From: an uncultured cyanobacterium
GTDB taxonomy: Bacteria; Cyanobacteriota; Cyanobacteriia; Cyanobacteriales; CAWUOF01
Reading direction: 5' to 3'
Length of the DNA stretch: 64,000 nucleotides
Assembly: GCA_963744145.1 (NCBI GenBank)
Contig: CAVUSO010000001.1
Coordinates: 3,264,001-3,328,000 of the forward strand
Both the position numbers and the translations under genes were made by a program. Below the pieces are notes generated by a model. That model was given only the letters and a program-made list of their open reading frames with translations. It did no database searches and had not been told where the DNA came from. Each line of letters opens with the position of its first letter. The stretch's first letter is position 1. Positions 1 to 64,000 of this stretch are shown piece by piece.

Positions 1-542
1 TTTCTAGGGAGTATCCTGACCTCTCTAAGAGACTCAAAATCTAGGTTAGTTGGCATTGGTAGGAAAAATTCTTTGATGCCAAACCAAGCATTGACCTGTA
101 ATCCTAAAGGGAATCTAATCTTTCCATCAATTAACCTTAGTGACCGTTTAGGATAGGCAACTAATTGATACCCCGGTTTTCGATAATTGGGTAGTTTGGG
201 TCTAGTTTCAAGTTGACCACTTAGCCACAACCCCCGTAACTTGGCAAAAGAGCTAATTGACTCTCCCACTGAGATACAAGTTTGCACTGCTGCATCTGAG
301 GGTAGTGCAGAGAAATGCACATTTTCCGTAAGATTCCTTACTATGTCAAACTTGGTGACGTATTGGTGAGCTTTAAACCACATTTGACGCGCATAGTAGG
401 TAGCACAATTGTGGAGTTTGTTCGACTCCGAGCAAATAAATTCAAGAATTGCTTTTAACTCTGGTTCAGCATTGATCAAATTTTGCTGAACACCTAACGG
501 TACTTTGGTTTTTTTTGGCGTCTTACTTCTAGCTTTAGCCAC
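1..542 (-). CDS. tnpB: IS200/IS605 family TnpB (OrfB), 5' part; runs off the window start
   Basis: Manual translation from GTG at 542: MAKARSKTPKKTKVPLGVQQNLINAEPELKAILEFICSESNKLHNCATYYARQ...KLPNYRK...EVRILPR, typical of a cyanobacterial TnpB N-terminus; divergent from tnpA. Missing from the ORF track because it is truncated. Confidence 0.9.
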   Translation of the reverse strand, partial: MAKARSKTPKKTKVPLGVQQNLINAEPELKAILEFICSESNKLHNCATYYARQMWFKAHQYVTKFDIVRNLTENVHFSALPSDAAVQTCISVGESISSFAKLRGLWLSGQLETRPKLPNYRKPGYQLVAYPKRSLRLIDGKIRFPLGLQVNAWFGIKEFFLPMPTNLDFESLREVRILPR

Positions 543-571
543 TTTCTTTCCTTTTCTATCTTGTTATTAAC

Positions 572-600
572 AGCATAACGTAGTATAGTTGATTTGTCAA
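572..600 (-). promoter_or_regulatory. sigma70-like promoter for tnpB
   Basis: Minus strand TTGACA-17 nt-TATGCT about 30 bp upstream of the tnpB start. Confidence 0.6.
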
Positions 601-620
601 CTTATATCTACAATCTTTTT

Positions 621-1028
621 ATGCTAAATTTACCGGAATACAAAACCCACAATCACGTCAAGTTCCTGCTTAACTACCATTTTGTATTTATCCCTAAGCG
701 TCGCCGTCCAGTTCTAGTCGGCGATATAGCAACTAGAATCCGTCAGATATTTTTAGCTTTGGCAATAGAGAAAGGTTGGGATATTTTAGCCTTAGAAGTT
801 GCCCCAGATCATGTACATCTATTTGTGGCAGTTAAACCGACAGACACCCCCGCACTGGTGGTTAAAGCATTTAAAGGAAGGTCAAGTAATTATCTAAGAA
901 AAGAGTTTCCACAATTATTAAAATTACCTAGTCTTTGGACAAGCAGTTATTTTGTAAGCACAGCAGGTAATATTAGTAGTGAAGTGGTTAAGAAATACAT
1001 AGAAGACCCACACCACTCCGCTAATTGA
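621..1028 (+). CDS. tnpA: IS200/IS605 family Y1 (HUH) transposase TnpA
   Basis: YHFVFIPKRR, HUH motif DHVHL, LWTSSYFVST and catalytic Y in KKYIE; ATG 621 is more likely than TTG 594. Confidence 0.95.
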   Translation: MLNLPEYKTHNHVKFLLNYHFVFIPKRRRPVLVGDIATRIRQIFLALAIEKGWDILALEVAPDHVHLFVAVKPTDTPALVVKAFKGRSSNYLRKEFPQLLKLPSLWTSSYFVSTAGNISSEVVKKYIEDPHHSAN

Positions 1029-1107
1029 AGAAATATTTACTGGCGGTTAAAACCGCACGAGCCGTTTCCCTCCCAGTTCTAAAGAACTGAGTTTCCCACT
1101 TACCGAG

Positions 1108-1433
1108 TTATTTCTATGAGGTTGATCCCCGCGTTTAGCTGTAAAATATCCAATAAAACAGACAGTAGCACCATGACAGTTTGGTACTGTTCCTATATCA
1201 ACTTGATAACTATTCTGATCGCCACTACTGGTTACATAAATTTTGAACCTAAACTCAGGCAAATGACTTGGTAATCGAATTGGTACTTCAGTTTGTCTTT
1301 CAAGACTGGGAAGAATTGAGCTGAAAATTTCAGCAGGCTGTTCAGAAGCTAATAACTGAGAGGCAAATACCCCGACCAAAAGTGTTCCGATGAAAGTCGG
1401 TATGGCTGTAGAGTTTAACGGTTTCATGGACAT
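1108..1433 (-). pseudogene. Secreted hypothetical protein interrupted by the IS605 element
   Basis: Signal-peptide-like N-terminus and a C-x4-C motif; the last ~20 codons of ORF 1047-1433 come from the IS left end. Confidence 0.7.
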
Positions 1434-1697
1434 TTCCTAGCGATTTTGGTTCACTAACCATATAGTATTTGAAAATAACTTCAATATTTCATTAGGAGTT
1501 AACTCATACATCACTCTAGCCTCTTTTGTCAAACTGGGATGAAACCTTGATTTCTCGTTGACTAAAATGACGAAATATGCTATTAAAGATAGGATAGGTG
1601 CTTTTCAGGATTATGTCAAGCAAAATCTCTCAATACCTATGCAAAGATTGACCAAGATTGCTTTTTTGATCAATGCGATCGCTATATTTCAAAAAGA

Positions 1698-4600
1698 TTA
1701 AAGTGCCTCACCCATTAAAGTAAATCCCGCCCAATATTTAGGTTGAGGATATTTTTTCATAGTGTTTAACATCGCTTGTCTTAACGCTTGGGCTTGATCG
1801 GGGTTTTGTTTAAGTTGGTTGTAAAAGTCTGACATTAAATAACTGGTGGATTCATCACTCACAGACCATAGAGAAACAATTATGCTAGCAGCTCCCGCAC
1901 TGATGAGCGATCGCGATAATCCAATCACTCCGTCACTAGTTAATTTACCCCGTCCCGTGTTGCAGGCACTTAATACTACTAATTGCGCTTTGAGTTTTAG
2001 GTCTAAGATTTCGCTAGAGCTGAGTAGACCATCATCCTTGTCGGTTGGAGTTAGGGCGATCGCGCCTGGCAAACCTTGTTTTTGGATTTCATAAAGTAAT
2101 CCATGTGTTGCGAGATGAATAATATTTGATTTTTGCATCTGTTGAGTAATAAATGCTTTAGTTGCTTGAGCGCCAATGATGGGTTTAGTATTGAGTATTT
2201 GAGATACAGTTTTGGCTTCTGCTTCTGAATGGGGAAGCGGCTCTAATTGTCGGATATCACCCGAAATATTAACTTTAGGCATAATGGGATTTCCCATTAC
2301 GGTTATGTTCGATAAGGGTGATTGCTTGATGTTTTGGTGTTGTGTATGCGTGAGTTGTAAAATCTGAATAGATGGAGCAGTTAAAATGGTATGTTTTTCA
2401 ATCAGATATTTACCTTCTTCGTCTTGCAATGCTGCAAAAGGAACTAGGAATAAAGACTGATGAGGAATAAAGATAACTTTATCATTAGGATTTGTGGGTA
2501 ATAAATCAACGATTGGTTTTATTAGTATTTTATACATTTTCTGGTTACATAGACGTGGTAAAACGCAGAGTTGAGGTTTAGTAGTAATTATTTGTTGATT
2601 AGTCGAATTATTATCTGTTATCCCAACTACTGAACGAGTATTATTTACAAAGTTTGCTAATCCAGAATCAGATGATGGTAATCCTCTAGTAGCAGTTATA
2701 TCTATATGATTTTCAGTAAATTTTGTGAGATTGGTATTAAGAGGTTTTAAGTCAACAGATCGAAAAATAATTTCACCATTAGGCTTAATTACCCAAATAT
2801 ATAAAAATTCACCATCAATAACTGAATATTCAACAAGTGTTGAGTTTTGTTCAGATGCAATTCGTTGAATTTCCTGAATATTAGGGGAATTTATAGTACG
2901 CTCAACTGATGAAGATAAATGAGATGCTAATAATTCAACAAATGCTCTTGCTCTACCACGTTCGGATATTTCTAAGGCTTCTTTAGTTTTACTCTCAGCA
3001 ACTAATGCTCTTTGTAAATTGATATATGGATTTGTTTGGGTTTCAAATATTGATATTTTGTTAGGATCATTTAATCCATTTCGTAGCGATTCTGAAACAT
3101 TGATACTATCCAATAGTGGCTTTTCAGCATCATTGAAATTGCCTTGTTTGTACAAAGATAATCCCAAATGGTTTAGAACATTACCCTCATTATAACGGTC
3201 TTTAATTTTCTGTGTGATTGCCAATGACTGCTGAAAGTAATCAATAGCTTTGGTATATTGACCGAGAAAACGGTAAGCAATTCCTAGATTGCCCAGAGCA
3301 GCTCCCTCATCATGACGGCTTTTTATTTCTCGTACAATCACCAAATCCTGTTTAAGGTAATCAATAGCTGTGGTGGATTGGCCAAGATAATTGTAAGCAA
3401 TTCCCAGACCGCCGAGAGCATAACCCTCGGTTTGACGGTCTTTAATTTCCCTGGCGATCGCTAATTGCTGTTTAAGGTAATCAATGGCTGTAGTGAATTG
3501 GCCAAGATCATTGTAAGCAATTCCCAGATTGCCCAAAGCAAGACCCTCAGTTCGACGATCTTTGATTTCGCGTGCGATCGCTAATGCCTGTTGATAGTAA
3601 TCAATGGCTGTAGTGAATTGGCCAAGATCATCGTAAGCAATTCCCAGATTGCCCAGAGCAAGACCCTCAGTTTGACGGTCTTTTATTTCCCTGGCGATCG
3701 CTAATGCCTGTTGATAGTAATCAATGGCTGTGGTAAATTGGCCAAGATGATCGTAATTAGCTCCCAGATTGTTCAGAGTAAGACCCTCAGTTTGACGGTC
3801 TTTTATTTCCCTAGCGATCGCTAAGGTCTGTTTATCATAATCAATTGCTGTAGTGTATTGGCCAAGTGCATCGTAAGCATTTCTCAGATTGACTAGAACT
3901 TTAAACTCAATTTGACGATTTTTAATTTCTTGTGCGATCGCCAAACTTTGTTGATAGTAATTAATTGCTTTAGTATAGTCACCGAGAGACTGGTAAGCCC
4001 ATCCGAGATTGTTCAGATCCCAACCCTCAGTTTGACAGTCTTTAATTTCCCTAGCGATTGTCAAGCTTTGCTGTGTATAATTAATTGCTTTGGGATAGTC
4101 ACTCAGATCAAGGTAAGCAAGTCCCAGATTCAACAAAGCGTTACCCTCACCTTGACGGTCTTTAATTTCGCGGGCGATCGCCAAATATTGCTGATAGTAA
4201 TCGATCACTTTCGTATATTGACCGAGAGCATTGTAAGAATTTCCAAGATTGGTGAGAACTTTAAACTCAATTTGATCGTCTTTAATTTCCTGTGCGATCG
4301 CCAAACTTTGTTGATAGTAATTAATTGCTTTAGCATAGTCACCGAGAGACTGGTAAGCCCATCCGAGATTGTTAAGATCCCAACCCTCAGTTTGACGGTC
4401 TTTAATTTCCCTAGCGATTGTCAAGCTTTGCTGTGTATAATTAATTGCTTTGGGATAGTCACTCAGATCAAGGTAAGCAAGTCCCAGATTCAACAAAGCG
4501 TTACCCTCACCTTGACGGTCTTTAATTTCGCGGGTGATCGCCAAATATTGCTGATAGTAATCAATTGCTTTGGCATATTGACCGAGATCATAGTAAGCAT

Positions 4601-4892
4601 TACCTAAATTGCGTATAGTTACTCCCTCATATTTGCGGTCTTTAATTTCCTGATAAATAATTAGCGATTGTTGACATGATTGTAATGCTGCTTGAAATTG
4701 GCTGGTATCATCTTGCTTTTTACATTGCTCTAGTAATCCATCAGCCTCTTCTTTCCGATCCGCAGTTGTCTGAGCTACTGCGGATAAAGAATATATCTTT
4801 AATTTGGTATTAAAGCTAATTGAAAAAGCACTTAGATTTAACCCTACTAATAATGCCGAAATTACAGTCAATCTAATATTTTGCATTTTCAT
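1698..4892 (-). CDS. Exported TPR-repeat plus CHAT (caspase-like) domain protein
   Basis: Signal peptide, about 13 40-aa TPR units, CHAT motifs IHLATHG and VLSACNTG, C-terminal YWAGFTLMG. Confidence 0.93.
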   Translation of the reverse strand: MKMQNIRLTVISALLVGLNLSAFSISFNTKLKIYSLSAVAQTTADRKEEADGLLEQCKKQDDTSQFQAALQSCQQSLIIYQEIKDRKYEGVTIRNLGNAYYDLGQYAKAIDYYQQYLAITREIKDRQGEGNALLNLGLAYLDLSDYPKAINYTQQSLTIAREIKDRQTEGWDLNNLGWAYQSLGDYAKAINYYQQSLAIAQEIKDDQIEFKVLTNLGNSYNALGQYTKVIDYYQQYLAIAREIKDRQGEGNALLNLGLAYLDLSDYPKAINYTQQSLTIAREIKDCQTEGWDLNNLGWAYQSLGDYTKAINYYQQSLAIAQEIKNRQIEFKVLVNLRNAYDALGQYTTAIDYDKQTLAIAREIKDRQTEGLTLNNLGANYDHLGQFTTAIDYYQQALAIAREIKDRQTEGLALGNLGIAYDDLGQFTTAIDYYQQALAIAREIKDRRTEGLALGNLGIAYNDLGQFTTAIDYLKQQLAIAREIKDRQTEGYALGGLGIAYNYLGQSTTAIDYLKQDLVIVREIKSRHDEGAALGNLGIAYRFLGQYTKAIDYFQQSLAITQKIKDRYNEGNVLNHLGLSLYKQGNFNDAEKPLLDSINVSESLRNGLNDPNKISIFETQTNPYINLQRALVAESKTKEALEISERGRARAFVELLASHLSSSVERTINSPNIQEIQRIASEQNSTLVEYSVIDGEFLYIWVIKPNGEIIFRSVDLKPLNTNLTKFTENHIDITATRGLPSSDSGLANFVNNTRSVVGITDNNSTNQQIITTKPQLCVLPRLCNQKMYKILIKPIVDLLPTNPNDKVIFIPHQSLFLVPFAALQDEEGKYLIEKHTILTAPSIQILQLTHTQHQNIKQSPLSNITVMGNPIMPKVNISGDIRQLEPLPHSEAEAKTVSQILNTKPIIGAQATKAFITQQMQKSNIIHLATHGLLYEIQKQGLPGAIALTPTDKDDGLLSSSEILDLKLKAQLVVLSACNTGRGKLTSDGVIGLSRSLISAGAASIIVSLWSVSDESTSYLMSDFYNQLKQNPDQAQALRQAMLNTMKKYPQPKYWAGFTLMGEAL
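3895..4610. repeat. Near-identical 360-bp tandem duplication (3 TPR units) within the TPR array
   Basis: Lines 3901-4200 match 4261-4560 almost base for base; further 120-bp units lie at 3421-3840. Confidence 0.9.
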
Positions 4893-5068
4893 AAAGATTT
4901 ACATCACTAGATAACTATTGAAAGTTGCTACTTAGAATTTTTGGGCAATCGCTTTCAATATGCTAGCAGAAAAACCTTTATTCTTCAAATTGGATTGCAC
5001 TGCGATCGCACTTAATCATTGAACTTTAGGCATAAAACAGCTCTGATGCGAGGGGTGGGATTGTCAAA

Positions 5069-7744
5069 TTAGGCATATCCATATTTTTTGATAAACCAAA
5101 TTTTCACAAATTGAGTCAATCCGCAATAACAAGTTAGGATTAAAGCTAACCAGAGAAAATAAACAGCTGGTAAGGAAACGAACCCTAGACTGGTAGCGAT
5201 CGGAGAAAATGGTATATATATTCCGATCCCCATAACAGTAGCAGTAATCAGCAACATAGGTAAAGAAGCCAAACTTTGGAAAAAAGGAACCTTAGTTGTG
5301 CGAATTACATGAACAATTAATGTTTGAGTCATCAGACTTTCGACAAACCAACCCGTTTGGAACAAAGCTTGATTGTGGACAGAAGTTGCGCCAAAGACAA
5401 ACCACATTAGGGCATAAGTAGCATAGTCGAAAATGGAGCTAATCGGACCGATGAATATCATAAATCGCTGGATATTATCAATTTCCCACTTTGGTGGTTT
5501 AACCAGAGCTTCTTGATCTACATGATCAAAAGGGATACCTGTTTGGGAAAAGTCGTAGAGAAGATTATTGATTAATATCTGCACTGGTTGCATGGGTAAA
5601 AAAGGCAGAATTGCACTGGCACCCAAGACACTAAACATATTGCCAAAATTAGAGCTGGTTCCCATTCTGATATATTTGATTATGTTGGCAAAAGTTTGGC
5701 GACCTTCAATTACTCCAGATTCCAGAACCAACAAGTTTTTTTCTAACAAAATAATATCTGCCGACTCTTTAGCAATATCAACTGCTGTATCAACAGAGAT
5801 CCCCACATCTGCTTCCCGTAAAGCTGCTGCATCATTGATCCCATCTCCCATATATCCCACAATATTACCTTTTTTTCGCAGCACCTGAATAACTTTGGCT
5901 TTTTGGGTGGGAGAAAATTTAGCAAAAATGGTTGTAGTTACCGCAGATTTGGCTAATTCATCATCCGATAAAGACTCAATATCACTACCTAATAAAACTT
6001 GGTGAACAGGTAAGCCAACATCTTTACAGATTTTCCGAGTGATGATTTCATTATCCCCAGTTAAAATTTTTATATCGACTCCATTGCGCTTGAGAGCTTT
6101 AATCGCTTCAGCCGCAGAATCTTTGGGTGGATCGAGAAACGCAATGTTGCCCAACAGAACCAAATCACTCTCATCGGCAATAGCGTAATGTGATTGATCT
6201 GGTGGCATCACTTTGTATGCTACTGCAATTACTCGTAAACCGTCAGAGTTGAGTTTTTGTTGTAAATCAGCAACTTTAGTACGGGCTGACTCATCCATTG
6301 CTATAACCTGGTCATTGACTTTGAGCTGGGTACAGACTTTGAGAACTTCTTCAACTGCACCTTTGCAAATTAGGACGTGCTGTTTTCCTATTTCTTCGAT
6401 GACAACAGACATACGACGACGTACAAAGTCAAAGGGAATTTCATCAAATTTATGGTAGGTTTTCTCCACGTCTAAAGATTTAAGTTCTTGATTTTTTTCA
6501 AGAACAGCGATATCCAATAAATTTTTTAAGCCAGTCTGGTAAAAACTATTAAGATAGGCGTATTTTAGGACATCTTTACTATCTTCACCATAGGGATCTA
6601 AGTGCCTTTGCAAAACAATTTTATCTTGGGTGAGAGTACCGGTTTTATCAGTGCAAAGAATATTCATGGAGCCAAAATCTTGAATCGCATCAATATTCTT
6701 GACAATCACCTTTTTATTAGACATAGCGATCGCCCCCTTTGCTAAATTTGCGGTGACAATCACAGGTAACATTTCTGGAGCTAGTCCTACAGCAACAGAT
6801 AAAGAAAATGTAAATGCTTCAATCCAATTACCTTTAGCCAATCCATTGATCAGAAATACCAGTGGAGCCATAATCATCATAAAGCGTACTAGCAGCATAG
6901 TCACGCCATTCACACCTTTATTAAAGCTTGTTCTTACTCTGCGTCCACTGACAGTTTTAGCCAGTGATGCTAGATAAGTATGACTACCAGTTTGTGCAAC
7001 AACAGCTGTTCCAGAACCACTGACTACAGCAGTACCCATAAAACAGAGATTGACTAGCTCCAGGGGATTTTTCTCCTTATCATCGGGCAGTTCTGCGTGT
7101 TTTTCAGCAGGTAAAGACTCCCCAGTGAGAGTTGACTGACTGAGGAATAAATCCTTCGTATCAATCAACCTGATATCAGCGGGAATCATATCTCCGGCTG
7201 AAAGAAAGATGATATCACCAGGCACCAACAGTTTTACTGCAATTTCTTTTCCTGGTGTTATTCCCTTCTCTTTTTTCGGTGCATCATCTTTAATGGTATC
7301 CTGGCGAATTACTGTTGCTGTTGTACTTACCATTTCCCGCAGTTTTTCAGCGGCTTTGTTAGACTGAAATTCCTGAGAAAAACGCAGCAACCCACCAAAA
7401 ACTACCATCATAAAAATGATCAAGGCAGCTGTTGGACTTCCAGTTAAAAGTGAAACTGTCCCCAGAACAATAAGTAAAAGCGAGAGGGGATTAGTCATCG
7501 CTTTGAACAGTTGAACATACCATTTGATCGGTTTTTCGCGGGCAATCTCATTCAGCCCGGATTTCCCTAACCTCCGGTTAGCTTCAGTCTCACTCAGACC
7601 CGACCGAGAAGTGTCGAATAAGTGCAAAACTCCATCCACATCACGTTGAGCGATATCGATGAGTGCGTTGGATGAATCTACAGATGAATTCGATTTTGGT
7701 TTAGACTGCTTGGATGAATTTACAGTCTGACTTAATAATTTCAT
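5069..7744 (-). CDS. mgtA: Magnesium-translocating P-type ATPase
   Basis: TGES, PEMLP, DKTGTLT and GDGIND motifs; TSSNFGNMFSVL is typical of MgtA/MgtB. Confidence 0.95.
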   Translation of the reverse strand: MKLLSQTVNSSKQSKPKSNSSVDSSNALIDIAQRDVDGVLHLFDTSRSGLSETEANRRLGKSGLNEIAREKPIKWYVQLFKAMTNPLSLLLIVLGTVSLLTGSPTAALIIFMMVVFGGLLRFSQEFQSNKAAEKLREMVSTTATVIRQDTIKDDAPKKEKGITPGKEIAVKLLVPGDIIFLSAGDMIPADIRLIDTKDLFLSQSTLTGESLPAEKHAELPDDKEKNPLELVNLCFMGTAVVSGSGTAVVAQTGSHTYLASLAKTVSGRRVRTSFNKGVNGVTMLLVRFMMIMAPLVFLINGLAKGNWIEAFTFSLSVAVGLAPEMLPVIVTANLAKGAIAMSNKKVIVKNIDAIQDFGSMNILCTDKTGTLTQDKIVLQRHLDPYGEDSKDVLKYAYLNSFYQTGLKNLLDIAVLEKNQELKSLDVEKTYHKFDEIPFDFVRRRMSVVIEEIGKQHVLICKGAVEEVLKVCTQLKVNDQVIAMDESARTKVADLQQKLNSDGLRVIAVAYKVMPPDQSHYAIADESDLVLLGNIAFLDPPKDSAAEAIKALKRNGVDIKILTGDNEIITRKICKDVGLPVHQVLLGSDIESLSDDELAKSAVTTTIFAKFSPTQKAKVIQVLRKKGNIVGYMGDGINDAAALREADVGISVDTAVDIAKESADIILLEKNLLVLESGVIEGRQTFANIIKYIRMGTSSNFGNMFSVLGASAILPFLPMQPVQILINNLLYDFSQTGIPFDHVDQEALVKPPKWEIDNIQRFMIFIGPISSIFDYATYALMWFVFGATSVHNQALFQTGWFVESLMTQTLIVHVIRTTKVPFFQSLASLPMLLITATVMGIGIYIPFSPIATSLGFVSLPAVYFLWLALILTCYCGLTQFVKIWFIKKYGYA

Positions 7745-7765
7745 AAAGTATTTTCCGTTGGATGG

Positions 7766-8197
7766 TTAAATTAGGGCAAAGTGCTGTCTAACCTTCGCTG
7801 CGATCTGACGATCGGTCATCTTGTCAACTGTTTCAATCCCCACAATGCGGTTACCAAGGTTATTTCCTTCAATCCGTTTTTGAAGTTCATCCTTTGCCTC
7901 ACCCGGACCAAATATCAGAATAGACTCTGCATCACGAATACACATAATTACCGCATCATAGTAAATATTGAGATGTTCTGTAAAAGCTCTCTGACGGCTA
8001 TTATCCTCCGGGATCTGAAGTGATTCATAAGGACGACCATTAAGAGGTGAATCACCAGAACGCCGAAGTTGTTTTTCTACTTCCGATATTATCTCTTTTA
8101 TCTCTTCTCCTTTCTCCGTAAGAGCCACGATAATAGTCTTTCTATGGTCAACCCATAGCCCTATTTTTGTCTTCATTGATATCTCCTTTGTTAACAA
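7766..8197 (-). CDS. Host-attachment / bacterial eRF1-like domain protein
   Basis: GLWVDHRK...ILIFGPGEAK...ETVDKMTDRQIAAKVR pattern. Confidence 0.6.
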   Translation of the reverse strand: MLTKEISMKTKIGLWVDHRKTIIVALTEKGEEIKEIISEVEKQLRRSGDSPLNGRPYESLQIPEDNSRQRAFTEHLNIYYDAVIMCIRDAESILIFGPGEAKDELQKRIEGNNLGNRIVGIETVDKMTDRQIAAKVRQHFALI

Positions 8198-8262
8198 ATA
8201 ATACCTATTGTCTTCTCGTAGTCAACTGGCTTTTGCCAGGAATAAATCACAATCAGTTATCT

Positions 8263-8559
8263 CTAATGAGACTTATACGCCTGAAGTTGTGACCGCAATT
8301 GGGCAATTTCCGTCGCCAGATCTAGCACCATTGAGGCTCCCACTAAGTTCAACCCCAAGTCTTGACGCAATCGCCTAATCTGAGCAATTCGAGCAATTTG
8401 GCGTGAATGTAGCATTGATCCGATTGGCTCAATCACACCTAACTCAACATAAGACTGCACTAGTGTAGTTGAAGTCTCAGTCATTAATGCAGCATATTCA
8501 AAGGTATAGAGTTGCTCTCCTTCGAGAGAAAGCACGGTAGTTGAAAGACTGAAGGTCAT
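8263..8559 (-). CDS. cbpM: Chaperone modulator CbpM (MerR-like HTH)
   Basis: [13 protein letters not shown] motif; overlaps the end of the DnaJ-class gene. Confidence 0.85.
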
Positions 8560-9521
8560 AACTTAATCTCCTTTAACTGGATACGCGGGTTAAAACTTGT
8601 ATTTGCCTGGATTTTTTCGTAGTATTCTTGTTCAATCGGACTAAGGTCTTTTGGTGTAACAATCTGAAGTTTGATCAATAAGTCACCTCGTCCCCCTTTT
8701 GGCAATGTCCAGCCTTTACCTTGCAGTCGGAGAGATTGTCCCGATCGCACCCCTTTAGGAATTTTCAGCATCACGCTGTCATCAGGAGTCGGTACACTAA
8801 TTTCAGCCCCTAAAACCGCTTCATCAGGGCGAATTGGAACATCACCAACGAGGTGATCTCCTTCAAATCGAAAGAAGGGATGGGGTAACATTTGGATGGT
8901 TAGATACAAATCACCGGGCTGTTGAGAGAATGGACTAGGACGACCTTTACCTTTGATCCGAATTTGACTACCCGGTTTTGCACCTGCGGGAATGCGAACG
9001 TTGATCGTTTGATCGTCAAGTTGGAGTCGCTTTTGAACACCATGAAACGCTTCAGAAAATGTGAGAGCGATCGCAGCAACTGTATCTGGTGCAGGAGCTT
9101 GAGAACGAAATCCGTTACCAGAACCATTAAAACCATCGGTTGCATTCTGATCGGTGTAGTTTCTTTGTCTTGATCCACTTCTTCTGAGTAGATCATTGAT
9201 AAAGGAATCAAAACTATCGTACTGATCAAACTGGTCTGTCGCTACATTAGTTCCTCTGGGTGGTGACGCTTCACTATAACCAGGCTGATTCCAATGCTGA
9301 CCAAACTGATCATACTTCTGTCGTTTTTCTGCATCAGAGAGTACCTCATTTGCTTCGTTTAGGTCTTTAAACTTTGCCTCGGCGTTTTTGTCTTTAGGAT
9401 TGAGATCAGGATGATACTTGCGAGCAAGCTTGCGGTAAGCCCGTTTGATTTCTTCAGGAGTTGCAGTTTTGCTTACTCCTAAAATAGCATAGTAGTCTTT
9501 AAAATCTGTTGCAGTTGGCAT
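8556..9521 (-). CDS. cbpA: DnaJ-class chaperone CbpA (J domain plus DnaJ_C, no zinc finger)
   Basis: DYYAILGV...HPD J-domain and C-terminal DnaJ_C repeats. Confidence 0.9.
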
Positions 9522-9721
9522 TATTAACCTCTTGATTCTCTGGCGAAGACGTTGATATTAAAATTTTTAATACATTTTCATACAACTCTTATATTTCAAA
9601 CATTTGCATATACATTATGCCCAATCTACTTATGTTATACTGTTGGAATAAGAAAAATAGTTCACATCTAAATTATTTTCTTTCTCCTGATTTCAAGCTG
9701 ATCTATTGGATCGGTAAAAAT

Positions 9722-10654
9722 ATGACTGATAAACATCACCAGTCTGATTCATCGTCGCACCTATTTACCATCAAAAAATTTGAAGATTTTATTCATCCCT
9801 TTATTGTTTCATCAGGACAGAAAATTTCCCTTGTCAAAGACTACAACCCAGCTTACAAAGCCCATTATCTGAAGAAATCAGAAGCTCAAAGTGAATTGCA
9901 GGAAGGTATTGAGGGTTTAGCCAAATATCAGGATATTCTCTATGCTCAAAATACCTATGCTTTGCTAATTATTTTTCAAGCAATGGATGCTGCTGGTAAA
10001 GACAGTACCATCAAACATGTCATGTCTGGTATCAATCCCCAAGGATGTCAGGTATATAGCTTCAAAATTCCCTCTACAGAAGAATTGGATCATACTTATT
10101 TATGGAGATGCTGCAAAGCTTTACCAGCACAAGGACAAATTGGGATTTTTAATCGCTCATATTATGAAGAAGTGCTAGTAACCCGAGTCCATCCAGAAGC
10201 TCTCAAGCGACAAAACCTCCCGTCTAGTTTAATAGACAAAAATATTTGGAAAAACCGCTTTGACGAAATAAACAGCTTCGAGAAATATCTGGTTCAAAAT
10301 GGGATTATTATCCTCAAATTTTTCCTAAATGTATCTAAAGAAGAACAGAAAAAACGCTTTTTAGAACGAATTAACCTCCCTGATAAGAACTGGAAGTTTT
10401 CTATTAATGATGCTCAGGAGCGTACTTTTTGGAATGACTATATGACTGCCTATGAAGATATGTTCAATCATACCAGCACCACCTGGGCACCCTGGTATAT
10501 TATCCCTGCTGATCACAAATGGTTTACTCGCCTTGCAGTAGCTGGCATAATTTACAATCAGTTAAAGAAACTCAATCTCAAATATCCAGAGGTCAGCGAA
10601 GAAAAACACCAAGAACTTTTACAAGCAAAGGCAATGATTGAAAGCCAGGAATAA
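9722..10654 (+). CDS. ppk2: Polyphosphate kinase 2 family (class III-like)
   Basis: Walker A AMDAAGKDS, FNRSYYEEVL, APWYIIPADHKW; ATG 9722 is the likely start. Confidence 0.92.
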   Translation: MTDKHHQSDSSSHLFTIKKFEDFIHPFIVSSGQKISLVKDYNPAYKAHYLKKSEAQSELQEGIEGLAKYQDILYAQNTYALLIIFQAMDAAGKDSTIKHVMSGINPQGCQVYSFKIPSTEELDHTYLWRCCKALPAQGQIGIFNRSYYEEVLVTRVHPEALKRQNLPSSLIDKNIWKNRFDEINSFEKYLVQNGIIILKFFLNVSKEEQKKRFLERINLPDKNWKFSINDAQERTFWNDYMTAYEDMFNHTSTTWAPWYIIPADHKWFTRLAVAGIIYNQLKKLNLKYPEVSEEKHQELLQAKAMIESQE

Positions 10655-10842
10655 AGCTTTGTTAGCCATATATTGTACCAGAATGTATTAACAATACTTA
10701 GTCTGACACACTTCGATGAGAAATGATGTTTAATCAAGCGTTTGACTAGCGTATAAGTTGTATTTTTTGTACTAAAAGCTTGCAAATTGTTACATTTGAT
10801 CTAATTCGCGCACTAGAGCGGCTTTGATTTTTTGATCTTTAT

Positions 10843-11478
10843 TCATGCCTCATTCGTTTGGGGCAAACCGGCTTGAAAAATCTGTTCTGCTGTTAGTTGC
10901 AATTCTGGAAATGCAGGCGATTCAATGCGATCACTTCCCCGAAACTGTTTGACCTGATACTCCCCATCTATCAGTTGGCAAACTGAGATGGTGGGTTGTT
11001 TGGGATTGCCAATAAACCGTCTACCACCCAAACCCCGATAGTCAACGATCCAATATTCGGGTATGCCAAAAAGTTCATATTCCCCCATTTTCATCAGATA
11101 ATCATCTTGCCAGTTGGTACTGACTACCTCTACAGCCAGTCGTATCGAAGCGCCCATCGTGATGACAGATTCTTTCTGCCAACGTGGTTCGTTTAAGAGC
11201 GCAGTTCGGTCTAGAACAATTATATCGGGCTGATAACCTGATTCGTTACGGGCGGGTTTAAGTAGACAATCACCGGGAATAGAGTAAGGCAATTCGCGAC
11301 GGTCAATTTCAACTGCTAGTTTTAAGCTGATCAAACCTGTAACATCGGAATGATCGCCAGTTCCTAAAGGCATTTCAATAATTATTCCGTTGTGTAGTTC
11401 GTAGTAGTACGGCGAATTTTCTGGATACCATGCAACGAACTCATCAAAAGTGACTGTTTTAGCTATGGTTTGAATCAT
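10843..11478 (-). CDS. Uma2 family endonuclease
   Basis: ELHNG, PDIIVL, EVVS and GIPEYWIVD motifs. Confidence 0.93.
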   Translation of the reverse strand: MIQTIAKTVTFDEFVAWYPENSPYYYELHNGIIIEMPLGTGDHSDVTGLISLKLAVEIDRRELPYSIPGDCLLKPARNESGYQPDIIVLDRTALLNEPRWQKESVITMGASIRLAVEVVSTNWQDDYLMKMGEYELFGIPEYWIVDYRGLGGRRFIGNPKQPTISVCQLIDGEYQVKQFRGSDRIESPAFPELQLTAEQIFQAGLPQTNEA

Positions 11479-11506
11479 GGTTTTTTCTTCGCTTTTTGAG
11501 GTTTTG

Positions 11507-11607
11507 GGGGCGACAATTGAACGCTCAAATGAGTAATATTAGACCCGAATGCTTCGCCCAACTTCCGTCGATATCTCCCAAAATATCCTTAAACGAACCA
11601 TATTGGT
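11507..11607 (+). repeat. Partial REP/REPIN-MITE repeat (family also at 15853, 39865, 49721)
   Basis: gggcgacaattga...gtaatatta.acccgaatgcttcgccc...gatatctcccaaaa shared with the other copies. Confidence 0.8.
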
Positions 11608-11749
11608 AGTGAAGCGATCGCTTGAAGAGGTCTTGTTACAAAACTTTACATCGTGTCCTATTTTTCAGTTATGTCGGTATAATCTCTACCAGTCGATCGC
11701 CTAAATGATTGAGATTCAGCATTACTAGACGGAATATAGGTAAAAATAA

Positions 11750-14700
11750 ATGAACCGGAGAGCTTTAGTAGTCGGGATTAACCGATACCCTTTTATCAAA
11801 AATTTGGAAAGACCAGCTTCTGATGCAGAGGCGATCGCTCATCTCCTAGAAAATCATGGTGGCTTTCAAGTGCGTCGGTTGCCTGCTGGGATAGGAGATG
11901 ATAGATTTAACGTCAATCCTAAACCTGGTAATGGAGAAGAAAATGTTAACATCACGATATTAGAAGAAGAAATTATCAAATTGTTCGCGATCGGAGAAAC
12001 AGATTGCCCTGATCTAGCCTTGCTGTTTTTTGCTGGACACGGTTTGCGAAAACCACGAGGATTAAAAGAAGGATTTTTAGCTACTAGCGAGGCTTGTCCT
12101 AGAAAAGAAGTATATGGTTTTGCTTTAAATTCCTTACGAGATATTTTAGAAGCAAGTGAAGTTAAACAGCAAGTAATTTGGTTAGATTGTTGTCATAGTG
12201 GTAAATTTATTGATGTATTAGATAAAGCTGATCCAAGAAATGCAGGTAAAGTACGCGATCGCTGTTTTATTGCTGCTTGTAGTGCTTCAGAAACTGCTTA
12301 TGGAACTGGCGAACATGGGTTACTAACTAGCATTCTTTTACAAGGACTCGATCCGCAGGGGTGTGAAGTTAATGAGTGGATAAATAACCTTTCTTTAGCA
12401 GCGTTTGTTAACGATAATGAAGACTGGCGAAACTTTGATCAGCGTCCAGTCTTTAACAATTCGGGCGGGGAAATTCAACTCATTAAAGGAGGAAAAAGTC
12501 AGCAAAATCTAGTTGAAAATTCTTTGGTAAATCAACCCGGATGCTCGAATATTAATATAGGAACAAGGAAAATCCTTCACGTCAGTTTAAGTGAACAGGA
12601 CGAAGATTATGCTTCTGTGCGCTACTTTTGGGAGAATTCGGCTGATGGCAAAGAACATAAATTGTCTCTGGCTGAAATTAAAGATTTAGGTAATCAAGCA
12701 GAAGCTGATTTAACTCGTAGCCCTGTGGATTATGCTACTACTGGACAATTACTCTACAATTGGTTAGATCAGAGCGATCGCTTCCTAACTAATGCCTTAA
12801 ATCAGTCCGATCGGAAAGAGTTAATCATTGCGATCGCGACTGATCAAAAACTAGCAAAATTGCCTTGGGAATTGTTGCATGATGGGAATTGTTTCTTAGT
12901 AGAGAAAAGACCTGCTATTATTCCGGTGCGGTGGGTGTCTAATGGTCAACCGATCGCGATCGCTAATTCTCCGCAAAATCGACCTCTTAATTTATTATTT
13001 ATGGCGACTTCTCCTTTGGGAGTTGAACCCGAATTAGATTATGAAGCAGAAGAAGGGCAAATTTTAGAGGCAACCCAGCGTGCTTCAGTGGACTTAATAG
13101 TAGAAGAAAGTGGCTGTTTAGATGAATTGAGTTATGTGGTTCGGGAATATGAAAAAGGCTATTTTGATATTTTTCATTTAACAGGTCATACGACTACTGA
13201 GGAGAAAAAACCTTGCTTTTTGACTGAAGATGAATACGGCAACCGAGTTAATAGTAGTACCGCTGACATTTATGATGCACTGACATCCTCATTACCGCCT
13301 TTAATTTTCCTATCTGGTTGTCGAACTGGTTATTCTTCTAAAGACACAGTTCCCTCAATGGCAGAAGAATTATTAAGGATAGGAGGAACAGCAGTTTTAG
13401 GATGGGGAGAAAGAGTCCGGGATACCGATGCAACAGCGGCTGCTAGTATATTTTATCGTCTTTTGTCTCAGGGAGAAGCGATTACAGATGCACTATCTTC
13501 TACCTATCAAACACTGATTAAACAACAGTCACGCGATTGGCATCAATTACGGTTATATGTGTCAAATATCATCCCCCAGGCGTTAGTAACTCCTTTAAGA
13601 ACAAAGGGACGAAAACAATTGCCCAAACCGACGACAACAAGCCAATTTAGGGATGATGAGCAGAAGTTAAGAGTAGCGAGTAGAAAAGATTTTGTTGGTC
13701 GTCGTCGTCAGTTACAAAACTGTTTGCGAACTCTGAAGGGAGATCAGGAAAAAGTAGGTGTATTAATTCACGGGATGGGGGGATTAGGAAAAAGTAGCAT
13801 TGCCTCTCGATTGTGGGATAGACTATCTGAACATGAAAAAGTTCTATGGTGGCGACAAATTGATAACTCAAACTTAATCAAAAAGCTATCGTCTAAATTA
13901 ATTAAACCAGAGTTACGGGATATTCGTAATGATTTAAACGCTAGCGATGACAGTTTAGACATTAAACTCGCTAATTTGTTCAATCAATTAGTAGGACAGA
14001 GAGAAAAACCATTTCTCCTGATTCTTGATGATTTTGAATGGAATCTCGAAGACAATCAAGGTCGATTCATTCTCAATCCTGAAGTGAAAACAGTTTTGTC
14101 AGCCTTAGTCTGGGCTATCCAAGAAACGGGAACTAAACATCGGATTTTAATTACCTGTCGCTATGAGTTTGATTCTGAGTTATTGGAGTTTTTCTTCTCA
14201 CAAGGTCTAGAATCTTTTAGAAAATCTGAATTAACTAAAAAGCTTACCCGCTTAGAACATTTTAGTTCGGAGCGGCTCTCTGAAGATATACGCGATCGGG
14301 CGCTAAGTTTAGCCGATGGCAATCCTCGTTTACTGGAATATCTCAATGATGAAGTTTTAGGTGAACCAGATGCAGCAGCTAAATTAACAGAACTAGAACA
14401 AAGTCCCGAACTGTGGAAAAACAAAATTATTTGGTCAGACCTGTATAAGCTTATTGATGAGCCATTACAACGGGTTCTTAGCCATTGCTTAATTTATGAA
14501 ATTCCTGTACCAATGGGAGCTTTAGAAGTAGTTTGTGCTGCTCTTCCTAATTACCAACAGCAATTACATCGAGGGCAAGAGCTGGGACTCATTGAAATCA
14601 GTCCTGACGTTCAAGCAGAAAATCAAGTCTTTCGTGTCTCTCGAATTTTACCTCATATCATTCCTAATATCCGACTTCCTGAAGCACCTGAAGTTTATTC

Positions 14701-15397
14701 TTTATACAAGAAAGCTTATGAAATATTACATCAGTTATGGGGAAATCAACAAAATAGAAGTCAGGAAAAGTGGCAGGAGATTTTTCGGTTATTGTTTGCC
14801 GATCGAGAAAATCCAGAACGATTCAGACAGGGATTCTATGAGATGTTGGCAGTTCAAGGTAATTATCAAGCAGATGAAAACGCAAATATTGCCTTAGAGT
14901 CAGAACTGATACAACGGAAAGATGAATTATCAACAGAGAATCTTTGCAGTCAATTAGAGAATTATTTAAGTCAACAAGAATGGAGAAAAGCTGACGAGGA
15001 AACTGCCTGGATTTTTTATCAAATGATGGTGCAGCATGACGATGAAGGTAGGATGGTGGTATGCAAGAACATTCCCAGCGAAACCCTCAACCAGATCGAT
15101 CAGCTTTGGGTTAATAACAGTCAAGGACGTTTTGGATTCAGCATTCAAAAGCGAATCTGGGAAAGTGTGGGCGGACATCCACATGCAGATTTTGAAAAAA
15201 TATTTGAAAAATTTGGTGATAAAGTAGGATGGAGAAAAGATGGCTTCTGGTTGTCAGAGCTTACTTTTAATAATAACACCACTACTCCTTTTAGCCACCT
15301 CCCGGCCACCTCCCTTTTCCTGGTGTATGCGTGGGATGGGGTATTACTAGGAATGTGGTGGTTTTTGAGTTATCTTTTCTCGCGCAAAGACTTGTAA
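11750..15397 (+). CDS. Caspase (C14) + CHAT + P-loop NTPase + GUN4-domain protein
   Basis: FAGHG/LDCCHSG caspase dyad; FHLTGH/LSGCRTG CHAT dyad; Walker A GMGGLGKS and Walker B LILDDFE; GUN4 motifs WRKADEET, IDQLWVNNSQGRFGFSIQKRIW, VGWR, HLP. Confidence 0.88.
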   Translation: MNRRALVVGINRYPFIKNLERPASDAEAIAHLLENHGGFQVRRLPAGIGDDRFNVNPKPGNGEENVNITILEEEIIKLFAIGETDCPDLALLFFAGHGLRKPRGLKEGFLATSEACPRKEVYGFALNSLRDILEASEVKQQVIWLDCCHSGKFIDVLDKADPRNAGKVRDRCFIAACSASETAYGTGEHGLLTSILLQGLDPQGCEVNEWINNLSLAAFVNDNEDWRNFDQRPVFNNSGGEIQLIKGGKSQQNLVENSLVNQPGCSNINIGTRKILHVSLSEQDEDYASVRYFWENSADGKEHKLSLAEIKDLGNQAEADLTRSPVDYATTGQLLYNWLDQSDRFLTNALNQSDRKELIIAIATDQKLAKLPWELLHDGNCFLVEKRPAIIPVRWVSNGQPIAIANSPQNRPLNLLFMATSPLGVEPELDYEAEEGQILEATQRASVDLIVEESGCLDELSYVVREYEKGYFDIFHLTGHTTTEEKKPCFLTEDEYGNRVNSSTADIYDALTSSLPPLIFLSGCRTGYSSKDTVPSMAEELLRIGGTAVLGWGERVRDTDATAAASIFYRLLSQGEAITDALSSTYQTLIKQQSRDWHQLRLYVSNIIPQALVTPLRTKGRKQLPKPTTTSQFRDDEQKLRVASRKDFVGRRRQLQNCLRTLKGDQEKVGVLIHGMGGLGKSSIASRLWDRLSEHEKVLWWRQIDNSNLIKKLSSKLIKPELRDIRNDLNASDDSLDIKLANLFNQLVGQREKPFLLILDDFEWNLEDNQGRFILNPEVKTVLSALVWAIQETGTKHRILITCRYEFDSELLEFFFSQGLESFRKSELTKKLTRLEHFSSERLSEDIRDRALSLADGNPRLLEYLNDEVLGEPDAAAKLTELEQSPELWKNKIIWSDLYKLIDEPLQRVLSHCLIYEIPVPMGALEVVCAALPNYQQQLHRGQELGLIEISPDVQAENQVFRVSRILPHIIPNIRLPEAPEVYSLYKKAYEILHQLWGNQQNRSQEKWQEIFRLLFADRENPERFRQGFYEMLAVQGNYQADENANIALESELIQRKDELSTENLCSQLENYLSQQEWRKADEETAWIFYQMMVQHDDEGRMVVCKNIPSETLNQIDQLWVNNSQGRFGFSIQKRIWESVGGHPHADFEKIFEKFGDKVGWRKDGFWLSELTFNNNTTTPFSHLPATSLFLVYAWDGVLLGMWWFLSYLFSRKDL

Positions 15398-15450
15398 ACT
15401 TTAAGAGATAACAATTTCAGGCCATTTGTCAAGCTTATTTTTGCTACTAA
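15375..15450 (+). repeat. Conserved 3' element of GUN4-domain genes, copy 1 (stops in three frames, antisense promoter-like)
   Basis: About 80% identical to 46144-46220 by manual alignment, including ~50 bp of non-coding DNA. Confidence 0.85.
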
Positions 15451-15852
15451 TTTTTACGAAAACATCGGCTTTTTCCTAACTCAATACCTGGCACTGTTCC
15501 GTCCGTCCGTCGTTTGTCTGTTTTTGGAATATGGACAGAAGAAAGACAGAATGGCCAGGTGACCAGAACAACACAAACTAAGAATCATTAAAAAACTGTG
15601 CAGCGACCTTGGGGTCATAGCAATTAGCCATCACAAACTTTTCAGCCAGATGATGTAGTCGATCGCATTTGGTGGGATAGCTGAGGTGCGATCGCGTAAG
15701 TCAACATTCACTGACTGAAAATTGCGCCAATTTTTCAGAGCTATATGGGAGATCATCCTGGTGTTAACCGAATAATTTTTTAAAGATTCAAACCCGCGAT
15801 CGCCCACAAGTGTCAGTCAAGAAAAAATTGACAAAAAGAACGAAGTATCTCA

Positions 15853-16190
15853 GTAGGGGCTTTCGCATTCGGGCGACAATTGAACAATCAAACTGTACCC
15901 TGAGTTTACCCTGAGCGTAGCCGAAGGGCGTAGTCGAAGGGCAGTAATATTATACCCGAATGCTTCGCCCAGTCTGCGCCGATATCTCCCAAAAAATTCT
16001 GAACTGAATGTATTTTAATATATATTTGATCTGTTGGCTGCATAGATGGTAAGGGCAAAGCATTTCGGTAATATTATACTTCCCTTCGACTACGCCCTTC
16101 GACTCCGCTCAGGGTAAACTCAGGGTAAACGTTTAAGCAATCATTTATTCGCCGAAATGCTTTGCCCCTACAATTAACTGAACCGGATTG
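15853..16190. repeat. Two adjacent GTAG-type REP doublets (REPIN/MITE), each carrying a nested 48-bp insert
   Basis: GTAGGGGC...GCATTCGG...CCGAATGCTTCGCCC and GTAAGGGCAAAGCATTTCGG...CCGAAATGCTTTGCCCCTAC inverted arms. Confidence 0.85.
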
Positions 16191-16296
16191 AATTATAGTT
16201 ACCATCGAATCATATTCAAACTCTCAATCCCGCGATCGCCTGTACTTTAAACATCAGCTCATCAACTTGCTACTGGACGCTTCCCCGCTCATACAG

Positions 16297-17753
16297 CAGG
16301 GTAAGAGCATCTCAATTAGGCTTGACACAAGGATTAAGAAGGATCTAATGTAGACTCAGAGAAACAAGAAAGGAGGATTTGGAGCATATAATTATTATCC
16401 ATAGCAGCGCGTTTACTTTTCTGGCGTAAACTGCGTTTGTAAGTTGACTCGCGATTAAGAGCGTTGAGAGCTAATCGTCTGAGCAGAGAAAAGTTACGAG
16501 GACTGTGAAAAGAACGAATGCGACAGCTATCTTCAAAAAAAGTACAATCTAAAGTCCAGTGTGCAGAATTTTCGATTTCCCAATGTTGACGAATAGCTCG
16601 ACCTATGAATTCAGCATTGTTGTCTAAAGAAGTAAGATAGTATTGAGTCTCGCAAGTAGTTTTGTTCCAAAGATGACGGATACGATGAATGATGACAATA
16701 CTTTTTAAACCTGCCCATAATTTGGGTTGGTAAAGGTCAGGAATGGCCGTAATAGGGAGCACCCAAACTTCACGAATTTCCACCCGATGATGCCCTTTCT
16801 CAATCCGTTTGTCATGAGTGAAATCAATTCCTGAAAAATTATTTTTCTGTGCAGTTTGGAAGAATTGTTGTACCTGATTATGTAAAGTTGGATGATTGGC
16901 TTTAAGTGTCAGAATATAATCAGCTTTTTTATCAATAATCTTTTGAGCAATTTCGGTTTGGGTCCCCATCGCATCAATAGTAATAATTGAGCCAGCGATA
17001 TCAAGTAACTCTAGTAATGCTGGAATAGCTGTAATTTCATTGGATTTATCTTGGACTTTCATTTGTGCTAAAACTAATCGTTGTTCACTAGCCCACGCAC
17101 TAATCAAATGTAATGCTGATTGTCCTTGATTTCGGTCATAGGAACCTCTGACAGTCTTCCCATCTATGGCAATTACTTCTCCTCCCATTTGAGTAACTAA
17201 GGTGTTTACCCAAGCTTGAAAACATTGCTCCAATTGGTTGGGGTTAATACTTTCAAATACTCGACGAAAGGTATCATCTGAGGGAATACCATTGGGTAAT
17301 TCTAAAAACTCTTCTAGCCAAATTTGTTTACTAATCCCATAATTCTCAATGTCTTCCCAGCCTTGTGCTCCAGCTATTATGACCAGAATTGCCATCACTA
17401 AAATGTCTATCAATAAGTGTTTTTTTGTTCGGTTTACTCTCGGGTCTTCAACATCTTCAAAATGCTTGACTAAACTCTGTTGTATTTCCATCAAGTCAGC
17501 TACTACTTGGTTTTTCCTAGCAGAATGGGAGTTTTGTTTAGCATTAGCTATATTGATATCGAACCCTTGAGACATTTGAATATTCCTGGAGATTATGAGT
17601 TGGACGGTATAGTTTTTCACCTACCACTCTCTATGCTCTTTTGTCAACTATTTTCTCTACCAGATTTGTGATGTTCTGATCTCGATGGCTATATTTCATA
17701 TTTGATGAAAATATTCTGTATCCTCGGTGACAAAATTAGATGCGCTAACCCTG
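16297..17753 (-). mobile_element. ISAs1 family insertion sequence with 10-bp TSD
   Basis: TIRs CAGGGTAAGAGCATCTCAATT / AATTAGATGCGCTAACCCTG; GCTCATACAG duplicated at 16287-16296 and 17754-17763. Confidence 0.95.
16334..17575 (-). CDS. ISAs1 family DDE transposase
   Basis: DPRV..TKKH, GIPSDDTFRRVF, IAIDGK, KSNEITAIP, DAMGTQ, HWEIENSAHWTLD; intact ORF. Confidence 0.96.
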   Translation of the reverse strand: MSQGFDINIANAKQNSHSARKNQVVADLMEIQQSLVKHFEDVEDPRVNRTKKHLLIDILVMAILVIIAGAQGWEDIENYGISKQIWLEEFLELPNGIPSDDTFRRVFESINPNQLEQCFQAWVNTLVTQMGGEVIAIDGKTVRGSYDRNQGQSALHLISAWASEQRLVLAQMKVQDKSNEITAIPALLELLDIAGSIITIDAMGTQTEIAQKIIDKKADYILTLKANHPTLHNQVQQFFQTAQKNNFSGIDFTHDKRIEKGHHRVEIREVWVLPITAIPDLYQPKLWAGLKSIVIIHRIRHLWNKTTCETQYYLTSLDNNAEFIGRAIRQHWEIENSAHWTLDCTFFEDSCRIRSFHSPRNFSLLRRLALNALNRESTYKRSLRQKSKRAAMDNNYMLQILLSCFSESTLDPS

Positions 17754-17799
17754 GCTCATACAGTAGAATGAGTACGCGAGTTTTGTGAAATAACCACAA

Positions 17800-17898
17800 G
17801 TTTTTGTTAGTGATTAGTCCCCAAAAATCGCATCAACACTAATCACGCTTGTCCGGAAATGAAAGAGGCGAGATACTTTCACCGCGTCTAAATTGTTG
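17800..17898 (-). pseudogene. 3' fragment of a Uma2 gene (copy A of a ~100-bp direct repeat)
   Basis: Matches the 3' ends of Uma2 29134-29712 and 35316-35900 and the fragment at 19701-19838. Confidence 0.85.
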
Positions 17899-17945
17899 TT
17901 TGCTCAGTAAATCTTTCAGAGCGTCTATCCGGTTAATTAGTTTTG

Positions 17946-18296
17946 TTAACCTTGTCCGTTGCCTTGGTTTCGTTGTTGCAGTTGTAAATATTCCCAGATG
18001 CGTCTAATCTCGGTTCGATCTTCTGCGCCACGTTGAGCCAATTCCAGCATTAACCCAGACAAGTTTGTAACGGTAGTTGTCAATTGCTGCTGGCTATATG
18101 TTAGAGAATTTACTCGTTCAGTCAGGGAATCTATTTTTTCAGTTAGGCTCACTAACTTCTTGTCAAAAACTGAATTTTCTTCCTGAAGTACGAGAATTTC
18201 ATCAAGCAAAATATTCGTTCTTTTTCCAAACTCTGTCTCGTCCTGGGTGACTCTTTCTCTCAAAGCTGATACTTGTTCTTGTATTGAAGTTTCCAT
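17946..18296 (-). CDS. Small coiled-coil hypothetical protein
   Basis: Heptad-like pattern ending EIRRIWEYL, a common cyanobacterial small-protein tail. Confidence 0.7.
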   Translation of the reverse strand: METSIQEQVSALRERVTQDETEFGKRTNILLDEILVLQEENSVFDKKLVSLTEKIDSLTERVNSLTYSQQQLTTTVTNLSGLMLELAQRGAEDRTEIRRIWEYLQLQQRNQGNGQG

Positions 18297-18575
18297 ACTG
18301 ATTAGGTGCTTAGGTTGAAATTTATTATAGTGTCTGTTGCGATCGCAGTCCTACAGGCTGATAGTCCCGTAGGCGATCCAATTCTCCCTCGCATATTTGG
18401 GATTGCTTGATTTCTTGAAAAGTGGTGATCTGGATGTTGGGGATAACTGCGTTCACGTAGTACCGTAGGTAATCGCTTGCTCCAAGTCTGCTTTGGAATT
18501 GCCATTAAAGCAAGTATCTTAATAAATCTTTGCATCGTATCTTATTTTGAACATACCCCGGCTAGACCCCTATAT

Positions 18576-19166
18576 CTATCTCTGATTTTGGCGGTTTAGA
18601 TAATCAGAGATCCCATATTCATCTGGTAGTGGAGAGCGATATCCTTCGTTTTTCATAAATGTATGAATTACATCAGCATCGGATAAACTCAGGATGTTGG
18701 ATGAAACAGCTTTGACTAAAATCCCCAAAGTTCCGGTGATTTCTATACCACATTCTTTAGCAAAATTTCTCGCTGCTTTGTCATCAGTGGCAAATACCCA
18801 AGAACGAGTGCCAGCCACTGCCATTGATTCTGACTCTCCCTTCCCAAAACGTTGTTGATACTCATTCATAAGTTGAAGTTCTACAATATCCAGTGCTGGA
18901 TTTACTCCAATACTAGGAAATTGAAGCCATCCATCATCTACTGCTTGCTTGATTATTTGTAGTTTGGTTCTACTCTGCAACAATGGCTCTCTTTGCCCAC
19001 ACTCTATGCCCGCTTGAACTTCCTGTAAAACTGCATTGCAAATAAACGCTCTACCTTTGTAACTACTTTCTAGAATATAAAAAACTTCTGCCAGTGCAAA
19101 ATTCCTCAGAACAGTAGTATCAAAAATAATTGGTACTACATCTACTTCATGCGTTTCTGATATCAT
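18576..19166 (-). CDS. PIN-domain toxin (DUF3368-like)
   Basis: FDTTVL, GKGESES, ATDDKAAR, ITGTLGIL motifs. Confidence 0.85.
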   Translation of the reverse strand: MISETHEVDVVPIIFDTTVLRNFALAEVFYILESSYKGRAFICNAVLQEVQAGIECGQREPLLQSRTKLQIIKQAVDDGWLQFPSIGVNPALDIVELQLMNEYQQRFGKGESESMAVAGTRSWVFATDDKAARNFAKECGIEITGTLGILVKAVSSNILSLSDADVIHTFMKNEGYRSPLPDEYGISDYLNRQNQR

Positions 19167-19389
19167 CCAATAGCTCTAATTCATCGTTTATCCCCAAATT
19201 TAATGGAATCTTATGAACCATAAGCTGAAAACGGGCTTCTTCAATCGAAATTGCTAGTATTTCAGCCAATTTGGCCAAACTAATCTCTCCCACACAATAT
19301 GCTTCAAAAGCACATTGCTTAACTTGCCACATTAATTTATTTACTAACGGGTTCTTAAGCCTAATCTTGTTAAGTATGTCCATTTTCAA
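19147..19389 (-). CDS. UPF0175 family antitoxin
   Basis: GEISLAKLAEILAIS HTH, overlapping the PIN gene. Confidence 0.8.
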   Translation of the reverse strand: MKMDILNKIRLKNPLVNKLMWQVKQCAFEAYCVGEISLAKLAEILAISIEEARFQLMVHKIPLNLGINDELELLDDIRNA

Positions 19390-19700
19390 TATATTTAGAC
19401 AGGATATTTATATAACTATCATATTACAAGATTTTCATCTATCCGTTTCCTAAAATCTACTAGAGCGCCAGAAAAGTAGGGGCGAAGCATTCCGGCAGAT
19501 TTGTTATGGATCAGAACCTTTGATTCTTTGGGCTTCTTCTCGAAGACTTGGACATTTGCCTCTTCGGGCACGAACCCATCATCAGTAGGTTTCCCCAGTT
19601 TCCCTGCGATCGCTGCTACCCACAGAGGAAAAGTAGCCCGCTACGCGATTACATAAGGTACACTACGTGAAGTACGGGCGTATGGCAATACGCCCCTACT

Positions 19701-19838
19701 GTTTTTGTTAGTGATTAGTCCTCAAAAATCGCATCAATACTAATCACGCTTGTCCGGAAATGAAAGAGGTGAGATCCTTTCACCGCGTCTAAACTGTTGG
19801 ATACTTTCATAACCATTAGTACCGGGATTGCGATAAAC
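19701..19838 (-). pseudogene. 3' fragment of a Uma2 gene (copy B)
   Basis: Encodes VYRNPGTNGYESIQQFRRGERISPLSFPD, with the same +1 frameshift as copy A. Confidence 0.85.
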
Positions 19839-19987
19839 AATGCCAAAGAGTTTTCGCCCCAATTCACTATCCGTGGGAAAATCTGGTGGGCATGAGTGTG
19901 ACCGGGAACACCATCGAAGGGTTGTTCTTTGACTTTTTTCTAGTCCGTTGAACTTACCTTAAATTTATTAAACCAAGGCTGAAAAAA

Positions 19988-20890
19988 ATGTTGGGATTAA
20001 TATTTGGTAATTTAATCAAAAAAATGCAAAATAGTACGATGAAAGTTTCGCAGGATTTTGTCAAATCTTCTGGACAAGAAATAGAGCGATTATTTGATGA
20101 AAAACTATATCCATTGGCAGATAAATTAGATTATATAGCTCAAAAACGGCTGGAGGAGTCTGCCCAAGAAATAGAAGCTTTAGAGATAAAAACAAAAGCA
20201 GATATAGAAATAATTCTAAATACAGCAAGTGACAAGATTAGGGAGAATCTTCGAGAAATTGATTTGATTAGACAAGAAACAATTAAAAGTGTCCAAAAAA
20301 CCTCTGGTGAAATAGATACCTATTTAGAAAATCGAATTAACCAAATGTCTTTAGCGGTAATGGAAGCTCTCCAATATACCCAATTAAGTACAAGTCAAAT
20401 GTTGAGCCAAATTAATCAATTGGAAGATCAGATATTTCAAGATGGTAATGATTTAATCGATCGAGTGGAAGAAGTTATCGATAAAACACTCGAACAAGTT
20501 AGGATGGAATTAAAGCGGTATTTAGGTAATAGCTTACCTGGAGTTTTTGATCAATGCAAACGACGGCTAAATTTACAATGGAAGTCAGCTCATAAAATTT
20601 CTGATATAGAACTTTATCGTCTAGCAGAATGCTATGAATTGAGTAAGTTAAATGAAAATACCCCTATTCACAAAATAGAAGAAATTTATGGTCAATTACA
20701 ACTGAACGCAGCGCGAATGGCAGTTTTAGTGAAAACTGCTCCTGCTTTGAAAAAAATCGCCGTAGCCGACTGGATAAAATATGGTATACTGGCGCAGTTT
20801 TGGAGTGATACAAAAGAATTCTATGAGTTTAAGTTTCCCATGTTAGAAGATAAAAATAATGAGCAATTAATCAAAGGTATGGAAAATTAG
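19988..20890 (+). CDS. Helical / coiled-coil hypothetical protein
   Basis: 300-aa ORF in an operon with the GUN4-domain gene; no recognisable motif. Confidence 0.75.
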   Translation: MLGLIFGNLIKKMQNSTMKVSQDFVKSSGQEIERLFDEKLYPLADKLDYIAQKRLEESAQEIEALEIKTKADIEIILNTASDKIRENLREIDLIRQETIKSVQKTSGEIDTYLENRINQMSLAVMEALQYTQLSTSQMLSQINQLEDQIFQDGNDLIDRVEEVIDKTLEQVRMELKRYLGNSLPGVFDQCKRRLNLQWKSAHKISDIELYRLAECYELSKLNENTPIHKIEEIYGQLQLNAARMAVLVKTAPALKKIAVADWIKYGILAQFWSDTKEFYEFKFPMLEDKNNEQLIKGMEN

Positions 20891-20928
20891 TAAAATATTT
20901 ACAACAGGAATTAACAGGAAAAAAGATC

Positions 20929-21924
20929 ATGACCAAACCCAATACTGATGATTGGAAAACACCTCTAGGGGTATATGAAAAAGCGATCGCTGAATTACGG
21001 AGAACTCGGGAACAAATTCAGACAGAAATCCAAACTTTCAGACAGATGCCAATTCCTATAAATGAATTTTCAGAATTGAAAGCAGAACTAAAAAAATCTC
21101 ACCTAAAAATCGAAGCTCTTACCGCAGATTTGGAACAAACTAAAACCGAACTTGTCAATACTCAAAAAATCGCCAGTGCTGCTCAAGAGCAAGTTGCTAA
21201 TGCGGAAAAACAAGCTGATTATGCTCAGAAAGAATTAGAAAAATTAACTAAAGTTATGAATAATAATCAAAGCAGTAATACTGAGCTTATTGAAATGGTT
21301 AAAAAACTACAAGAGCAATTAGAACAACTGTCATCTATACCGAAAACAGAGAATTTGCCAGATCGGATTATGGTAGATATTTCAGACTTGCGATCGCAAG
21401 TATCGAAATTATCAGATGAACTAATGCTTGTTTCTCCTGTAACCGGAACAGACTACTCTAGTTTGCGAGATTTATTAGCAAACAAAGAATGGAAAAAAGC
21501 TGATGAAGAAACTAGAGAAATAATGCTGAAAATTTCTAAGAGAGACGAGAATGGATGGTTAGATCGAGGGAACATCGAACAATTTCCCTGGCAAGATTTT
21601 CGGATAATTAATAGACTTTGGTTAGAATACAGCAATAGCAAATTTGGGTTTAGTGTTCAAAAGCAAATATGGGAAAACATAGAGGTAGCTAGCAACAATG
21701 ATTTTGAAGTAGAGAAGACTTTAGGCGATCGGGTTGGGTGGCGTAATAATAATGTATGGCTTAAGTATGAAGAACTTACTTTTGATCTTAGTGCATTTGA
21801 GGGACATCTACCATCAACCCTTCATCTTCTTGGTATAGAACACGGAAAAGTAGAAGGTAGAATAAGATTGCTTTTCTCAACTGATAAATCGGGAGCAGTT
21901 CGGCGTCGAAAAAAGAAGCAATAA
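20929..21924 (+). CDS. Coiled-coil + GUN4-domain protein
   Basis: DYSSLRDLLANKEWKKADEET, LWLEYSNSKFGFSVQKQIW, VGWR, GHLP. Confidence 0.9.
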   Translation: MTKPNTDDWKTPLGVYEKAIAELRRTREQIQTEIQTFRQMPIPINEFSELKAELKKSHLKIEALTADLEQTKTELVNTQKIASAAQEQVANAEKQADYAQKELEKLTKVMNNNQSSNTELIEMVKKLQEQLEQLSSIPKTENLPDRIMVDISDLRSQVSKLSDELMLVSPVTGTDYSSLRDLLANKEWKKADEETREIMLKISKRDENGWLDRGNIEQFPWQDFRIINRLWLEYSNSKFGFSVQKQIWENIEVASNNDFEVEKTLGDRVGWRNNNVWLKYEELTFDLSAFEGHLPSTLHLLGIEHGKVEGRIRLLFSTDKSGAVRRRKKKQ

Positions 21925-21945
21925 GTAGGGTTAAAGCTGCTATTC

Positions 21946-22269
21946 CTAAAGCCCTAGAAAGACATTGCCAAGTTGTTGTGCATTTTTAGCTGATTTAGCT
22001 ATCACTACATCTGGCTGTAACTCAGAATAGCCATCTATATGGACTGGATTCTGTACTGGTAAAGAAATAATCTTTCTGAAAACAAGTTCAGAAAAAATTG
22101 TTACTAAACGAGTAACGCACCCTGAGTGAAGAGTCCCTATTGGTGCCATATAAACAATATCCCCATCAATTAGCTCTACCCGATCATCATAACTAAGTAT
22201 CCCGACTTCACCTAGTTGGTAATATTCCTCTACAGTGAATTGCTTTCGCTCTGTTACCACTACAGACAT
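21946..22269 (-). pseudogene. 5' half of a Uma2 gene, truncated after PDVVIAK
   Basis: FTVEEYY...RVELIDGDI...QPDVVI, then diverges; lacks the EV(S/A)D and ELW motifs. Confidence 0.85.
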
Positions 22270-22450
22270 AATTTTTACATCCTATTGATTAAATGGGTTC
22301 CACCTAACAATTAATTGTACTCTGAAGAACATTAAAGACTTTTATCCAAATTGGCCACTACCACTGATCCTATCGTTGATTCACCCAAAGGCGCTGTAGA
22401 GGAATAGGAAATTATTTATAATTTTTTCTTAATAACACCAACCAAAAACC

Positions 22451-24727
22451 ATGCAATTGCATCGAAGTAATTTTCTGAAGTTTATTCTCCAACCAGAAGC
22501 AGGAAAACCTGCGATCGCTAATGGTTTGCGAGGTACTTTAGCATTAGGAGTGCCGATGCTGATCGGGCAACTCACCAACAACAGAGAAAGTAGCTTATTG
22601 GTTGCGTTGATAGCTTACTTTGTCAACTTAGCAAATGTCGGTGGCCCTTATCGAATTAAGGCTACAGGAATGACAGTTGCCACTTTCGGAATCGCTGTTT
22701 CTGTATTTGTGGGAACTTTAGTGGCTGGAATGCCAAAACTGACAGTGTTGCTGACATTACTTTGGGGAATAGTTGCAGGTTTGCTATGGCTATACGGTGA
22801 TGCTGGTTCGATTATTGGTCTGGTGATCGGGATATCATTTATTTTCGCGATCACAAATCCGGGGGGGGTTGAGATTGCTCTAACACGATTTATTTTGTGC
22901 CTGATTGCGGGTGGATGGGCGATGCTCCTGTCCCTAGTTATGTGGCCATTTACACCTTACAAACCCCTACGAGCAGCAGTAGCATCTTGCTACAAAGCTC
23001 TCGCTGATTACGTTTGGGAATTCCAGGAGAGCGCGATTCAGACTGAAGTTGACAGCAAGAAATTGGAATATATTCTAAAAATTAGACAAGCATTAGAAAG
23101 AGCTAGAACAGCTTTGGGTACACAACGCATGGGACAACAAGCTCAGAGTTGGATGGACGAGCAGTTACTAGTGCTGATCCAAGATGCAGAGCGGATGTTT
23201 GGCTCAGTTACAGCTTTGATTGAGTTAGTAGAGGTTAACGTAGGATATCAGCCTTTTCTAGCCGTTGAGCTATTAGTTGGCAATATGCTTGAACAGATAG
23301 CAAGCATTATCCAATCCATAGCTCAAGTCATTTCTAGTCAGCCTGCGATCATCTCATTAGAGCATCTTAGCCGTATTCATGAGGCATTGCAGGAGCAAGA
23401 ACGCCTGCAAAGAAAAGCCTTTTCCGGACTTGAGCAGGACTACCCAGCCCTAGTTAGTCTCACTAACCTTGTGCAGTTGATAGAGAAGCTGATTCGGCAA
23501 TTTCGTTACACGGCTGATAGTGCCAGATCCTTGAATAATGATATCAAAAATGCTCGCCGAGGTGTTGATCCGCTCCTTTTAACACTAGAAAACCAGCAAA
23601 CTGCCAAAAGCAGCGCAACGCTTACACCCTTAATGACACTATGGGATAACCTAACTTTAGACTCAGCCATCTTTCGCCATTCTCTACGTCTTGGTATTAC
23701 CCTGGCGATCGGCGTGATCATCTACACCGTTGCCAAACTGCCAATGGGGTATTGGAGTACACTGACGATCTTATTCGTTCTCAAACCCGACTTTGGAGAA
23801 ACGTTCAAGCGCTTTGCTCACCGCGTAGGTGGGACAATCCTGGGAGCAATAGTAGCTGCTATCTTGATTGCCACGATCGCCAACGAGTCTGTATTAAACA
23901 TGATCACTTTGCTGGCAGTGTTCTTTGGCGTTTCCCTACTCAAAGTCCACTATGGATACGCAGTTATTTTCTTTTCCATATTTGTTTTACTGCTCAGCGA
24001 CATTGCTCATCCGGTTGGTTGGCAATTTGCTGGTGTTCGAGTAGTGAATACATTGATTGGTGCAGGGTTGGCGATCGGGGGACACTATCTAATGTGGCCC
24101 AATTGGGAACGCCAACGCTTCTCCAATCAACTCTCAGTTGCTGTGCGCGAGTGCCGCAATTACTTCCAAACTGTGATGGCAGTTTACCTGGGTGACGAAG
24201 AAAGTAGGGCTACCATCGCCTGCCAAAAACGGCGAACTGGCTTGGCCATTATCAATGCCCAAGCTTCTTGCCAAGGTTTACTGGGCGAACCGCAAACGCC
24301 CTCAGAATTAGTAGAACCGCTGATAGCACTGCTGGTGTATGTAGGACGTTTTAACAATGCGGTGACTATTCTCGCTGTATACCTTGACCATTTCTGCGGA
24401 ACTCAGCCACTGCCGGAATTGGAAACCTTCGTCCGCCAAATCTCCGTACTACTAGAACAAATAGCTGATGCGCTACAGGAAGAAATATCCCCACCATCAT
24501 CTTTACCTGACCTTGAAGGAACGCTACAGAAAATTCATTCTCATCTCCAAGTATTACGTGTAGATTGCTTAGAGCAGCTTGCAACTACAGATCACCAACA
24601 GGCTCTTAGCTGTCAGACGGTGAATGACTACAGTGCAGTGGAGATGGAACTCGACCAAATTTTACGTCGGGCTACTGCCCTGCACTCAGCACTCGTGCGG
24701 CTTAGTTCAGCATTGCAAACCCCTTGA
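22451..24727 (+). CDS. FUSC/YccS family membrane protein
   Basis: Two hydrophobic blocks; FRHSLRLG...GYWSTLT...VLKPD...HRVGGTILG FUSC motif. Confidence 0.9.
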   Translation: MQLHRSNFLKFILQPEAGKPAIANGLRGTLALGVPMLIGQLTNNRESSLLVALIAYFVNLANVGGPYRIKATGMTVATFGIAVSVFVGTLVAGMPKLTVLLTLLWGIVAGLLWLYGDAGSIIGLVIGISFIFAITNPGGVEIALTRFILCLIAGGWAMLLSLVMWPFTPYKPLRAAVASCYKALADYVWEFQESAIQTEVDSKKLEYILKIRQALERARTALGTQRMGQQAQSWMDEQLLVLIQDAERMFGSVTALIELVEVNVGYQPFLAVELLVGNMLEQIASIIQSIAQVISSQPAIISLEHLSRIHEALQEQERLQRKAFSGLEQDYPALVSLTNLVQLIEKLIRQFRYTADSARSLNNDIKNARRGVDPLLLTLENQQTAKSSATLTPLMTLWDNLTLDSAIFRHSLRLGITLAIGVIIYTVAKLPMGYWSTLTILFVLKPDFGETFKRFAHRVGGTILGAIVAAILIATIANESVLNMITLLAVFFGVSLLKVHYGYAVIFFSIFVLLLSDIAHPVGWQFAGVRVVNTLIGAGLAIGGHYLMWPNWERQRFSNQLSVAVRECRNYFQTVMAVYLGDEESRATIACQKRRTGLAIINAQASCQGLLGEPQTPSELVEPLIALLVYVGRFNNAVTILAVYLDHFCGTQPLPELETFVRQISVLLEQIADALQEEISPPSSLPDLEGTLQKIHSHLQVLRVDCLEQLATTDHQQALSCQTVNDYSAVEMELDQILRRATALHSALVRLSSALQTP

Positions 24728-24814
24728 CGCCTACCTCATCCCCATTTGTCTATTGATTTTCATGTTCTACCAAAGGTAGCAAAGTTTACCTTGCCTGCTC
24801 AGTAGATTAGCCAT

Positions 24815-24847
24815 AAAAAACTAGCCCGCTTTTGCGGACTAATTTTT
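24815..24847. terminator. Possible bidirectional intrinsic terminator
   Basis: AAAAAACTAGCCCGC-TTTT-GCGGACTAATTTTT between convergent genes. Confidence 0.55.
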
Positions 24848-24899
24848 GGGATCTTCTTAACCTAAAAATCTGAGCCGATCAGAAAACTATGCTACAGTT

Positions 24900-25139
24900 T
24901 TACTGATCTGCTGGGTCGCCATAGGAATCTTCACTAGCTGGACGAACATTCCCAAACCGATTCTGATCCGCTGGGTCGCCATAGGAATCTTCGCTAGCTG
25001 GACGGACATTACCATGTTGATTCTGATCTGCTGGGTCACCATCAGGATCTTCACTAGCTGGGCGAGTTTGTTGATTTCCTTGATTATCCGAACCCAACAC
25101 GACATCCTTTACCTTTTGAAAAAACCCATCTATTGCCAT
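24900..25139 (-). CDS. Small acidic repeat protein (3 x RPASED-x2-GDPADQ)
   Basis: Three 60-bp tandem repeats at about 24903-25065, in frame. Confidence 0.8.
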   Translation of the reverse strand: MAIDGFFQKVKDVVLGSDNQGNQQTRPASEDPDGDPADQNQHGNVRPASEDSYGDPADQNRFGNVRPASEDSYGDPADQ

Positions 25140-25197
25140 GATTAGATCTCCTGTTTATTTGTGAATTGGCGAGTAAGTTATTAGCATCGTCCTAGTG

Positions 25198-25695
25198 TTA
25201 CTGTGCTGGAACTGAATCTGTCCCCAAACCATTTAAATTGCGCCCAGTCGAACTATTGTTATAGCCCTGAAATTCCCGATATTTTTGCGCCTCCCCCTCA
25301 GGCACTTGAATTCCTCCTGACGGTGGCTTTACCCAATGAGCCCGGTGTTCACTATCGCGATAATATACTTGCCCATTTTTAGAAAGGTAATATTGTCCTT
25401 GCGCCCCTTGCCCTTGCGCTTTCTGATGCTGGTTATACATATAGTAAAGAGCTGCAGCACCAGCCAAAATGGCTACTTTTTGCCCTGTTGATAAACCCTT
25501 TTTTGCCTGTGGTTGTTGACCAGAGTTAGGATAAGGTGCTGCTCCACCACGGGCATCATCAACCACAGGAGGCGGTACACTACCACCAGAACCTCCACAC
25601 CCACCCAAAAAGGATAATGTGATTAAATATGGTGTGAGCAACATTGCTGTGGGACGCCAAAATTTTCTAGTTTTTGAAGATTTTTTCTTCATCAT
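25198..25695 (-). CDS. Putative lipoprotein
   Basis: Basic N-terminus, hydrophobic stretch, lipobox-like LGGC. Confidence 0.75.
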   Translation of the reverse strand: MMKKKSSKTRKFWRPTAMLLTPYLITLSFLGGCGGSGGSVPPPVVDDARGGAAPYPNSGQQPQAKKGLSTGQKVAILAGAAALYYMYNQHQKAQGQGAQGQYYLSKNGQVYYRDSEHRAHWVKPPSGGIQVPEGEAQKYREFQGYNNSSTGRNLNGLGTDSVPAQ

Positions 25696-26270
25696 CTCCC
25701 CTGCTTTACTAAATATTTACAGAATTTGGAGTTTTTAGTTATCAGTTATCTTGTTTATTTTCATTTCTGTCATTTAATACAGATATTAACCTCTCATACA
25801 AGGTATATACATAATATTAATAAATTTCAACGAATTTATTTCTAACATTGCTCAATAAAATAGGTAATAATTATAAAGAAAATATGGATTTTAACTGATA
25901 TTAGCCAATTAATTACCTGAAAAACATAAAATTAACCGAATTTTTTATCACAACTAGAAAATTAGATCCACTGACTCGATTGAAAAGAAGAAGGGCGTTC
26001 GCGTAGCACGCTCCTACGCTTAAATAAACCCTGTTGAAATATAATTTGCTCTGGGAATTGGGGTGCGATCGCACCAGTCAATGACCCACATGAGTAACCA
26101 ATGACAGCACATTCAATGATCACTACCCTATTATCTTTAGATCAGAAAAATTTCTTAAAAAAAATAATATTTTTATTAAGAAATAAGTCAATCAAGGTAA
26201 AAAATTGCTAGAAATAATAGATTATATGATTAAAAGAAAAATTCAATATAAACATTTTTTTCAGGCATTG

Positions 26271-26450
26271 ATGATGAGAATTCAAAAGGGCGAGTTTTTA
26301 CTTTCTAGCAATGGCAAGTATTACCGGGTAGTAGAATGCAGAGAAAATGTGATTTCTCTGATGCGTGTAAACGGCTATACGATATTTGCTTGTCATCGGG
26401 CTTTATTAGAATCTTCATTTCAACCAGTAGAAATGGTAGAAATGGCTTGA
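26271..26450 (+). CDS. Small hypothetical protein
   Basis: MMRIQKGEFLLSSNGKYYRVVEC... ORF; start uncertain. Confidence 0.5.
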   Translation: MMRIQKGEFLLSSNGKYYRVVECRENVISLMRVNGYTIFACHRALLESSFQPVEMVEMA

Positions 26451-26456
26451 GATTGC

Positions 26457-27701
26457 CTACTGGTCCAGGCTTTCAGCCGGGCCAACTGCTTCAATCGCAG
26501 CTTGCAGGGCGATCGCGACATGAGTCCAGTGAGTACCGCCCTGACAGAAGACAATATAATCATCCCGCAATGGGCCATCAGCCGAAAACTCCGAGGTACT
26601 ACCATCAATAAAAGTACCACCAGCCATGACGAGATGGCTATCATAACCGGGCATCGGGGCAGGAACTGGGTCAAGATAAGAACCGACAGGGGAATATTGT
26701 TGAATAGAACGACAAAAAGCAATTAATTTTTGGGCAGATCCTAGCTTAATCGCCTGAATTACATCGCGACGGGGCATATTGGGAGCTGGATTAACCGGAT
26801 AACCAAGCTGATAAAATACATATCCAGCCAGATGGTTACCCTTCATTGCTTCTCCCACCATTTGCGGGGCTAAAAACAATCCTTGAAACAAAAGTCGATT
26901 TTGCTCAAAGGTAGCACCACCGCTACTGCCAATTCCTGGGGAAGTCAGACGACAAGCCGCAGCTTCAACCAAATCAGCTCGACCAGCAACGTAACCACCA
27001 GCCGTCACGATCGTACCACCAGGATTTTTAATTAACGAGCCAGCAATCAAATCAGCACCAACCGCAGTCGGTTCCCGCTCCTCGACAAATTCACCATAGC
27101 AATTATCCACAAAACAAATTGTTTGCGGATTTTGCTGTTTTACCAAAGTGACAATTTTTTCAATATCCGCGATCGATAAACTAGTTCGCCACGAATAGCC
27201 ACAAGACCGTTGAATAAACACCAAACGAGTTTTTTCTGAGACTGCAACCGCTAATTTGCCCCAGTCAATTTTACCTGATGGGGTGAGTGACAATTCTCGA
27301 TAAGTAATGCCAAACTCCTGAAGGGAACCTTGACCAGAGCCGCGCAAACCGATGACTTCTTCCAAAGTATCGTAGGGATGACCAGCTACTGCTAGCATTT
27401 CATCTCCCGGACGCAAAACCCCAAATAAAGCTGAAGCGATCGCATGGGTGCCAGACACAAACTGGACTCGGACCGCCGCGGCTTCTGCCCCGACAATTTC
27501 TGCAAACACTCGATCTAGAGTCTGGCGCCCCAAATCATCATGGCCATAACCACTAACACTAGCAAAATGATGTCCTCCCACTCGATGGCGGCGAAATGCA
27601 GCTAATACTCTTTGGAGATTTTGCTTGACCTGGGTGTCAATTCCAGAAAAAATCTGAAATAGTGCTTTTTCTGCTTGTACCAGTATGAGCTCGCTGTTCA
27701 T
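26457..27701 (-). CDS. PLP-dependent methionine gamma-lyase-like / aluminium-resistance (YnbB) family protein
   Basis: GYGHDDLGR, FVSGTHAI, VDNCYGEF, GSLIKNPGG, GTFIDGSTSEFSADGPLR. Confidence 0.92.
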   Translation of the reverse strand: MNSELILVQAEKALFQIFSGIDTQVKQNLQRVLAAFRRHRVGGHHFASVSGYGHDDLGRQTLDRVFAEIVGAEAAAVRVQFVSGTHAIASALFGVLRPGDEMLAVAGHPYDTLEEVIGLRGSGQGSLQEFGITYRELSLTPSGKIDWGKLAVAVSEKTRLVFIQRSCGYSWRTSLSIADIEKIVTLVKQQNPQTICFVDNCYGEFVEEREPTAVGADLIAGSLIKNPGGTIVTAGGYVAGRADLVEAAACRLTSPGIGSSGGATFEQNRLLFQGLFLAPQMVGEAMKGNHLAGYVFYQLGYPVNPAPNMPRRDVIQAIKLGSAQKLIAFCRSIQQYSPVGSYLDPVPAPMPGYDSHLVMAGGTFIDGSTSEFSADGPLRDDYIVFCQGGTHWTHVAIALQAAIEAVGPAESLDQ

Positions 27702-28157
27702 CAATCCCTCGCTTCGCGATTTAGATAGGCTATCTACCTTCCACCTCTTTATTTCAGCCCACAAAACTAAAAAAAGTTGAAATTATCGGTGACAATGCTG
27801 GAAGATAATTACTCTGAGCTAGGAAGAAAACCAACCAAGCTCAATTTATTAAGGTCACGACATCTGCGTATGATTAGTTTACTTCAGCTCCGTCGTTTAG
27901 CATGAAAATAGGTCTGCTAGTTATGAATCCATTTTCACCTCCTTAGCAAAACTTTGGGCTTAACAGGCTGATTATCCCAGAAATGGACTGGCAAACTTGT
28001 TTTAGGCAAGTAGTTCAGCTCTATTTCTTACTTAATCGTAAAAATAGACCCATGTCCATCTGGAATTTTTAGCTTGATTGAGCAAATCCAGTTTAAGTCG
28101 TAACCCATTTTAATCGTTACGCAAATTTAGCTTGAAAAATCCTCTTTAGGTTAATGT

Positions 28158-28973
28158 ATGACGATCGCAACCTCTACAAAAGTCGATATAAATTGGCCCC
28201 ATACCATTAGTCTGGTTGTGGTTCATACTGGTGCTTTGTTTGCTCTGATTCCGAGTAATTTCAACTCGACCGCACTGGGTATAGCTGTATTTCTACACTG
28301 GATCACAGGTGGTCTAGGGATTACTTTAGGATGGCATCGCCTAGTTACTCATCGGAGTTTTCAAACTCCCAAGTGGCTCGAATATTTCTTCGTTTTCTGT
28401 GGCTCCCTCGCTTGTCAAGGTGGAGTAATCCATTGGGTGGGTCTACACCGTTTACATCATCTTCACTCTGATAATGGCAAGCTTGATCCCCATGATGCGA
28501 CTCGTGGTTTTTGGTGGAGCCACATGGGCTGGATGTTCTTCAAAGGTCCTGTAAATGCTGAGATTGACCGATGCACTCAAGATATCTCCAGCGATCCGGT
28601 ATATCAGTTTTTACAAAACTATTTTCTGCCGATGCAAGTAGTATTTGGTGTTCTGCTCTGGATCTTCTGCGGCTGGCCCTTTGTCGTTTGGGTAATTTTC
28701 GTGCGTCTAGTGGTTGTATATCACTGCACTTGGTTTGTCAATAGTGCTACCCATAAATTTGGTTATCGGACTTATGACACTAATGATAGTTCGACTAATT
28801 GCTGGTGGGTAGCCTTAGTTACTTATGGTGAAGGTTGGCATAACAATCATCATAAATATCAATACTCAGCCCGTCACGGTTTGACATGGTGGGAAGTTGA
28901 TTTCACTTGGATGACAATTCAGCTACTGCAAATACTAGGTTTAGCGGATAAGGTCAAGTTAGCCGAGAAATAG
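28158..28973 (+). CDS. desC: Delta-9 acyl-lipid desaturase
   Basis: His boxes HRLVTH, HRLHH and GEGWHNNHH. Confidence 0.92.
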   Translation: MTIATSTKVDINWPHTISLVVVHTGALFALIPSNFNSTALGIAVFLHWITGGLGITLGWHRLVTHRSFQTPKWLEYFFVFCGSLACQGGVIHWVGLHRLHHLHSDNGKLDPHDATRGFWWSHMGWMFFKGPVNAEIDRCTQDISSDPVYQFLQNYFLPMQVVFGVLLWIFCGWPFVVWVIFVRLVVVYHCTWFVNSATHKFGYRTYDTNDSSTNCWWVALVTYGEGWHNNHHKYQYSARHGLTWWEVDFTWMTIQLLQILGLADKVKLAEK

Positions 28974-28984
28974 TTAGTGAAACT

Positions 28985-29040
28985 GGGCTACTGATTGATT
29001 CAATTCAGGTTAAATAATTGATCATCTGTAGCCCTTTTTT
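28985..29040 (+). terminator. Intrinsic terminator after desC
   Basis: GGGCTAC...GTAGCCC stem followed by T6. Confidence 0.6.
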
Positions 29041-29133
29041 GATATTCCTAACTCAGACAATTTTCCACATAAATAGGGGTGCATCTCAGTTTGGCAAAAA
29101 TATAAAAAAGCGGTTGATTAGTTTTGCTATCTA

Positions 29134-29712
29134 TTAGTCCTCAAAAATCGCATCAACACTAATCACTATGTCCGGAAATGAAAGAGGTGAGATACTTTCA
29201 CCGGATCTAAATTGTTGGATACTTTCATAGCCATTAGTGTTAGGATTGCGATAAACTTCAACTAATTGTGCTTCTATGTCTATGATCCAAAGTTCAATAA
29301 TTCCTGCTCTAGCATAGACAACTGACTTGACATTACGGTCATTGTCAATAGTGGTATCTGATACTTCAATCAATAAATATATGTCTTGGGTTTGGGGTGG
29401 TGATTTTATGTAATCATCCCTACGAGGTTTCAAAATTGATAGATCGGGTTCCGGTTGTAATCTTCCGTTTAATCTGACTGGAGTTTGTGCTGTGATCAAA
29501 ACACGATCGCCTAAAGCCTTAAAGAAAATTTTCAGCAAACGACCAATATACCCTGCATGACGAGTCCCCATTGGTGCCATATAAATAATATCCCCATCAA
29601 TTAGTTCTGTCTTACCATCCCCAAGCATCCCCAACTCACTCAGTTGGTAATATTCCTCTACCGTGAATTGCTTTCTTGTTGGTTTTATTGCTACTGCGAT
29701 CATCATTCTCAC
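29134..29712 (-). CDS. Uma2 family endonuclease
   Basis: FTVEEYY, ELIDGDI, PEPDLSIL, LIEVSD, AGIIELWIID. Confidence 0.94.
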   Translation of the reverse strand: MRMMIAVAIKPTRKQFTVEEYYQLSELGMLGDGKTELIDGDIIYMAPMGTRHAGYIGRLLKIFFKALGDRVLITAQTPVRLNGRLQPEPDLSILKPRRDDYIKSPPQTQDIYLLIEVSDTTIDNDRNVKSVVYARAGIIELWIIDIEAQLVEVYRNPNTNGYESIQQFRSGESISPLSFPDIVISVDAIFED

Positions 29713-29917
29713 GATCCTATTTACTGAAGAACTCTGATAATTCTCATTCTAATTGCGTTCACTAGCGTGTACCGTAGGTAATCGCATCGTCATTATATGG
29801 CAATCCGATGTCTGTTCATTATCTGGGTAAAGCCGGGATACCTACAAAATAAGGCCACGTTGTAAATTTTCGTAAACAAAAACCTACAACCCTTACCAGA
29901 AATATCTTCACAAATTA

Positions 29918-30600
29918 TCAAGCCAAAATCAAAAGCCCATCATCATCCAACAAATTCGGCACAGCCTCCATATCAATCAAATAATCGCCGAAACGCTTAA
30001 TATGACTCGTCATATAAGGACTTAATGCTGCCATATCTTCACGATTGATCAAACGACCAGCCTTCAGTAAATCCCGCAAAACATCAGTTAAATCCACAAC
30101 ATTTTGGAAAATAACAGCATTATCCACCAAATCATTATATTTAATAATCTTCTCCTGCTCAACCGGATCATTATTAGCAATAATCCCAAAACCACCAAAG
30201 AAAAACCACTTATAAAAATCGTTATAAGCCTCAACAATATTCGTAGCTGTAGTAATCTGTTGTCGCAACTTCAGATCCGAAACAGATTGCAACAAAAATA
30301 CCGTCCTAATCACCCGTCCCAACTCCTGAAAAGCTTGATATAAGCTATTTTTGTGACTATAATTTTCCAGCTTTCGTAACAACACCGCACTGGAAACCTT
30401 ACCAGTTTGAATCGACAAGACAACCTGCAAAATATCTTGCCAATGGTTTTCTATTTTGACCCAATCAATCGCATCCTTAAACAAAGAATCAATATGCTTG
30501 TAAACCCTATCATTACTTGGACGAAAGAAATTTAAATCCTTCCAATTCTGAATCCGGGGCATTAACTTAATCCCCAACATACGTGACCAAGCAAACACAG
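29918..30600 (-). pseudogene. Tn3 family transposase C-terminal fragment
   Basis: PRIQNW, AFQELGRVIRTVFLL, ALSPYMTSHIKRFGDY; lacks most of the ~1000-aa protein. Confidence 0.9.
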
Positions 30601-30755
30601 GCGTTGATTGAGCAGGAAAAGCGGTTAAAGTATTTGGATTTGGTTACTAGTGCGGTGATTTTGCAGAATACGGTGGATATGTCGTTGGCGATTCAAACGT
30701 TCATGTCACAGGGTGAGGTGATTCCTCTGCGATACCTTGCTGATTTGAGTCCTTC
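30601..30755 (+). pseudogene. Second Tn3 transposase C-terminal scrap in opposite orientation
   Basis: EQEKRLKYLDLVTSAVILQNTVDM...LSP is homologous to EQEKIIKYNDLVDNAVIFQNVVDL...LSP in the adjacent fragment. Confidence 0.75.
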
Positions 30756-31063
30756 TGAAAAATTACTAGGGGATAAGTTGTTAATGCTGTAAACCTTACC
30801 TTTTGAGTCATGCCTTAGATATGTCTCAATTTATGTCTCATTGTGCATTTCTCAAATAGTCTAAGATATAATGAAGTATTTAAGTGGTCATCAAATATAC
30901 CATTTAAGAATGGTGAGAGCCATTTCTATTGAGTCTACAACTTCTGTAGTTAGAAGCGTTCAAGACAATGGTGTTTCACCTGCTGGACCATCAATTTCTG
31001 TGGACTAAACTGCTTAGACATTTAAAGGCTCACGACATCACGACAATCAAACCTGTTATTTAG

Positions 31064-31948
31064 ATGAAAAAAATAGTTAAATCATCCTTTCGGATAATAA
31101 GCCTTATAGTTAAATCGTCCTTTCTTATAATAGGACTTGTTGTTAGTGTTTATCTAGGACTAGTCATTGTCTTCATGTTTTGGCCAAATCGACTAATGTT
31201 TTTTCCTTCTTCAGTTATCAAAGAAACACCTAGAAATATTAATCTTACTTATAAAGAGGTTTATATTCCTATTGGTAAACAAAAGCTAAATGCTTGGTGG
31301 ATTGAATCTCATAATCTCAACAGTCCTGTCCTATTATATTTGCATGGTAATGGTGGTAATATAGGAGACTATTCAATAGATAGTAAATTTTTTCATGATC
31401 TAGGAATATCTGTGTTATTTATTGATTATCGAGGTTATGGTCATAGTACTGGGGATTTTCCTACTGAAAAGAGTGTCTATGAAGATGCTGAAGTGGCTTG
31501 GAAGTATTTAGTAGAAGAGAGAAAAATTTCTGCTAAAAATATCTTTATCTATGGTTATTCTCTTGGTAGTGCAATTGCTATAGAGTTAGCCAAACAACAC
31601 CAAAACAATGCGGGACTTATTATTGAAAGTTCTTTTACTTCCATTAAAGAATTGATCGATTATTATCAAATTCCTTTGCCAAATACTAATTCAGTGCAAT
31701 ATTTTGATTCGATAACTAAAGTTAAATCTCTTCATATTCCCATTCTTTTTATACATGGAAGCGCTGATGAATTTATTCCCCCTTATATGAGTAACAAATT
31801 ATTTATGGCATCTTCTGGTCCTAAGTCTCTTCTCATAATCTCTGGTGCAACACATTCTAATGCCTTAGAAAAAGGAGGATCAATCTATCGCCAAGCTGTT
31901 TTTAACTTTATCAAAAACCGTCAAAATTTAAGGAGTTTAAAGAACTAA
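31064..31948 (+). CDS. Alpha/beta hydrolase (ABHD13/Bem46-like)
   Basis: LHGNGGN, DYRGYG, nucleophile GYSLG, IHGSADE, H in GATHSN. Confidence 0.9.
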   Translation: MKKIVKSSFRIISLIVKSSFLIIGLVVSVYLGLVIVFMFWPNRLMFFPSSVIKETPRNINLTYKEVYIPIGKQKLNAWWIESHNLNSPVLLYLHGNGGNIGDYSIDSKFFHDLGISVLFIDYRGYGHSTGDFPTEKSVYEDAEVAWKYLVEERKISAKNIFIYGYSLGSAIAIELAKQHQNNAGLIIESSFTSIKELIDYYQIPLPNTNSVQYFDSITKVKSLHIPILFIHGSADEFIPPYMSNKLFMASSGPKSLLIISGATHSNALEKGGSIYRQAVFNFIKNRQNLRSLKN

Positions 31949-32211
31949 GTTGATACCAATGGAATATAAGTATTTTAAATGAAAACAAATTTTGAAAAAT
32001 TCAACTTTGAAGAACGATTAAAATACATAAAAATATGGTTCAGCCCCCTAGTAAATGTCGGAGAAATAGCGGAGATGGATGCGGTTACATTCGTTTACAT
32101 CCCATCGTTAAAAAGCGATCGCTCATAACATCTTTTTTTTATTCTAGCATTGTTTTTTGAATTTGGTATAATTAACTCTGTTTTAGAATCAGGAGAAATA
32201 TTCATATAAAT

Positions 32212-32855
32212 TTACCAATCTTTGAGCAAGAGAGAACCTTTGTAAAGTAAGTAGAAAGCTGCCATAAAAATAATGTGGGACAAATCATTATAGTTAAAAT
32301 TTTCAGCAAATATAAAGTCACTTTGCTGAACACCAGCACCAATAAAAGAAACTAGAACTCCTAATATAATCCAAATGGCTGACTTGTCTTGACGACGATA
32401 GAAATTCCAGCATTGAAATATAAGTATCACAACCATTGCCGAGAGATAATCTGCAATAACATATTTGAAATCATCTTTGTTTGCTGATAAATAAAGATAG
32501 ATTAGTGATTTTATGCTGATGATAATAAATAACAATTTATGCCACCGATCATTTAAGGAATTAATGACAGTTGCTTGGAGCATTAATAAGCTGGATAAAC
32601 TGAGGAAATAAACTACAGGCATCCACAGAATTATGTTAGTGTTTTCATCAAAATAAAGAGTAAATCCATGACAAGTTCCTCCAAAAATTGCCGCTATTGC
32701 GATAGTAAGAAATGCTGCTGCCCAAAAGCAAATAGAAATTTGTTTCCGATCTTGATGAACACGAAATAACAAGACAGCAAAAATTAGGGTTTCTACTGCG
32801 ATTATATAGTCAGTAAGTCAGTAAGCATTGTCATAGGTTCTGTGATAGTAAGCAT
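32212..32855 (-). pseudogene. DUF6962-like membrane protein frameshifted by an 8-bp tandem duplication
   Basis: MLTITEPMTMLTDY start at 32855 rejoins ORF 32212-32772 if one TCAGTAAG (32810-32825) is removed; GGTCHG and NYNDLSH motifs. Confidence 0.75.
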
Positions 32856-33010
32856 AAGGAAATTCAATAATTTTTATTTATCACCACAAGTACGGGAGAG
32901 CCTTAGTTTTTTGGCGAAAAAGCTAACGACAGCATAAGTATTTGATCGGGATCTTGTAGTTTTTTACATATATTCTGAGATAGTTAGGGAATATGTAGGG
33001 TAATAAGCTG

Positions 33011-35083
33011 ATGTTCTTCAAGCAGCATTTTTGGGATTCTATTTACATCGTCAGTGCAGTGATGCTTCTGTATGCAGCTTGGATACTCTTTCGCTTGGTA
33101 ATTTTTCGCCCAGTGATTTCTCCAAAAACGGTGAGTGCAACAGACCGACAAAGAGCGCAAAATATTGTGAAAGAGTATGGGCATTCTGCTCTAGCGCGGA
33201 TAACACTATTAGAGGATAAGTCTTACTATTTCAGTCCTTCAGGACAGACAGTAATTGCCTACGTCCAAGCAGGTCGTGGGGTAATCGCCTTGGGAGATCC
33301 CATTGGCCCTCTCCCCGATCAAAGAGAATCCCTGATCGGCTTTCAGGAATTTTGTGCTAAGAACGGTTGGTTTCCTGCCTTTTACCAAACACTTCCCGAC
33401 TATCTGACACTATACCAATCTCTGGGTTTTCACACCATCAAAATTGGCGAAGACGCGATCGCAGATTTGCCTCAGTTCACTCTGAAGGGAAAATCTGGGC
33501 GTAATCTCCGTCCTGCCCTTAATAAGTTCAACAAGCAAGGCTACCGCATAGAGTACTATGCTCCCCCGATTTGTGATGACTTAATAGCTGAGTTGAAGTC
33601 CATTAGTGACGAATGGCTAGATTTAGTCGAGGGAGCAGAAAAAAAGTTTTCCATGGGCTGGTTTGACCGAGACTACTTGCGTGACTGTGAGATTGCAGTA
33701 ATGGAGGATGCTGTCGGAAACGCGGTTGCTTTTGCCAATATCATCCCTGAATACCAGAACAACGAAGCTACGATTGACTTGATCCGCCACCGTAGAAACA
33801 TTGAAAGTGGAATGATGGACTTTTTTTGGGTCTCAATGATTCAGGAATTCAAAGACCGCCATTATAATGGCTTTAACCTAGGTTTAGTGATATCAAACAT
33901 TGATGAAAATCCTAATGATCCTAGATTGAACAAGGGAATAATTCACTATTATAACAAGTTCCTAATCCAATTTTACAATTTTGAAGGATTGCGAGCCTAC
34001 AAGAAAAAATTTCATCCCGATTGGGAACCTCGCTATTTCGTTTATTCCCAAATAGCGGTATTGCCTCATGTGATTGCGACAATGGCATTTGCTCATGCTG
34101 ACACTGATAATCTCAGGCAAAACAAATTCATTACTCAATTTTTAGGTACTTTACTGAGGAATGGAATCAAGCAAATCTCTCGATTTCTCCCAAGTTTGTT
34201 TAGCATTGGGCTATTTGGTTTGTCAATTTGGACAATTACTAGCGAGTTGCACAAGTACAAGCTTCAAGATATTCTCATCGGCATTGCAACTATCCCTAGC
34301 TGGAAGTTGTTATTGGCAGTTGTTTTAACTATACTGAACTATGTTTTTCTCACAGGGTATGATGTTCTGGCAATTAAGTTGATCCCCTATCCACTACCCT
34401 ATCAAAAGGCTGCTTTAGTTGCTGTAATTAGTCATGCTATCGGCAATAGTGTTGGCTGTTCCTTGCTCAGCAGTAGTGCCATTCGCTTCCGTTTCTACAG
34501 TAATTGGGGCTTGCCATCTGGCAAAATTGCTCAAATAATCGTTTTTACTAACTTCAGTTTTTGGATTGGCTTATTAACGATGAGTGGAATCATGTTTGCG
34601 ATTGCCCCTCTCGATCTTCCATTTGTTAACGTACATTTACTAGGCTTGATTTGCCTCGCAGTTATTATTGTATATCTTATGCTCAGTAGCATTAAAAGTC
34701 GTTCTGTAAAGGTTGGAAGTTTGGTGATACCTCGGTTGCCACTAAGAATGACATTAGCTCAAATTTTTGTCTCTTCATGCGATTGGGCATTGGCAGCAGC
34801 AGTACTTTATGTTTTGCTACCCACAACTTCCGATTTCAACTATTTCATCTTGTGTGGCAGCTACCTGTTAGCTCAGTTTCTAGGAATAGTTAGCAACGTC
34901 CCAAGCGGATTAGGAGTATTTGAAACCGTGTTGCTTTTTTTGCTTTCGCCTCGCATTGCATCGGATCTGCTCATAGAAGTACTGTTATTATACCGAACAA
35001 TCTATTATTTCCTTCCACTGATAATTTCGTTACTCTTGCTAGCTGTTTATGAAATTAGAAATTTCATAAACAAAGGTCGTTGA
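33011..35083 (+). CDS. MprF-related protein: aminoacyl-PG synthase (DUF2156) domain followed by a flippase-like TM domain
   Basis: ALGDPIG, KIGEDA, EKKFSMGWF, IDLIRH, YNFEGLRAYKKKFHPDWEPRY; then GYDVLA...RFRFYSNWG...VPSGLGVFE...LYRTIYY. Confidence 0.88.
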   Translation: MFFKQHFWDSIYIVSAVMLLYAAWILFRLVIFRPVISPKTVSATDRQRAQNIVKEYGHSALARITLLEDKSYYFSPSGQTVIAYVQAGRGVIALGDPIGPLPDQRESLIGFQEFCAKNGWFPAFYQTLPDYLTLYQSLGFHTIKIGEDAIADLPQFTLKGKSGRNLRPALNKFNKQGYRIEYYAPPICDDLIAELKSISDEWLDLVEGAEKKFSMGWFDRDYLRDCEIAVMEDAVGNAVAFANIIPEYQNNEATIDLIRHRRNIESGMMDFFWVSMIQEFKDRHYNGFNLGLVISNIDENPNDPRLNKGIIHYYNKFLIQFYNFEGLRAYKKKFHPDWEPRYFVYSQIAVLPHVIATMAFAHADTDNLRQNKFITQFLGTLLRNGIKQISRFLPSLFSIGLFGLSIWTITSELHKYKLQDILIGIATIPSWKLLLAVVLTILNYVFLTGYDVLAIKLIPYPLPYQKAALVAVISHAIGNSVGCSLLSSSAIRFRFYSNWGLPSGKIAQIIVFTNFSFWIGLLTMSGIMFAIAPLDLPFVNVHLLGLICLAVIIVYLMLSSIKSRSVKVGSLVIPRLPLRMTLAQIFVSSCDWALAAAVLYVLLPTTSDFNYFILCGSYLLAQFLGIVSNVPSGLGVFETVLLFLLSPRIASDLLIEVLLLYRTIYYFLPLIISLLLLAVYEIRNFINKGR

Positions 35084-35315
35084 TTAAAATTTCATTTTAG
35101 CTGAATAGGTGCTAGCTCCGATAATTCTTATTTTAATTGCGTTCATGTAGTGTATTTTAATCAAACGGATGCAAAGCTTGAAAACGTTAGCTATAAATAA
35201 TTACAGCGATTGAATCCGTTTGGTTAGTTTTTTTATTTTAGCCGATTGTCCGAGTTCCACGCTACGCGATTACATAAGGTACACGCTAGTGAACGCAAAT
35301 AAAAGTTTCTGCTAT

Positions 35316-35900
35316 CTATAAGTCCTCAAAAAGCGCATCGACTCTAATCGCTATGTCCGGAAATGAAAGAGGTGAGATACTTTCACCACGTCTAAATTGT
35401 TTGATACTTTTATACCCATTAGCCCCTGGGTCGCGATACACCTCAACTAATTCAGCATTTAGATCTACAATCCAAAGTTCAATAATTCCTGCTTGACTGT
35501 AGAGGACTGACTTCACATTACGGTCATCGTCAATAGTGGTGTCTGCTACTTCAATCAATAAATATACGTCTTGGGGTTGTGGATGGGCTCCTCGATAGGA
35601 ACCCTTGCGACGTTTCAAAATTGATAGATCTGGCTGTGGCTCTAATTTTCCATTTAGCCTAATTGGGGCTTGCGATCGGATTTTGATCCGCTTACCCAAA
35701 GCATCAGAGAAAATTTCTGCCAAGCCATCAACACAACTTGCATGACGAGTCCCAATCGGTGCCATAAGAATAATATCCCCATCAATTAGTTCTGTCTTAC
35801 CATCCCCAAGCATCCCCAATTCACCCAGCTTGTAATATTCCTCTACCGTGAATTGCTTTCTTGTTGGTTTTGTTACTACTGCGGTCATCTTTCTCACCAT
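35316..35900 (-). CDS. Uma2 family endonuclease (close paralog of 29134-29712)
   Basis: Same motifs; long stretches of nucleotide identity with the 29-kb copy. Confidence 0.94.
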   Translation of the reverse strand: MVRKMTAVVTKPTRKQFTVEEYYKLGELGMLGDGKTELIDGDIILMAPIGTRHASCVDGLAEIFSDALGKRIKIRSQAPIRLNGKLEPQPDLSILKRRKGSYRGAHPQPQDVYLLIEVADTTIDDDRNVKSVLYSQAGIIELWIVDLNAELVEVYRDPGANGYKSIKQFRRGESISPLSFPDIAIRVDALFEDL

Positions 35901-36106
35901 CCCCTTTACTGACTAGCTCGGATAATTCTCATTTTAATTGCGTTCACTAGCTTGTACCTTATGTAATCATGTAGTCATTATATGACAATGGCAAAAACAC
36001 GCTCAACTGGAGCATGAAACACCTATTTTTTCGCTATCTGAGCGATCGGGAAAGCAAATATGAAATGCACCCTAATAAATAGCAATTTTATGGCTTATAT
36101 TTTAAT

Positions 36107-37735
36107 TTAATTTGGCTCTAAAATTGCCATTACTTTAACATCAAATTCTGCTTCAAATACCCCTTTTTTGTAATCCAAGCTCCACCGTTCTAAAGTACAT
36201 TCATCACCTAAACGAACTGGTTGCAATTTTAAATAAAGTTCTCTTGTATTGGGGCGATAATCACATTGAAATTTGGCAATAACACCTATTTGTCTGCGAT
36301 CCAATGCTACTGCTAATCGTAAGATTGCACTCAACTGAGAAACCATTTGTCGATCGGTTTTATTAGTTAAGTTGCGGTAGTTTTCATGTTTCTTTTTCGG
36401 GGGACTTTTGCGATGATAACGGGCTAAATTAGCAATAATTTCAATTTCCGTTTCTGTGTAACCAAGTAATTCACCATTACGAATTAGGTAATAAGAATGT
36501 TTATGGTGACAGGAATGGCTAATATGATGACCACAATTGTGTAAAATTGTCGCAGCCCATAAAAGTTCTCTTTCTGCTGAACCCCAATTATGTAAAATTC
36601 CCTGGAGTTGATCAAATAAACTTAAGGCAAAATTTGCTACTCGTTGAGAATAGGGAAGATTAACCTGATATTTCTGGGCAATTTTTAAGGTACTACGTTC
36701 GCGCACCGAACTTTGATATCGGAGTCGATCTTCAATTAAACCGTGAAAGAGCATCCAGTCAACGACTATACCTTCTCGTAAACTGCGCTCACACAAAGTT
36801 AAAGAATCCGCACCAAGCAAGATCATGGCTTCTTGTAAAATTAAAGCCCCAGGAATAATAATTTCCGATCGCTTGTCGGTCATTCCGGGAATCATCGCTC
36901 GTTCTGAGTAGGAAAGTTTCCGCAGACGATTGACTAATTCTTTTAATTCTTTCAGTGTCAATTGATATCCCGTGAAAGGATTGGGTACAATCCCAAATTT
37001 TTCGCGAGCTTGAATTGTAGCTAAAGTTTCGATCGTCCCGGAAGTACCGATTAAACGTGGTTTTTCTCCCGGATTGAGTTTACTGCGTAATTCCTCTACG
37101 GGTCTTTCCAGCATCCCCCGGATATATGCTTGGACATATTGAAATTCGGTGTTGCTAATTGGATCAGTGCGAATAAAGTCAGAAGTGAGACGAACTGCTC
37201 CAATTTTGGTGCTACTCAAAGAACGTGGATCACGACCATCCCCCAAAATTAATTCGGTGGAACCACCACCGATATCAATGATGATATGGGGTTGGTTGTT
37301 AAATTCCATCCCCGATAGTACACCCAAATAGATCCGTCTAGCTTCTTCTTGACCAGAAATTAAGTTAACATGAAGCTCTAATTCGGTGGCAATTTCTTGT
37401 AAAAAATCTCGTCCATTGGGAGCTTCCCGCACCGCACTGGTCGCGACTGCGACAATTTGTTCCACATTGAGACTTTTGGCAATTTCTTGGAAACGTCGCA
37501 TCGTCCCGATCGCACGTTTCATCACCTCTGGTTTTAATTCTCCAGTTTGCGGACAGCGATCGCCCAATCTGACGGTTTCTTTTTCTCTAGAAATAATTGT
37601 AAAGGAAGGTAGTTTCGGCTCAATCCGTACTATTACCATGTGAATAGAGTTTGTCCCCATATCAATGGCTGCGAGAATACGGTTTTTTTCATCTGATGCC
37701 ACAGAAATTTTTGTTAAAGGCACTGTATTGATCAT
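36107..37735 (-). CDS. ppx: Exopolyphosphatase Ppx/GppA
   Basis: AIDMGTNS, VATSAVREA, GQEEAR, DIGGGSTE, C-terminal HD-like domain. Confidence 0.95.
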   Translation of the reverse strand: MINTVPLTKISVASDEKNRILAAIDMGTNSIHMVIVRIEPKLPSFTIISREKETVRLGDRCPQTGELKPEVMKRAIGTMRRFQEIAKSLNVEQIVAVATSAVREAPNGRDFLQEIATELELHVNLISGQEEARRIYLGVLSGMEFNNQPHIIIDIGGGSTELILGDGRDPRSLSSTKIGAVRLTSDFIRTDPISNTEFQYVQAYIRGMLERPVEELRSKLNPGEKPRLIGTSGTIETLATIQAREKFGIVPNPFTGYQLTLKELKELVNRLRKLSYSERAMIPGMTDKRSEIIIPGALILQEAMILLGADSLTLCERSLREGIVVDWMLFHGLIEDRLRYQSSVRERSTLKIAQKYQVNLPYSQRVANFALSLFDQLQGILHNWGSAERELLWAATILHNCGHHISHSCHHKHSYYLIRNGELLGYTETEIEIIANLARYHRKSPPKKKHENYRNLTNKTDRQMVSQLSAILRLAVALDRRQIGVIAKFQCDYRPNTRELYLKLQPVRLGDECTLERWSLDYKKGVFEAEFDVKVMAILEPN

Positions 37736-37822
37736 TCCATTTATCTAGGATAAAACTCCCAGTGAAAACCTCAAGGATCAGGATATCTTAAAAATATAAT
37801 TTGTTGCTAAGTAGGGAGTTAT

Positions 37823-38710
37823 TTGATGTTAACTGAGTCTCAAGCACAGCCCGAACCAATTTGGTTAAAGATTATCCGTCTGTTGCGCTGGAATAAACCT
37901 GCTGGTCGTCTGATTTTGATGATCCCAGCTCTGTGGGCAGTTTTTTTAGCAGCTCGGGGAATACCTCCTTTACCTTTAGTTGGAGTCATTATTGTTGGGA
38001 CTCTCGCTACTAGTGCTTTAGGTTGTGTGGTGAATGACTTATGGGATCGGGATATTGATCCTGAAGTGGAACGAACTCGCTCCCGACCCCTAGCAGCAAG
38101 AACTTTGTCTATTCGGACTGGAATTGTGGTGGCTGTGGTTGCTTGTTTGTGTGCTGGGATTTTAGCTTTATATCTAAATCCCCTGACTTTTACCCTCTGT
38201 GTTGCAGCTGTACCTGTAATTATTCTTTATCCTTTAGCTAAAAGAGTGTTTCCGATCCCCCAATTGGTACTAGCGATCGCTTGGGGTTTTGGTGTATTAA
38301 TTAGTTGGAGTGCGGTAACAGCTAATTTAGGATTAGCAACCTGGTTACTTTGGGGAGCAACAGTTTTTTGGACTTTGGGATTTGATACGGTTTATGCAAT
38401 GAGCGATCGGGAAGATGATCACCGTCTGGGAATTAATTCTAGTGCTTTATTTTTTGGCGATCGCGCGGCTGAATTTGTAGGGATTTTCTTTGGGATTACT
38501 GCTGGTTTTCTAGGGATATTAGGTAATCTTTTAAATTTACATCTGTGGTTTTGGTTATCTTTATTAATTGCAGTAATTGCTTGGTTTTGGCAATATTTAA
38601 AACTCCGTCAAATCGATTTACCTAGACCATTTTACCATCAAATTTTTGCGGAAAATGTTTGGATTGGCTTTGTTTTGTTAGCCGGAATGATTTTTGGTAG
38701 TATTTGGTAA
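37823..38710 (+). CDS. ubiA: 4-hydroxybenzoate solanesyltransferase (UbiA/PlqA)
   Basis: NDLWDRDID..VERTRSRPLA and DTVYAMSDREDD motifs. Confidence 0.93.
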   Translation: MMLTESQAQPEPIWLKIIRLLRWNKPAGRLILMIPALWAVFLAARGIPPLPLVGVIIVGTLATSALGCVVNDLWDRDIDPEVERTRSRPLAARTLSIRTGIVVAVVACLCAGILALYLNPLTFTLCVAAVPVIILYPLAKRVFPIPQLVLAIAWGFGVLISWSAVTANLGLATWLLWGATVFWTLGFDTVYAMSDREDDHRLGINSSALFFGDRAAEFVGIFFGITAGFLGILGNLLNLHLWFWLSLLIAVIAWFWQYLKLRQIDLPRPFYHQIFAENVWIGFVLLAGMIFGSIW

Positions 38711-38720
38711 GCAGTAGAAG

Positions 38721-39203
38721 ATGAGAACAAAAATTATTGGCATTATGGGTCCTGGTGTCGGTGCTACTGCTCAAGACTGTGAAAATGCTTATCAACTTGG
38801 ACAACTGATTGCTCTAGCTGGTTGGGTATTATTAACTGGGGGTAGAAATGTCGGTGTGATGGATGCTGCTGCTCAAGGTGCCAAACAAGAAAATGGTTTG
38901 ACGATTGGCATTTTACCAACTGATGACCCCAATACTATTTCGATGGCTATCGATATCCCTATTATAACTAATATGGGTAATGCTCGTAATCAGATTAATG
39001 TGTTATCTTCTGATGTGGTGATTGCTTGTGGAATGGGAACTGGGACTGCTTCTGAAATTGCTCTAGCACTGAAAGCTGAGAAAAAAGTAATTTTGTTAAG
39101 TAATCATAAAGAAAGTAAAGTTTTCTTTCAAAATCTAGCCCCAACAAATATTTTGATTGCTGAAAGTCCCCAAATTGCGATTAATTTGATCAAAAATTTG
39201 TAG
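38721..39203 (+). CDS. TIGR00725 / LOG-like nucleotide-binding protein
   Basis: LLTGG..GVMDAA, IGILP, ARNQINV, GTASEI. Confidence 0.88.
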   Translation: MRTKIIGIMGPGVGATAQDCENAYQLGQLIALAGWVLLTGGRNVGVMDAAAQGAKQENGLTIGILPTDDPNTISMAIDIPIITNMGNARNQINVLSSDVVIACGMGTGTASEIALALKAEKKVILLSNHKESKVFFQNLAPTNILIAESPQIAINLIKNL

Positions 39204-39345
39204 TTATTTAAACAAATAAACATAAAAGTAAACAATGTGCAGCTAGGCAATTTTATTGGCGTAATTTTGGCGATCATCATTAACAGCTTGTTCAGTTATA
39301 ATTAAAGATAGAAAGTCTGGTAAATTATTACATCCCAGACTGGGG

Positions 39346-39864
39346 GTGTTTATGCACAGCCGTCCTAATTTTGCCCAATTAATTGCCACACTCGCTAAAG
39401 CTACTTGGATTACCACATTGACCCTCACATTAGGGGGATTAATTTCTATTGCTAAACCTGCGATCGGTGTACCAAATCTAGCTCTAGCAGAGAGTTCAGT
39501 TACAGATAAACAAATATCAGCCACGATCTATTTACTAGATCCACAAACTCTGGAACTTGTACCTCGTTTAGTCAGTTTACCCGCAGATAGTCCTGTTACT
39601 AGTGCTGTCAAACAGATTATGGCAGCTTATCATGGACAAGATATTGGGATCAAAGATTGTGAAGTGAAAGTCAATCCAAATACTCAGGAAGCAATTATTA
39701 ACTTTAAGCTTGATAATCCCCAGGGAGCAGATGCTTTTCACACTTTAAGTAGTGCTAATCAACTTGCTTTAATTGAATCTATGCGGGAGACCCTCTTAAA
39801 TCATCCCATTTACAATATTAAGAATGTGATTTTTACTGCTAACGATGTGCAGATAGAAATCTAG
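39346..39864 (+). CDS. Secreted GerMN-like hypothetical protein
   Basis: Signal/TM segment, LSSANQLALIESMRETL pattern. Confidence 0.6.
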   Translation: MFMHSRPNFAQLIATLAKATWITTLTLTLGGLISIAKPAIGVPNLALAESSVTDKQISATIYLLDPQTLELVPRLVSLPADSPVTSAVKQIMAAYHGQDIGIKDCEVKVNPNTQEAIINFKLDNPQGADAFHTLSSANQLALIESMRETLLNHPIYNIKNVIFTANDVQIEI

Positions 39865-39958
39865 AGATCTCGGTGCAAAAGCAGAAGAAGGGTGAAGCAT
39901 TCGGATATAATATTACTCGTTTGATCGCTCAATTGTCGCCCGAATGCTTCACCCCTAC
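39865..39958 (-). repeat. REP doublet (REPIN) copy without the nested insert
   Basis: GGGTGAAGCATTCGG...CCGAATGCTTCACCCCTAC. Confidence 0.85.
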
Positions 39959-39961
39959 AGG

Positions 39962-41068
39962 TTACTGGCAATAATTTTTGACAATTTCTAAAATTCGTTC
40001 GGAAGCGTGTCCATCTCCAAAGGGATTGGCAATAGTTGCCATTGTATTATATGCAGCAGCATTACTTAATAATTCTGACGCAGTTGCCAAAATTTGAGCG
40101 GGATTAGTGCCTACTAGTTTAGCAGTTCCTGCCGCGATCGCTTCTTGTCGTTCGGTGGTGTCACGTAACACTAAAACTGGTTTACCTAAACTGGGTGCTT
40201 CTTCTTGCAATCCCCCGGAATCAGTTAAAATTAAATAACATCGATCGATCGCTCCGACTAATTCACCATAATCAAGGGGTTCTGTTAAAAATACTCGCGG
40301 ATGTTTCAATAAAGATTCCTGTAAAGGATTTCTGACGGTGGGATTACGATGGAGAGGTAAGAGTAAAGCTGTATCGGGAAAAGCATCTAAAATTTGCTGA
40401 AAACCTTGGATAATTCCTTGAATTGGTTCTCCCCAATTTTCTCGACGATGGACAGTTGCTAAAATTGTCCGATATTTAGTCCAATCTAGTCCTGGTATAT
40501 GACATTCAGGTTTGTTTTTAGCGACTGATAATAAAGCATCAATCACTGTATTCCCAGTCTGATGAATTTTCCCAGTAGCTCCAAACCGTTGTAAATGTTC
40601 GACAGCTAAAGCGGTTGGGGCAAAATTTAATTGCGCTAGTTGGGTAACTAAACGTCGATTAGCTTCCTCTGGATAGGGATTAAATAAATCATCCGTTCGT
40701 AAACCAGCTTCAACGTGACCAATGGGAATTTTTTGGTAAAATGCAGCTAAAGCAGCAGCAAATGCTGTAGTTGTATCTCCTTGGACTAAGACAATTTGTG
40801 GTTGTAATTGTTTAAATAATTGTTCTAGTCCTGCTAAACTACGGCAGGTAATATCTGTTAAAGTTTGGTTAGCCTGCATAATCGCTAAATCGTGATCCGC
40901 AGTTAAATTGAACAGTTTCATTACTTGATCTACCATCTCTCGATGTTGACCAGTTAAGACAACTTGGGTATCAAAAGATGGAGATTGCTTGAAGATTTGA
41001 ATCACCGGGGCTAATTTAATTGCCTCGGGACGGGTTCCTAATATGATACAAACTCGAATGGGTGACAT
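39962..41068 (-). CDS. wecB: UDP-N-acetylglucosamine 2-epimerase
   Basis: GTRPEAIK, QGDTTT, HVEAGLR, HRRENWG, TDSGGLQEEAP. Confidence 0.96.
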   Translation of the reverse strand: MSPIRVCIILGTRPEAIKLAPVIQIFKQSPSFDTQVVLTGQHREMVDQVMKLFNLTADHDLAIMQANQTLTDITCRSLAGLEQLFKQLQPQIVLVQGDTTTAFAAALAAFYQKIPIGHVEAGLRTDDLFNPYPEEANRRLVTQLAQLNFAPTALAVEHLQRFGATGKIHQTGNTVIDALLSVAKNKPECHIPGLDWTKYRTILATVHRRENWGEPIQGIIQGFQQILDAFPDTALLLPLHRNPTVRNPLQESLLKHPRVFLTEPLDYGELVGAIDRCYLILTDSGGLQEEAPSLGKPVLVLRDTTERQEAIAAGTAKLVGTNPAQILATASELLSNAAAYNTMATIANPFGDGHASERILEIVKNYCQ

Positions 41069-41249
41069 TAATTTTCAAGAAAATTATAAAAATCTTTCCC
41101 TATTATAGGCGATCAGATGTATGGATTTTGTTAAGGATCGATTCAAGTCAGTTAAAGAAATTCAGGTAAAAGGCTAAGAATTTAAACAGTGATTTATCAC
41201 TATTCGAGCCGCTTTGTTGATAGCGTCCCTCATCTGTCTATTCCGTTTC

Positions 41250-41501
41250 TCAGTCATATTCATGCACCAAAATATCCTTGATTCCTGCAATTGATTTCCA
41301 AGGTAGATCAGGATAACATTCACGCCGATCGCTAGGAATTTTTTTAGCGGCTTCACCAATAATTTCTAATAATTTCACTACTGCTAAAGTTTTCTCTCTA
41401 TTTGATACAAAGGCATCAAAACTAACACCAATAACAAAAAGTTCAATTTCTGTAATAGCATCAAGGATATCTTGCAAAAATTCCTTGTAACTTCTTTTCA
41501 T
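41250..41501 (-). pseudogene. HEPN/DUF86 toxin, truncated after HEYD
   Basis: LEIIGEAAKKIP...PWKSIAG; the R-x4-H motif reads K-x4-H and the C-terminal helix is missing. Confidence 0.75.
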
Positions 41502-41792
41502 ATATAAATTGCCTCAGCTAAAACGCGATCGCGAATTCGACTCTTCAGGCCATTTTTAGTAACAACATCTACTTTCAATCCAAACAGGTCACTTAAATAA
41601 TCCCTAAGTTCTATCAACATAATCAAAGTCGGCGCTATTTCGTAATCAACCAAAATATCAATATCACTTGCTTCTGTCTGCTCACCTCTTGCATAAGAGC
41701 CAAATATACCCAGTTCAGTAATTTGATATTTTTCACACAAAGTTTTTTTTTTGAACTGCTAAAGTTTGCTTAATTTCAGGAAGAGTTCTCAT
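41498..41792 (-). pseudogene. MNT nucleotidyltransferase antitoxin, frameshifted in an A10 tract
   Basis: GIFGSYARGEQ..SDIDILV; ATG 41792 is in frame only if the tract at 41743-41752 is A9. Confidence 0.8.
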
Positions 41793-42187
41793 AGTTTATT
41801 TTCAATTAACTGGCAGAAGTATCACCAATTATATCAGATGTTTTTAATTCTGCCAATCAAATCTCAATTATTCTTGGTCTAGTTCTGTGCTTCTCAAACT
41901 ACCTCCCATCGAAAATGATTATTTAAAAACCAATCAACACTCGCGATCGCGGAAATTAAAGACCCCAGGTAAGCCAAGCCGTTGTGGACAAGATAACGCC
42001 CAAAGCTTGTTTGACTTGACGCAAATTCCCACCAAGCGGATTATTTCGGGTATTTACCTGGGTTTACCAGACATTGCAACGGGATGGATACGTGAGTGTG
42101 ACCATATATGGTATCCTTTGATGGGTATAAGTTTCTATTATTATGGTTGAGCCATGACTAAAGAATGTATTAATCGATCACGTAATA

Positions 42188-42260
42188 TGGGCAGTACCGG
42201 ACTCGAACCGATGACATCTTGCTTGTAAGGCAAGCGCTCTACCAACTGAGCTAACCGCCC
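42188..42260 (-). tRNA. trnV: tRNA-Val(UAC)
   Basis: GGGCGGTTAGCTCAGTTGGTAGAGCGCTTGCCTTACAAGCAAGATGTCATCGGTTCGAGTCCGGTACTGCCCA; anticodon TAC, T-loop GTTCGA. Confidence 0.97.
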
Positions 42261-42333
42261 TTGGTTTTTTTCCATAGAGTTATACTCTAACACAACTCTC
42301 AAAAATACACAAGTAGAAATTCAAAATTTTTTA

Positions 42334-42921
42334 ATGCCTGCTGGTCACACCCACGATCGCATCACCCTCTGGACTTTGCCCCTGGTCGCGGGCTTAACTT
42401 TTGGACAAACCCACAATGGTAATCTGACTTTATTGGTGTCCGGTGGTTTTTTATTTGGTGGGCTGATGTTTGGACCGGACTTGGATATTTACTCCCGTCA
42501 ATATCAACGTTGGGGTTGGTTGCGTTGGCTCTGGTTACCTTATCAAAAAAGTCTACGTCATCGCTCCTATTTATCTCATGGGCCATTAATTGGGACTGGG
42601 TTACGAGTGATTTATTTGGTGATGTGGATCGGCATTTTTGTCAGTTTGGGGTTAGTTCTGAGCAAACTGTTTGGGGATATCCATTGGACTTGGCTAAACA
42701 TTGGACAAATAATTGGGCGATCGCTGGTTCAACATTATCCGGAATATTTGGCTCTATATATTGGTCTAGAGATAGGAGCGATGAGTCATTCTGTCAGTGA
42801 TTGGAGTAGTTCAGCTTATAAACGTTGGAAAAAAAAAGGAATCAAAGCTTTTTTTCTGCCGACTAAGAAAACTGTTAAGCATAAACGAAAATCTTCTCAG
42901 CGCAATAGTCGTCAGCGTTGA
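42334..42921 (+). CDS. DUF2227 putative metal-binding membrane protein
   Basis: GHTHDRIT, GPDLD, HRSYLSHGP, HSVSD. Confidence 0.88.
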   Translation: MPAGHTHDRITLWTLPLVAGLTFGQTHNGNLTLLVSGGFLFGGLMFGPDLDIYSRQYQRWGWLRWLWLPYQKSLRHRSYLSHGPLIGTGLRVIYLVMWIGIFVSLGLVLSKLFGDIHWTWLNIGQIIGRSLVQHYPEYLALYIGLEIGAMSHSVSDWSSSAYKRWKKKGIKAFFLPTKKTVKHKRKSSQRNSRQR

Positions 42922-43030
42922 AAAATTTCTGGTTGTTAACCCCATAGTGCCGATGGTCAAAATAACTAATGAACTTGCTCATTCCAGACTATAGTTCAAC
43001 TAACTTTAGTCCAATCTAGGGTTACCCAAT

Positions 43031-43498
43031 TCAAAACAGAAGCCGCTCTTGCCAAATTTCGCTTTTATAATGGCGTAAGCTGGAGCGAACTTCCATTAAA
43101 ATCTCTCCTAAATAATTCTTGCCACTACCATCTTTACCATAGCCCCAATAGTAGTCATGAAGATCTTTTTGCACGATCTTTTCCTCCTCTGTCGCGAGGA
43201 GAATTTGGCGAATACTGGCATGAGTTTTAAATTTATGGAGTACAGCTTGTCGCATCACATCATATTTGATTTGTTTCCAGTCGTGGCGGTGAGGAAGAAC
43301 GTGACCCAGTTTAGCTGCTTCGTCGGGAGATTGAGCCAAACGAATTTTTTCAGCATGGACAGTGCCAGCAAATTTCATCGCTTGATAATAGTGTTCTGAG
43401 GTCGATCACCAGACGGTATTTAGTTCAAAACCATGGGGCGAAAAATTACAAAAACAACCGTAGGGTTTTTCCTCTGCGCTAAAAAAATAAATTGTCAT
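43031..43498 (-). pseudogene. NADAR (YbiA-like) protein with an in-frame TGA
   Basis: MTIYFF...YGCFCNFSPHGF...VW*STSEHYYQAMKF...YWGYGKDGSGKNYLGEILMEVR. Confidence 0.85.
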
Positions 43499-43750
43499 AA
43501 TTAGATTTAGCTATGGCGAAAAGACTATAGAAATTTTATTAAAGATTTTGGGGATAGGCAATATCTAAAATCAATTGCGATCGATTTACTTGTAATTAAA
43601 CTTAACCATAATCCGAACAGTTTTGAGCTCATAGCCTGAAACCCTTAATTTTTTATTAACAGAGTCAGAGCCATAGTTGATGAAACCTTATTCTATTGTT
43701 AGCCATCAAAAACTGTCCGAAGTATTGCCAAGTATAGCTAGGAGGTATTT

Positions 43751-44495
43751 ATGTCAAATACTTTAACAAGATCAGATCCTGCTTTAGCCATGATCGAAGC
43801 TGCTTTACCGAATCGATCCACAACCATATAAGGTAGAAAATCCATCCACTGGATTAATCGTCGTAGATGTAGTCAACGGGTCTTGTAGCGTTGGGTATAG
43901 TCCCTTAGCCCCAGCAGAACCCGACGAACAAATTGCCACTATGCTTGCTGAAAGTAACCGTTTAGCCAAAGCTTTCGCTACTCAAGATCGACCTGTGTTA
44001 GTATTTCTTGATGCTCACCAACCTGGTAAACTAGAAGGAAGCTATCCTACCCATTGCGAGAAAGGTTCTGGAGAAGAAAAACTCGTTCCAGAACTGGAAT
44101 GGTTAGAAACTTATTCCCAAGCTACCTTAATTGAAAAAGACTGTATTAACGGTTTTATTGGTGCTATTAATTTAAAAACAGGCAATAATGCTCTCCTGCA
44201 ATGGATTCACCAACACCAACTAGAAGCTTTGGTGGTAGTAGGAATTTGCACCGATATCTGTGTGATGGACTTGGTAATCACCATGCTATCGGCACGTAAC
44301 CATGATATGTTATCGATCTTAAAAGATCTTGTCGTATATACCAAAGGTTGTGCTACATATAACTTAACTCCAGAAATAGCAACCAAATTAGGGCTACCAA
44401 AAACAGCTCTTCATCCCCAGAAAATTTCCCATCATATCGGTTTATACACAATGGCGGAAAGAGGAGCATTTATTGGTTCTGAGATTGTTATATGA
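43751..44495 (+). pseudogene. Isochorismatase/nicotinamidase family, +1 frameshift near 43811
   Basis: The IVVDVVNG motif upstream is in frame with FLDAH, HCEKG and VGICTDICV, but ATG 43751 is out of frame by one base. Confidence 0.8.
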
Positions 44496-44551
44496 ATATC
44501 GGCTATATTTTACTATAATTAGATTGTTGTTACTATTTAGGTCTAGCTCTC

Positions 44552-45391
44552 ATGATGTCAGATCCCACAACTTCTCTATCCCCGACTTTAGTGGCATTAC
44601 AACAATTAATTACGGTTGTGGCTAAATTGCGATCGCCTGAGGGTGGTTGTCCCTGGGATTTAGCGCAAACTTCGGAAACCTTGATTCCTTATATCATTGA
44701 AGAAGCTTATGAAGTAGTAAATGCGATTCAATCTGGAGATCAAAACGCCATTATTGAAGAGCTAGGTGATCTACTATTACAAGTGATTTTACAATCTCAA
44801 GTTGCTAGGGACAACGACAAATTTACTCTGACGGAAGTAGCTACAGGAATCAGTGAAAAACTAATTCAACGTCATCCTCATGTTTTTGGTAGTGTGACGG
44901 TTGAAAATGTTGAAGAAGTCCGGGCTAACTGGGAACGAATTAAAGCTACTGAAAAAGGAGAAAGTCACCAAAAATCTGCCCAACTTAGCTCGAAACTTAG
45001 TCGCTATGCTCGCACATTACCTCCATTAATGGCAGGAATGAAAATATCTGAAAAAGCAGCTTCAGCAGGATTTGAATGGGATAATGTGGCTGGAGTTTGG
45101 GCTAAGTTTGATGAAGAATTAGCCGAATTTAAACAAGCTCTTGCATATGAAGATAAAAATGCTCAACAAGCTGAGTTAGGGGATTTATTTTTTGTGCTAA
45201 TTAGTCTGGCACGTTGGTATAATTTAGATCCCGCGACTGCTTTGCAAGAAACCAATTCTAAATTTATCCAGCGATTAGCTCAAGTAGAAGTTTATGCTGA
45301 TCGACCACTCACAGATTACTCCTTAGAAGAGTTAGATGTACTTTGGACAAAAGCTAAAGCCCAAATAGCTCAACAAAAGCAACACAGTTGA
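44552..45391 (+). CDS. mazG: Nucleoside triphosphate pyrophosphohydrolase
   Basis: LRSPEGGCPWD, EEAYE, EELGDLL, RHPHVFG, second EELAEF/ELGDL domain. Confidence 0.95.
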   Translation: MMSDPTTSLSPTLVALQQLITVVAKLRSPEGGCPWDLAQTSETLIPYIIEEAYEVVNAIQSGDQNAIIEELGDLLLQVILQSQVARDNDKFTLTEVATGISEKLIQRHPHVFGSVTVENVEEVRANWERIKATEKGESHQKSAQLSSKLSRYARTLPPLMAGMKISEKAASAGFEWDNVAGVWAKFDEELAEFKQALAYEDKNAQQAELGDLFFVLISLARWYNLDPATALQETNSKFIQRLAQVEVYADRPLTDYSLEELDVLWTKAKAQIAQQKQHS

Positions 45392-45540
45392 TGATGTTTT
45401 TGAATAAATGGGGGATTCCATCAAATATTTACTGGTTGGGATGAGAATTTCTGGGAGTTGGCAAAAGAGCAGTTATTTACTACTATATATATATCCTGAT
45501 TTATAGATCAGGATAATTCCATGAGTTCGGTAGAATATTT

Positions 45541-46173
45541 ATGAATCTATGTCTAAACCCTGATGGTCAGAATATTAATCCGTCTAGCACCAAGTTTTGT
45601 CAGCCATGTGAGAATGAGTGGTTACTAGGCGATCGCGATCAGTCTACTTGTGAAGTATTGTCAGCACTTAATCCTCAATCAATACCTACACAAATTCAAA
45701 TTACTCTGACAAGTGAAAAAGGAATCGATTACAGTCATCTCCAGGAACTATTAGCTGCTAGAAAATGGCAAGAAGCGGATCAGGAAACTTATCGACTTGT
45801 GCTCAAAGTTGCTAATCGTGAAAAAGAAGAATATCTCACAGTTGATAATTGGTTAAACTTTCCCTGTAAAGACCTTCACACTATAGATCAGTTATGGGTG
45901 CAATACTCTTATGGTCGTTTTGGGTTTAGTGTCCAAAAAGAAATCTGGGAGAGTAAAGATGTGGGAGGTCATCCCGAGGCAAATTATGAGATAAGATATA
46001 AATTTGCTAATACTGTAGGATGGAGAAAAGAAGGAAACTGGTTAGCTTATAGCGACTTAACCTTTAATATCAATGCACCAATAGGTCATCTTCCAGTTTG
46101 TGATATTTGGTTAGGGGGATGTTATATATCCGTGTTGGGGTTATTTTCTAGTGCAAAGACTTGTAACCTATAA
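45541..46173 (+). CDS. GUN4-domain protein with a vestigial kinase N-terminus
   Basis: Degenerate 4-Cys prefix (CLNP...FCQPC), then DYSHLQELLAARKWQEADQET, IDQLWVQYSYGRFGFSVQK, VGWR, GHLP. Confidence 0.88.
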   Translation: MNLCLNPDGQNINPSSTKFCQPCENEWLLGDRDQSTCEVLSALNPQSIPTQIQITLTSEKGIDYSHLQELLAARKWQEADQETYRLVLKVANREKEEYLTVDNWLNFPCKDLHTIDQLWVQYSYGRFGFSVQKEIWESKDVGGHPEANYEIRYKFANTVGWRKEGNWLAYSDLTFNINAPIGHLPVCDIWLGGCYISVLGLFSSAKTCNL

Positions 46174-46220
46174 GATATTAAGAATTTTAGGCTATTTGTT
46201 AAGCATAATTTTGATACTTA
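46144..46220 (+). repeat. Conserved 3' element of GUN4-domain genes, copy 2
   Basis: Aligns with 15375-15450. Confidence 0.85.
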
Positions 46221-46255
46221 TTTCTCTGATTTACTTGGTAGATGGAGTAATTTGC

Positions 46256-47425
46256 CTAGTGCTGAGAAACAGGATTGAGATTCTGATGAGATGAATTACC
46301 TACTGGTAATAGAACTGTAACTTTCGTACCAACTCCTACCTGACTTTCTATATAAATATTTCCTCCACATAAATCAACACAACGCTTCACGATCGCTAAA
46401 CCTAGTCCAGTACCTTGAATTTTGCCAACATTACTGCAACGACTAAAGGTTTCAAATAAACGATGCTGATCCGCTTCAGGAATCCCAATCCCGCGATCGA
46501 CAATGCAAAATTTTACAGTATGATTTTGGTAACTGACTTCTAAGCGAACTTCATGACCAGATGGAGAATATTTAAGGGCGTTGGAAATCAGATTAACTAG
46601 AATATGTTTTAATCGATGAGGATCTAGTTCCAAGTAATCGAAATCTGACTGATATTGAGTCATTATGGGATGTTGATGATTGTCACTCAAGGCTAATGAA
46701 GCGATTAATTCATCACAAAACTCTGGTAATTGCAGAGATATTAATTCAATCTCAAAATTACCAGTATCAACTTTTCCTAATAGAATTACTTCATCCAAAA
46801 TTTGACACATATGAGCGATGGTTTCTTTAATTTTTTCAACATAAGTTGCTTTTTTTTCTAAGGTTAACTTATTCTCAAAATTCAAAACAATATCACTCAT
46901 AGCTTGCAACACAGTCAAGGGATTGCGAAATTCATGGGAAACCATGGAAACAAAATAGGATTTGAGCTGATTTAATTCCTGTTCTTTCTGCAAAGCTACT
47001 AAAGTAGCACGTTCACTATTTCTGAGTTGTTGCAAAATTTGCGATCGCTCAATCGTATATCGAATGCTACGTCTGAGTAATTGAACCGTTACTTGATCCT
47101 TAACTAGATAATCCTGGGCCCCTTGTGCCATTGCTTGGAGGGCTAATTCCTCATCATCAAAAACTGTCAGAATAATCACCGGAACATCAGGAACTGCTTG
47201 ATTAAACTGAGCGATAGTCTCTACTCCATCCGAGTCGGGTAGACGTAGATCAAGTAAAGCCAGATTAAAGGATTGAACTCGACAAAAATCGATCGCGTCA
47301 CTCAATCTTTCAGCATGAACTAGGTGCCAATTTCCACTTGATGCCCGCAAAAATACATGCTCAAATAACTGAGCATCAGTTGGACTATCTTCCACCAATA
47401 AAACTCGCAGAGATTCTTGATTCAT
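46256..47425 (-). CDS. Hybrid receiver-histidine kinase
   Basis: REC (LLVED, LLDLRLPD, DYLVK) plus HisKA SHEFRNPL and HATPase GTGLGL. Confidence 0.93.
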   Translation of the reverse strand: MNQESLRVLLVEDSPTDAQLFEHVFLRASSGNWHLVHAERLSDAIDFCRVQSFNLALLDLRLPDSDGVETIAQFNQAVPDVPVIILTVFDDEELALQAMAQGAQDYLVKDQVTVQLLRRSIRYTIERSQILQQLRNSERATLVALQKEQELNQLKSYFVSMVSHEFRNPLTVLQAMSDIVLNFENKLTLEKKATYVEKIKETIAHMCQILDEVILLGKVDTGNFEIELISLQLPEFCDELIASLALSDNHQHPIMTQYQSDFDYLELDPHRLKHILVNLISNALKYSPSGHEVRLEVSYQNHTVKFCIVDRGIGIPEADQHRLFETFSRCSNVGKIQGTGLGLAIVKRCVDLCGGNIYIESQVGVGTKVTVLLPVGNSSHQNLNPVSQH

Positions 47426-47522
47426 CGGAAATTACCTACTTCCAATAGGAATATTTGAGATTAAAGGCAATTGATTAGTTCCCTAAAATTTTTTAATTTT
47501 TGATTAAATATTTGGGACAAAT

Positions 47523-47969
47523 TTATTCCCCAGGTAATTTAACAGATGCTAACCAGAATTCATTAATTAATTGGACTAAATAAATGAATTGATGAATATC
47601 AATTGGTTTATTTAGATAGCAATTGGCATAGAGATTGTAAGAATGTAAAATATCTTCTTCATTGGTTGAAGTCGTGAAAATAACAACCGGAATCCGTTTT
47701 AATTCCTGATCAGTTTTAACTTCTGCTAAAACTTCGTGTCCGTCCATACCCGGTAAATTCAGATCCAGCAAAATTAAGTCAGGACGGGTCGCATCCGCAA
47801 ACTCTCCCTGACAACGGAGATAGTCCATTGCTGCTTCTCCATCCTCAACCCAATGCAAATTATTCGCAATTTTGGCTTTACTAAACTCACGAATCGTCAA
47901 ATTTGCATCACTGGGAGAATCTTCAACTAAGAGAATTTCAATTGGGCGAAAGGGGAAATTATTATTCAT
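47523..47969 (-). CDS. Single-domain response regulator (Rcp1-like)
   Basis: ILLVEDSPSD, LLDLNLP, ANCYLNKP. Confidence 0.93.
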   Translation of the reverse strand: MNNNFPFRPIEILLVEDSPSDANLTIREFSKAKIANNLHWVEDGEAAMDYLRCQGEFADATRPDLILLDLNLPGMDGHEVLAEVKTDQELKRIPVVIFTTSTNEEDILHSYNLYANCYLNKPIDIHQFIYLVQLINEFWLASVKLPGE

Positions 47970-49724
47970 AGATGACGGGAAATAGTAAAAAAGAAAGTAG
48001 TACCAATACTAGGAGTGGATTCTGCCCAAATTTCTCCCCCATGTCGAGCTACAATTTTCTTACAAATTGCCAATCCAATTCCAGTACCGGGATATTCTCG
48101 ACGAGTGTGAAGTCGTTTAAATAAATCAAAGATCCGATCTAAATATTGAGGTTTAATCCCAATTCCATTATCTTCTACTTGAAAAAGAAAATCTGTTTCT
48201 CGTTGAGTGACACGAATTGAAATATGGGGATAATCCTGGTGACAAAATTTGATCGCATTACCAATCAGATTTTGAAACAGTTGGACTAATTGACTTTGAT
48301 CTGCTTTCAGAGTTGGGAGTGGCTCAACCTTAATCAAGGCTTGACTTTGAGCGATCGCCATATGTAAATTCCGGAGGACCTCTTTGATCACAATATTACC
48401 ATCAATCAGGGTAAATTCCTTCCCACGAGTACCCACCCGCGAATACCTCAGCAAATCCTGGATTAATTGCTGCATCCGCTGGGCACCATCAATAATAAAA
48501 TCTGCATAGGACTGGGCAGTTTGATCAAAGCGATCGCCATACTCACTCATTAATAACTGAGTGTAACCCGTAATTGCCCGTAATGGTTCCTGTAAATCAT
48601 GGGATGCCACATAAGCAAACTGCTCCAAAGACTGATTTGATCGTTGTAACTCCTGATTCAACATTTGTAACTGTTCAGTTGCTTGAGTCAGTTCACCAGT
48701 TCGTGCTAGTACCCGTTTTTCTAATTCTTCGTTAAGTCGTAAAATTATCAATTCTGCCCTTCTCCGTTCTGTAATATTATCAATCACAGATAGAACACAG
48801 AGCTGGTCTTCAACTTGGATTATTTGGGCAGAAATACAACCAATAATTTTTTCATGATCATAGTTTTGCAACTGCACTTCATAGTCCTTAAGATGCCCCT
48901 GGGATTGCAACTGTTCCAGCATCTGCTGAAAATCGGCTATGTTCTGCCAAATCTTACTTTTTAATTCCCTTGACTTTAACAATTCCTCACGACTATATCC
49001 AAATAACTGCTGAAAACTATGGTTTACATCCACATAGTCTGCTTCAGCCAAGGTAATAATACTTTTCGCGATCGGGCTATGATAAAAAGCTTTAGAAAAC
49101 TTATCTTCTGACAATTTCAGCGCGGATTCTGCCTGCTGACGTTCTTTTTTCACCCGTAATGCTATAATTCCAAAACTTAAGCTATCAGTTAGTTCGGTGA
49201 ACAAAGCAAATTCTCTTGGATTAAACGCATCAACTTCCACTGAGTAAATATTTAGAGTCCCAAAAACTTCTTCCCCGTCCTTTAAAGGTAACACCATATA
49301 TGATTGATAGCCCCTTTGCTGTGCAGCTTCACAGCCAGGGAGCAAAACTAGGGTCTTGCAGCATATTTTGACAAGCTATTGGTTGACCCGAACGAATTAC
49401 CCTCCCCGTCGGTCCTCTTCCTCGTTCTGTATCTGCCCAAGTGATCTGTACTGTCTGTAAATATCCAGCTTCATATCCTGCCCAAGCCATGGGTTTAACA
49501 GTTTTGTCTGCATCGTGACACAGATAACCAACCCATGTCATCTGGTAAGCTGCTTCTTCTGTAATCAGTTGACATAGGGTTTGGAGCAATATCTGTTCAT
49601 CGGTTGCTCGAATTACAGCCTGGGTACAGGCACTTAATACTCGTAGTGCCCGATTGACAACCTGAAAATCGCGCTTCAGTTCTTTAGGATTGTCTTGATG
49701 TAAATTCTGCATACTATAATCCAA
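47966..49724 (-). pseudogene. GAF-PAS-histidine kinase split by a +1 frameshift near 49335
   Basis: The GAF domain continues across ORFs 49329-49724 and 47966-49345 (FAPW|EAAQQRGY); SHDLQEPLR HisKA. Confidence 0.82.
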
Positions 49725-49836
49725 TACCGTTCAGTTAAGGATATTTTTGGGGATCTCGGCAGAAGAAGGGTGAAGCATTCGGATCTAATATTACTAGTTT
49801 GATTGTTTAATTGTCGCTAAACATGCTTCACCCCTA
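49721..49836 (-). repeat. REP doublet / MITE copy
   Basis: CAATACCGTTCAGTTAAGG...GGGTGAAGCATTCGG...ATGCTTCACCCCTAC. Confidence 0.85.
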
Positions 49837-50013
49837 CACTTAATCAAGGTCGGAGTATTTCTATTAACCCAGATGAGTCTTTATTGCAGCAATCGGCGCG
49901 AACGTCAAACTACTTCATCGGGTCGGCAGGAATTAAGAAAACCTATCAGTTTTGAACATAGTTGAGCTACTATTGGTCATTTCATCGGCATCTCTATCAA
50001 TAAACGTGAGGCC

Positions 50014-50102
50014 CCATAACAGCTAAGTTGAGCGGCGGCTAGTATCCTTTACATCCTCGCCCAGATTTTTTTTAGCCCGTCCGCTCCAACGTGTTGTTAG
50101 AC
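50014..50102 (-). other. Integron attC site
   Basis: Minus strand GTCTAAC-AACAC-GTTGGAGCGGACGG...CCGCCGCTCAAC-TTAGCT-GTTATGG: R''/L''/L'/R' layout with extrahelical bases. Confidence 0.8.
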
Positions 50103-50253
50103 CAGGCTTTCGCGACAAATTCACAACTTGTCTGCCGCTTTCTGCTTCCTTTTTGCGTAGGTCTGCGAATATTGCGTCCAAATCGTAGTTGAAAGACTTG
50201 GCATACTTTTCACGGATTCGGTGGATCTCTTCAACAATTTCATCTGTCCACAT
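50023..50253 (-). CDS. Small putative antitoxin partner of the PIN gene
   Basis: MWTDEIVEEIHRIRE..AKSFNYDLDAIFADLRK family pattern; the C-terminus runs into the attC. Confidence 0.75.
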   Translation of the reverse strand: MWTDEIVEEIHRIREKYAKSFNYDLDAIFADLRKKEAESGRQVVNLSRKPGLTTRWSGRAKKNLGEDVKDTSRRST

Positions 50254-50256
50254 GAC

Positions 50257-50730
50257 CTAATCTCCCATGAGTTCGTTGGGTGTGCAAAGGATAGGCAGTA
50301 CATAGCCGAAATCTAGACTAATCTCCGCCAACTTTCCCTGGATTTGAGCATTGGCGATATGTTTGCAATTCCAGGTTAGCAGATAATCCATGCTGTGTAC
50401 GGTTGCGGCGGCAATGTGAACCGCGTCCACCTTCGCCTTTGGAGGCATGCTACTTCGGGCTAGAAATTGTGCAGCTAAACCTTGTACCGCTTGGTTCAAT
50501 GCTAGCAAGGGAAAATCACGCAGAATCTCCAGTCGTTGAGCGGCAATTTCCGCGTCCCCTTGCGCTACTTCGTCTATTACGACCTCTGAAGTGTAGAGAA
50601 TGAAGGCATTCCGACGGAATTCCCACCAGTCTTTTGTGATCTCCATATTTGCAGCCAGGATCAGATTCTTGGTTGATCTAGCTGTGAGATAGCCCACGAT
50701 GCTGGTTTCGATGTAGACAGTTTCACTCAT
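50257..50730 (-). CDS. PIN/VapC family toxin
   Basis: VYIETSI, DAVHIAAA, YLLTWNCKHIAN, ICTPNEL-like tail. Confidence 0.9.
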   Translation of the reverse strand: MSETVYIETSIVGYLTARSTKNLILAANMEITKDWWEFRRNAFILYTSEVVIDEVAQGDAEIAAQRLEILRDFPLLALNQAVQGLAAQFLARSSMPPKAKVDAVHIAAATVHSMDYLLTWNCKHIANAQIQGKLAEISLDFGYVLPILCTPNELMGD

Positions 50731-50773
50731 CTGGAATAGGTTTAAAGTCTTCCCATTTTACTACTCAATTATT

Positions 50774-51152
50774 TTAACTTTTCCATAATTGCCAGAGATG
50801 ACTACTTTCAAGCATCAGAGTTACAGCCCACACAAAGATACTGATCCCCGTTGCTGCTGCGGCAATATCTTTAATCACCCCAATCTGAACATCTTCTCTT
50901 GGTTCGATAAAATCACATAAGATTTCGATCGCACTATTAAATAGTTCAGCAGACAACATGATTCCTGTCGCTAGCAAAATCAAAGTCACATCAATCCATT
51001 GTCGAAAAATAAACGACAAGACCATAACTACAACGGACAGAACAAGTTTGTAAGCAACACTAAAATCAGAGATTACAGCAACATAAAGACCTCGGAAAAT
51101 CACCCTCAATTTGCGAATGTGGCTATATCCTGGCGGATGTTTTTTTACTCAT
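50774..51152 (-). CDS. dgkA: Diacylglycerol kinase (DgkA family); possibly frameshifted in a 5' A7 run
   Basis: ELFNSAIE..CD and KDIAAAA motifs; ATG 51152 is one base out of frame, while TTG 51109 is in frame. Confidence 0.75.
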
Positions 51153-51445
51153 TTTGCTGTTCTTGAAAAGGTACAATCATACAGGTTAACCTAAATTATC
51201 TTTTTTATTTATCCACCTACAATTGATTTAATCAATAGCCTTGTTATTGCATAGGCATCAGCATTCGTATCTACTATTAACCGATAATTAAGGTAAGATG
51301 GTAATAATTATGATTCTTTATGACTAGCAGCAATTTTACTAACTGTCTGAGATTAACAATATTAAATTAGTGATTAAGTTTTTAGCTCTCTCCCATGAGC
51401 GATACTAGCATGGAGATCAAATAGCGATCGCCAACTTTACCAAAT

Positions 51446-51468
51446 AAAAAACCCTCCTGGTGGAGGGT
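51446..51468 (-). terminator. Intrinsic terminator of the cox operon
   Basis: ACCCTCC-ACCA-GGAGGGT followed by a T run on the minus strand. Confidence 0.65.
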
Positions 51469-51499
51469 AAATTTGTTCATTAAGCGGAGAACAAACTGA

Positions 51500-52126
51500 T
51501 TAGAGGATATAGAGTAGCAAAAACAGAACAATCCAGACAACATCGACAAAATGCCAGTAAAGTTCTGCTGCTTCTACCCCGAAATGATGGTGATTTGAGT
51601 AATGGCTACTTTTGAGCGATCGCCACAAAACAGCCAAGATTAGCACCAAACCAAAGCAAACGTGCATCCCGTGGAACCCAGTTAGCACATAAAATGTGCT
51701 AGCAAACAGGTTAGTTTTTAGGCCAAATTCGAGATGAGCGTACTCATACAACTGACCACCAAGGAAAATTACTCCCATGATAGCAGTGATGGCGAACCAT
51801 AACCGCAGACCAGATACATCATTTTTTTTGATCGCAGTATCTGCGTTATGGATGACAAAACTACTAGAAATTAGAATGAGGGTATTAATTCCTGGTAACA
51901 ATAGCTCTCGTTCAGGTGTTCCTTCAGGTGGCCAAACTGGATTTACCGCCCGAAAAGTCAAATAAGCAGCGAACAAACCTAGGAAAATCATCCCTTCCGC
52001 AATCAGAAACAAAACAATACCAAAAATACGGTGATCGGGATGTTCGACATGATGACCTGCTGTCGCTCCAGTTTCAGCATGGTAACTTAGGACAGACTGA
52101 GACTCGTCAATTGTGGAACCTTGCAT
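51500..52126 (-). CDS. coxC: Cytochrome c oxidase subunit III
   Basis: FLIAEGMIF, TGFHGMHV, YWHFVDVVW. Confidence 0.95.
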   Translation of the reverse strand: MQGSTIDESQSVLSYHAETGATAGHHVEHPDHRIFGIVLFLIAEGMIFLGLFAAYLTFRAVNPVWPPEGTPERELLLPGINTLILISSSFVIHNADTAIKKNDVSGLRLWFAITAIMGVIFLGGQLYEYAHLEFGLKTNLFASTFYVLTGFHGMHVCFGLVLILAVLWRSLKSSHYSNHHHFGVEAAELYWHFVDVVWIVLFLLLYIL

Positions 52127-52193
52127 AGTTCTCCCATCATTACCAAATAATAAGTTGATTTGCTCACCTCTAAAGGTGAGCAAAAATGAATCA

Positions 52194-53876
52194 TCACACA
52201 GGATTATTGACCCCAGCTACGGAACGTCCTTGACCAGTTCTTGGTAAGTCCTCAGTAGCTTCACCCAGACCATAATCATAAGGTCCACTAGTCAAGACCG
52301 GTTCACCAAAGAAATTTTCGACAGGTGGTGGTGATGTAGTTTGCCATTCCAAAGTCAAACTTTTCCAAGGATTGTTGACTGCTTTCGGTCCAGCAATCCA
52401 ACTCCAAACTGCATTGATGATGAAAGGAATGGTAGAAACAGCTAGTAGATAGGCTCCGACTGTCGCGACCACATTCAAATCCGTAAATTGGGGGTCATAC
52501 TGAGCCACCCGACGGGGCATACCTTCCATCCCCAATTTGTGCATGGGCATAAAGCAGATATTAAAGCCAATTAAAGTCAGGGCAAAATGAATTCGACCTA
52601 AATTTTCATTCATCATCCTTCCTGTCATTTTGGGGAACCAGTGATAAATGCCTGCAAATAAGCCAAATACACTACCCCCAAACAAGACATAGTGGAGATG
52701 GGCAACTACAAAATAGGTATCGTGAACGTGAATATCAAAAGGCACCGCAGCGACCATAATGCCACTTAGTCCACCAATCACGAACATACCCACAAAACCC
52801 ATCGCAAAGAGCATGGCACTGTTTAAACGCAGTTTGCCACCCCAGATCGTCGCTAACCAACTGAAAACCTTGATCCCCGTCGGTACAGCAATAATCATCG
52901 TTGCGATCATAAAGAACATCCGCAACCAGGCAGGAGTGCCGCTAGTAAACATATGGTGTGCCCAAACAATTAAGCCTAAGAAGCTAATCGCTAAACTCGA
53001 ATAAGCGATCGCTAAATAGCCAAAAATTGGTTTCCGAGCATGAGTGGGCAAAATTTCGGAAATCATTCCAAAAATCGGCAGAATCATAATGTAAACTGCC
53101 GGATGGGAATAAAACCAAAACATATGTTGATAAACCACCGGATCGCCACCACCCATTGGATTAAAAAAGGCAGTGCCAGCAATCAAGTCAAAAGCTAGTA
53201 AAATCAGTGCTCCTGCTAATACTGGGGTGGAAATCAAAATTAGCCCAGACGCAGATAGCATGGCCCAGCAAAAGAGGGGCATTTGATTCAGACTCATTCC
53301 GGGCATCCGCATTTTCAGGATGGTGGTCATAAAGTTAACCGCACCCAAAATTGAGGAAGTTCCCAGCAATAAGACGCTGATAATCCAAATCATTTCCCCA
53401 GCTTGACCAATGTTTAAACTCAGAGGTGGATAAGAAGTCCATCCAGCTCCAGCCGCACCGACAAAGAAACTGCTTAACAGTAAAATTCCACCAGGGATAA
53501 TCATCCAAAATGCGACTGCGTTCAACCGGGGAAAGGCCATATCCCTTGCCCCAATCATCAGTGGGATGAGATAATTGCCAAATGCCCCTGTGCCCGCAGG
53601 AACAATCCACAGAAAAATCATTACTGTGGCATGGATGGTAAATAAGCCGTTATAAACCTCCCCACTAAACACATCTGGATCTGGGGTAGCTAGTTCAGTT
53701 CGTACAGCTTCAGCTAAAAGTCCACCAATCAGATAGAAAATAAAAGTGGTGACCAGGTATTGAATCCCAATTACCTTATGGTCAGTGCTAAAACTAAAGT
53801 ATTTGCGCCAATTGTTGTCACCCTGATCTGAATGGGCTGACTGATTGACATCGGCTGGATTTTCTAAGGTTGTCAT
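52194..53876 (-). CDS. coxA: Cytochrome c oxidase subunit I
   Basis: TDHKVIG, WFYSHPAVY, WAHHMF, HDTYFVVAHLHY. Confidence 0.97.
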   Translation of the reverse strand: MTTLENPADVNQSAHSDQGDNNWRKYFSFSTDHKVIGIQYLVTTFIFYLIGGLLAEAVRTELATPDPDVFSGEVYNGLFTIHATVMIFLWIVPAGTGAFGNYLIPLMIGARDMAFPRLNAVAFWMIIPGGILLLSSFFVGAAGAGWTSYPPLSLNIGQAGEMIWIISVLLLGTSSILGAVNFMTTILKMRMPGMSLNQMPLFCWAMLSASGLILISTPVLAGALILLAFDLIAGTAFFNPMGGGDPVVYQHMFWFYSHPAVYIMILPIFGMISEILPTHARKPIFGYLAIAYSSLAISFLGLIVWAHHMFTSGTPAWLRMFFMIATMIIAVPTGIKVFSWLATIWGGKLRLNSAMLFAMGFVGMFVIGGLSGIMVAAVPFDIHVHDTYFVVAHLHYVLFGGSVFGLFAGIYHWFPKMTGRMMNENLGRIHFALTLIGFNICFMPMHKLGMEGMPRRVAQYDPQFTDLNVVATVGAYLLAVSTIPFIINAVWSWIAGPKAVNNPWKSLTLEWQTTSPPPVENFFGEPVLTSGPYDYGLGEATEDLPRTGQGRSVAGVNNPV

Positions 53877-53879
53877 AAG

Positions 53880-54812
53880 CTAATTGTGGCTTTGGTTGAG
53901 GGCGATCGCCTGATCAATATTTTGATTGTTTGCCTCAGCATTTGCCTCCGCGACTTGACTTGCGACCCAAGCCTCAAAATCTGCTGGGGTATGGACAATC
54001 ACTTGTGTTCTCATCCCACCATGATAAGCACCACAAAGTTCAGCACAAACTACTGGGTATGTACCGACCCGTTTGGGAGTGAAGCGTATTTCTGCCGGAG
54101 TACCGGGAATGGCATCTTGTTTTAACCGAAATTCTGGCATCCAGAACGAGTGGATCACATCGGTCGCTGAAATTTTCAGCTGGATATCTCCACCTACGGG
54201 AATATGTAATTCCCCCGATGTAATATCTTTGTCTGGATAGTTAAAAATCCAGGCATATTGTAAACCTGTGACATTTACCACTACGTCTGGTGTTTTACCT
54301 ACTAAAGCGGGAGCTGCACCTAGTCCCAAGGCAATTTTCGTTTCCGAATTGTTGACTAGGGTTGTTTCTGCTGTAGTCGGGATGGTCGCGGCGATCGCTG
54401 TTCCAGGTGTTTTCGTCATCTGGTGATGGCTCATTTCCTGGGCTGTCATCGGATCAAGACCACCCATGCTGTTGTAAACCTCGAAACTATAGACAGCAAT
54501 TACCAAAACTAAAATAGCGGGAATACCTGTCCAGAGAATTTCTAGGGGAATATTGCCGCGAATCGGGGGACCGTCAGTCTCATCCCCTGGACGTTGGCGA
54601 TACTTAACCGCAGCAAAAATGAGAATTCCTTGCACCAAGAGAAATAACCCCATGGCAATCGTCATCATGGTGTTAAATAGACCATCAACCATGAGAGCTT
54701 CATCTGATGCCGCTATGGGTAGAAGACCATGGTTTTGACCATACCAAAGACTGATGACTGTCAGTCCAATACCAGCTAGCATAGTGAGGATAGAATTTGG
54801 GATTTTCTCCAC
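53880..54812 (-). CDS. coxB: Cytochrome c oxidase subunit II
   Basis: DVIHSFW and CuA motif CAELCGAYHGGM. Confidence 0.96.
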   Translation of the reverse strand: MEKIPNSILTMLAGIGLTVISLWYGQNHGLLPIAASDEALMVDGLFNTMMTIAMGLFLLVQGILIFAAVKYRQRPGDETDGPPIRGNIPLEILWTGIPAILVLVIAVYSFEVYNSMGGLDPMTAQEMSHHQMTKTPGTAIAATIPTTAETTLVNNSETKIALGLGAAPALVGKTPDVVVNVTGLQYAWIFNYPDKDITSGELHIPVGGDIQLKISATDVIHSFWMPEFRLKQDAIPGTPAEIRFTPKRVGTYPVVCAELCGAYHGGMRTQVIVHTPADFEAWVASQVAEANAEANNQNIDQAIALNQSHN

Positions 54813-55191
54813 TGAAGACCTCCTTTTTTATTAATTATTTTCCTGATTGTCGTTTTTACCACGGTAAATCAGGCTCTCTGTCTGCGATCGGATTTTGGCA
54901 AATCTTTATATATTTATTGGGATCGCAGCGATGCAAATGATTAATATTCCCATTGCTGGTCTATCTGCTCCAAAAATACTAGATTTTTTTAATTTTTGCC
55001 AAATTTAATCAATTTTGCCTCAAGACAGAAAGACAATTGGAAAAAATCATAAAACTTTCCCAGCATTAGTCTGAGCTGATTATTCTAGAAGCTAGTAAAA
55101 AAAAATTGACAAAATCTGCAATTAAAGATCCAATAGACAAATAATCAGATTTTGCTGAATTTTTGTTGAGAACCAAGCTGAGGTACAGCCA

Positions 55192-56136
55192 ATGGCCAAT
55201 GTAGTTCTGGATCGGTCTACAGGCACAGAGGAGAGAAAATCATCCTCGCAAGATCACATCCGTCGGCTAGTATGGAAATTAGCGATCGCGACGCTCCTAT
55301 TGATGGCGATCGGTAGTGCTACTAGAGTAATGAATGCTGGATTAGCCTGCCCCGACTGGCCACTGTGTTACGGTGCCTTGGTGCCCTGGCGGCAAATGAA
55401 TTTTCAGGTGTTTCTAGAATGGTTTCATCGTCTAGATGCAGGCTTAATTGGTTGCGGTGCGATCGCTCTGGTAGTCTTATCTTGGTGGCATCGACACAAT
55501 CTCCCCACCTGGCTGCCCAAAGCATCGATTTTGGCGTTGACTCTGATTATTTTCCAAGCAGTTTTAGGTGGGCTAACCGTTACAGAACTGCTTCGTTTTG
55601 ATATAGTCACAGCTCACCTGGGAGCAGCTTTGCTATTTTTTATCACTTTACTGGTGATCGGATTTACCTTGATGCCCTATCAAGCTACAGGTACTACTGG
55701 TCAGTTAGGCTGGATCGGACTAATAGCTGCACTTCTCACCTACTGCCAAAGTCTTCTCGGCGGACTGGTTGCTTCCCAATGGGCACTACACCAATGCTTT
55801 GGCTATGAGCAACTGTGCGTAATTATGAATACACATATCTGGGGAGTTCTTCCCGCTAGTATGGCGATTCTGACTCTGGTAATTCTAGTCTGGCGCACTG
55901 CTACACTTGCTCCTATCCTCCGTCGATTAGCAAACTGGGCAGGGAGCTTACTGATATTGCAAATAATTTTAGGTGTGGCAACTTTTCGCTTACATCTCCA
56001 AGTAGAACCTCTAACGGTTGCTCACCAGTCGATCGGTGCGGCTTTGCTAGGAAGTTTAGTCGCTTTTACTGTTTTAGCAATTCGCGATGTCAAGGAATCT
56101 TTACAAACAGTTTCCCAACCGATCGTGACTAACTAA
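55192..56136 (+). CDS. ctaA: Heme A synthase
   Basis: GLACPDWPLCYG, EWFHR, conserved His residues. Confidence 0.94.
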   Translation: MANVVLDRSTGTEERKSSSQDHIRRLVWKLAIATLLLMAIGSATRVMNAGLACPDWPLCYGALVPWRQMNFQVFLEWFHRLDAGLIGCGAIALVVLSWWHRHNLPTWLPKASILALTLIIFQAVLGGLTVTELLRFDIVTAHLGAALLFFITLLVIGFTLMPYQATGTTGQLGWIGLIAALLTYCQSLLGGLVASQWALHQCFGYEQLCVIMNTHIWGVLPASMAILTLVILVWRTATLAPILRRLANWAGSLLILQIILGVATFRLHLQVEPLTVAHQSIGAALLGSLVAFTVLAIRDVKESLQTVSQPIVTN

Positions 56137-56194
56137 AGTGTGCTACCCAATTGGTAATTACTGATTAGCAGTTAAGAAAGGAAAAATAAAATTC

Positions 56195-57145
56195 ATGCAA
56201 GAACTGATTGGAACTGATTTACGTCGCCACCAAAATTTTTTACAAGTCATTCAAAGCTACTATCAGCTCACTAAACCTCGCATTATCCTGTTGTTACTAA
56301 TTACCACAGCTGCGGGAATGTGGGTAGCAGCGCAAGGAGAGGTTGATCCGAGTTTGCTTTTGATCACACTCACTGGCGGGGCTTTAGCTTCTGGTGCTGC
56401 AAATACGATTAATTGTCTTTACGATCAAGACATTGATTATATTATGGAGCGAACTCGCTGGCGTCCGATTCCTTCTGGTCGTGTTAAACCTCGTGATGCT
56501 TTATTATTTGCGATCATTCTTGCTAGTCTTTCTTTCATCTTATTAACTCTGTGCGCTAATTTGTTAGCAGCACTGCTCTCCATGGCTGGAATTGTTTTTT
56601 ATGTGGGGGTATACACCCATTGGCTCAAGCGTCATAGTGTCCAAAATATTGTGATTGGTGGTGCTGCGGGAGCCATTCCTCCTCTAGTGGGATGGGCTGC
56701 TTGTACAGGGAATTTAACCTGGGCACCTTGGGTGATGTTTCTGATTATCTTTTTGTGGACTCCTCCCCATTTCTGGGCTTTGGCTATGATGATTCGTGAT
56801 GATTATGCCGCAGTTGGTGTACCCATGTTGCCCGTGATTGAGGGAGATCAAGTTACCGCACGTCAGATTTTCTTATATACTTTGCTCCTGTTTCCCGTGA
56901 CATTGTTGTTAGTTTATCCCCTTCATGTTAGCGGTGCTGTTTATTTAGCGATCGCGGTTTTTTTGGGAATTTTGTTCATCAGGAAAGCTTGGCAATTGTT
57001 GCAATTATCTAGCGATCGGCAAGTGGCGCGATCGCTCTTTAAATATTCGATTCTGTATCTGATGTTACTCTGTGCCGGTCTGGTAGTTGATAGTTTACCG
57101 ATCACCCATCATTTGATGATGGTTTTGGGCGAAAGATTCTCATAA
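56195..57145 (+). CDS. ctaB: Protoheme IX farnesyltransferase (heme O synthase)
   Basis: [47 protein letters not shown]. Confidence 0.96.
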
Positions 57146-57151
57146 AAATAA

Positions 57152-57505
57152 CCCGGTAAGTCGAAGCTAGGTTCTTGTTAACCGTTCGACTCCGCTCACA
57201 GCGAGCCTGGGAGGGAAACGCAGAGAGCGGTTTTAACCGCCTGTAAATATTTTTATTCTTTCGTTAATTACGAAAGAATTGTGTTAGATTGAATTAACAA
57301 CCGTAGGGGCGTATTGCAATACGCCCGTACAGTGAAATACCCGACAGTTGTTAAAAAACTAAGTAGCGGTGGATCTTAGGCTTGTCCTAAGTGAAATCAG
57401 TAGAGGTGGCTTGTACACGCCTTTGAAGGGGCGTATTGCAATACGCCCGTACAAATTCTCTGAACTATTCAAGAATCTCAGGGTCTTTAGACCTGATAGT
57501 ATCAA
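57152..57505 (+). mobile_element. Non-autonomous IS200/IS605 derivative (MITE/PATE)
   Basis: 57147-57251 matches the reverse complement of 1031-1112; ends in TTCAAGAATCTCAGGGTCTTTAGACCTGATAGTATCAA, a typical IS605 right end. Confidence 0.85.
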
Positions 57506-57525
57506 CAATATTTAGTTAGTTTTCA
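57297..57525 (+). ncRNA. Putative TnpB omegaRNA scaffold plus flank-derived guide
   Basis: Retains tnpB-3'-end-like sequence and the right-end hairpin ending in TCAA; extended -10 (TGtTAGATT) at about 57282-57290. Boundaries are approximate. Confidence 0.55.
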
Positions 57526-57559
57526 CCCTTTGTCTGATCTAGACAATTATCTGAATTAG

Positions 57560-57584
57560 TAGCGGGCATTTTGCCCGCTATTTT
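57560..57584 (+). terminator. Intrinsic terminator
   Basis: TAGCGGGCA-TTT-TGCCCGCTA-TTTT. Confidence 0.7.
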
Positions 57585-57805
57585 ATGCAGCAGTTGGGGT
57601 AATTCCTTAATTGTCGCGACCAAGTAGGAGTAAGCTTGGGTCATTAATTCCAGATTTAGGATGGGATTAATCTAAAATTTGACCCCCAAAAAAATTCATC
57701 CTCACCTAGATAATCAAAATTTAAAGTCTTTTCTGAGACAACATTTTAAGATCAAACATGATAGTGTCAAAACAACTTTCCCAAAACTACTAGGATCAAA
57801 CATAT

Positions 57806-60079
57806 ATGTATCGGTTCCAAATAAGTGCTTATACGCAGAGCGGAGAATCTATAGTAATCCTGGGTTCAACTCCTGAGTTAGGACAGTGGGACCTAAGTAA
57901 ATGTATCCATCTCCATACTAATGCTGATTCCTACCCTTTATGGTGGGTAGATATCGATATTAAAATTCCTCAATCTTGGGACTCATCAAATCAACAAAAA
58001 ATCGAATACAAATATTTACGAATTGGTATAGATCAAGAGATAAAGTGGGAATCGCAAGGACCAAATCGTTGGATACCCATGGAATCTCAACCGCCACAAT
58101 CAACTATTATTGTTGAGGATCTTGCTTTCGGTGATGTGCAACCTTTTCCCTACGGATATTTTAAAACTCCTATTCCAAATCCACCCCGAGAAAAAGGGTC
58201 TCAAGGTTTAAAAATTGTAGTTATTGGTAGTTCTGTCGCTTTAGGATGTAGTTCTTGGTTGTTAAAAGGTTGGACTTGGCATTTAGCTAAAGAATTACAT
58301 GAAAAATATGGGCATCAAGTGATCAATGTATCTGAACTTGGTGCTAACGTCAGCTCCACAATTAATCGGTTTCCTTCAGTAGTTGCTCCCATCCGACCAG
58401 ATATGGTGATCATTGCCCTTTCTTTAGGTAATGAGGGATTAGCAAACTGTCCACCTTACCAACGACGAGCGGTACAAAGACGTTTTGAAAGTGGATTACA
58501 GCAACTGGTAAAAATGACTAAAGAATTAGGAGCGCTTCCTATTCTTGGGGGATTATATCCGAATGGTAATTACTCACCAGAACATAATTGGTTACTCAAA
58601 GATACTCATTACCGAATGTTAAATTGGGATATTCCCATCTTAAATTGGCTTGATGTTCTTGATAACGGAGCTGGACAGTGGAAAGCAGGAACATCTTTTG
58701 ATCCAGGGCACCCTAATGGTTTTGGTCATCGTCTGATGTATGAAGCGATCGATATTCGTCTGTTCCAAACTACCTATGACGCGATCGCCAAAGCTAAACT
58801 CCAAGCTCAACAGAAAAATGATATATTAATCTATCGCGATCCGCCAGGTTTTCAGGTATTTGCCTGTAAAAATGATAAAAGTTTGCGTGTAATGAATCGG
58901 TCGAAATATACTTATACGATCGCTAATTATTGGCTGGAATTACAAACCGCAATTCAGACAAAAGCTGGGTTGATGCCCGGAATTTATATAGCTAAAAATG
59001 CTCAAAAAGGAACACTACCATTTTTGGCAGTAAGAGAAGATGGTACGATCGAAACTACGGTAGATGTTCCCCCAGGAACTGACCTAGAATATAGTGCAGC
59101 GTTTCACTTTTTTTCACCCAAAATCTCCCAAATTTTATTTTATGATGGCTCCCTGGGAATCTTGAAAGAAAGTGAATATTTTATTCGTGTCATTAATGAA
59201 ACTGATCACGAATATAATATCCATCCGATGTGGAAGGAAATTCGTGTAGCATTGAAAGGAATGTTACCTGGTGTTTATGAAGATTTGCTTTATAATGATG
59301 TACCGTTTCGGACAATGATGATTGGTAAAGATGGTTTAGAAAGTCGTGTGAAAGTGCCACCAAAATCATCTGTACTGTTCCAATATAAATGTAAATTATC
59401 AGAAATTAAACGGATTGCGATTATTCCGATCGGCGATCGCTGTGCGATGCGAATGTTGCTCTACAAAATGCAATATGATGGACCAGCTTTTCCCTTTGAT
59501 CTAACTAGAAGTAGTAATCTAGGGGATGTGGCTGATATGATTGCCAATGATTTTTCTGATATGTGGAACCCTAATTTATTACACTACAACCATTCTGAAA
59601 AAAGAATCTATCATACTAAGTGGACAGGTTTGTCTTTTGCCCATGAAGTAGAAGATACAGACAATCCTCTGCAAAATATGGGTGCTATATATGAGCGGAT
59701 GCGTACTCGTTACTCAGCTAGAGCTAAAAGGTTTGCTTACACTGTCAAAAATTGTAATGAAGCAATTTTTGTGCGTACAGGTATTACAGAGAGAGGTTAT
59801 GTCATTGATCTGGTAGAAAAACTAAAAGTCAAATGTCAAGAAAAACCCTTCCTTGTCTTGATCATTTCCCGACAACCTTCTAGTGAATTCGCAGAGATCC
59901 CCCATGTCTTACATTATGACTTAGAGTTCAATCCCGATCGAATGTATGACGATATAGGTTATTGGCTTTATTGTACAGATACCATGCAAGAAATTCTCGA
60001 ATCTTTGGGAGTATCCAGTAAAAATCTATTTTGGTGTCCACCCAATGTGCCAAAAGATGAAGTGAAAATGTCGAATTAA
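57806..60079 (+). CDS. CBM20 + SGNH/GDSL hydrolase + DUF1796-like domain protein
   Basis: GESIVILGSTPELGQWD (CBM20), GSSVALG / GNEG / DPGHPN (SGNH), C-terminal IGDRC...FPFD...HE. Confidence 0.8.
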   Translation: MYRFQISAYTQSGESIVILGSTPELGQWDLSKCIHLHTNADSYPLWWVDIDIKIPQSWDSSNQQKIEYKYLRIGIDQEIKWESQGPNRWIPMESQPPQSTIIVEDLAFGDVQPFPYGYFKTPIPNPPREKGSQGLKIVVIGSSVALGCSSWLLKGWTWHLAKELHEKYGHQVINVSELGANVSSTINRFPSVVAPIRPDMVIIALSLGNEGLANCPPYQRRAVQRRFESGLQQLVKMTKELGALPILGGLYPNGNYSPEHNWLLKDTHYRMLNWDIPILNWLDVLDNGAGQWKAGTSFDPGHPNGFGHRLMYEAIDIRLFQTTYDAIAKAKLQAQQKNDILIYRDPPGFQVFACKNDKSLRVMNRSKYTYTIANYWLELQTAIQTKAGLMPGIYIAKNAQKGTLPFLAVREDGTIETTVDVPPGTDLEYSAAFHFFSPKISQILFYDGSLGILKESEYFIRVINETDHEYNIHPMWKEIRVALKGMLPGVYEDLLYNDVPFRTMMIGKDGLESRVKVPPKSSVLFQYKCKLSEIKRIAIIPIGDRCAMRMLLYKMQYDGPAFPFDLTRSSNLGDVADMIANDFSDMWNPNLLHYNHSEKRIYHTKWTGLSFAHEVEDTDNPLQNMGAIYERMRTRYSARAKRFAYTVKNCNEAIFVRTGITERGYVIDLVEKLKVKCQEKPFLVLIISRQPSSEFAEIPHVLHYDLEFNPDRMYDDIGYWLYCTDTMQEILESLGVSSKNLFWCPPNVPKDEVKMSN

Positions 60080-60089
60080 TCATCGTTCA

Positions 60090-60362
60090 TCATTTGGAAT
60101 GTTCGGATAGATGATTAAAAATAGCGGTGATTTTATCGACGGAGGTGAGCCATTGTTTTGTTGCGACTTTCCAAACGACTATAAATTGCTGGGAAGAGAG
60201 GGTGCATAATGCGGTAGTTTCACCATCTTCGTTGCTAAATTCAACTTCAAAATGGTCGCTGTCATAGCATTCAACAATGGTTCCTTGAGCGCCAATAAAC
60301 TGGTTATGTTCTGGTAGATTAACAAGGATTTATACGAGATCTAATAATTTTGGTTTAATCAT
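60090..60362 (-). pseudogene. DUF4926-like protein with a TAA at codon 11
   Basis: MIKPKLLDLV*ILVNLPE...GAQGTIVECY...FEVEFSNEDGET. Confidence 0.75.
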
Positions 60363-60374
60363 GATCTTTTAGGA

Positions 60375-60602
60375 TCTGACAAAAACTCTAATACTAAAGC
60401 CGGAATTTCGCCCTGAAGTCGAGGGGTGTAACTACGAACAACTTCTGAACGGTCTACAGCGATCGGATAAATGTACGCCCAATCAGGAGCTTTCACCACT
60501 GTCTTCCCATTAATAGTGGCACAAATACCATAGTTGGTGGGAGTAAGGGCATTCGGGTAACTTTTCCCAGGTAATCTTGTAAGTGGGGGTGGTAGCTAAC
60601 AT
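60375..60602 (-). pseudogene. Uma2-family remnant with an internal deletion and 3' truncation
   Basis: MLATTPTYKITWEKLP joined out of frame to NYGICATINGKTVVKAPDWAY...RSYTP...LVLEFLSD. Confidence 0.75.
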
Positions 60603-60741
60603 GATGTTTTGTGTAGAGATAGTAAATTAACGTTATTTATTTTATCATCATTCCAGGCAAGGTCGCATTGTTCGTAGTAGGGGCTGTCTTCCCCATTGAA
60701 TTATTGTGTCGATCGAAGTATTGAATCTAGATGGTGATTTT

Positions 60742-61230
60742 TTAAACTGTATCCAAGGGTATTTCTAGCATTTCTGCTATTTCTTCATTAGTTAATCCAA
60801 GCGATCGCAATCTTTCAATTTTAGCTTGATTCTTGCTGGGCTGAGGATGAGGATTTTTGGGCGGATCTTGATCTGAAATAGTATTGGATTGTTCAGGAAC
60901 AAATTGAATGCAACCAATGATATTATTGTTGATAGTATTAATCCTACTTGTATCAAAAGAAATATTCAGTTCACATTGTCGTTCTATAACAGATTTAAGA
61001 TTATTTTTATCAACTGATTCACCAAAAACATTAGATAATATCTGCAAAAGTTCATAACCGACATCTTTAGCATGACCAGCACTACAACCATATGTTGCTG
61101 CAATATCAGCATATTTTTATCGATTTAGTATTCCTTCAATTATGCCATGCTGCAAGTCATTGAGATGTTTACCAGTTTTGGTATAGATGACCTCATCTAC
61201 CAATTGCAGGACTTCGTTAGTGTTCATCAT
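60742..61230 (-). pseudogene. HTH protein (vWA-MoxR-associated N-terminal HTH-like) with an in-frame TAA at 61117-61119
   Basis: MNTNEVLQLVDEVI..KTGKHLNDLQ..IIEG...*KYADIA...GYELLQILS.VFGESVDKNNLKS. Confidence 0.72.
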
Positions 61231-61311
61231 TGAGGGAGATAGTTAGGATAAATGAGAGAATTATAGCAGACTTTTTCCGTCTTTTTCCGTATGGCATTAA
61301 AAAATTTATAA

Positions 61312-63546
61312 ATCATCGAATATAGACTTAAAGTTGTAGGCGACCAAATCAATATTTTTGTAATTGGTTCTATCTCGGGTGGTACTGGGAGTGGAATGCT
61401 GATTGATTTGGGATACTCGTTGCATCATTGGTTTGACGGAGAACCGGGATTAAAAACTACGGCTATAATTCCTTTGCCTGATGCCTTTAGTGGAGTAAAT
61501 GCTAATTCAAGGGTTAAGGAAAATGGTTACGCTGCTTTAATGGAATTGAACTATTTTTCAGATACAAAAAATACCTTTAGTGTTCGTTACAGTTCTGAGG
61601 AAAAAGACCGGGTCGAATCAAAAAGAGAGCCCTATGACTATATCTACATTGTTGGCACTCAGAATGACCAAGGAGTAGCAATAGAACTAAATGATCTTCG
61701 AGAGATGATCGCTCAAAATATTTTCCTGGACTTAGTATCTGAATATGCTCCTTACAAACGTTCTATTCGGGATAATACTAAAAGAGAAATCGCAGGAACA
61801 AATGACTGACCTCTTCAAGGGGATCGCAGCTATCCCCGTAAATTTATGAGTTTTGGGTTAGCAACTATAGAAATTCCCATTCATTATATATGTACATCAC
61901 TTTCATTCCGAGTAGCTGCGGACTTGTTGAAGTGGTGGCAAAATTCTGATATCCAATTACCTCATGATCCTCAAAAGGTGGTTGAAAATGACTTGAGGGA
62001 AATGAAACTGCTAGATGTAGAGCTGCTGAAGGCTATTTCCAATGCAGGCGATCGCCCCTACAAAGATGTTATTTTTTCCTGGAAGAAGCATACTCAACAG
62101 GAAATTGTTGATAAAAACCTTCTTCAGTGTACTGCTCAGATGCCGAATCTTCCTTTCACTAAAGAAACCGGAAAAATCCTAACTTTTGTTGATAGTTTTC
62201 TCGAACCTGAAGTTAAAAAATATAGAACTGAGCATTTTCGAGATGATAGTCCTGATCGAAGAGCACATGGTGATTTTTTGCTCAGAATGTACGATAACCA
62301 GGATCAATTGGTAAATCAGGCTACTAATCAACTTCTGGATCAGGTGTACATAGATCTGGTTGATCGCGATCGAGGACCGAAATTTTTGGAAACCATGCTC
62401 GATCTGGTGGAACGAATCTTTAATACACAAATTGAGCGACTTGATCGTGAAGCCCAAGGAACATGGCAACGTGCGAGAGATGATAGTTTCAAAGAATATG
62501 ATTCGGCAATTTCACGGATCAATGAGTTGAGGAAGCAGTGGAGACCCACAAAACAAGACCAAATTAATCAAGACTGTGATTCTGCTTTAGGATTAGCGGG
62601 ACAGGCTTTTCAAGCAATTTTAGAACAGAAATCACGAGTTATTGCAGCTGAGGGGCTGCGTCGGATTAAACTCTTTATTGGTCAACTGAAGAGACAACTT
62701 CAAGAATGGAAACAGCGGGTTGCTCAATCTGAGGTACAATTTCGCTACTCCGCAAAAGAAGAGATAAACAAGGCAGATGCTTTGAAAATTGTTGGTGTTA
62801 AGCTATTCAATCGAGAGGAATTTAACGATCTTTATGAAGACTTTTTAGCTCATAAGCAAGGGATTAGTTCTCTCTGCCAACAATTAACAGAACAAGTATT
62901 AGAGCAGAGTAATACTGCATGGAGAGATGTTCTAAGTGATAGGGCTAGATTCCGTCTGTTGGATATCGGAAAAATTCCCTCAATCCAGTATCATGATTTT
63001 GAGAAAATTGTATTAAAAATGTCCGACAAATCGATTAACGCAGCTCCTTCTGGCAGTAAGCTAGTCTTGGATCTAGATGCTTGCACTCGCTTTATGAGGC
63101 TATATCCAAACGAACGGGATCGTCAATCTCGGATTGAACTGCTATTTAACAGGTCAAAACCATTGGTTCGTCTCGATCCAGTCCCACCACTAAGTTCCAG
63201 ATTTAGTTACATTGATGTTTCTCAAGCGGGATTGATCGGTGGAAATGATACGACAGATCCAGCAGCGCAACGACAAGTAGTAATTTTGAAGAAATACTTT
63301 ACTAAAGAGGACGCGATCGCACCCTTAACTGAGCGGGAAAGGCACAAAATTCTGGCTATCCACGAAGTTGGGGGATTCTCTCTACGGTGTATATTGGGTA
63401 TTAACCAGCTCCGTCAATCTTACCAAACATGGCGAGGGCAAAGGGTGAAAGCTGAACGAGACAGACTTCAAGGACTTTCAGTAGATAATCAAATTGGGGG
63501 GGTTCACAAAATACTTTTATTTCAGCAGCTCAAGAAAAAGCTTTAG
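61312..63546 (+). pseudogene. Tubulin-like (Tubulin_2-type) protein, 5'-truncated, with an in-frame TGA at 61807-61809
   Basis: GSISGGTGSGMLIDLGY tubulin/FtsZ signature, NGYAALMELNY; ORFs 61396 and 61846 share one frame. Confidence 0.8.
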
Positions 63547-63702
63547 AAATGAAGTTAGATGGGGTAGTAGCAGAATCAATTTGGAGGAAGTTTCTTAATC
63601 AATAGAAATAGACATTTTATCAGCTAAGATATTTTTCTATAAGGTCACTCAATGGACAACAGCGATCGCTTCTTCCCTCACTCAATCCCCAAACCTTCTT
63701 CC

Positions 63703-64000
63703 TTAGCTAACCCGATTCAACAGAAACACAATGTACTGATTCAAACTAACGTTTTCTCTTTCAGCTTCTTCAACTAAACGACGATGTAGTGATTTTGGCA
63801 TCTGCAAAAGCACTTTACCAGTGTAGCTGTCTTGAATAATGGGTAAAGGAATATCATCCCCAGATTCATAAGCAGTTTCAATCCACAACTCTCTTGCTTC
63901 ATTGATATTGATTACTGTTTCATCCAGGGTTTCACCTTGAGTTAGACATCCGGGTAATTCTTTAATTTGGGCTACATATCCCCCTGCTGGATCAGAGTAA
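63703..64000 (-). CDS. hicB: HicB family antitoxin (5' end outside the window)
   Basis: GGYVAQIKELPGCLTQGET...WIETAYESGDDIPLP...GKVLLQMPKSLHRRL..EAERENVSLNQY. Confidence 0.9.
   Translation of the reverse strand, partial: YSDPAGGYVAQIKELPGCLTQGETLDETVININEARELWIETAYESGDDIPLPIIQDSYTGKVLLQMPKSLHRRLVEEAERENVSLNQYIVFLLNRVS

Follow-up and report, generated by a model that had tools for sequence, protein, structure and literature searches.

The DNA analyzed here (the window) is a 64,000-nucleotide stretch of the genome of an uncultured cyanobacterium of the order Cyanobacteriales. It harbors two genes ending in a GUN4 domain (PF05419), which scores 92.9 bits in gene 1 and 147.6 bits in gene 2 against a gathering cut-off of 29.2. 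In both genes, the domain is followed by a G/T-rich tip and by a conserved block with a promoter-like site on the opposite strand (Table 1). The sequence-only reading of this DNA had described the two genes, their tips, the shared block, and a duplication at the border of one tip, and all of these are present where it placed them. Its estimate of about 14 differences between the two block copies was also accurate: alignment of 15375-15450 with 46144-46220 gives 63 matches, 13 mismatches, and 1 gap over 77 columns (82%). The 240 nt upstream of the HLP codons of the two genes are identical at 154 of 247 positions (62%).

Table 1. Features of the two GUN4 genes and of their 3' ends (window coordinates; C1, contig coordinates).
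Feature	Position	Strand	Details
Gene 1	11750..15397	+	ORF, translation, and Pfam: caspase - CHAT - AAA_16/NB-ARC - GUN4; 1215 aa; end ...LFSRKDL*
GUN4 domain (PF05419), gene 1	14948..15316 = C1:3278948-3279316	+	last HLP codon ends at 15304
11-bp tandem duplication, HLP/tip border	15294..15314 (copies 15294-15304, 15305-15314)	+	read from the sequence
Hypervariable G/T-rich tip, gene 1	15305..15373	+	69 nt; G.32, T.38, A.14, C.16
Frame-neutral block, gene 1	15374..15411	+	CT-rich stretch and CGCG, then three degenerate TAA-bearing heptamers
Conserved 3' non-coding extension	15412..15494	+	terminates in ...ATACCTGGCAC
Antisense promoter-like site, copy 1	15405..15432	-	TTGACA (15432-15427), 16 nt, TATCTC (15410-15405); predicted start ~15392-15398
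Y1/HUH transposase-like gene remnant	15581..15673 = C1:3279581-3279673	-	last ~31 codons, convergent to gene 1
Gene 2	45541..46173	+	210 aa; Cys-rich N-terminus and GUN4 domain; end ...LFSSAKTCNL*
Hypervariable tip, gene 2	46096..46142	+	47 nt; G.36, T.45, A.15, C.04
Block copy 2	46143..46220	+	reading frame offset by one from copy 1; stops 46164, 46171 (used), 46179
Antisense promoter-like site, copy 2	46175..46202	-	TTAACA-16-TAATAT; predicted start ~46161-46168

The duplication at the tip border of gene 1 amounts to a frame shift, as without it the tail would read ...HLPFPGVCVGWG...LAQRLVNFKR*. Two paralogs of gene 1 in the genome share 84-88% nucleotide identity with it and possess different tips; the gene 1 tip bears little likeness to theirs (0.54, against a shuffled mean of 0.45). 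The block of gene 1 carries a TAA at 15395, 15402, and 15409, spaced by 7 nt and one in each frame, and the three alternative tails proposed for this copy are indeed encoded. Copy 2 departs from this scheme: owing to a 1-nt insertion, its third TAA shares a frame with the first and one frame stays open. Both minus-strand promoter-like motifs exist as had been written, but only copy 2 passes a sigma-70 consensus scan, copy 1 (TATCTC) failing the -10 rule at the last T. The 3' extension of gene 1 is common to a subset of the paralogs and to loci from other genera. The transposase-like remnant that follows is 74% identical to residues 225-255 of the Y1 protein P0003, so that the earlier statement that no catalyst is visible in the window needs correction, a candidate being present; no reverse transcriptase was found within 40 kb of the GUN4 loci.

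An AF2 model of the gene 2 product (pLDDT 82, and ~91 for the helix encoded by the block, hereafter also called the pad) superimposes on Synechocystis GUN4 (PDB ID 4XKB) with a Z of 24.3 and an rmsd of 1.3 over 148 residues, model residues 49-210 matching residues 54-233 of the chain. The alignment reaches the last residue, and the predicted cupped-hand fold includes the last helices. Authentic GUN4 (Synechocystis sll0558; PDB IDs 1Y6I and 4XKB) thus shares with these proteins its fold, from the core to the last helix (Z of 22-24), and the HLP motif. Pro208, Leu210, Arg214, and Arg217 of the Synechocystis protein are described in PMC1084334, in which Arg214 and Arg217, at the end of the α6/α7 loop, form the porphyrin-carboxylate site. 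The true GUN4 of the present genome reads GHLPLTNQLRGVRV. Unlike authentic GUN4, the proteins described here are fused to effector or signaling domains, and the segment past Pro208 that should carry Leu210, Arg214, and Arg217 is the variable tip, the conserved Arg pair being absent. In the predicted model, the tip takes the place of the loop end that carries the porphyrin-binding arginines in true GUN4. The superposition, read with the residue roles given there, supports the proposal that the tip belongs to a ligand-binding loop.

An iterated nhmmer profile of the block retrieved 24 copies at E<1e-5 from the 7.7-Mb genome. All 24 lie on the same strand as a GUN4 domain, 7-258 nt 3' of it, and the next match (E 0.002) is located away from GUN4 genes, a pattern far beyond chance. 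Copies of the block are confined to GUN4 3' ends in this genome and are not scattered through intergenic DNA, contrary to the ordinary dispersed repeat that had been raised as an alternative. A second type of block is found in ~10 GUN4 genes of the same genome, which exhibits 54 PF05419 matches altogether. Across the order, the block was found in 69 of 151 sampled genomes and in 43 of 80 genera. Frames 0, 2, and 1 are used by 32, 32, and 26 of 90 distinct copies, in which the unused stops are mostly retained (25-28 of 32), and a second, independent set anchored on the Y1 gene gives 14, 16, and 17 (47 intact genes). The claim of a GUN4-specific block conserved at the DNA level and read in all three frames is therefore upheld. 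Whichever frame is used, the block encodes the beginning of a helix rich in Ser and Leu, followed by an Arg and by another 3-7 residues ahead of the stop. Its CT-rich part is the most invariant and is located downstream of the antisense start, and divergent paralogs devoid of the DNA block still end in R-x-x-x-C-x-[IL]*. The GUN4 cassette as a whole, from the start of the domain to ~150-700 nt past the stop, displays 87-90% identity between genes with unrelated N-termini. At its left end, paralog homology sets in where the GUN4 domain begins in the protein, and the DNA shows no obvious signal there.

The tips range from 15 to 279 nt in length, are poor in A, and harbor G runs of up to 10. Over codon positions 1/2/3, the frequencies of G are.45/.42/.39 and those of T.32/.34/.38, and four-fold sites contain.38 G in tips vs.10 in domains. 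A composition so similar at the three positions points to G/T-rich DNA without codon phase. The same skew is observed in 51 foreign tips, and these, together with 33 tips of this genome, bear out the description of the tip as hypervariable, length-variable, and keto-skewed. Frame tolerance is incomplete, as 7 of the 33 in-genome tips are free of stops in all frames. None of these 33 resembles another. Among 86 tips, segments longer than 15 nt are common only to 5 ortholog pairs, and shuffles reach the same ceiling. One tip is nevertheless common to three species, at loci whose downstream flanks differ. Scanning the genome for G/T tracts revealed no tip-like cluster outside GUN4 genes except plain tandem repeats. 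Border duplications comparable to that of gene 1 occur elsewhere, namely 31 bp x2 (locus L072), 12 bp, read as GHLPGHLP (L061), and ~60 nt (L123).

Three candidate identities for the tip were discarded. A canonical G-quadruplex motif is present in 9 of 51 tips vs 4.8 in shuffles and does not define the tip; a telomere-like unit is disfavored by the absence of a dominant hexamer, with an enrichment of at most ~2-3-fold; and a tail anchor or transmembrane segment is, by eye, a poor fit for 10-40 residues with scattered charges.

Within the genome, paralog pairs with 90-96% identity upstream of the tip and 95-98% downstream have tips of different lengths and of shuffle-level similarity; gene conversion may inflate this flank identity and thereby overstate the speed of the tips, cross-species pairs being unaffected. 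The tempo was measured on 20 cross-species pairs with an upstream gene body at least 80% identical, taken from other genera (the sampled set contains a single genome from the family of this cyanobacterium). In 5 of these pairs, tip identity is 94-100%, being either complete or 94-96%; tips lie within ~2 sd of the shuffled mean in the other 15, 12 of which also differ in frame. Similarity is thus bimodal over the 20 pairs, near-identical or shuffle-level, and intermediates are absent. At synteny-anchored loci, the tip is common to 0 of 28 pairs, including one pair with 95%/94% identical flanks. Since the five close pairs keep their tips while those of other pairs are unrelated, turnover is rare and discrete; the continuous targeted hypermutation that had been suggested is not supported by the same figures. 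The bimodality also fits whole-tip replacement better than gradual slippage.

Reads were inspected at a 16-kb stretch of the genome with four tips (L043). Contigs from one of seven listed sequencing runs (X1; 0.62 of words) cover it at a depth of ~3-8 and are identical to the genome, which indicates that X1 stems from the same strain or source sample. Three other runs (X6, X7, and X2) gave short repeat matches only. The many joints at positions 2300-2376 of this stretch correspond to a dispersed hairpin repeat, separate from the tips.

An antisense start in the block, expected from the promoter-like motifs, has been mapped in a homolog. Published dRNA-seq data of Trichodesmium erythraeum place aTSS 4045428(-) inside a homologous block with 17,070 reads, downstream of TTGACG-18-TATACT. 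This copy is Y1-adjacent and also exhibits a sense internal TSS of 16,530 reads, 305 nt upstream, the start of the gene itself having 2,187 reads. Antisense starts are listed in T. erythraeum for 1 of 5 clear block copies and for one degenerate block. Promoter boxes and stop heptamers overlap. At the RNA level, RNAalifold predicted no pairs from 29 sequences, two small palindromes drawn by hand are 79% paired with no excess covariation, Rfam returned no match at E<=1 in 15200-16400, and a terminator scan found nothing at either window block.

The convergent neighbor of which gene 1 retains a remnant is a Y1 relative. P0003 matches PF01797 (Y1_Tnp) at 2.4e-18 with 66.9 bits (cut-off 23) and exhibits HxH and Y-I-H-x-N-P motifs; as it scores below the NCBIfam cut-offs for both REP_Tyr_transpos (65.7 bits, cut-off 80) and IS200 (27.4, cut-off 55), it is assigned by neither curated equivalog. 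Of 15 full-length copies in the order sample, 11 are convergent to a block at a distance of 53-360 nt. Of 80 named loci phylum-wide, 66 have the block just beyond the Y1 stop, invariably on the other strand; at 19 of these 66, no intact GUN4 ORF terminates in the block, some being cut by contig ends. The search for a co-occurring enzyme returned this Y1-like gene and no linked reverse transcriptase: the genome contains 3 RVT_1 matches (at 3.19, 5.01, and 5.09 Mb), and ~41 kb separate the nearest from any GUN4 locus. The upstream flank of the Y1 gene does not align among 10 intact copies, conserved DNA being confined to the GUN4 side, and genomes usually hold 1-2 intact copies; for these two reasons the gene resembles a domesticated one more than an IS. 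For at least 50 of the 69 genomes with a block in the order sample, this Y1 protein had no full-length match. In the present genome, the sole intact copy (C1:6188688-6189507) is away from GUN4 genes, and the GUN4 loci hold remnants only. A motif resembling ...ATACCTGGCAC also follows a Y1 copy without a GUN4 neighbor. The five conserved-tip pairs are all at loci without an intact Y1 gene matched alongside.

Starting from the demonstrated anatomy, frame use, turnover tempo, fold position, and antisense start of a homolog, we infer a mutational process, selection, and any change in ligand specificity. The explanation that we tentatively place first, with a confidence slightly below even, is local instability coupled to a landing pad selected for frame neutrality. 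The 3' end of GUN4-like sensor genes is a module of three parts that is conserved among cyanobacteria: the GUN4 core, ending at the HLP motif; a tip of ~15-280 nt of G/T-rich DNA without codon phase, in place of the end of the α6/α7 loop; and a ~45-nt pad made of a CT-rich run and three TAA-bearing heptamers, with the antisense promoter on the opposite strand. Entered in any frame, the pad begins the last helix in much the same way (S/L/F, S, R) and adds 3-7 residues before a stop. Tips would turn over through local events, rare and discrete, such as out-of-frame tandem duplications, deletions, and repair filler; the G-rich tract in which they occur would be prone to slippage and convergently transcribed, and no template would be necessary. 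As each event would set the frame at random, selection would freeze the pad as all-frame DNA; it may also favor the G/T alphabet, which encodes Gly, Val, Trp, Leu, Phe, and Cys and few stops in every frame. A large sensor-domain family would result, its members being fused to caspase, CHAT, NTPase, and kinase modules and differing in their pocket loops.

Several points stand against this reading. Slippage or duplication of A-rich domain DNA leaves the source of 30-120 nt of new G/T-rich sequence unexplained, the tightly linked Y1 transposase-like gene is given no role, and neither covariation nor a predicted RNA structure speaks for a structural reason for the conservation of the pad, part of which the antisense promoter alone could explain. 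A programmed junctional diversification would involve the Y1 gene directly, and we regard it as possible but doubtful. The Y1 (HUH) enzyme would cut single-stranded DNA at the pad or at flanking palindromes, the strand being exposed by convergent transcription from the sense start inside the gene and the pad antisense promoter; untemplated or slipped G/T-rich filler would then be rejoined between two fixed borders, in a RAG/RSS-like or switch-region-like process run by a domesticated HUH enzyme. Consistent with this are the PF01797 assignment of the convergent neighbor with its visible HxH and Y-I-H-x-N-P motifs, its convergence on the block (11 of 15 full-length copies, 66 of 80 named loci), its unconserved other flank and 1-2 intact copies per genome, and the strong antisense and internal sense starts of the Y1-adjacent T. 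erythraeum copy (17,070 and 16,530 reads). The tip has a sharp border on either side, and its turnover is bimodal; furthermore, Y1-adjacent loci share no tip despite 94-95% identical flanks, and the five pairs with conserved tips lack a matched intact adjoining Y1 gene. However, this contrast between adjacent and non-adjacent loci is small and confounded by divergence level, at least 50 of 69 block-bearing genomes have no full-length Y1 match, the only intact copy of this genome is not beside a GUN4 gene, and T. erythraeum lists an antisense start for 1 of 5 clear blocks plus one degenerate one. Filler addition is also not a known property of HUH enzymes, and a further activity would be required. 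Taken to its full extent, this account would give cyanobacteria a germ-line receptor-diversification system derived from a domesticated HUH (Y1) transposase, again a doubtful proposition: the pad and 3' extension would be a recombination-signal-like site and antisense promoter, Y1 would nick the fixed borders, repair would insert random-length G/T-rich filler into the ligand-pocket loop of the GUN4 sensors of immune-like caspase, NTPase, and kinase proteins, and the three-frame pad would render every outcome productive.

The module might instead be a passive relic, which we consider unlikely. An IS200-like or Y1 element would have settled beside, or truncated, an ancestral GUN4 paralog; the tip would be a functionless, fast-drifting low-complexity linker, the pad would be kept only as antisense promoter or leader or as a Y1 cis element, and equal frame use would be a by-product. 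The ...ATACCTGGCAC-like motif beside a Y1 copy without GUN4, the overlap of promoter boxes and stop heptamers, and the tips with stops or broken ORFs (19 of 66 loci, some cut by contig ends) all agree with such an origin. Yet the most invariant CT-rich part sits downstream of the antisense start and encodes the S/L-S-R helix start in all frames, the pad helix is confidently modeled as the last GUN4 helix, the architecture persists in 43 of 80 genera, in genomes that carry dozens of intact copies, and tips that are 94-100% identical in some lineages argue against free drift. Cassette shuffling, in which tips would be copied from paralogs or silent copies by gene conversion with the GUN4 end and pad as homology arms, on the model of pilE/pilS or polymorphic-toxin tips, is very improbable: the 87-90% identity of whole cassettes between genes with unrelated N-termini and the tip found in three species despite differing downstream flanks speak for it, but the 33 in-genome tips are mutually unlike and sharing beyond 15 nt among 86 tips is limited to orthologs. 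Mutagenesis templated by a reverse transcriptase through the antisense RNA, DGR-like or other, is largely refuted and receives almost no credence from us. Antisense RNA does run across the tip in the homolog, tips are A-poor, and the GUN4 and DGR-targeted domains occupy the same position, as cited below; the proposed analogy nonetheless fails, as no template copy or repeat exists among 86 tips, tip length is not fixed, substitutions extend beyond A positions, the nearest of 3 RVT_1 matches is ~41 kb away, with none within 40 kb of a GUN4 locus, and close species keep their orthologous tips stable.

Few sensor modules of filamentous cyanobacteria have expanded as much as GUN4-like domains, with 54 matches in this genome, and the present data give sequence-level grounds to treat them as a diversified receptor family; what varies is the pocket loop, to which the ligand binds in true GUN4. 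The near-equal use of three frames phylum-wide suggests that the pad is a rare natural case of DNA selected for acceptable coding in every frame, a matter of interest for the study of overlapping codes, frameshift tolerance, and gene birth. The one-sided pairing with Y1 and the strong antisense promoter provide concrete parts for a possible new diversification mechanism; were the HUH-driven explanation true, DGRs would have an indel-based counterpart, and V(D)J junctional diversity an analog in prokaryotes. Term searches of open-access literature, including PMC7159879, PMC10811720, PMC5756287, PMC6006769, and PMC3733652, returned no mention, in the text covered by these terms, of variable GUN4 tails, a three-frame 3' block, or a GUN4-Y1 link, nor was a GUN4 link found in RAYT/HUH surveys searched in the same way.

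Known systems resemble parts of this module. RAYTs and the Y1 enzymes of IS200/IS605 also possess a Y1_Tnp domain with HUH and Tyr motifs, and domesticated RAYTs share the low copy number, imperfect palindromes being present in the conserved flank here. In contrast with them, no REP/REPIN-type dispersal is seen, the repeat being restricted to GUN4 3' ends in this genome and the conserved DNA one-sided. Simple-sequence contingency loci likewise combine G/T runs and short repeats in a coding region where indels shift the downstream frame; they need a clean homopolymer or short-unit repeat, whereas the GUN4 tract is irregular. A frameshift at a contingency locus means off, whereas all GUN4 frames end in a similar helix and stop, so that a shift would alter the loop and not act as an on/off switch. 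Antigenic variation of Neisseria pilE involves a G4 motif and an adjacent promoter for a non-coding RNA. Common to both systems are a G-rich tract and a neighboring promoter that reads through it, beside a variable coding region; unlike pilE, a canonical G4 is present in 9 of 51 tips and no silent donor cassettes were found among 86 tips.

V(D)J recombination (RAG, RSS, N/P) offers an analogy only, in a domesticated transposase-like gene and a conserved signal beside the coding end. The analogy extends, for V(D)J and immunoglobulin switching, to variable-length filler in a receptor loop and to a G-rich non-template strand with convergent transcription. The two differ in enzyme class, here HUH Y1, and in timescale, here evolutionary. 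DGRs (VR/TR/IMH, C-type lectin) are distinguished by their template repeat and linked reverse transcriptase, both absent here, where tip length varies, all bases change, the fold is that of GUN4, and turnover is rare and discrete. They share with the GUN4 genes a hypervariable 3' end of a ligand-binding domain followed by a conserved 3' DNA element, and the hosts of both are similar caspase, kinase, or NTPase fusions of multicellular cyanobacteria. According to PMC7159879, GUN4 takes the position in cyanobacterial conflict proteins that is otherwise held by the DGR-targeted C-type-lectin (FGS) domain.

The two GUN4-domain (PF05419) genes stand as the sequence-only reading described them: each has the HLP motif, then a tip that cannot be aligned with the other, then a shared block of 3' DNA that includes the landing pad (copy 1 in gene 1, copy 2 in gene 2). 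The 11-bp duplication at 15294-15314 and the three TAA codons of copy 1 (15395, 15402 and 15409, spaced 7 nt) were confirmed. The two block copies are 82% identical (63/77 columns), and the last 240 coding nucleotides upstream of HLP only 62%. In copy 2, a 1-nt insertion deprives one frame of a nearby stop. The window has a third GUN4-domain gene, which ends in ...GHLPSTLHLLGIEHGKVEGRIRLLFSTDKSGAVRRRKKKQ and possesses neither a G/T-rich tip nor the block, although its 'LLFS' is reminiscent of how the pad begins. Downstream of gene 1 lies a dispersed repeat of ~250-330 nt (query 2866-3198 of window 13000-16300), probably a MITE-like element; its many copies in the genome (e.g., C1:696417, 1770481, 3896455, 4405901 and 2922214) are 83-93% identical and include inverted or nested ones. 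A Cys-rich N-terminal motif resembling a small zinc ribbon, M-x-L-C-L-N-P-x-C...F-C-x-x-C-G...L-L-L-G-D-R-Y, is common to gene 2 (there within window 45541-45640) and several Ser/Thr-kinase-GUN4 genes nearby (e.g., C1:277760 and 329380); within this set, some begin less than 80 nt after the block of a preceding GUN4 gene.

Features of the window and of contig 1 (C1) of the same genome
Feature	Coordinates	Strand	Description
Gene 1	window 11750-15397	+	caspase-CHAT-AAA/NB-ARC-GUN4 protein (Pfam)
Y1 remnant (C-terminal)	window 15581-15673	minus, convergent to gene 1	one of five remnants
Dispersed repeat	window 15865-16197		probably MITE-like
Third GUN4-domain gene	window 21445-21837	+	353-aa frame
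Gene 2	window 45541-46173	+	210-aa GUN4 protein (Pfam)
Intact Y1 copy	C1:6188688-6189507	-	not beside a GUN4 gene
Tandem GUN4 ORF	C1:7458283-7460436	-	1066 aa, four GUN4 domains

The genome (7.7 Mb, 4 contigs) holds 54 PF05419 matches and, by an iterated nhmmer profile at E<1e-5, 24 block copies. Each of the 24 sits directly 3' of a GUN4 domain and on its strand, which excludes a dispersed repeat; the next nhmmer match (E 0.002) is away from any GUN4 gene. Downstream of HLP the protein tails are of three kinds, terminating in ...SRKDL, ...SRAKTCNL or ...LAQRLVTCKI, which are one DNA read in three frames. By our own reading of the alignments, the layout of the pad, a CT-rich run and CGCG followed by three degenerate heptamers each containing TAA, provides S/L/F-S-R, 3-7 residues and a stop in every frame. 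The claim that all three frames are used is upheld by 90 distinct copies from this genome and the fetched loci (32/32/26, counts that are descriptive only, the copies being inter-related), and stops unused by a given gene are mostly kept. A second block type (type II), following the same logic on ~10 more GUN4 genes, reads ...FLFSRL or ...LFSLL before the stop, or is read through into a linker in the tandem GUN4 protein. In that ORF (loci L008-L017 and L045), each domain is followed by its own distinct tip and type-II block; in the three internal blocks translation would run on into a linker rich in Pro/Ser/Thr, and the stop is found only in the last. A covariance model of the block that uses sequence alone has matches in 69 of the 151 sampled Cyanobacteriales genomes and 43/80 genera, with frame use of 15/7/6 at 28 foreign loci. 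The same three-frame pattern in dozens of independent genomes excludes an assembly artefact, and no known RNA family or supported RNA structure was found for the block. Since divergent paralogs without the DNA block also terminate in R-x-x-x-C-x-[IL], the pad probably goes back to an ancestral helix at the C-terminus.

The tips of this genome (3,171 nt pooled) contain G.38, T.36, A.15 and C.11, against.23/.27/.34/.16 in the GUN4 domains. The keto skew is equal at codon positions 1, 2 and 3, and G reaches.38 at four-fold sites of tips versus.10 in domains; the skew is therefore a property of the DNA and not of codons in one frame. It recurs in 51 foreign tips, as the keto-skew check had anticipated. 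Residues with G/T-only codons (Gly, Val, Trp, Leu, Phe, Cys) make up 65% of the tips, and only 7/33 tips can be read in all three frames without meeting a stop. Tip lengths differ even in paralog pairs with 90-96% identity over the 240 nt before and 95-98% over the 60 nt after; in all 45 listed paralog pairs, tip identity is within 0.09 of the shuffled mean. Tip borders are sharp on both sides in close paralogs. Their homology runs from the start of the GUN4 domain to 150-700 nt past the stop while the N-terminal parts are unrelated, indicating that the GUN4 cassette is the unit shared. Downstream of another GUN4 gene (L043 2137-3204, C1:327137-328204) lies a dispersed hairpin repeat with arms like GGGCGAAGCATTCGG... 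and a summed contig depth of up to 347. Many contigs swap its 50-75-nt inner segment for 2-37 other letters: the repeat family is variable at its centre.

An AlphaFold2 model of gene 2 (59 sequences, pLDDT 82) superimposes on Synechocystis GUN4 (4XKB) with Z 24.3 and rmsd 1.3 over 148 residues, model residues 49-210 matching chain residues 54-233, the chain end; the pad-encoded residues are predicted as a confident terminal helix. PMC1084334 describes Pro208 and Leu210 of the alpha6/alpha7 loop as projecting into the palm, Arg214 as essential for porphyrin binding and Arg217 as the hinge preceding alpha7. The true GUN4 of this genome reads GHLPLTNQLRGVRV, in agreement with that numbering. As the tip begins directly after the Pro in paralogs, it replaces the Leu210/Arg214/Arg217 segment. 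The proposed 'ligand-binding tip' is backed by its position in the fold, ligand binding itself being putative.

The tempo of tip change was assessed in 20 cross-species pairs sharing ≥80% identity in the upstream gene body. Five of these have tips that are 94-100% identical (two with flanks 97-100% identical, three from one species trio with flanks 82-94%); in the other 15 the tips lie within ~2 sd of the shuffled mean, with no intermediates, and frames differ in 12 of these. In one four-species ortholog group, three species have a common tip and the fourth differs in tip, length and frame. Tandem duplications spanning the HLP border are found repeatedly (11 bp in gene 1, 31 bp twice, 12 bp, ~60 nt). 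Tip change is thus rare and discrete, with the frame set at random, and targeted hypermutation as a continuous process is not supported. Among 86 tips, stretches of >15 nt are common only to the five ortholog pairs, shuffled tips having the same ceiling; new tips were thus not copied from sampled paralogs. Tip exchange among paralogs, whose tips are at shuffle level, is rejected on this ground, and so is a DGR, given also the stable tips of close pairs and a nearest reverse-transcriptase match ~41 kb from any GUN4 locus.

Antisense transcription was looked up in Table S1 of the T. erythraeum IMS101 primary transcriptome (PMC4143802). A start at 4045428 (-), labelled Tery_2618-as (GUN4-like), has 17,070 reads and ranks ~353 of the 6,080 in that table; the gene's own start has 2,187. 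It falls within a block match of the covariance model (4045408-4045456, +), the copy adjoining the Y1 gene, and is preceded by TTGACG-18-TATACT. A second antisense start (265757) is in a degenerate block of Tery_0178; at the four other block matches Table S1 lists no start of any kind. Of the promoter motifs noted in the window, copy 2 passes a promoter scan and copy 1 narrowly fails. Internal sense starts at 4045123 (+), 305 nt upstream of the antisense one, and 265491 (+) (loci L216 and L221; 16,530 and 8,621 reads) occupy the same conserved spot, the T-I-D-K-L-W-V-K-Y-S codons, whose DNA contains TTGACA. Sense and antisense starts bracket the last ~270-305 nt of these two genes, so their GUN4 3' part and tip are convergently transcribed. 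The promoter boxes overlap the stop heptamers of the pad, which explains part of the conservation at the DNA level; the CT-rich part, which varies least of all, lies downstream of the antisense start.

Conservation continues ~85-140 nt past the stop up to a motif ending ...ATACCTGGCAC, after which comes a convergent ORF or its remnant. One intact ORF, P0003 (255 aa, locus L049), matches PF01797 (Y1_Tnp, 2.4e-18) and is under the NCBIfam cut-offs for both RAYT and IS200. In this genome a single intact copy exists, and C-terminal remnants adjoin five GUN4 blocks; the remnant beside gene 1 is the trace of a candidate enzyme gene in a window where no catalyst had been seen. In the 3' flank of the intact copy (C1:6188300-6188700), a ...TTTCATTACCTGCCA motif is similar to the conserved 3' extension, and a short stretch looks like the pad CGCG core in reverse complement. 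Of 15 full-length Y1 copies in the order sample, 11 are convergent to a block at a distance of 53-360 nt; among the remaining four, one is at a contig edge, one is without a listed block position and two are non-adjacent. A collection of species-level genomes contains 416 relatives of P0003. At the best 80 of these loci (Pleurocapsa, Xenococcus, Calothrix, Nostoc, Scytonema, Microcoleus, Trichodesmium and others), the block closely follows the Y1 gene end on the opposite strand in 66 cases, 66 match a GUN4-cassette HMM, and in 47 an intact GUN4 ORF terminates within the pad (frames 14/16/17). Among 10 copies, the flank on the far side of the Y1 gene cannot be aligned; with one conserved flank only, gene and block do not look like an ordinary IS. 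In T. erythraeum (L208 ~2270-2440), ~25 perfect copies of CCAAAAA (GUN4-sense strand) fill the spacer from the Y1 stop to the conserved 3' extension.

None of 28 synteny-anchored, Y1-adjacent pairs share a tip; in one, with flanks 95%/94% identical, the tips (38 and 37 nt) are at shuffle level, in frames 0 and 2. The five conserved-tip pairs are all at loci without an intact Y1 gene matched alongside, which is suggestive, in a sample that is small and confounded by divergence level. A programmed, transposase-driven junctional mechanism is kept alive by the bimodal turnover, the source of the new G/T-rich filler and the pairing with the Y1 gene on one side only; we consider it possible but less likely than the reading given next. 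Most block-bearing genomes of the order sample gave no full-length P0003 match, which counts against a required role of Y1.

The reading we tentatively prefer, and would call quite possible, is that of a frame-neutral landing pad, although it leaves those same three features unexplained. The G-rich, unstable and convergently transcribed tract would undergo rare local indel, duplication or repair events that reset the reading frame; selection would then favor a pad working in every frame, and the outcome would be a sensor-domain family in which each member has its own pocket loop. That the pad is a passive relic is improbable, this fitting least well with its invariant coding part and its modelled structural role. 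No description of such a variable-tip, three-frame-pad GUN4 module was found in the open-access full texts searched. Compared with known systems, we rate it as a variant of hypervariable or contingency-type loci; a causal link to the Y1 enzyme, if borne out, would make it a system of a categorically new kind.
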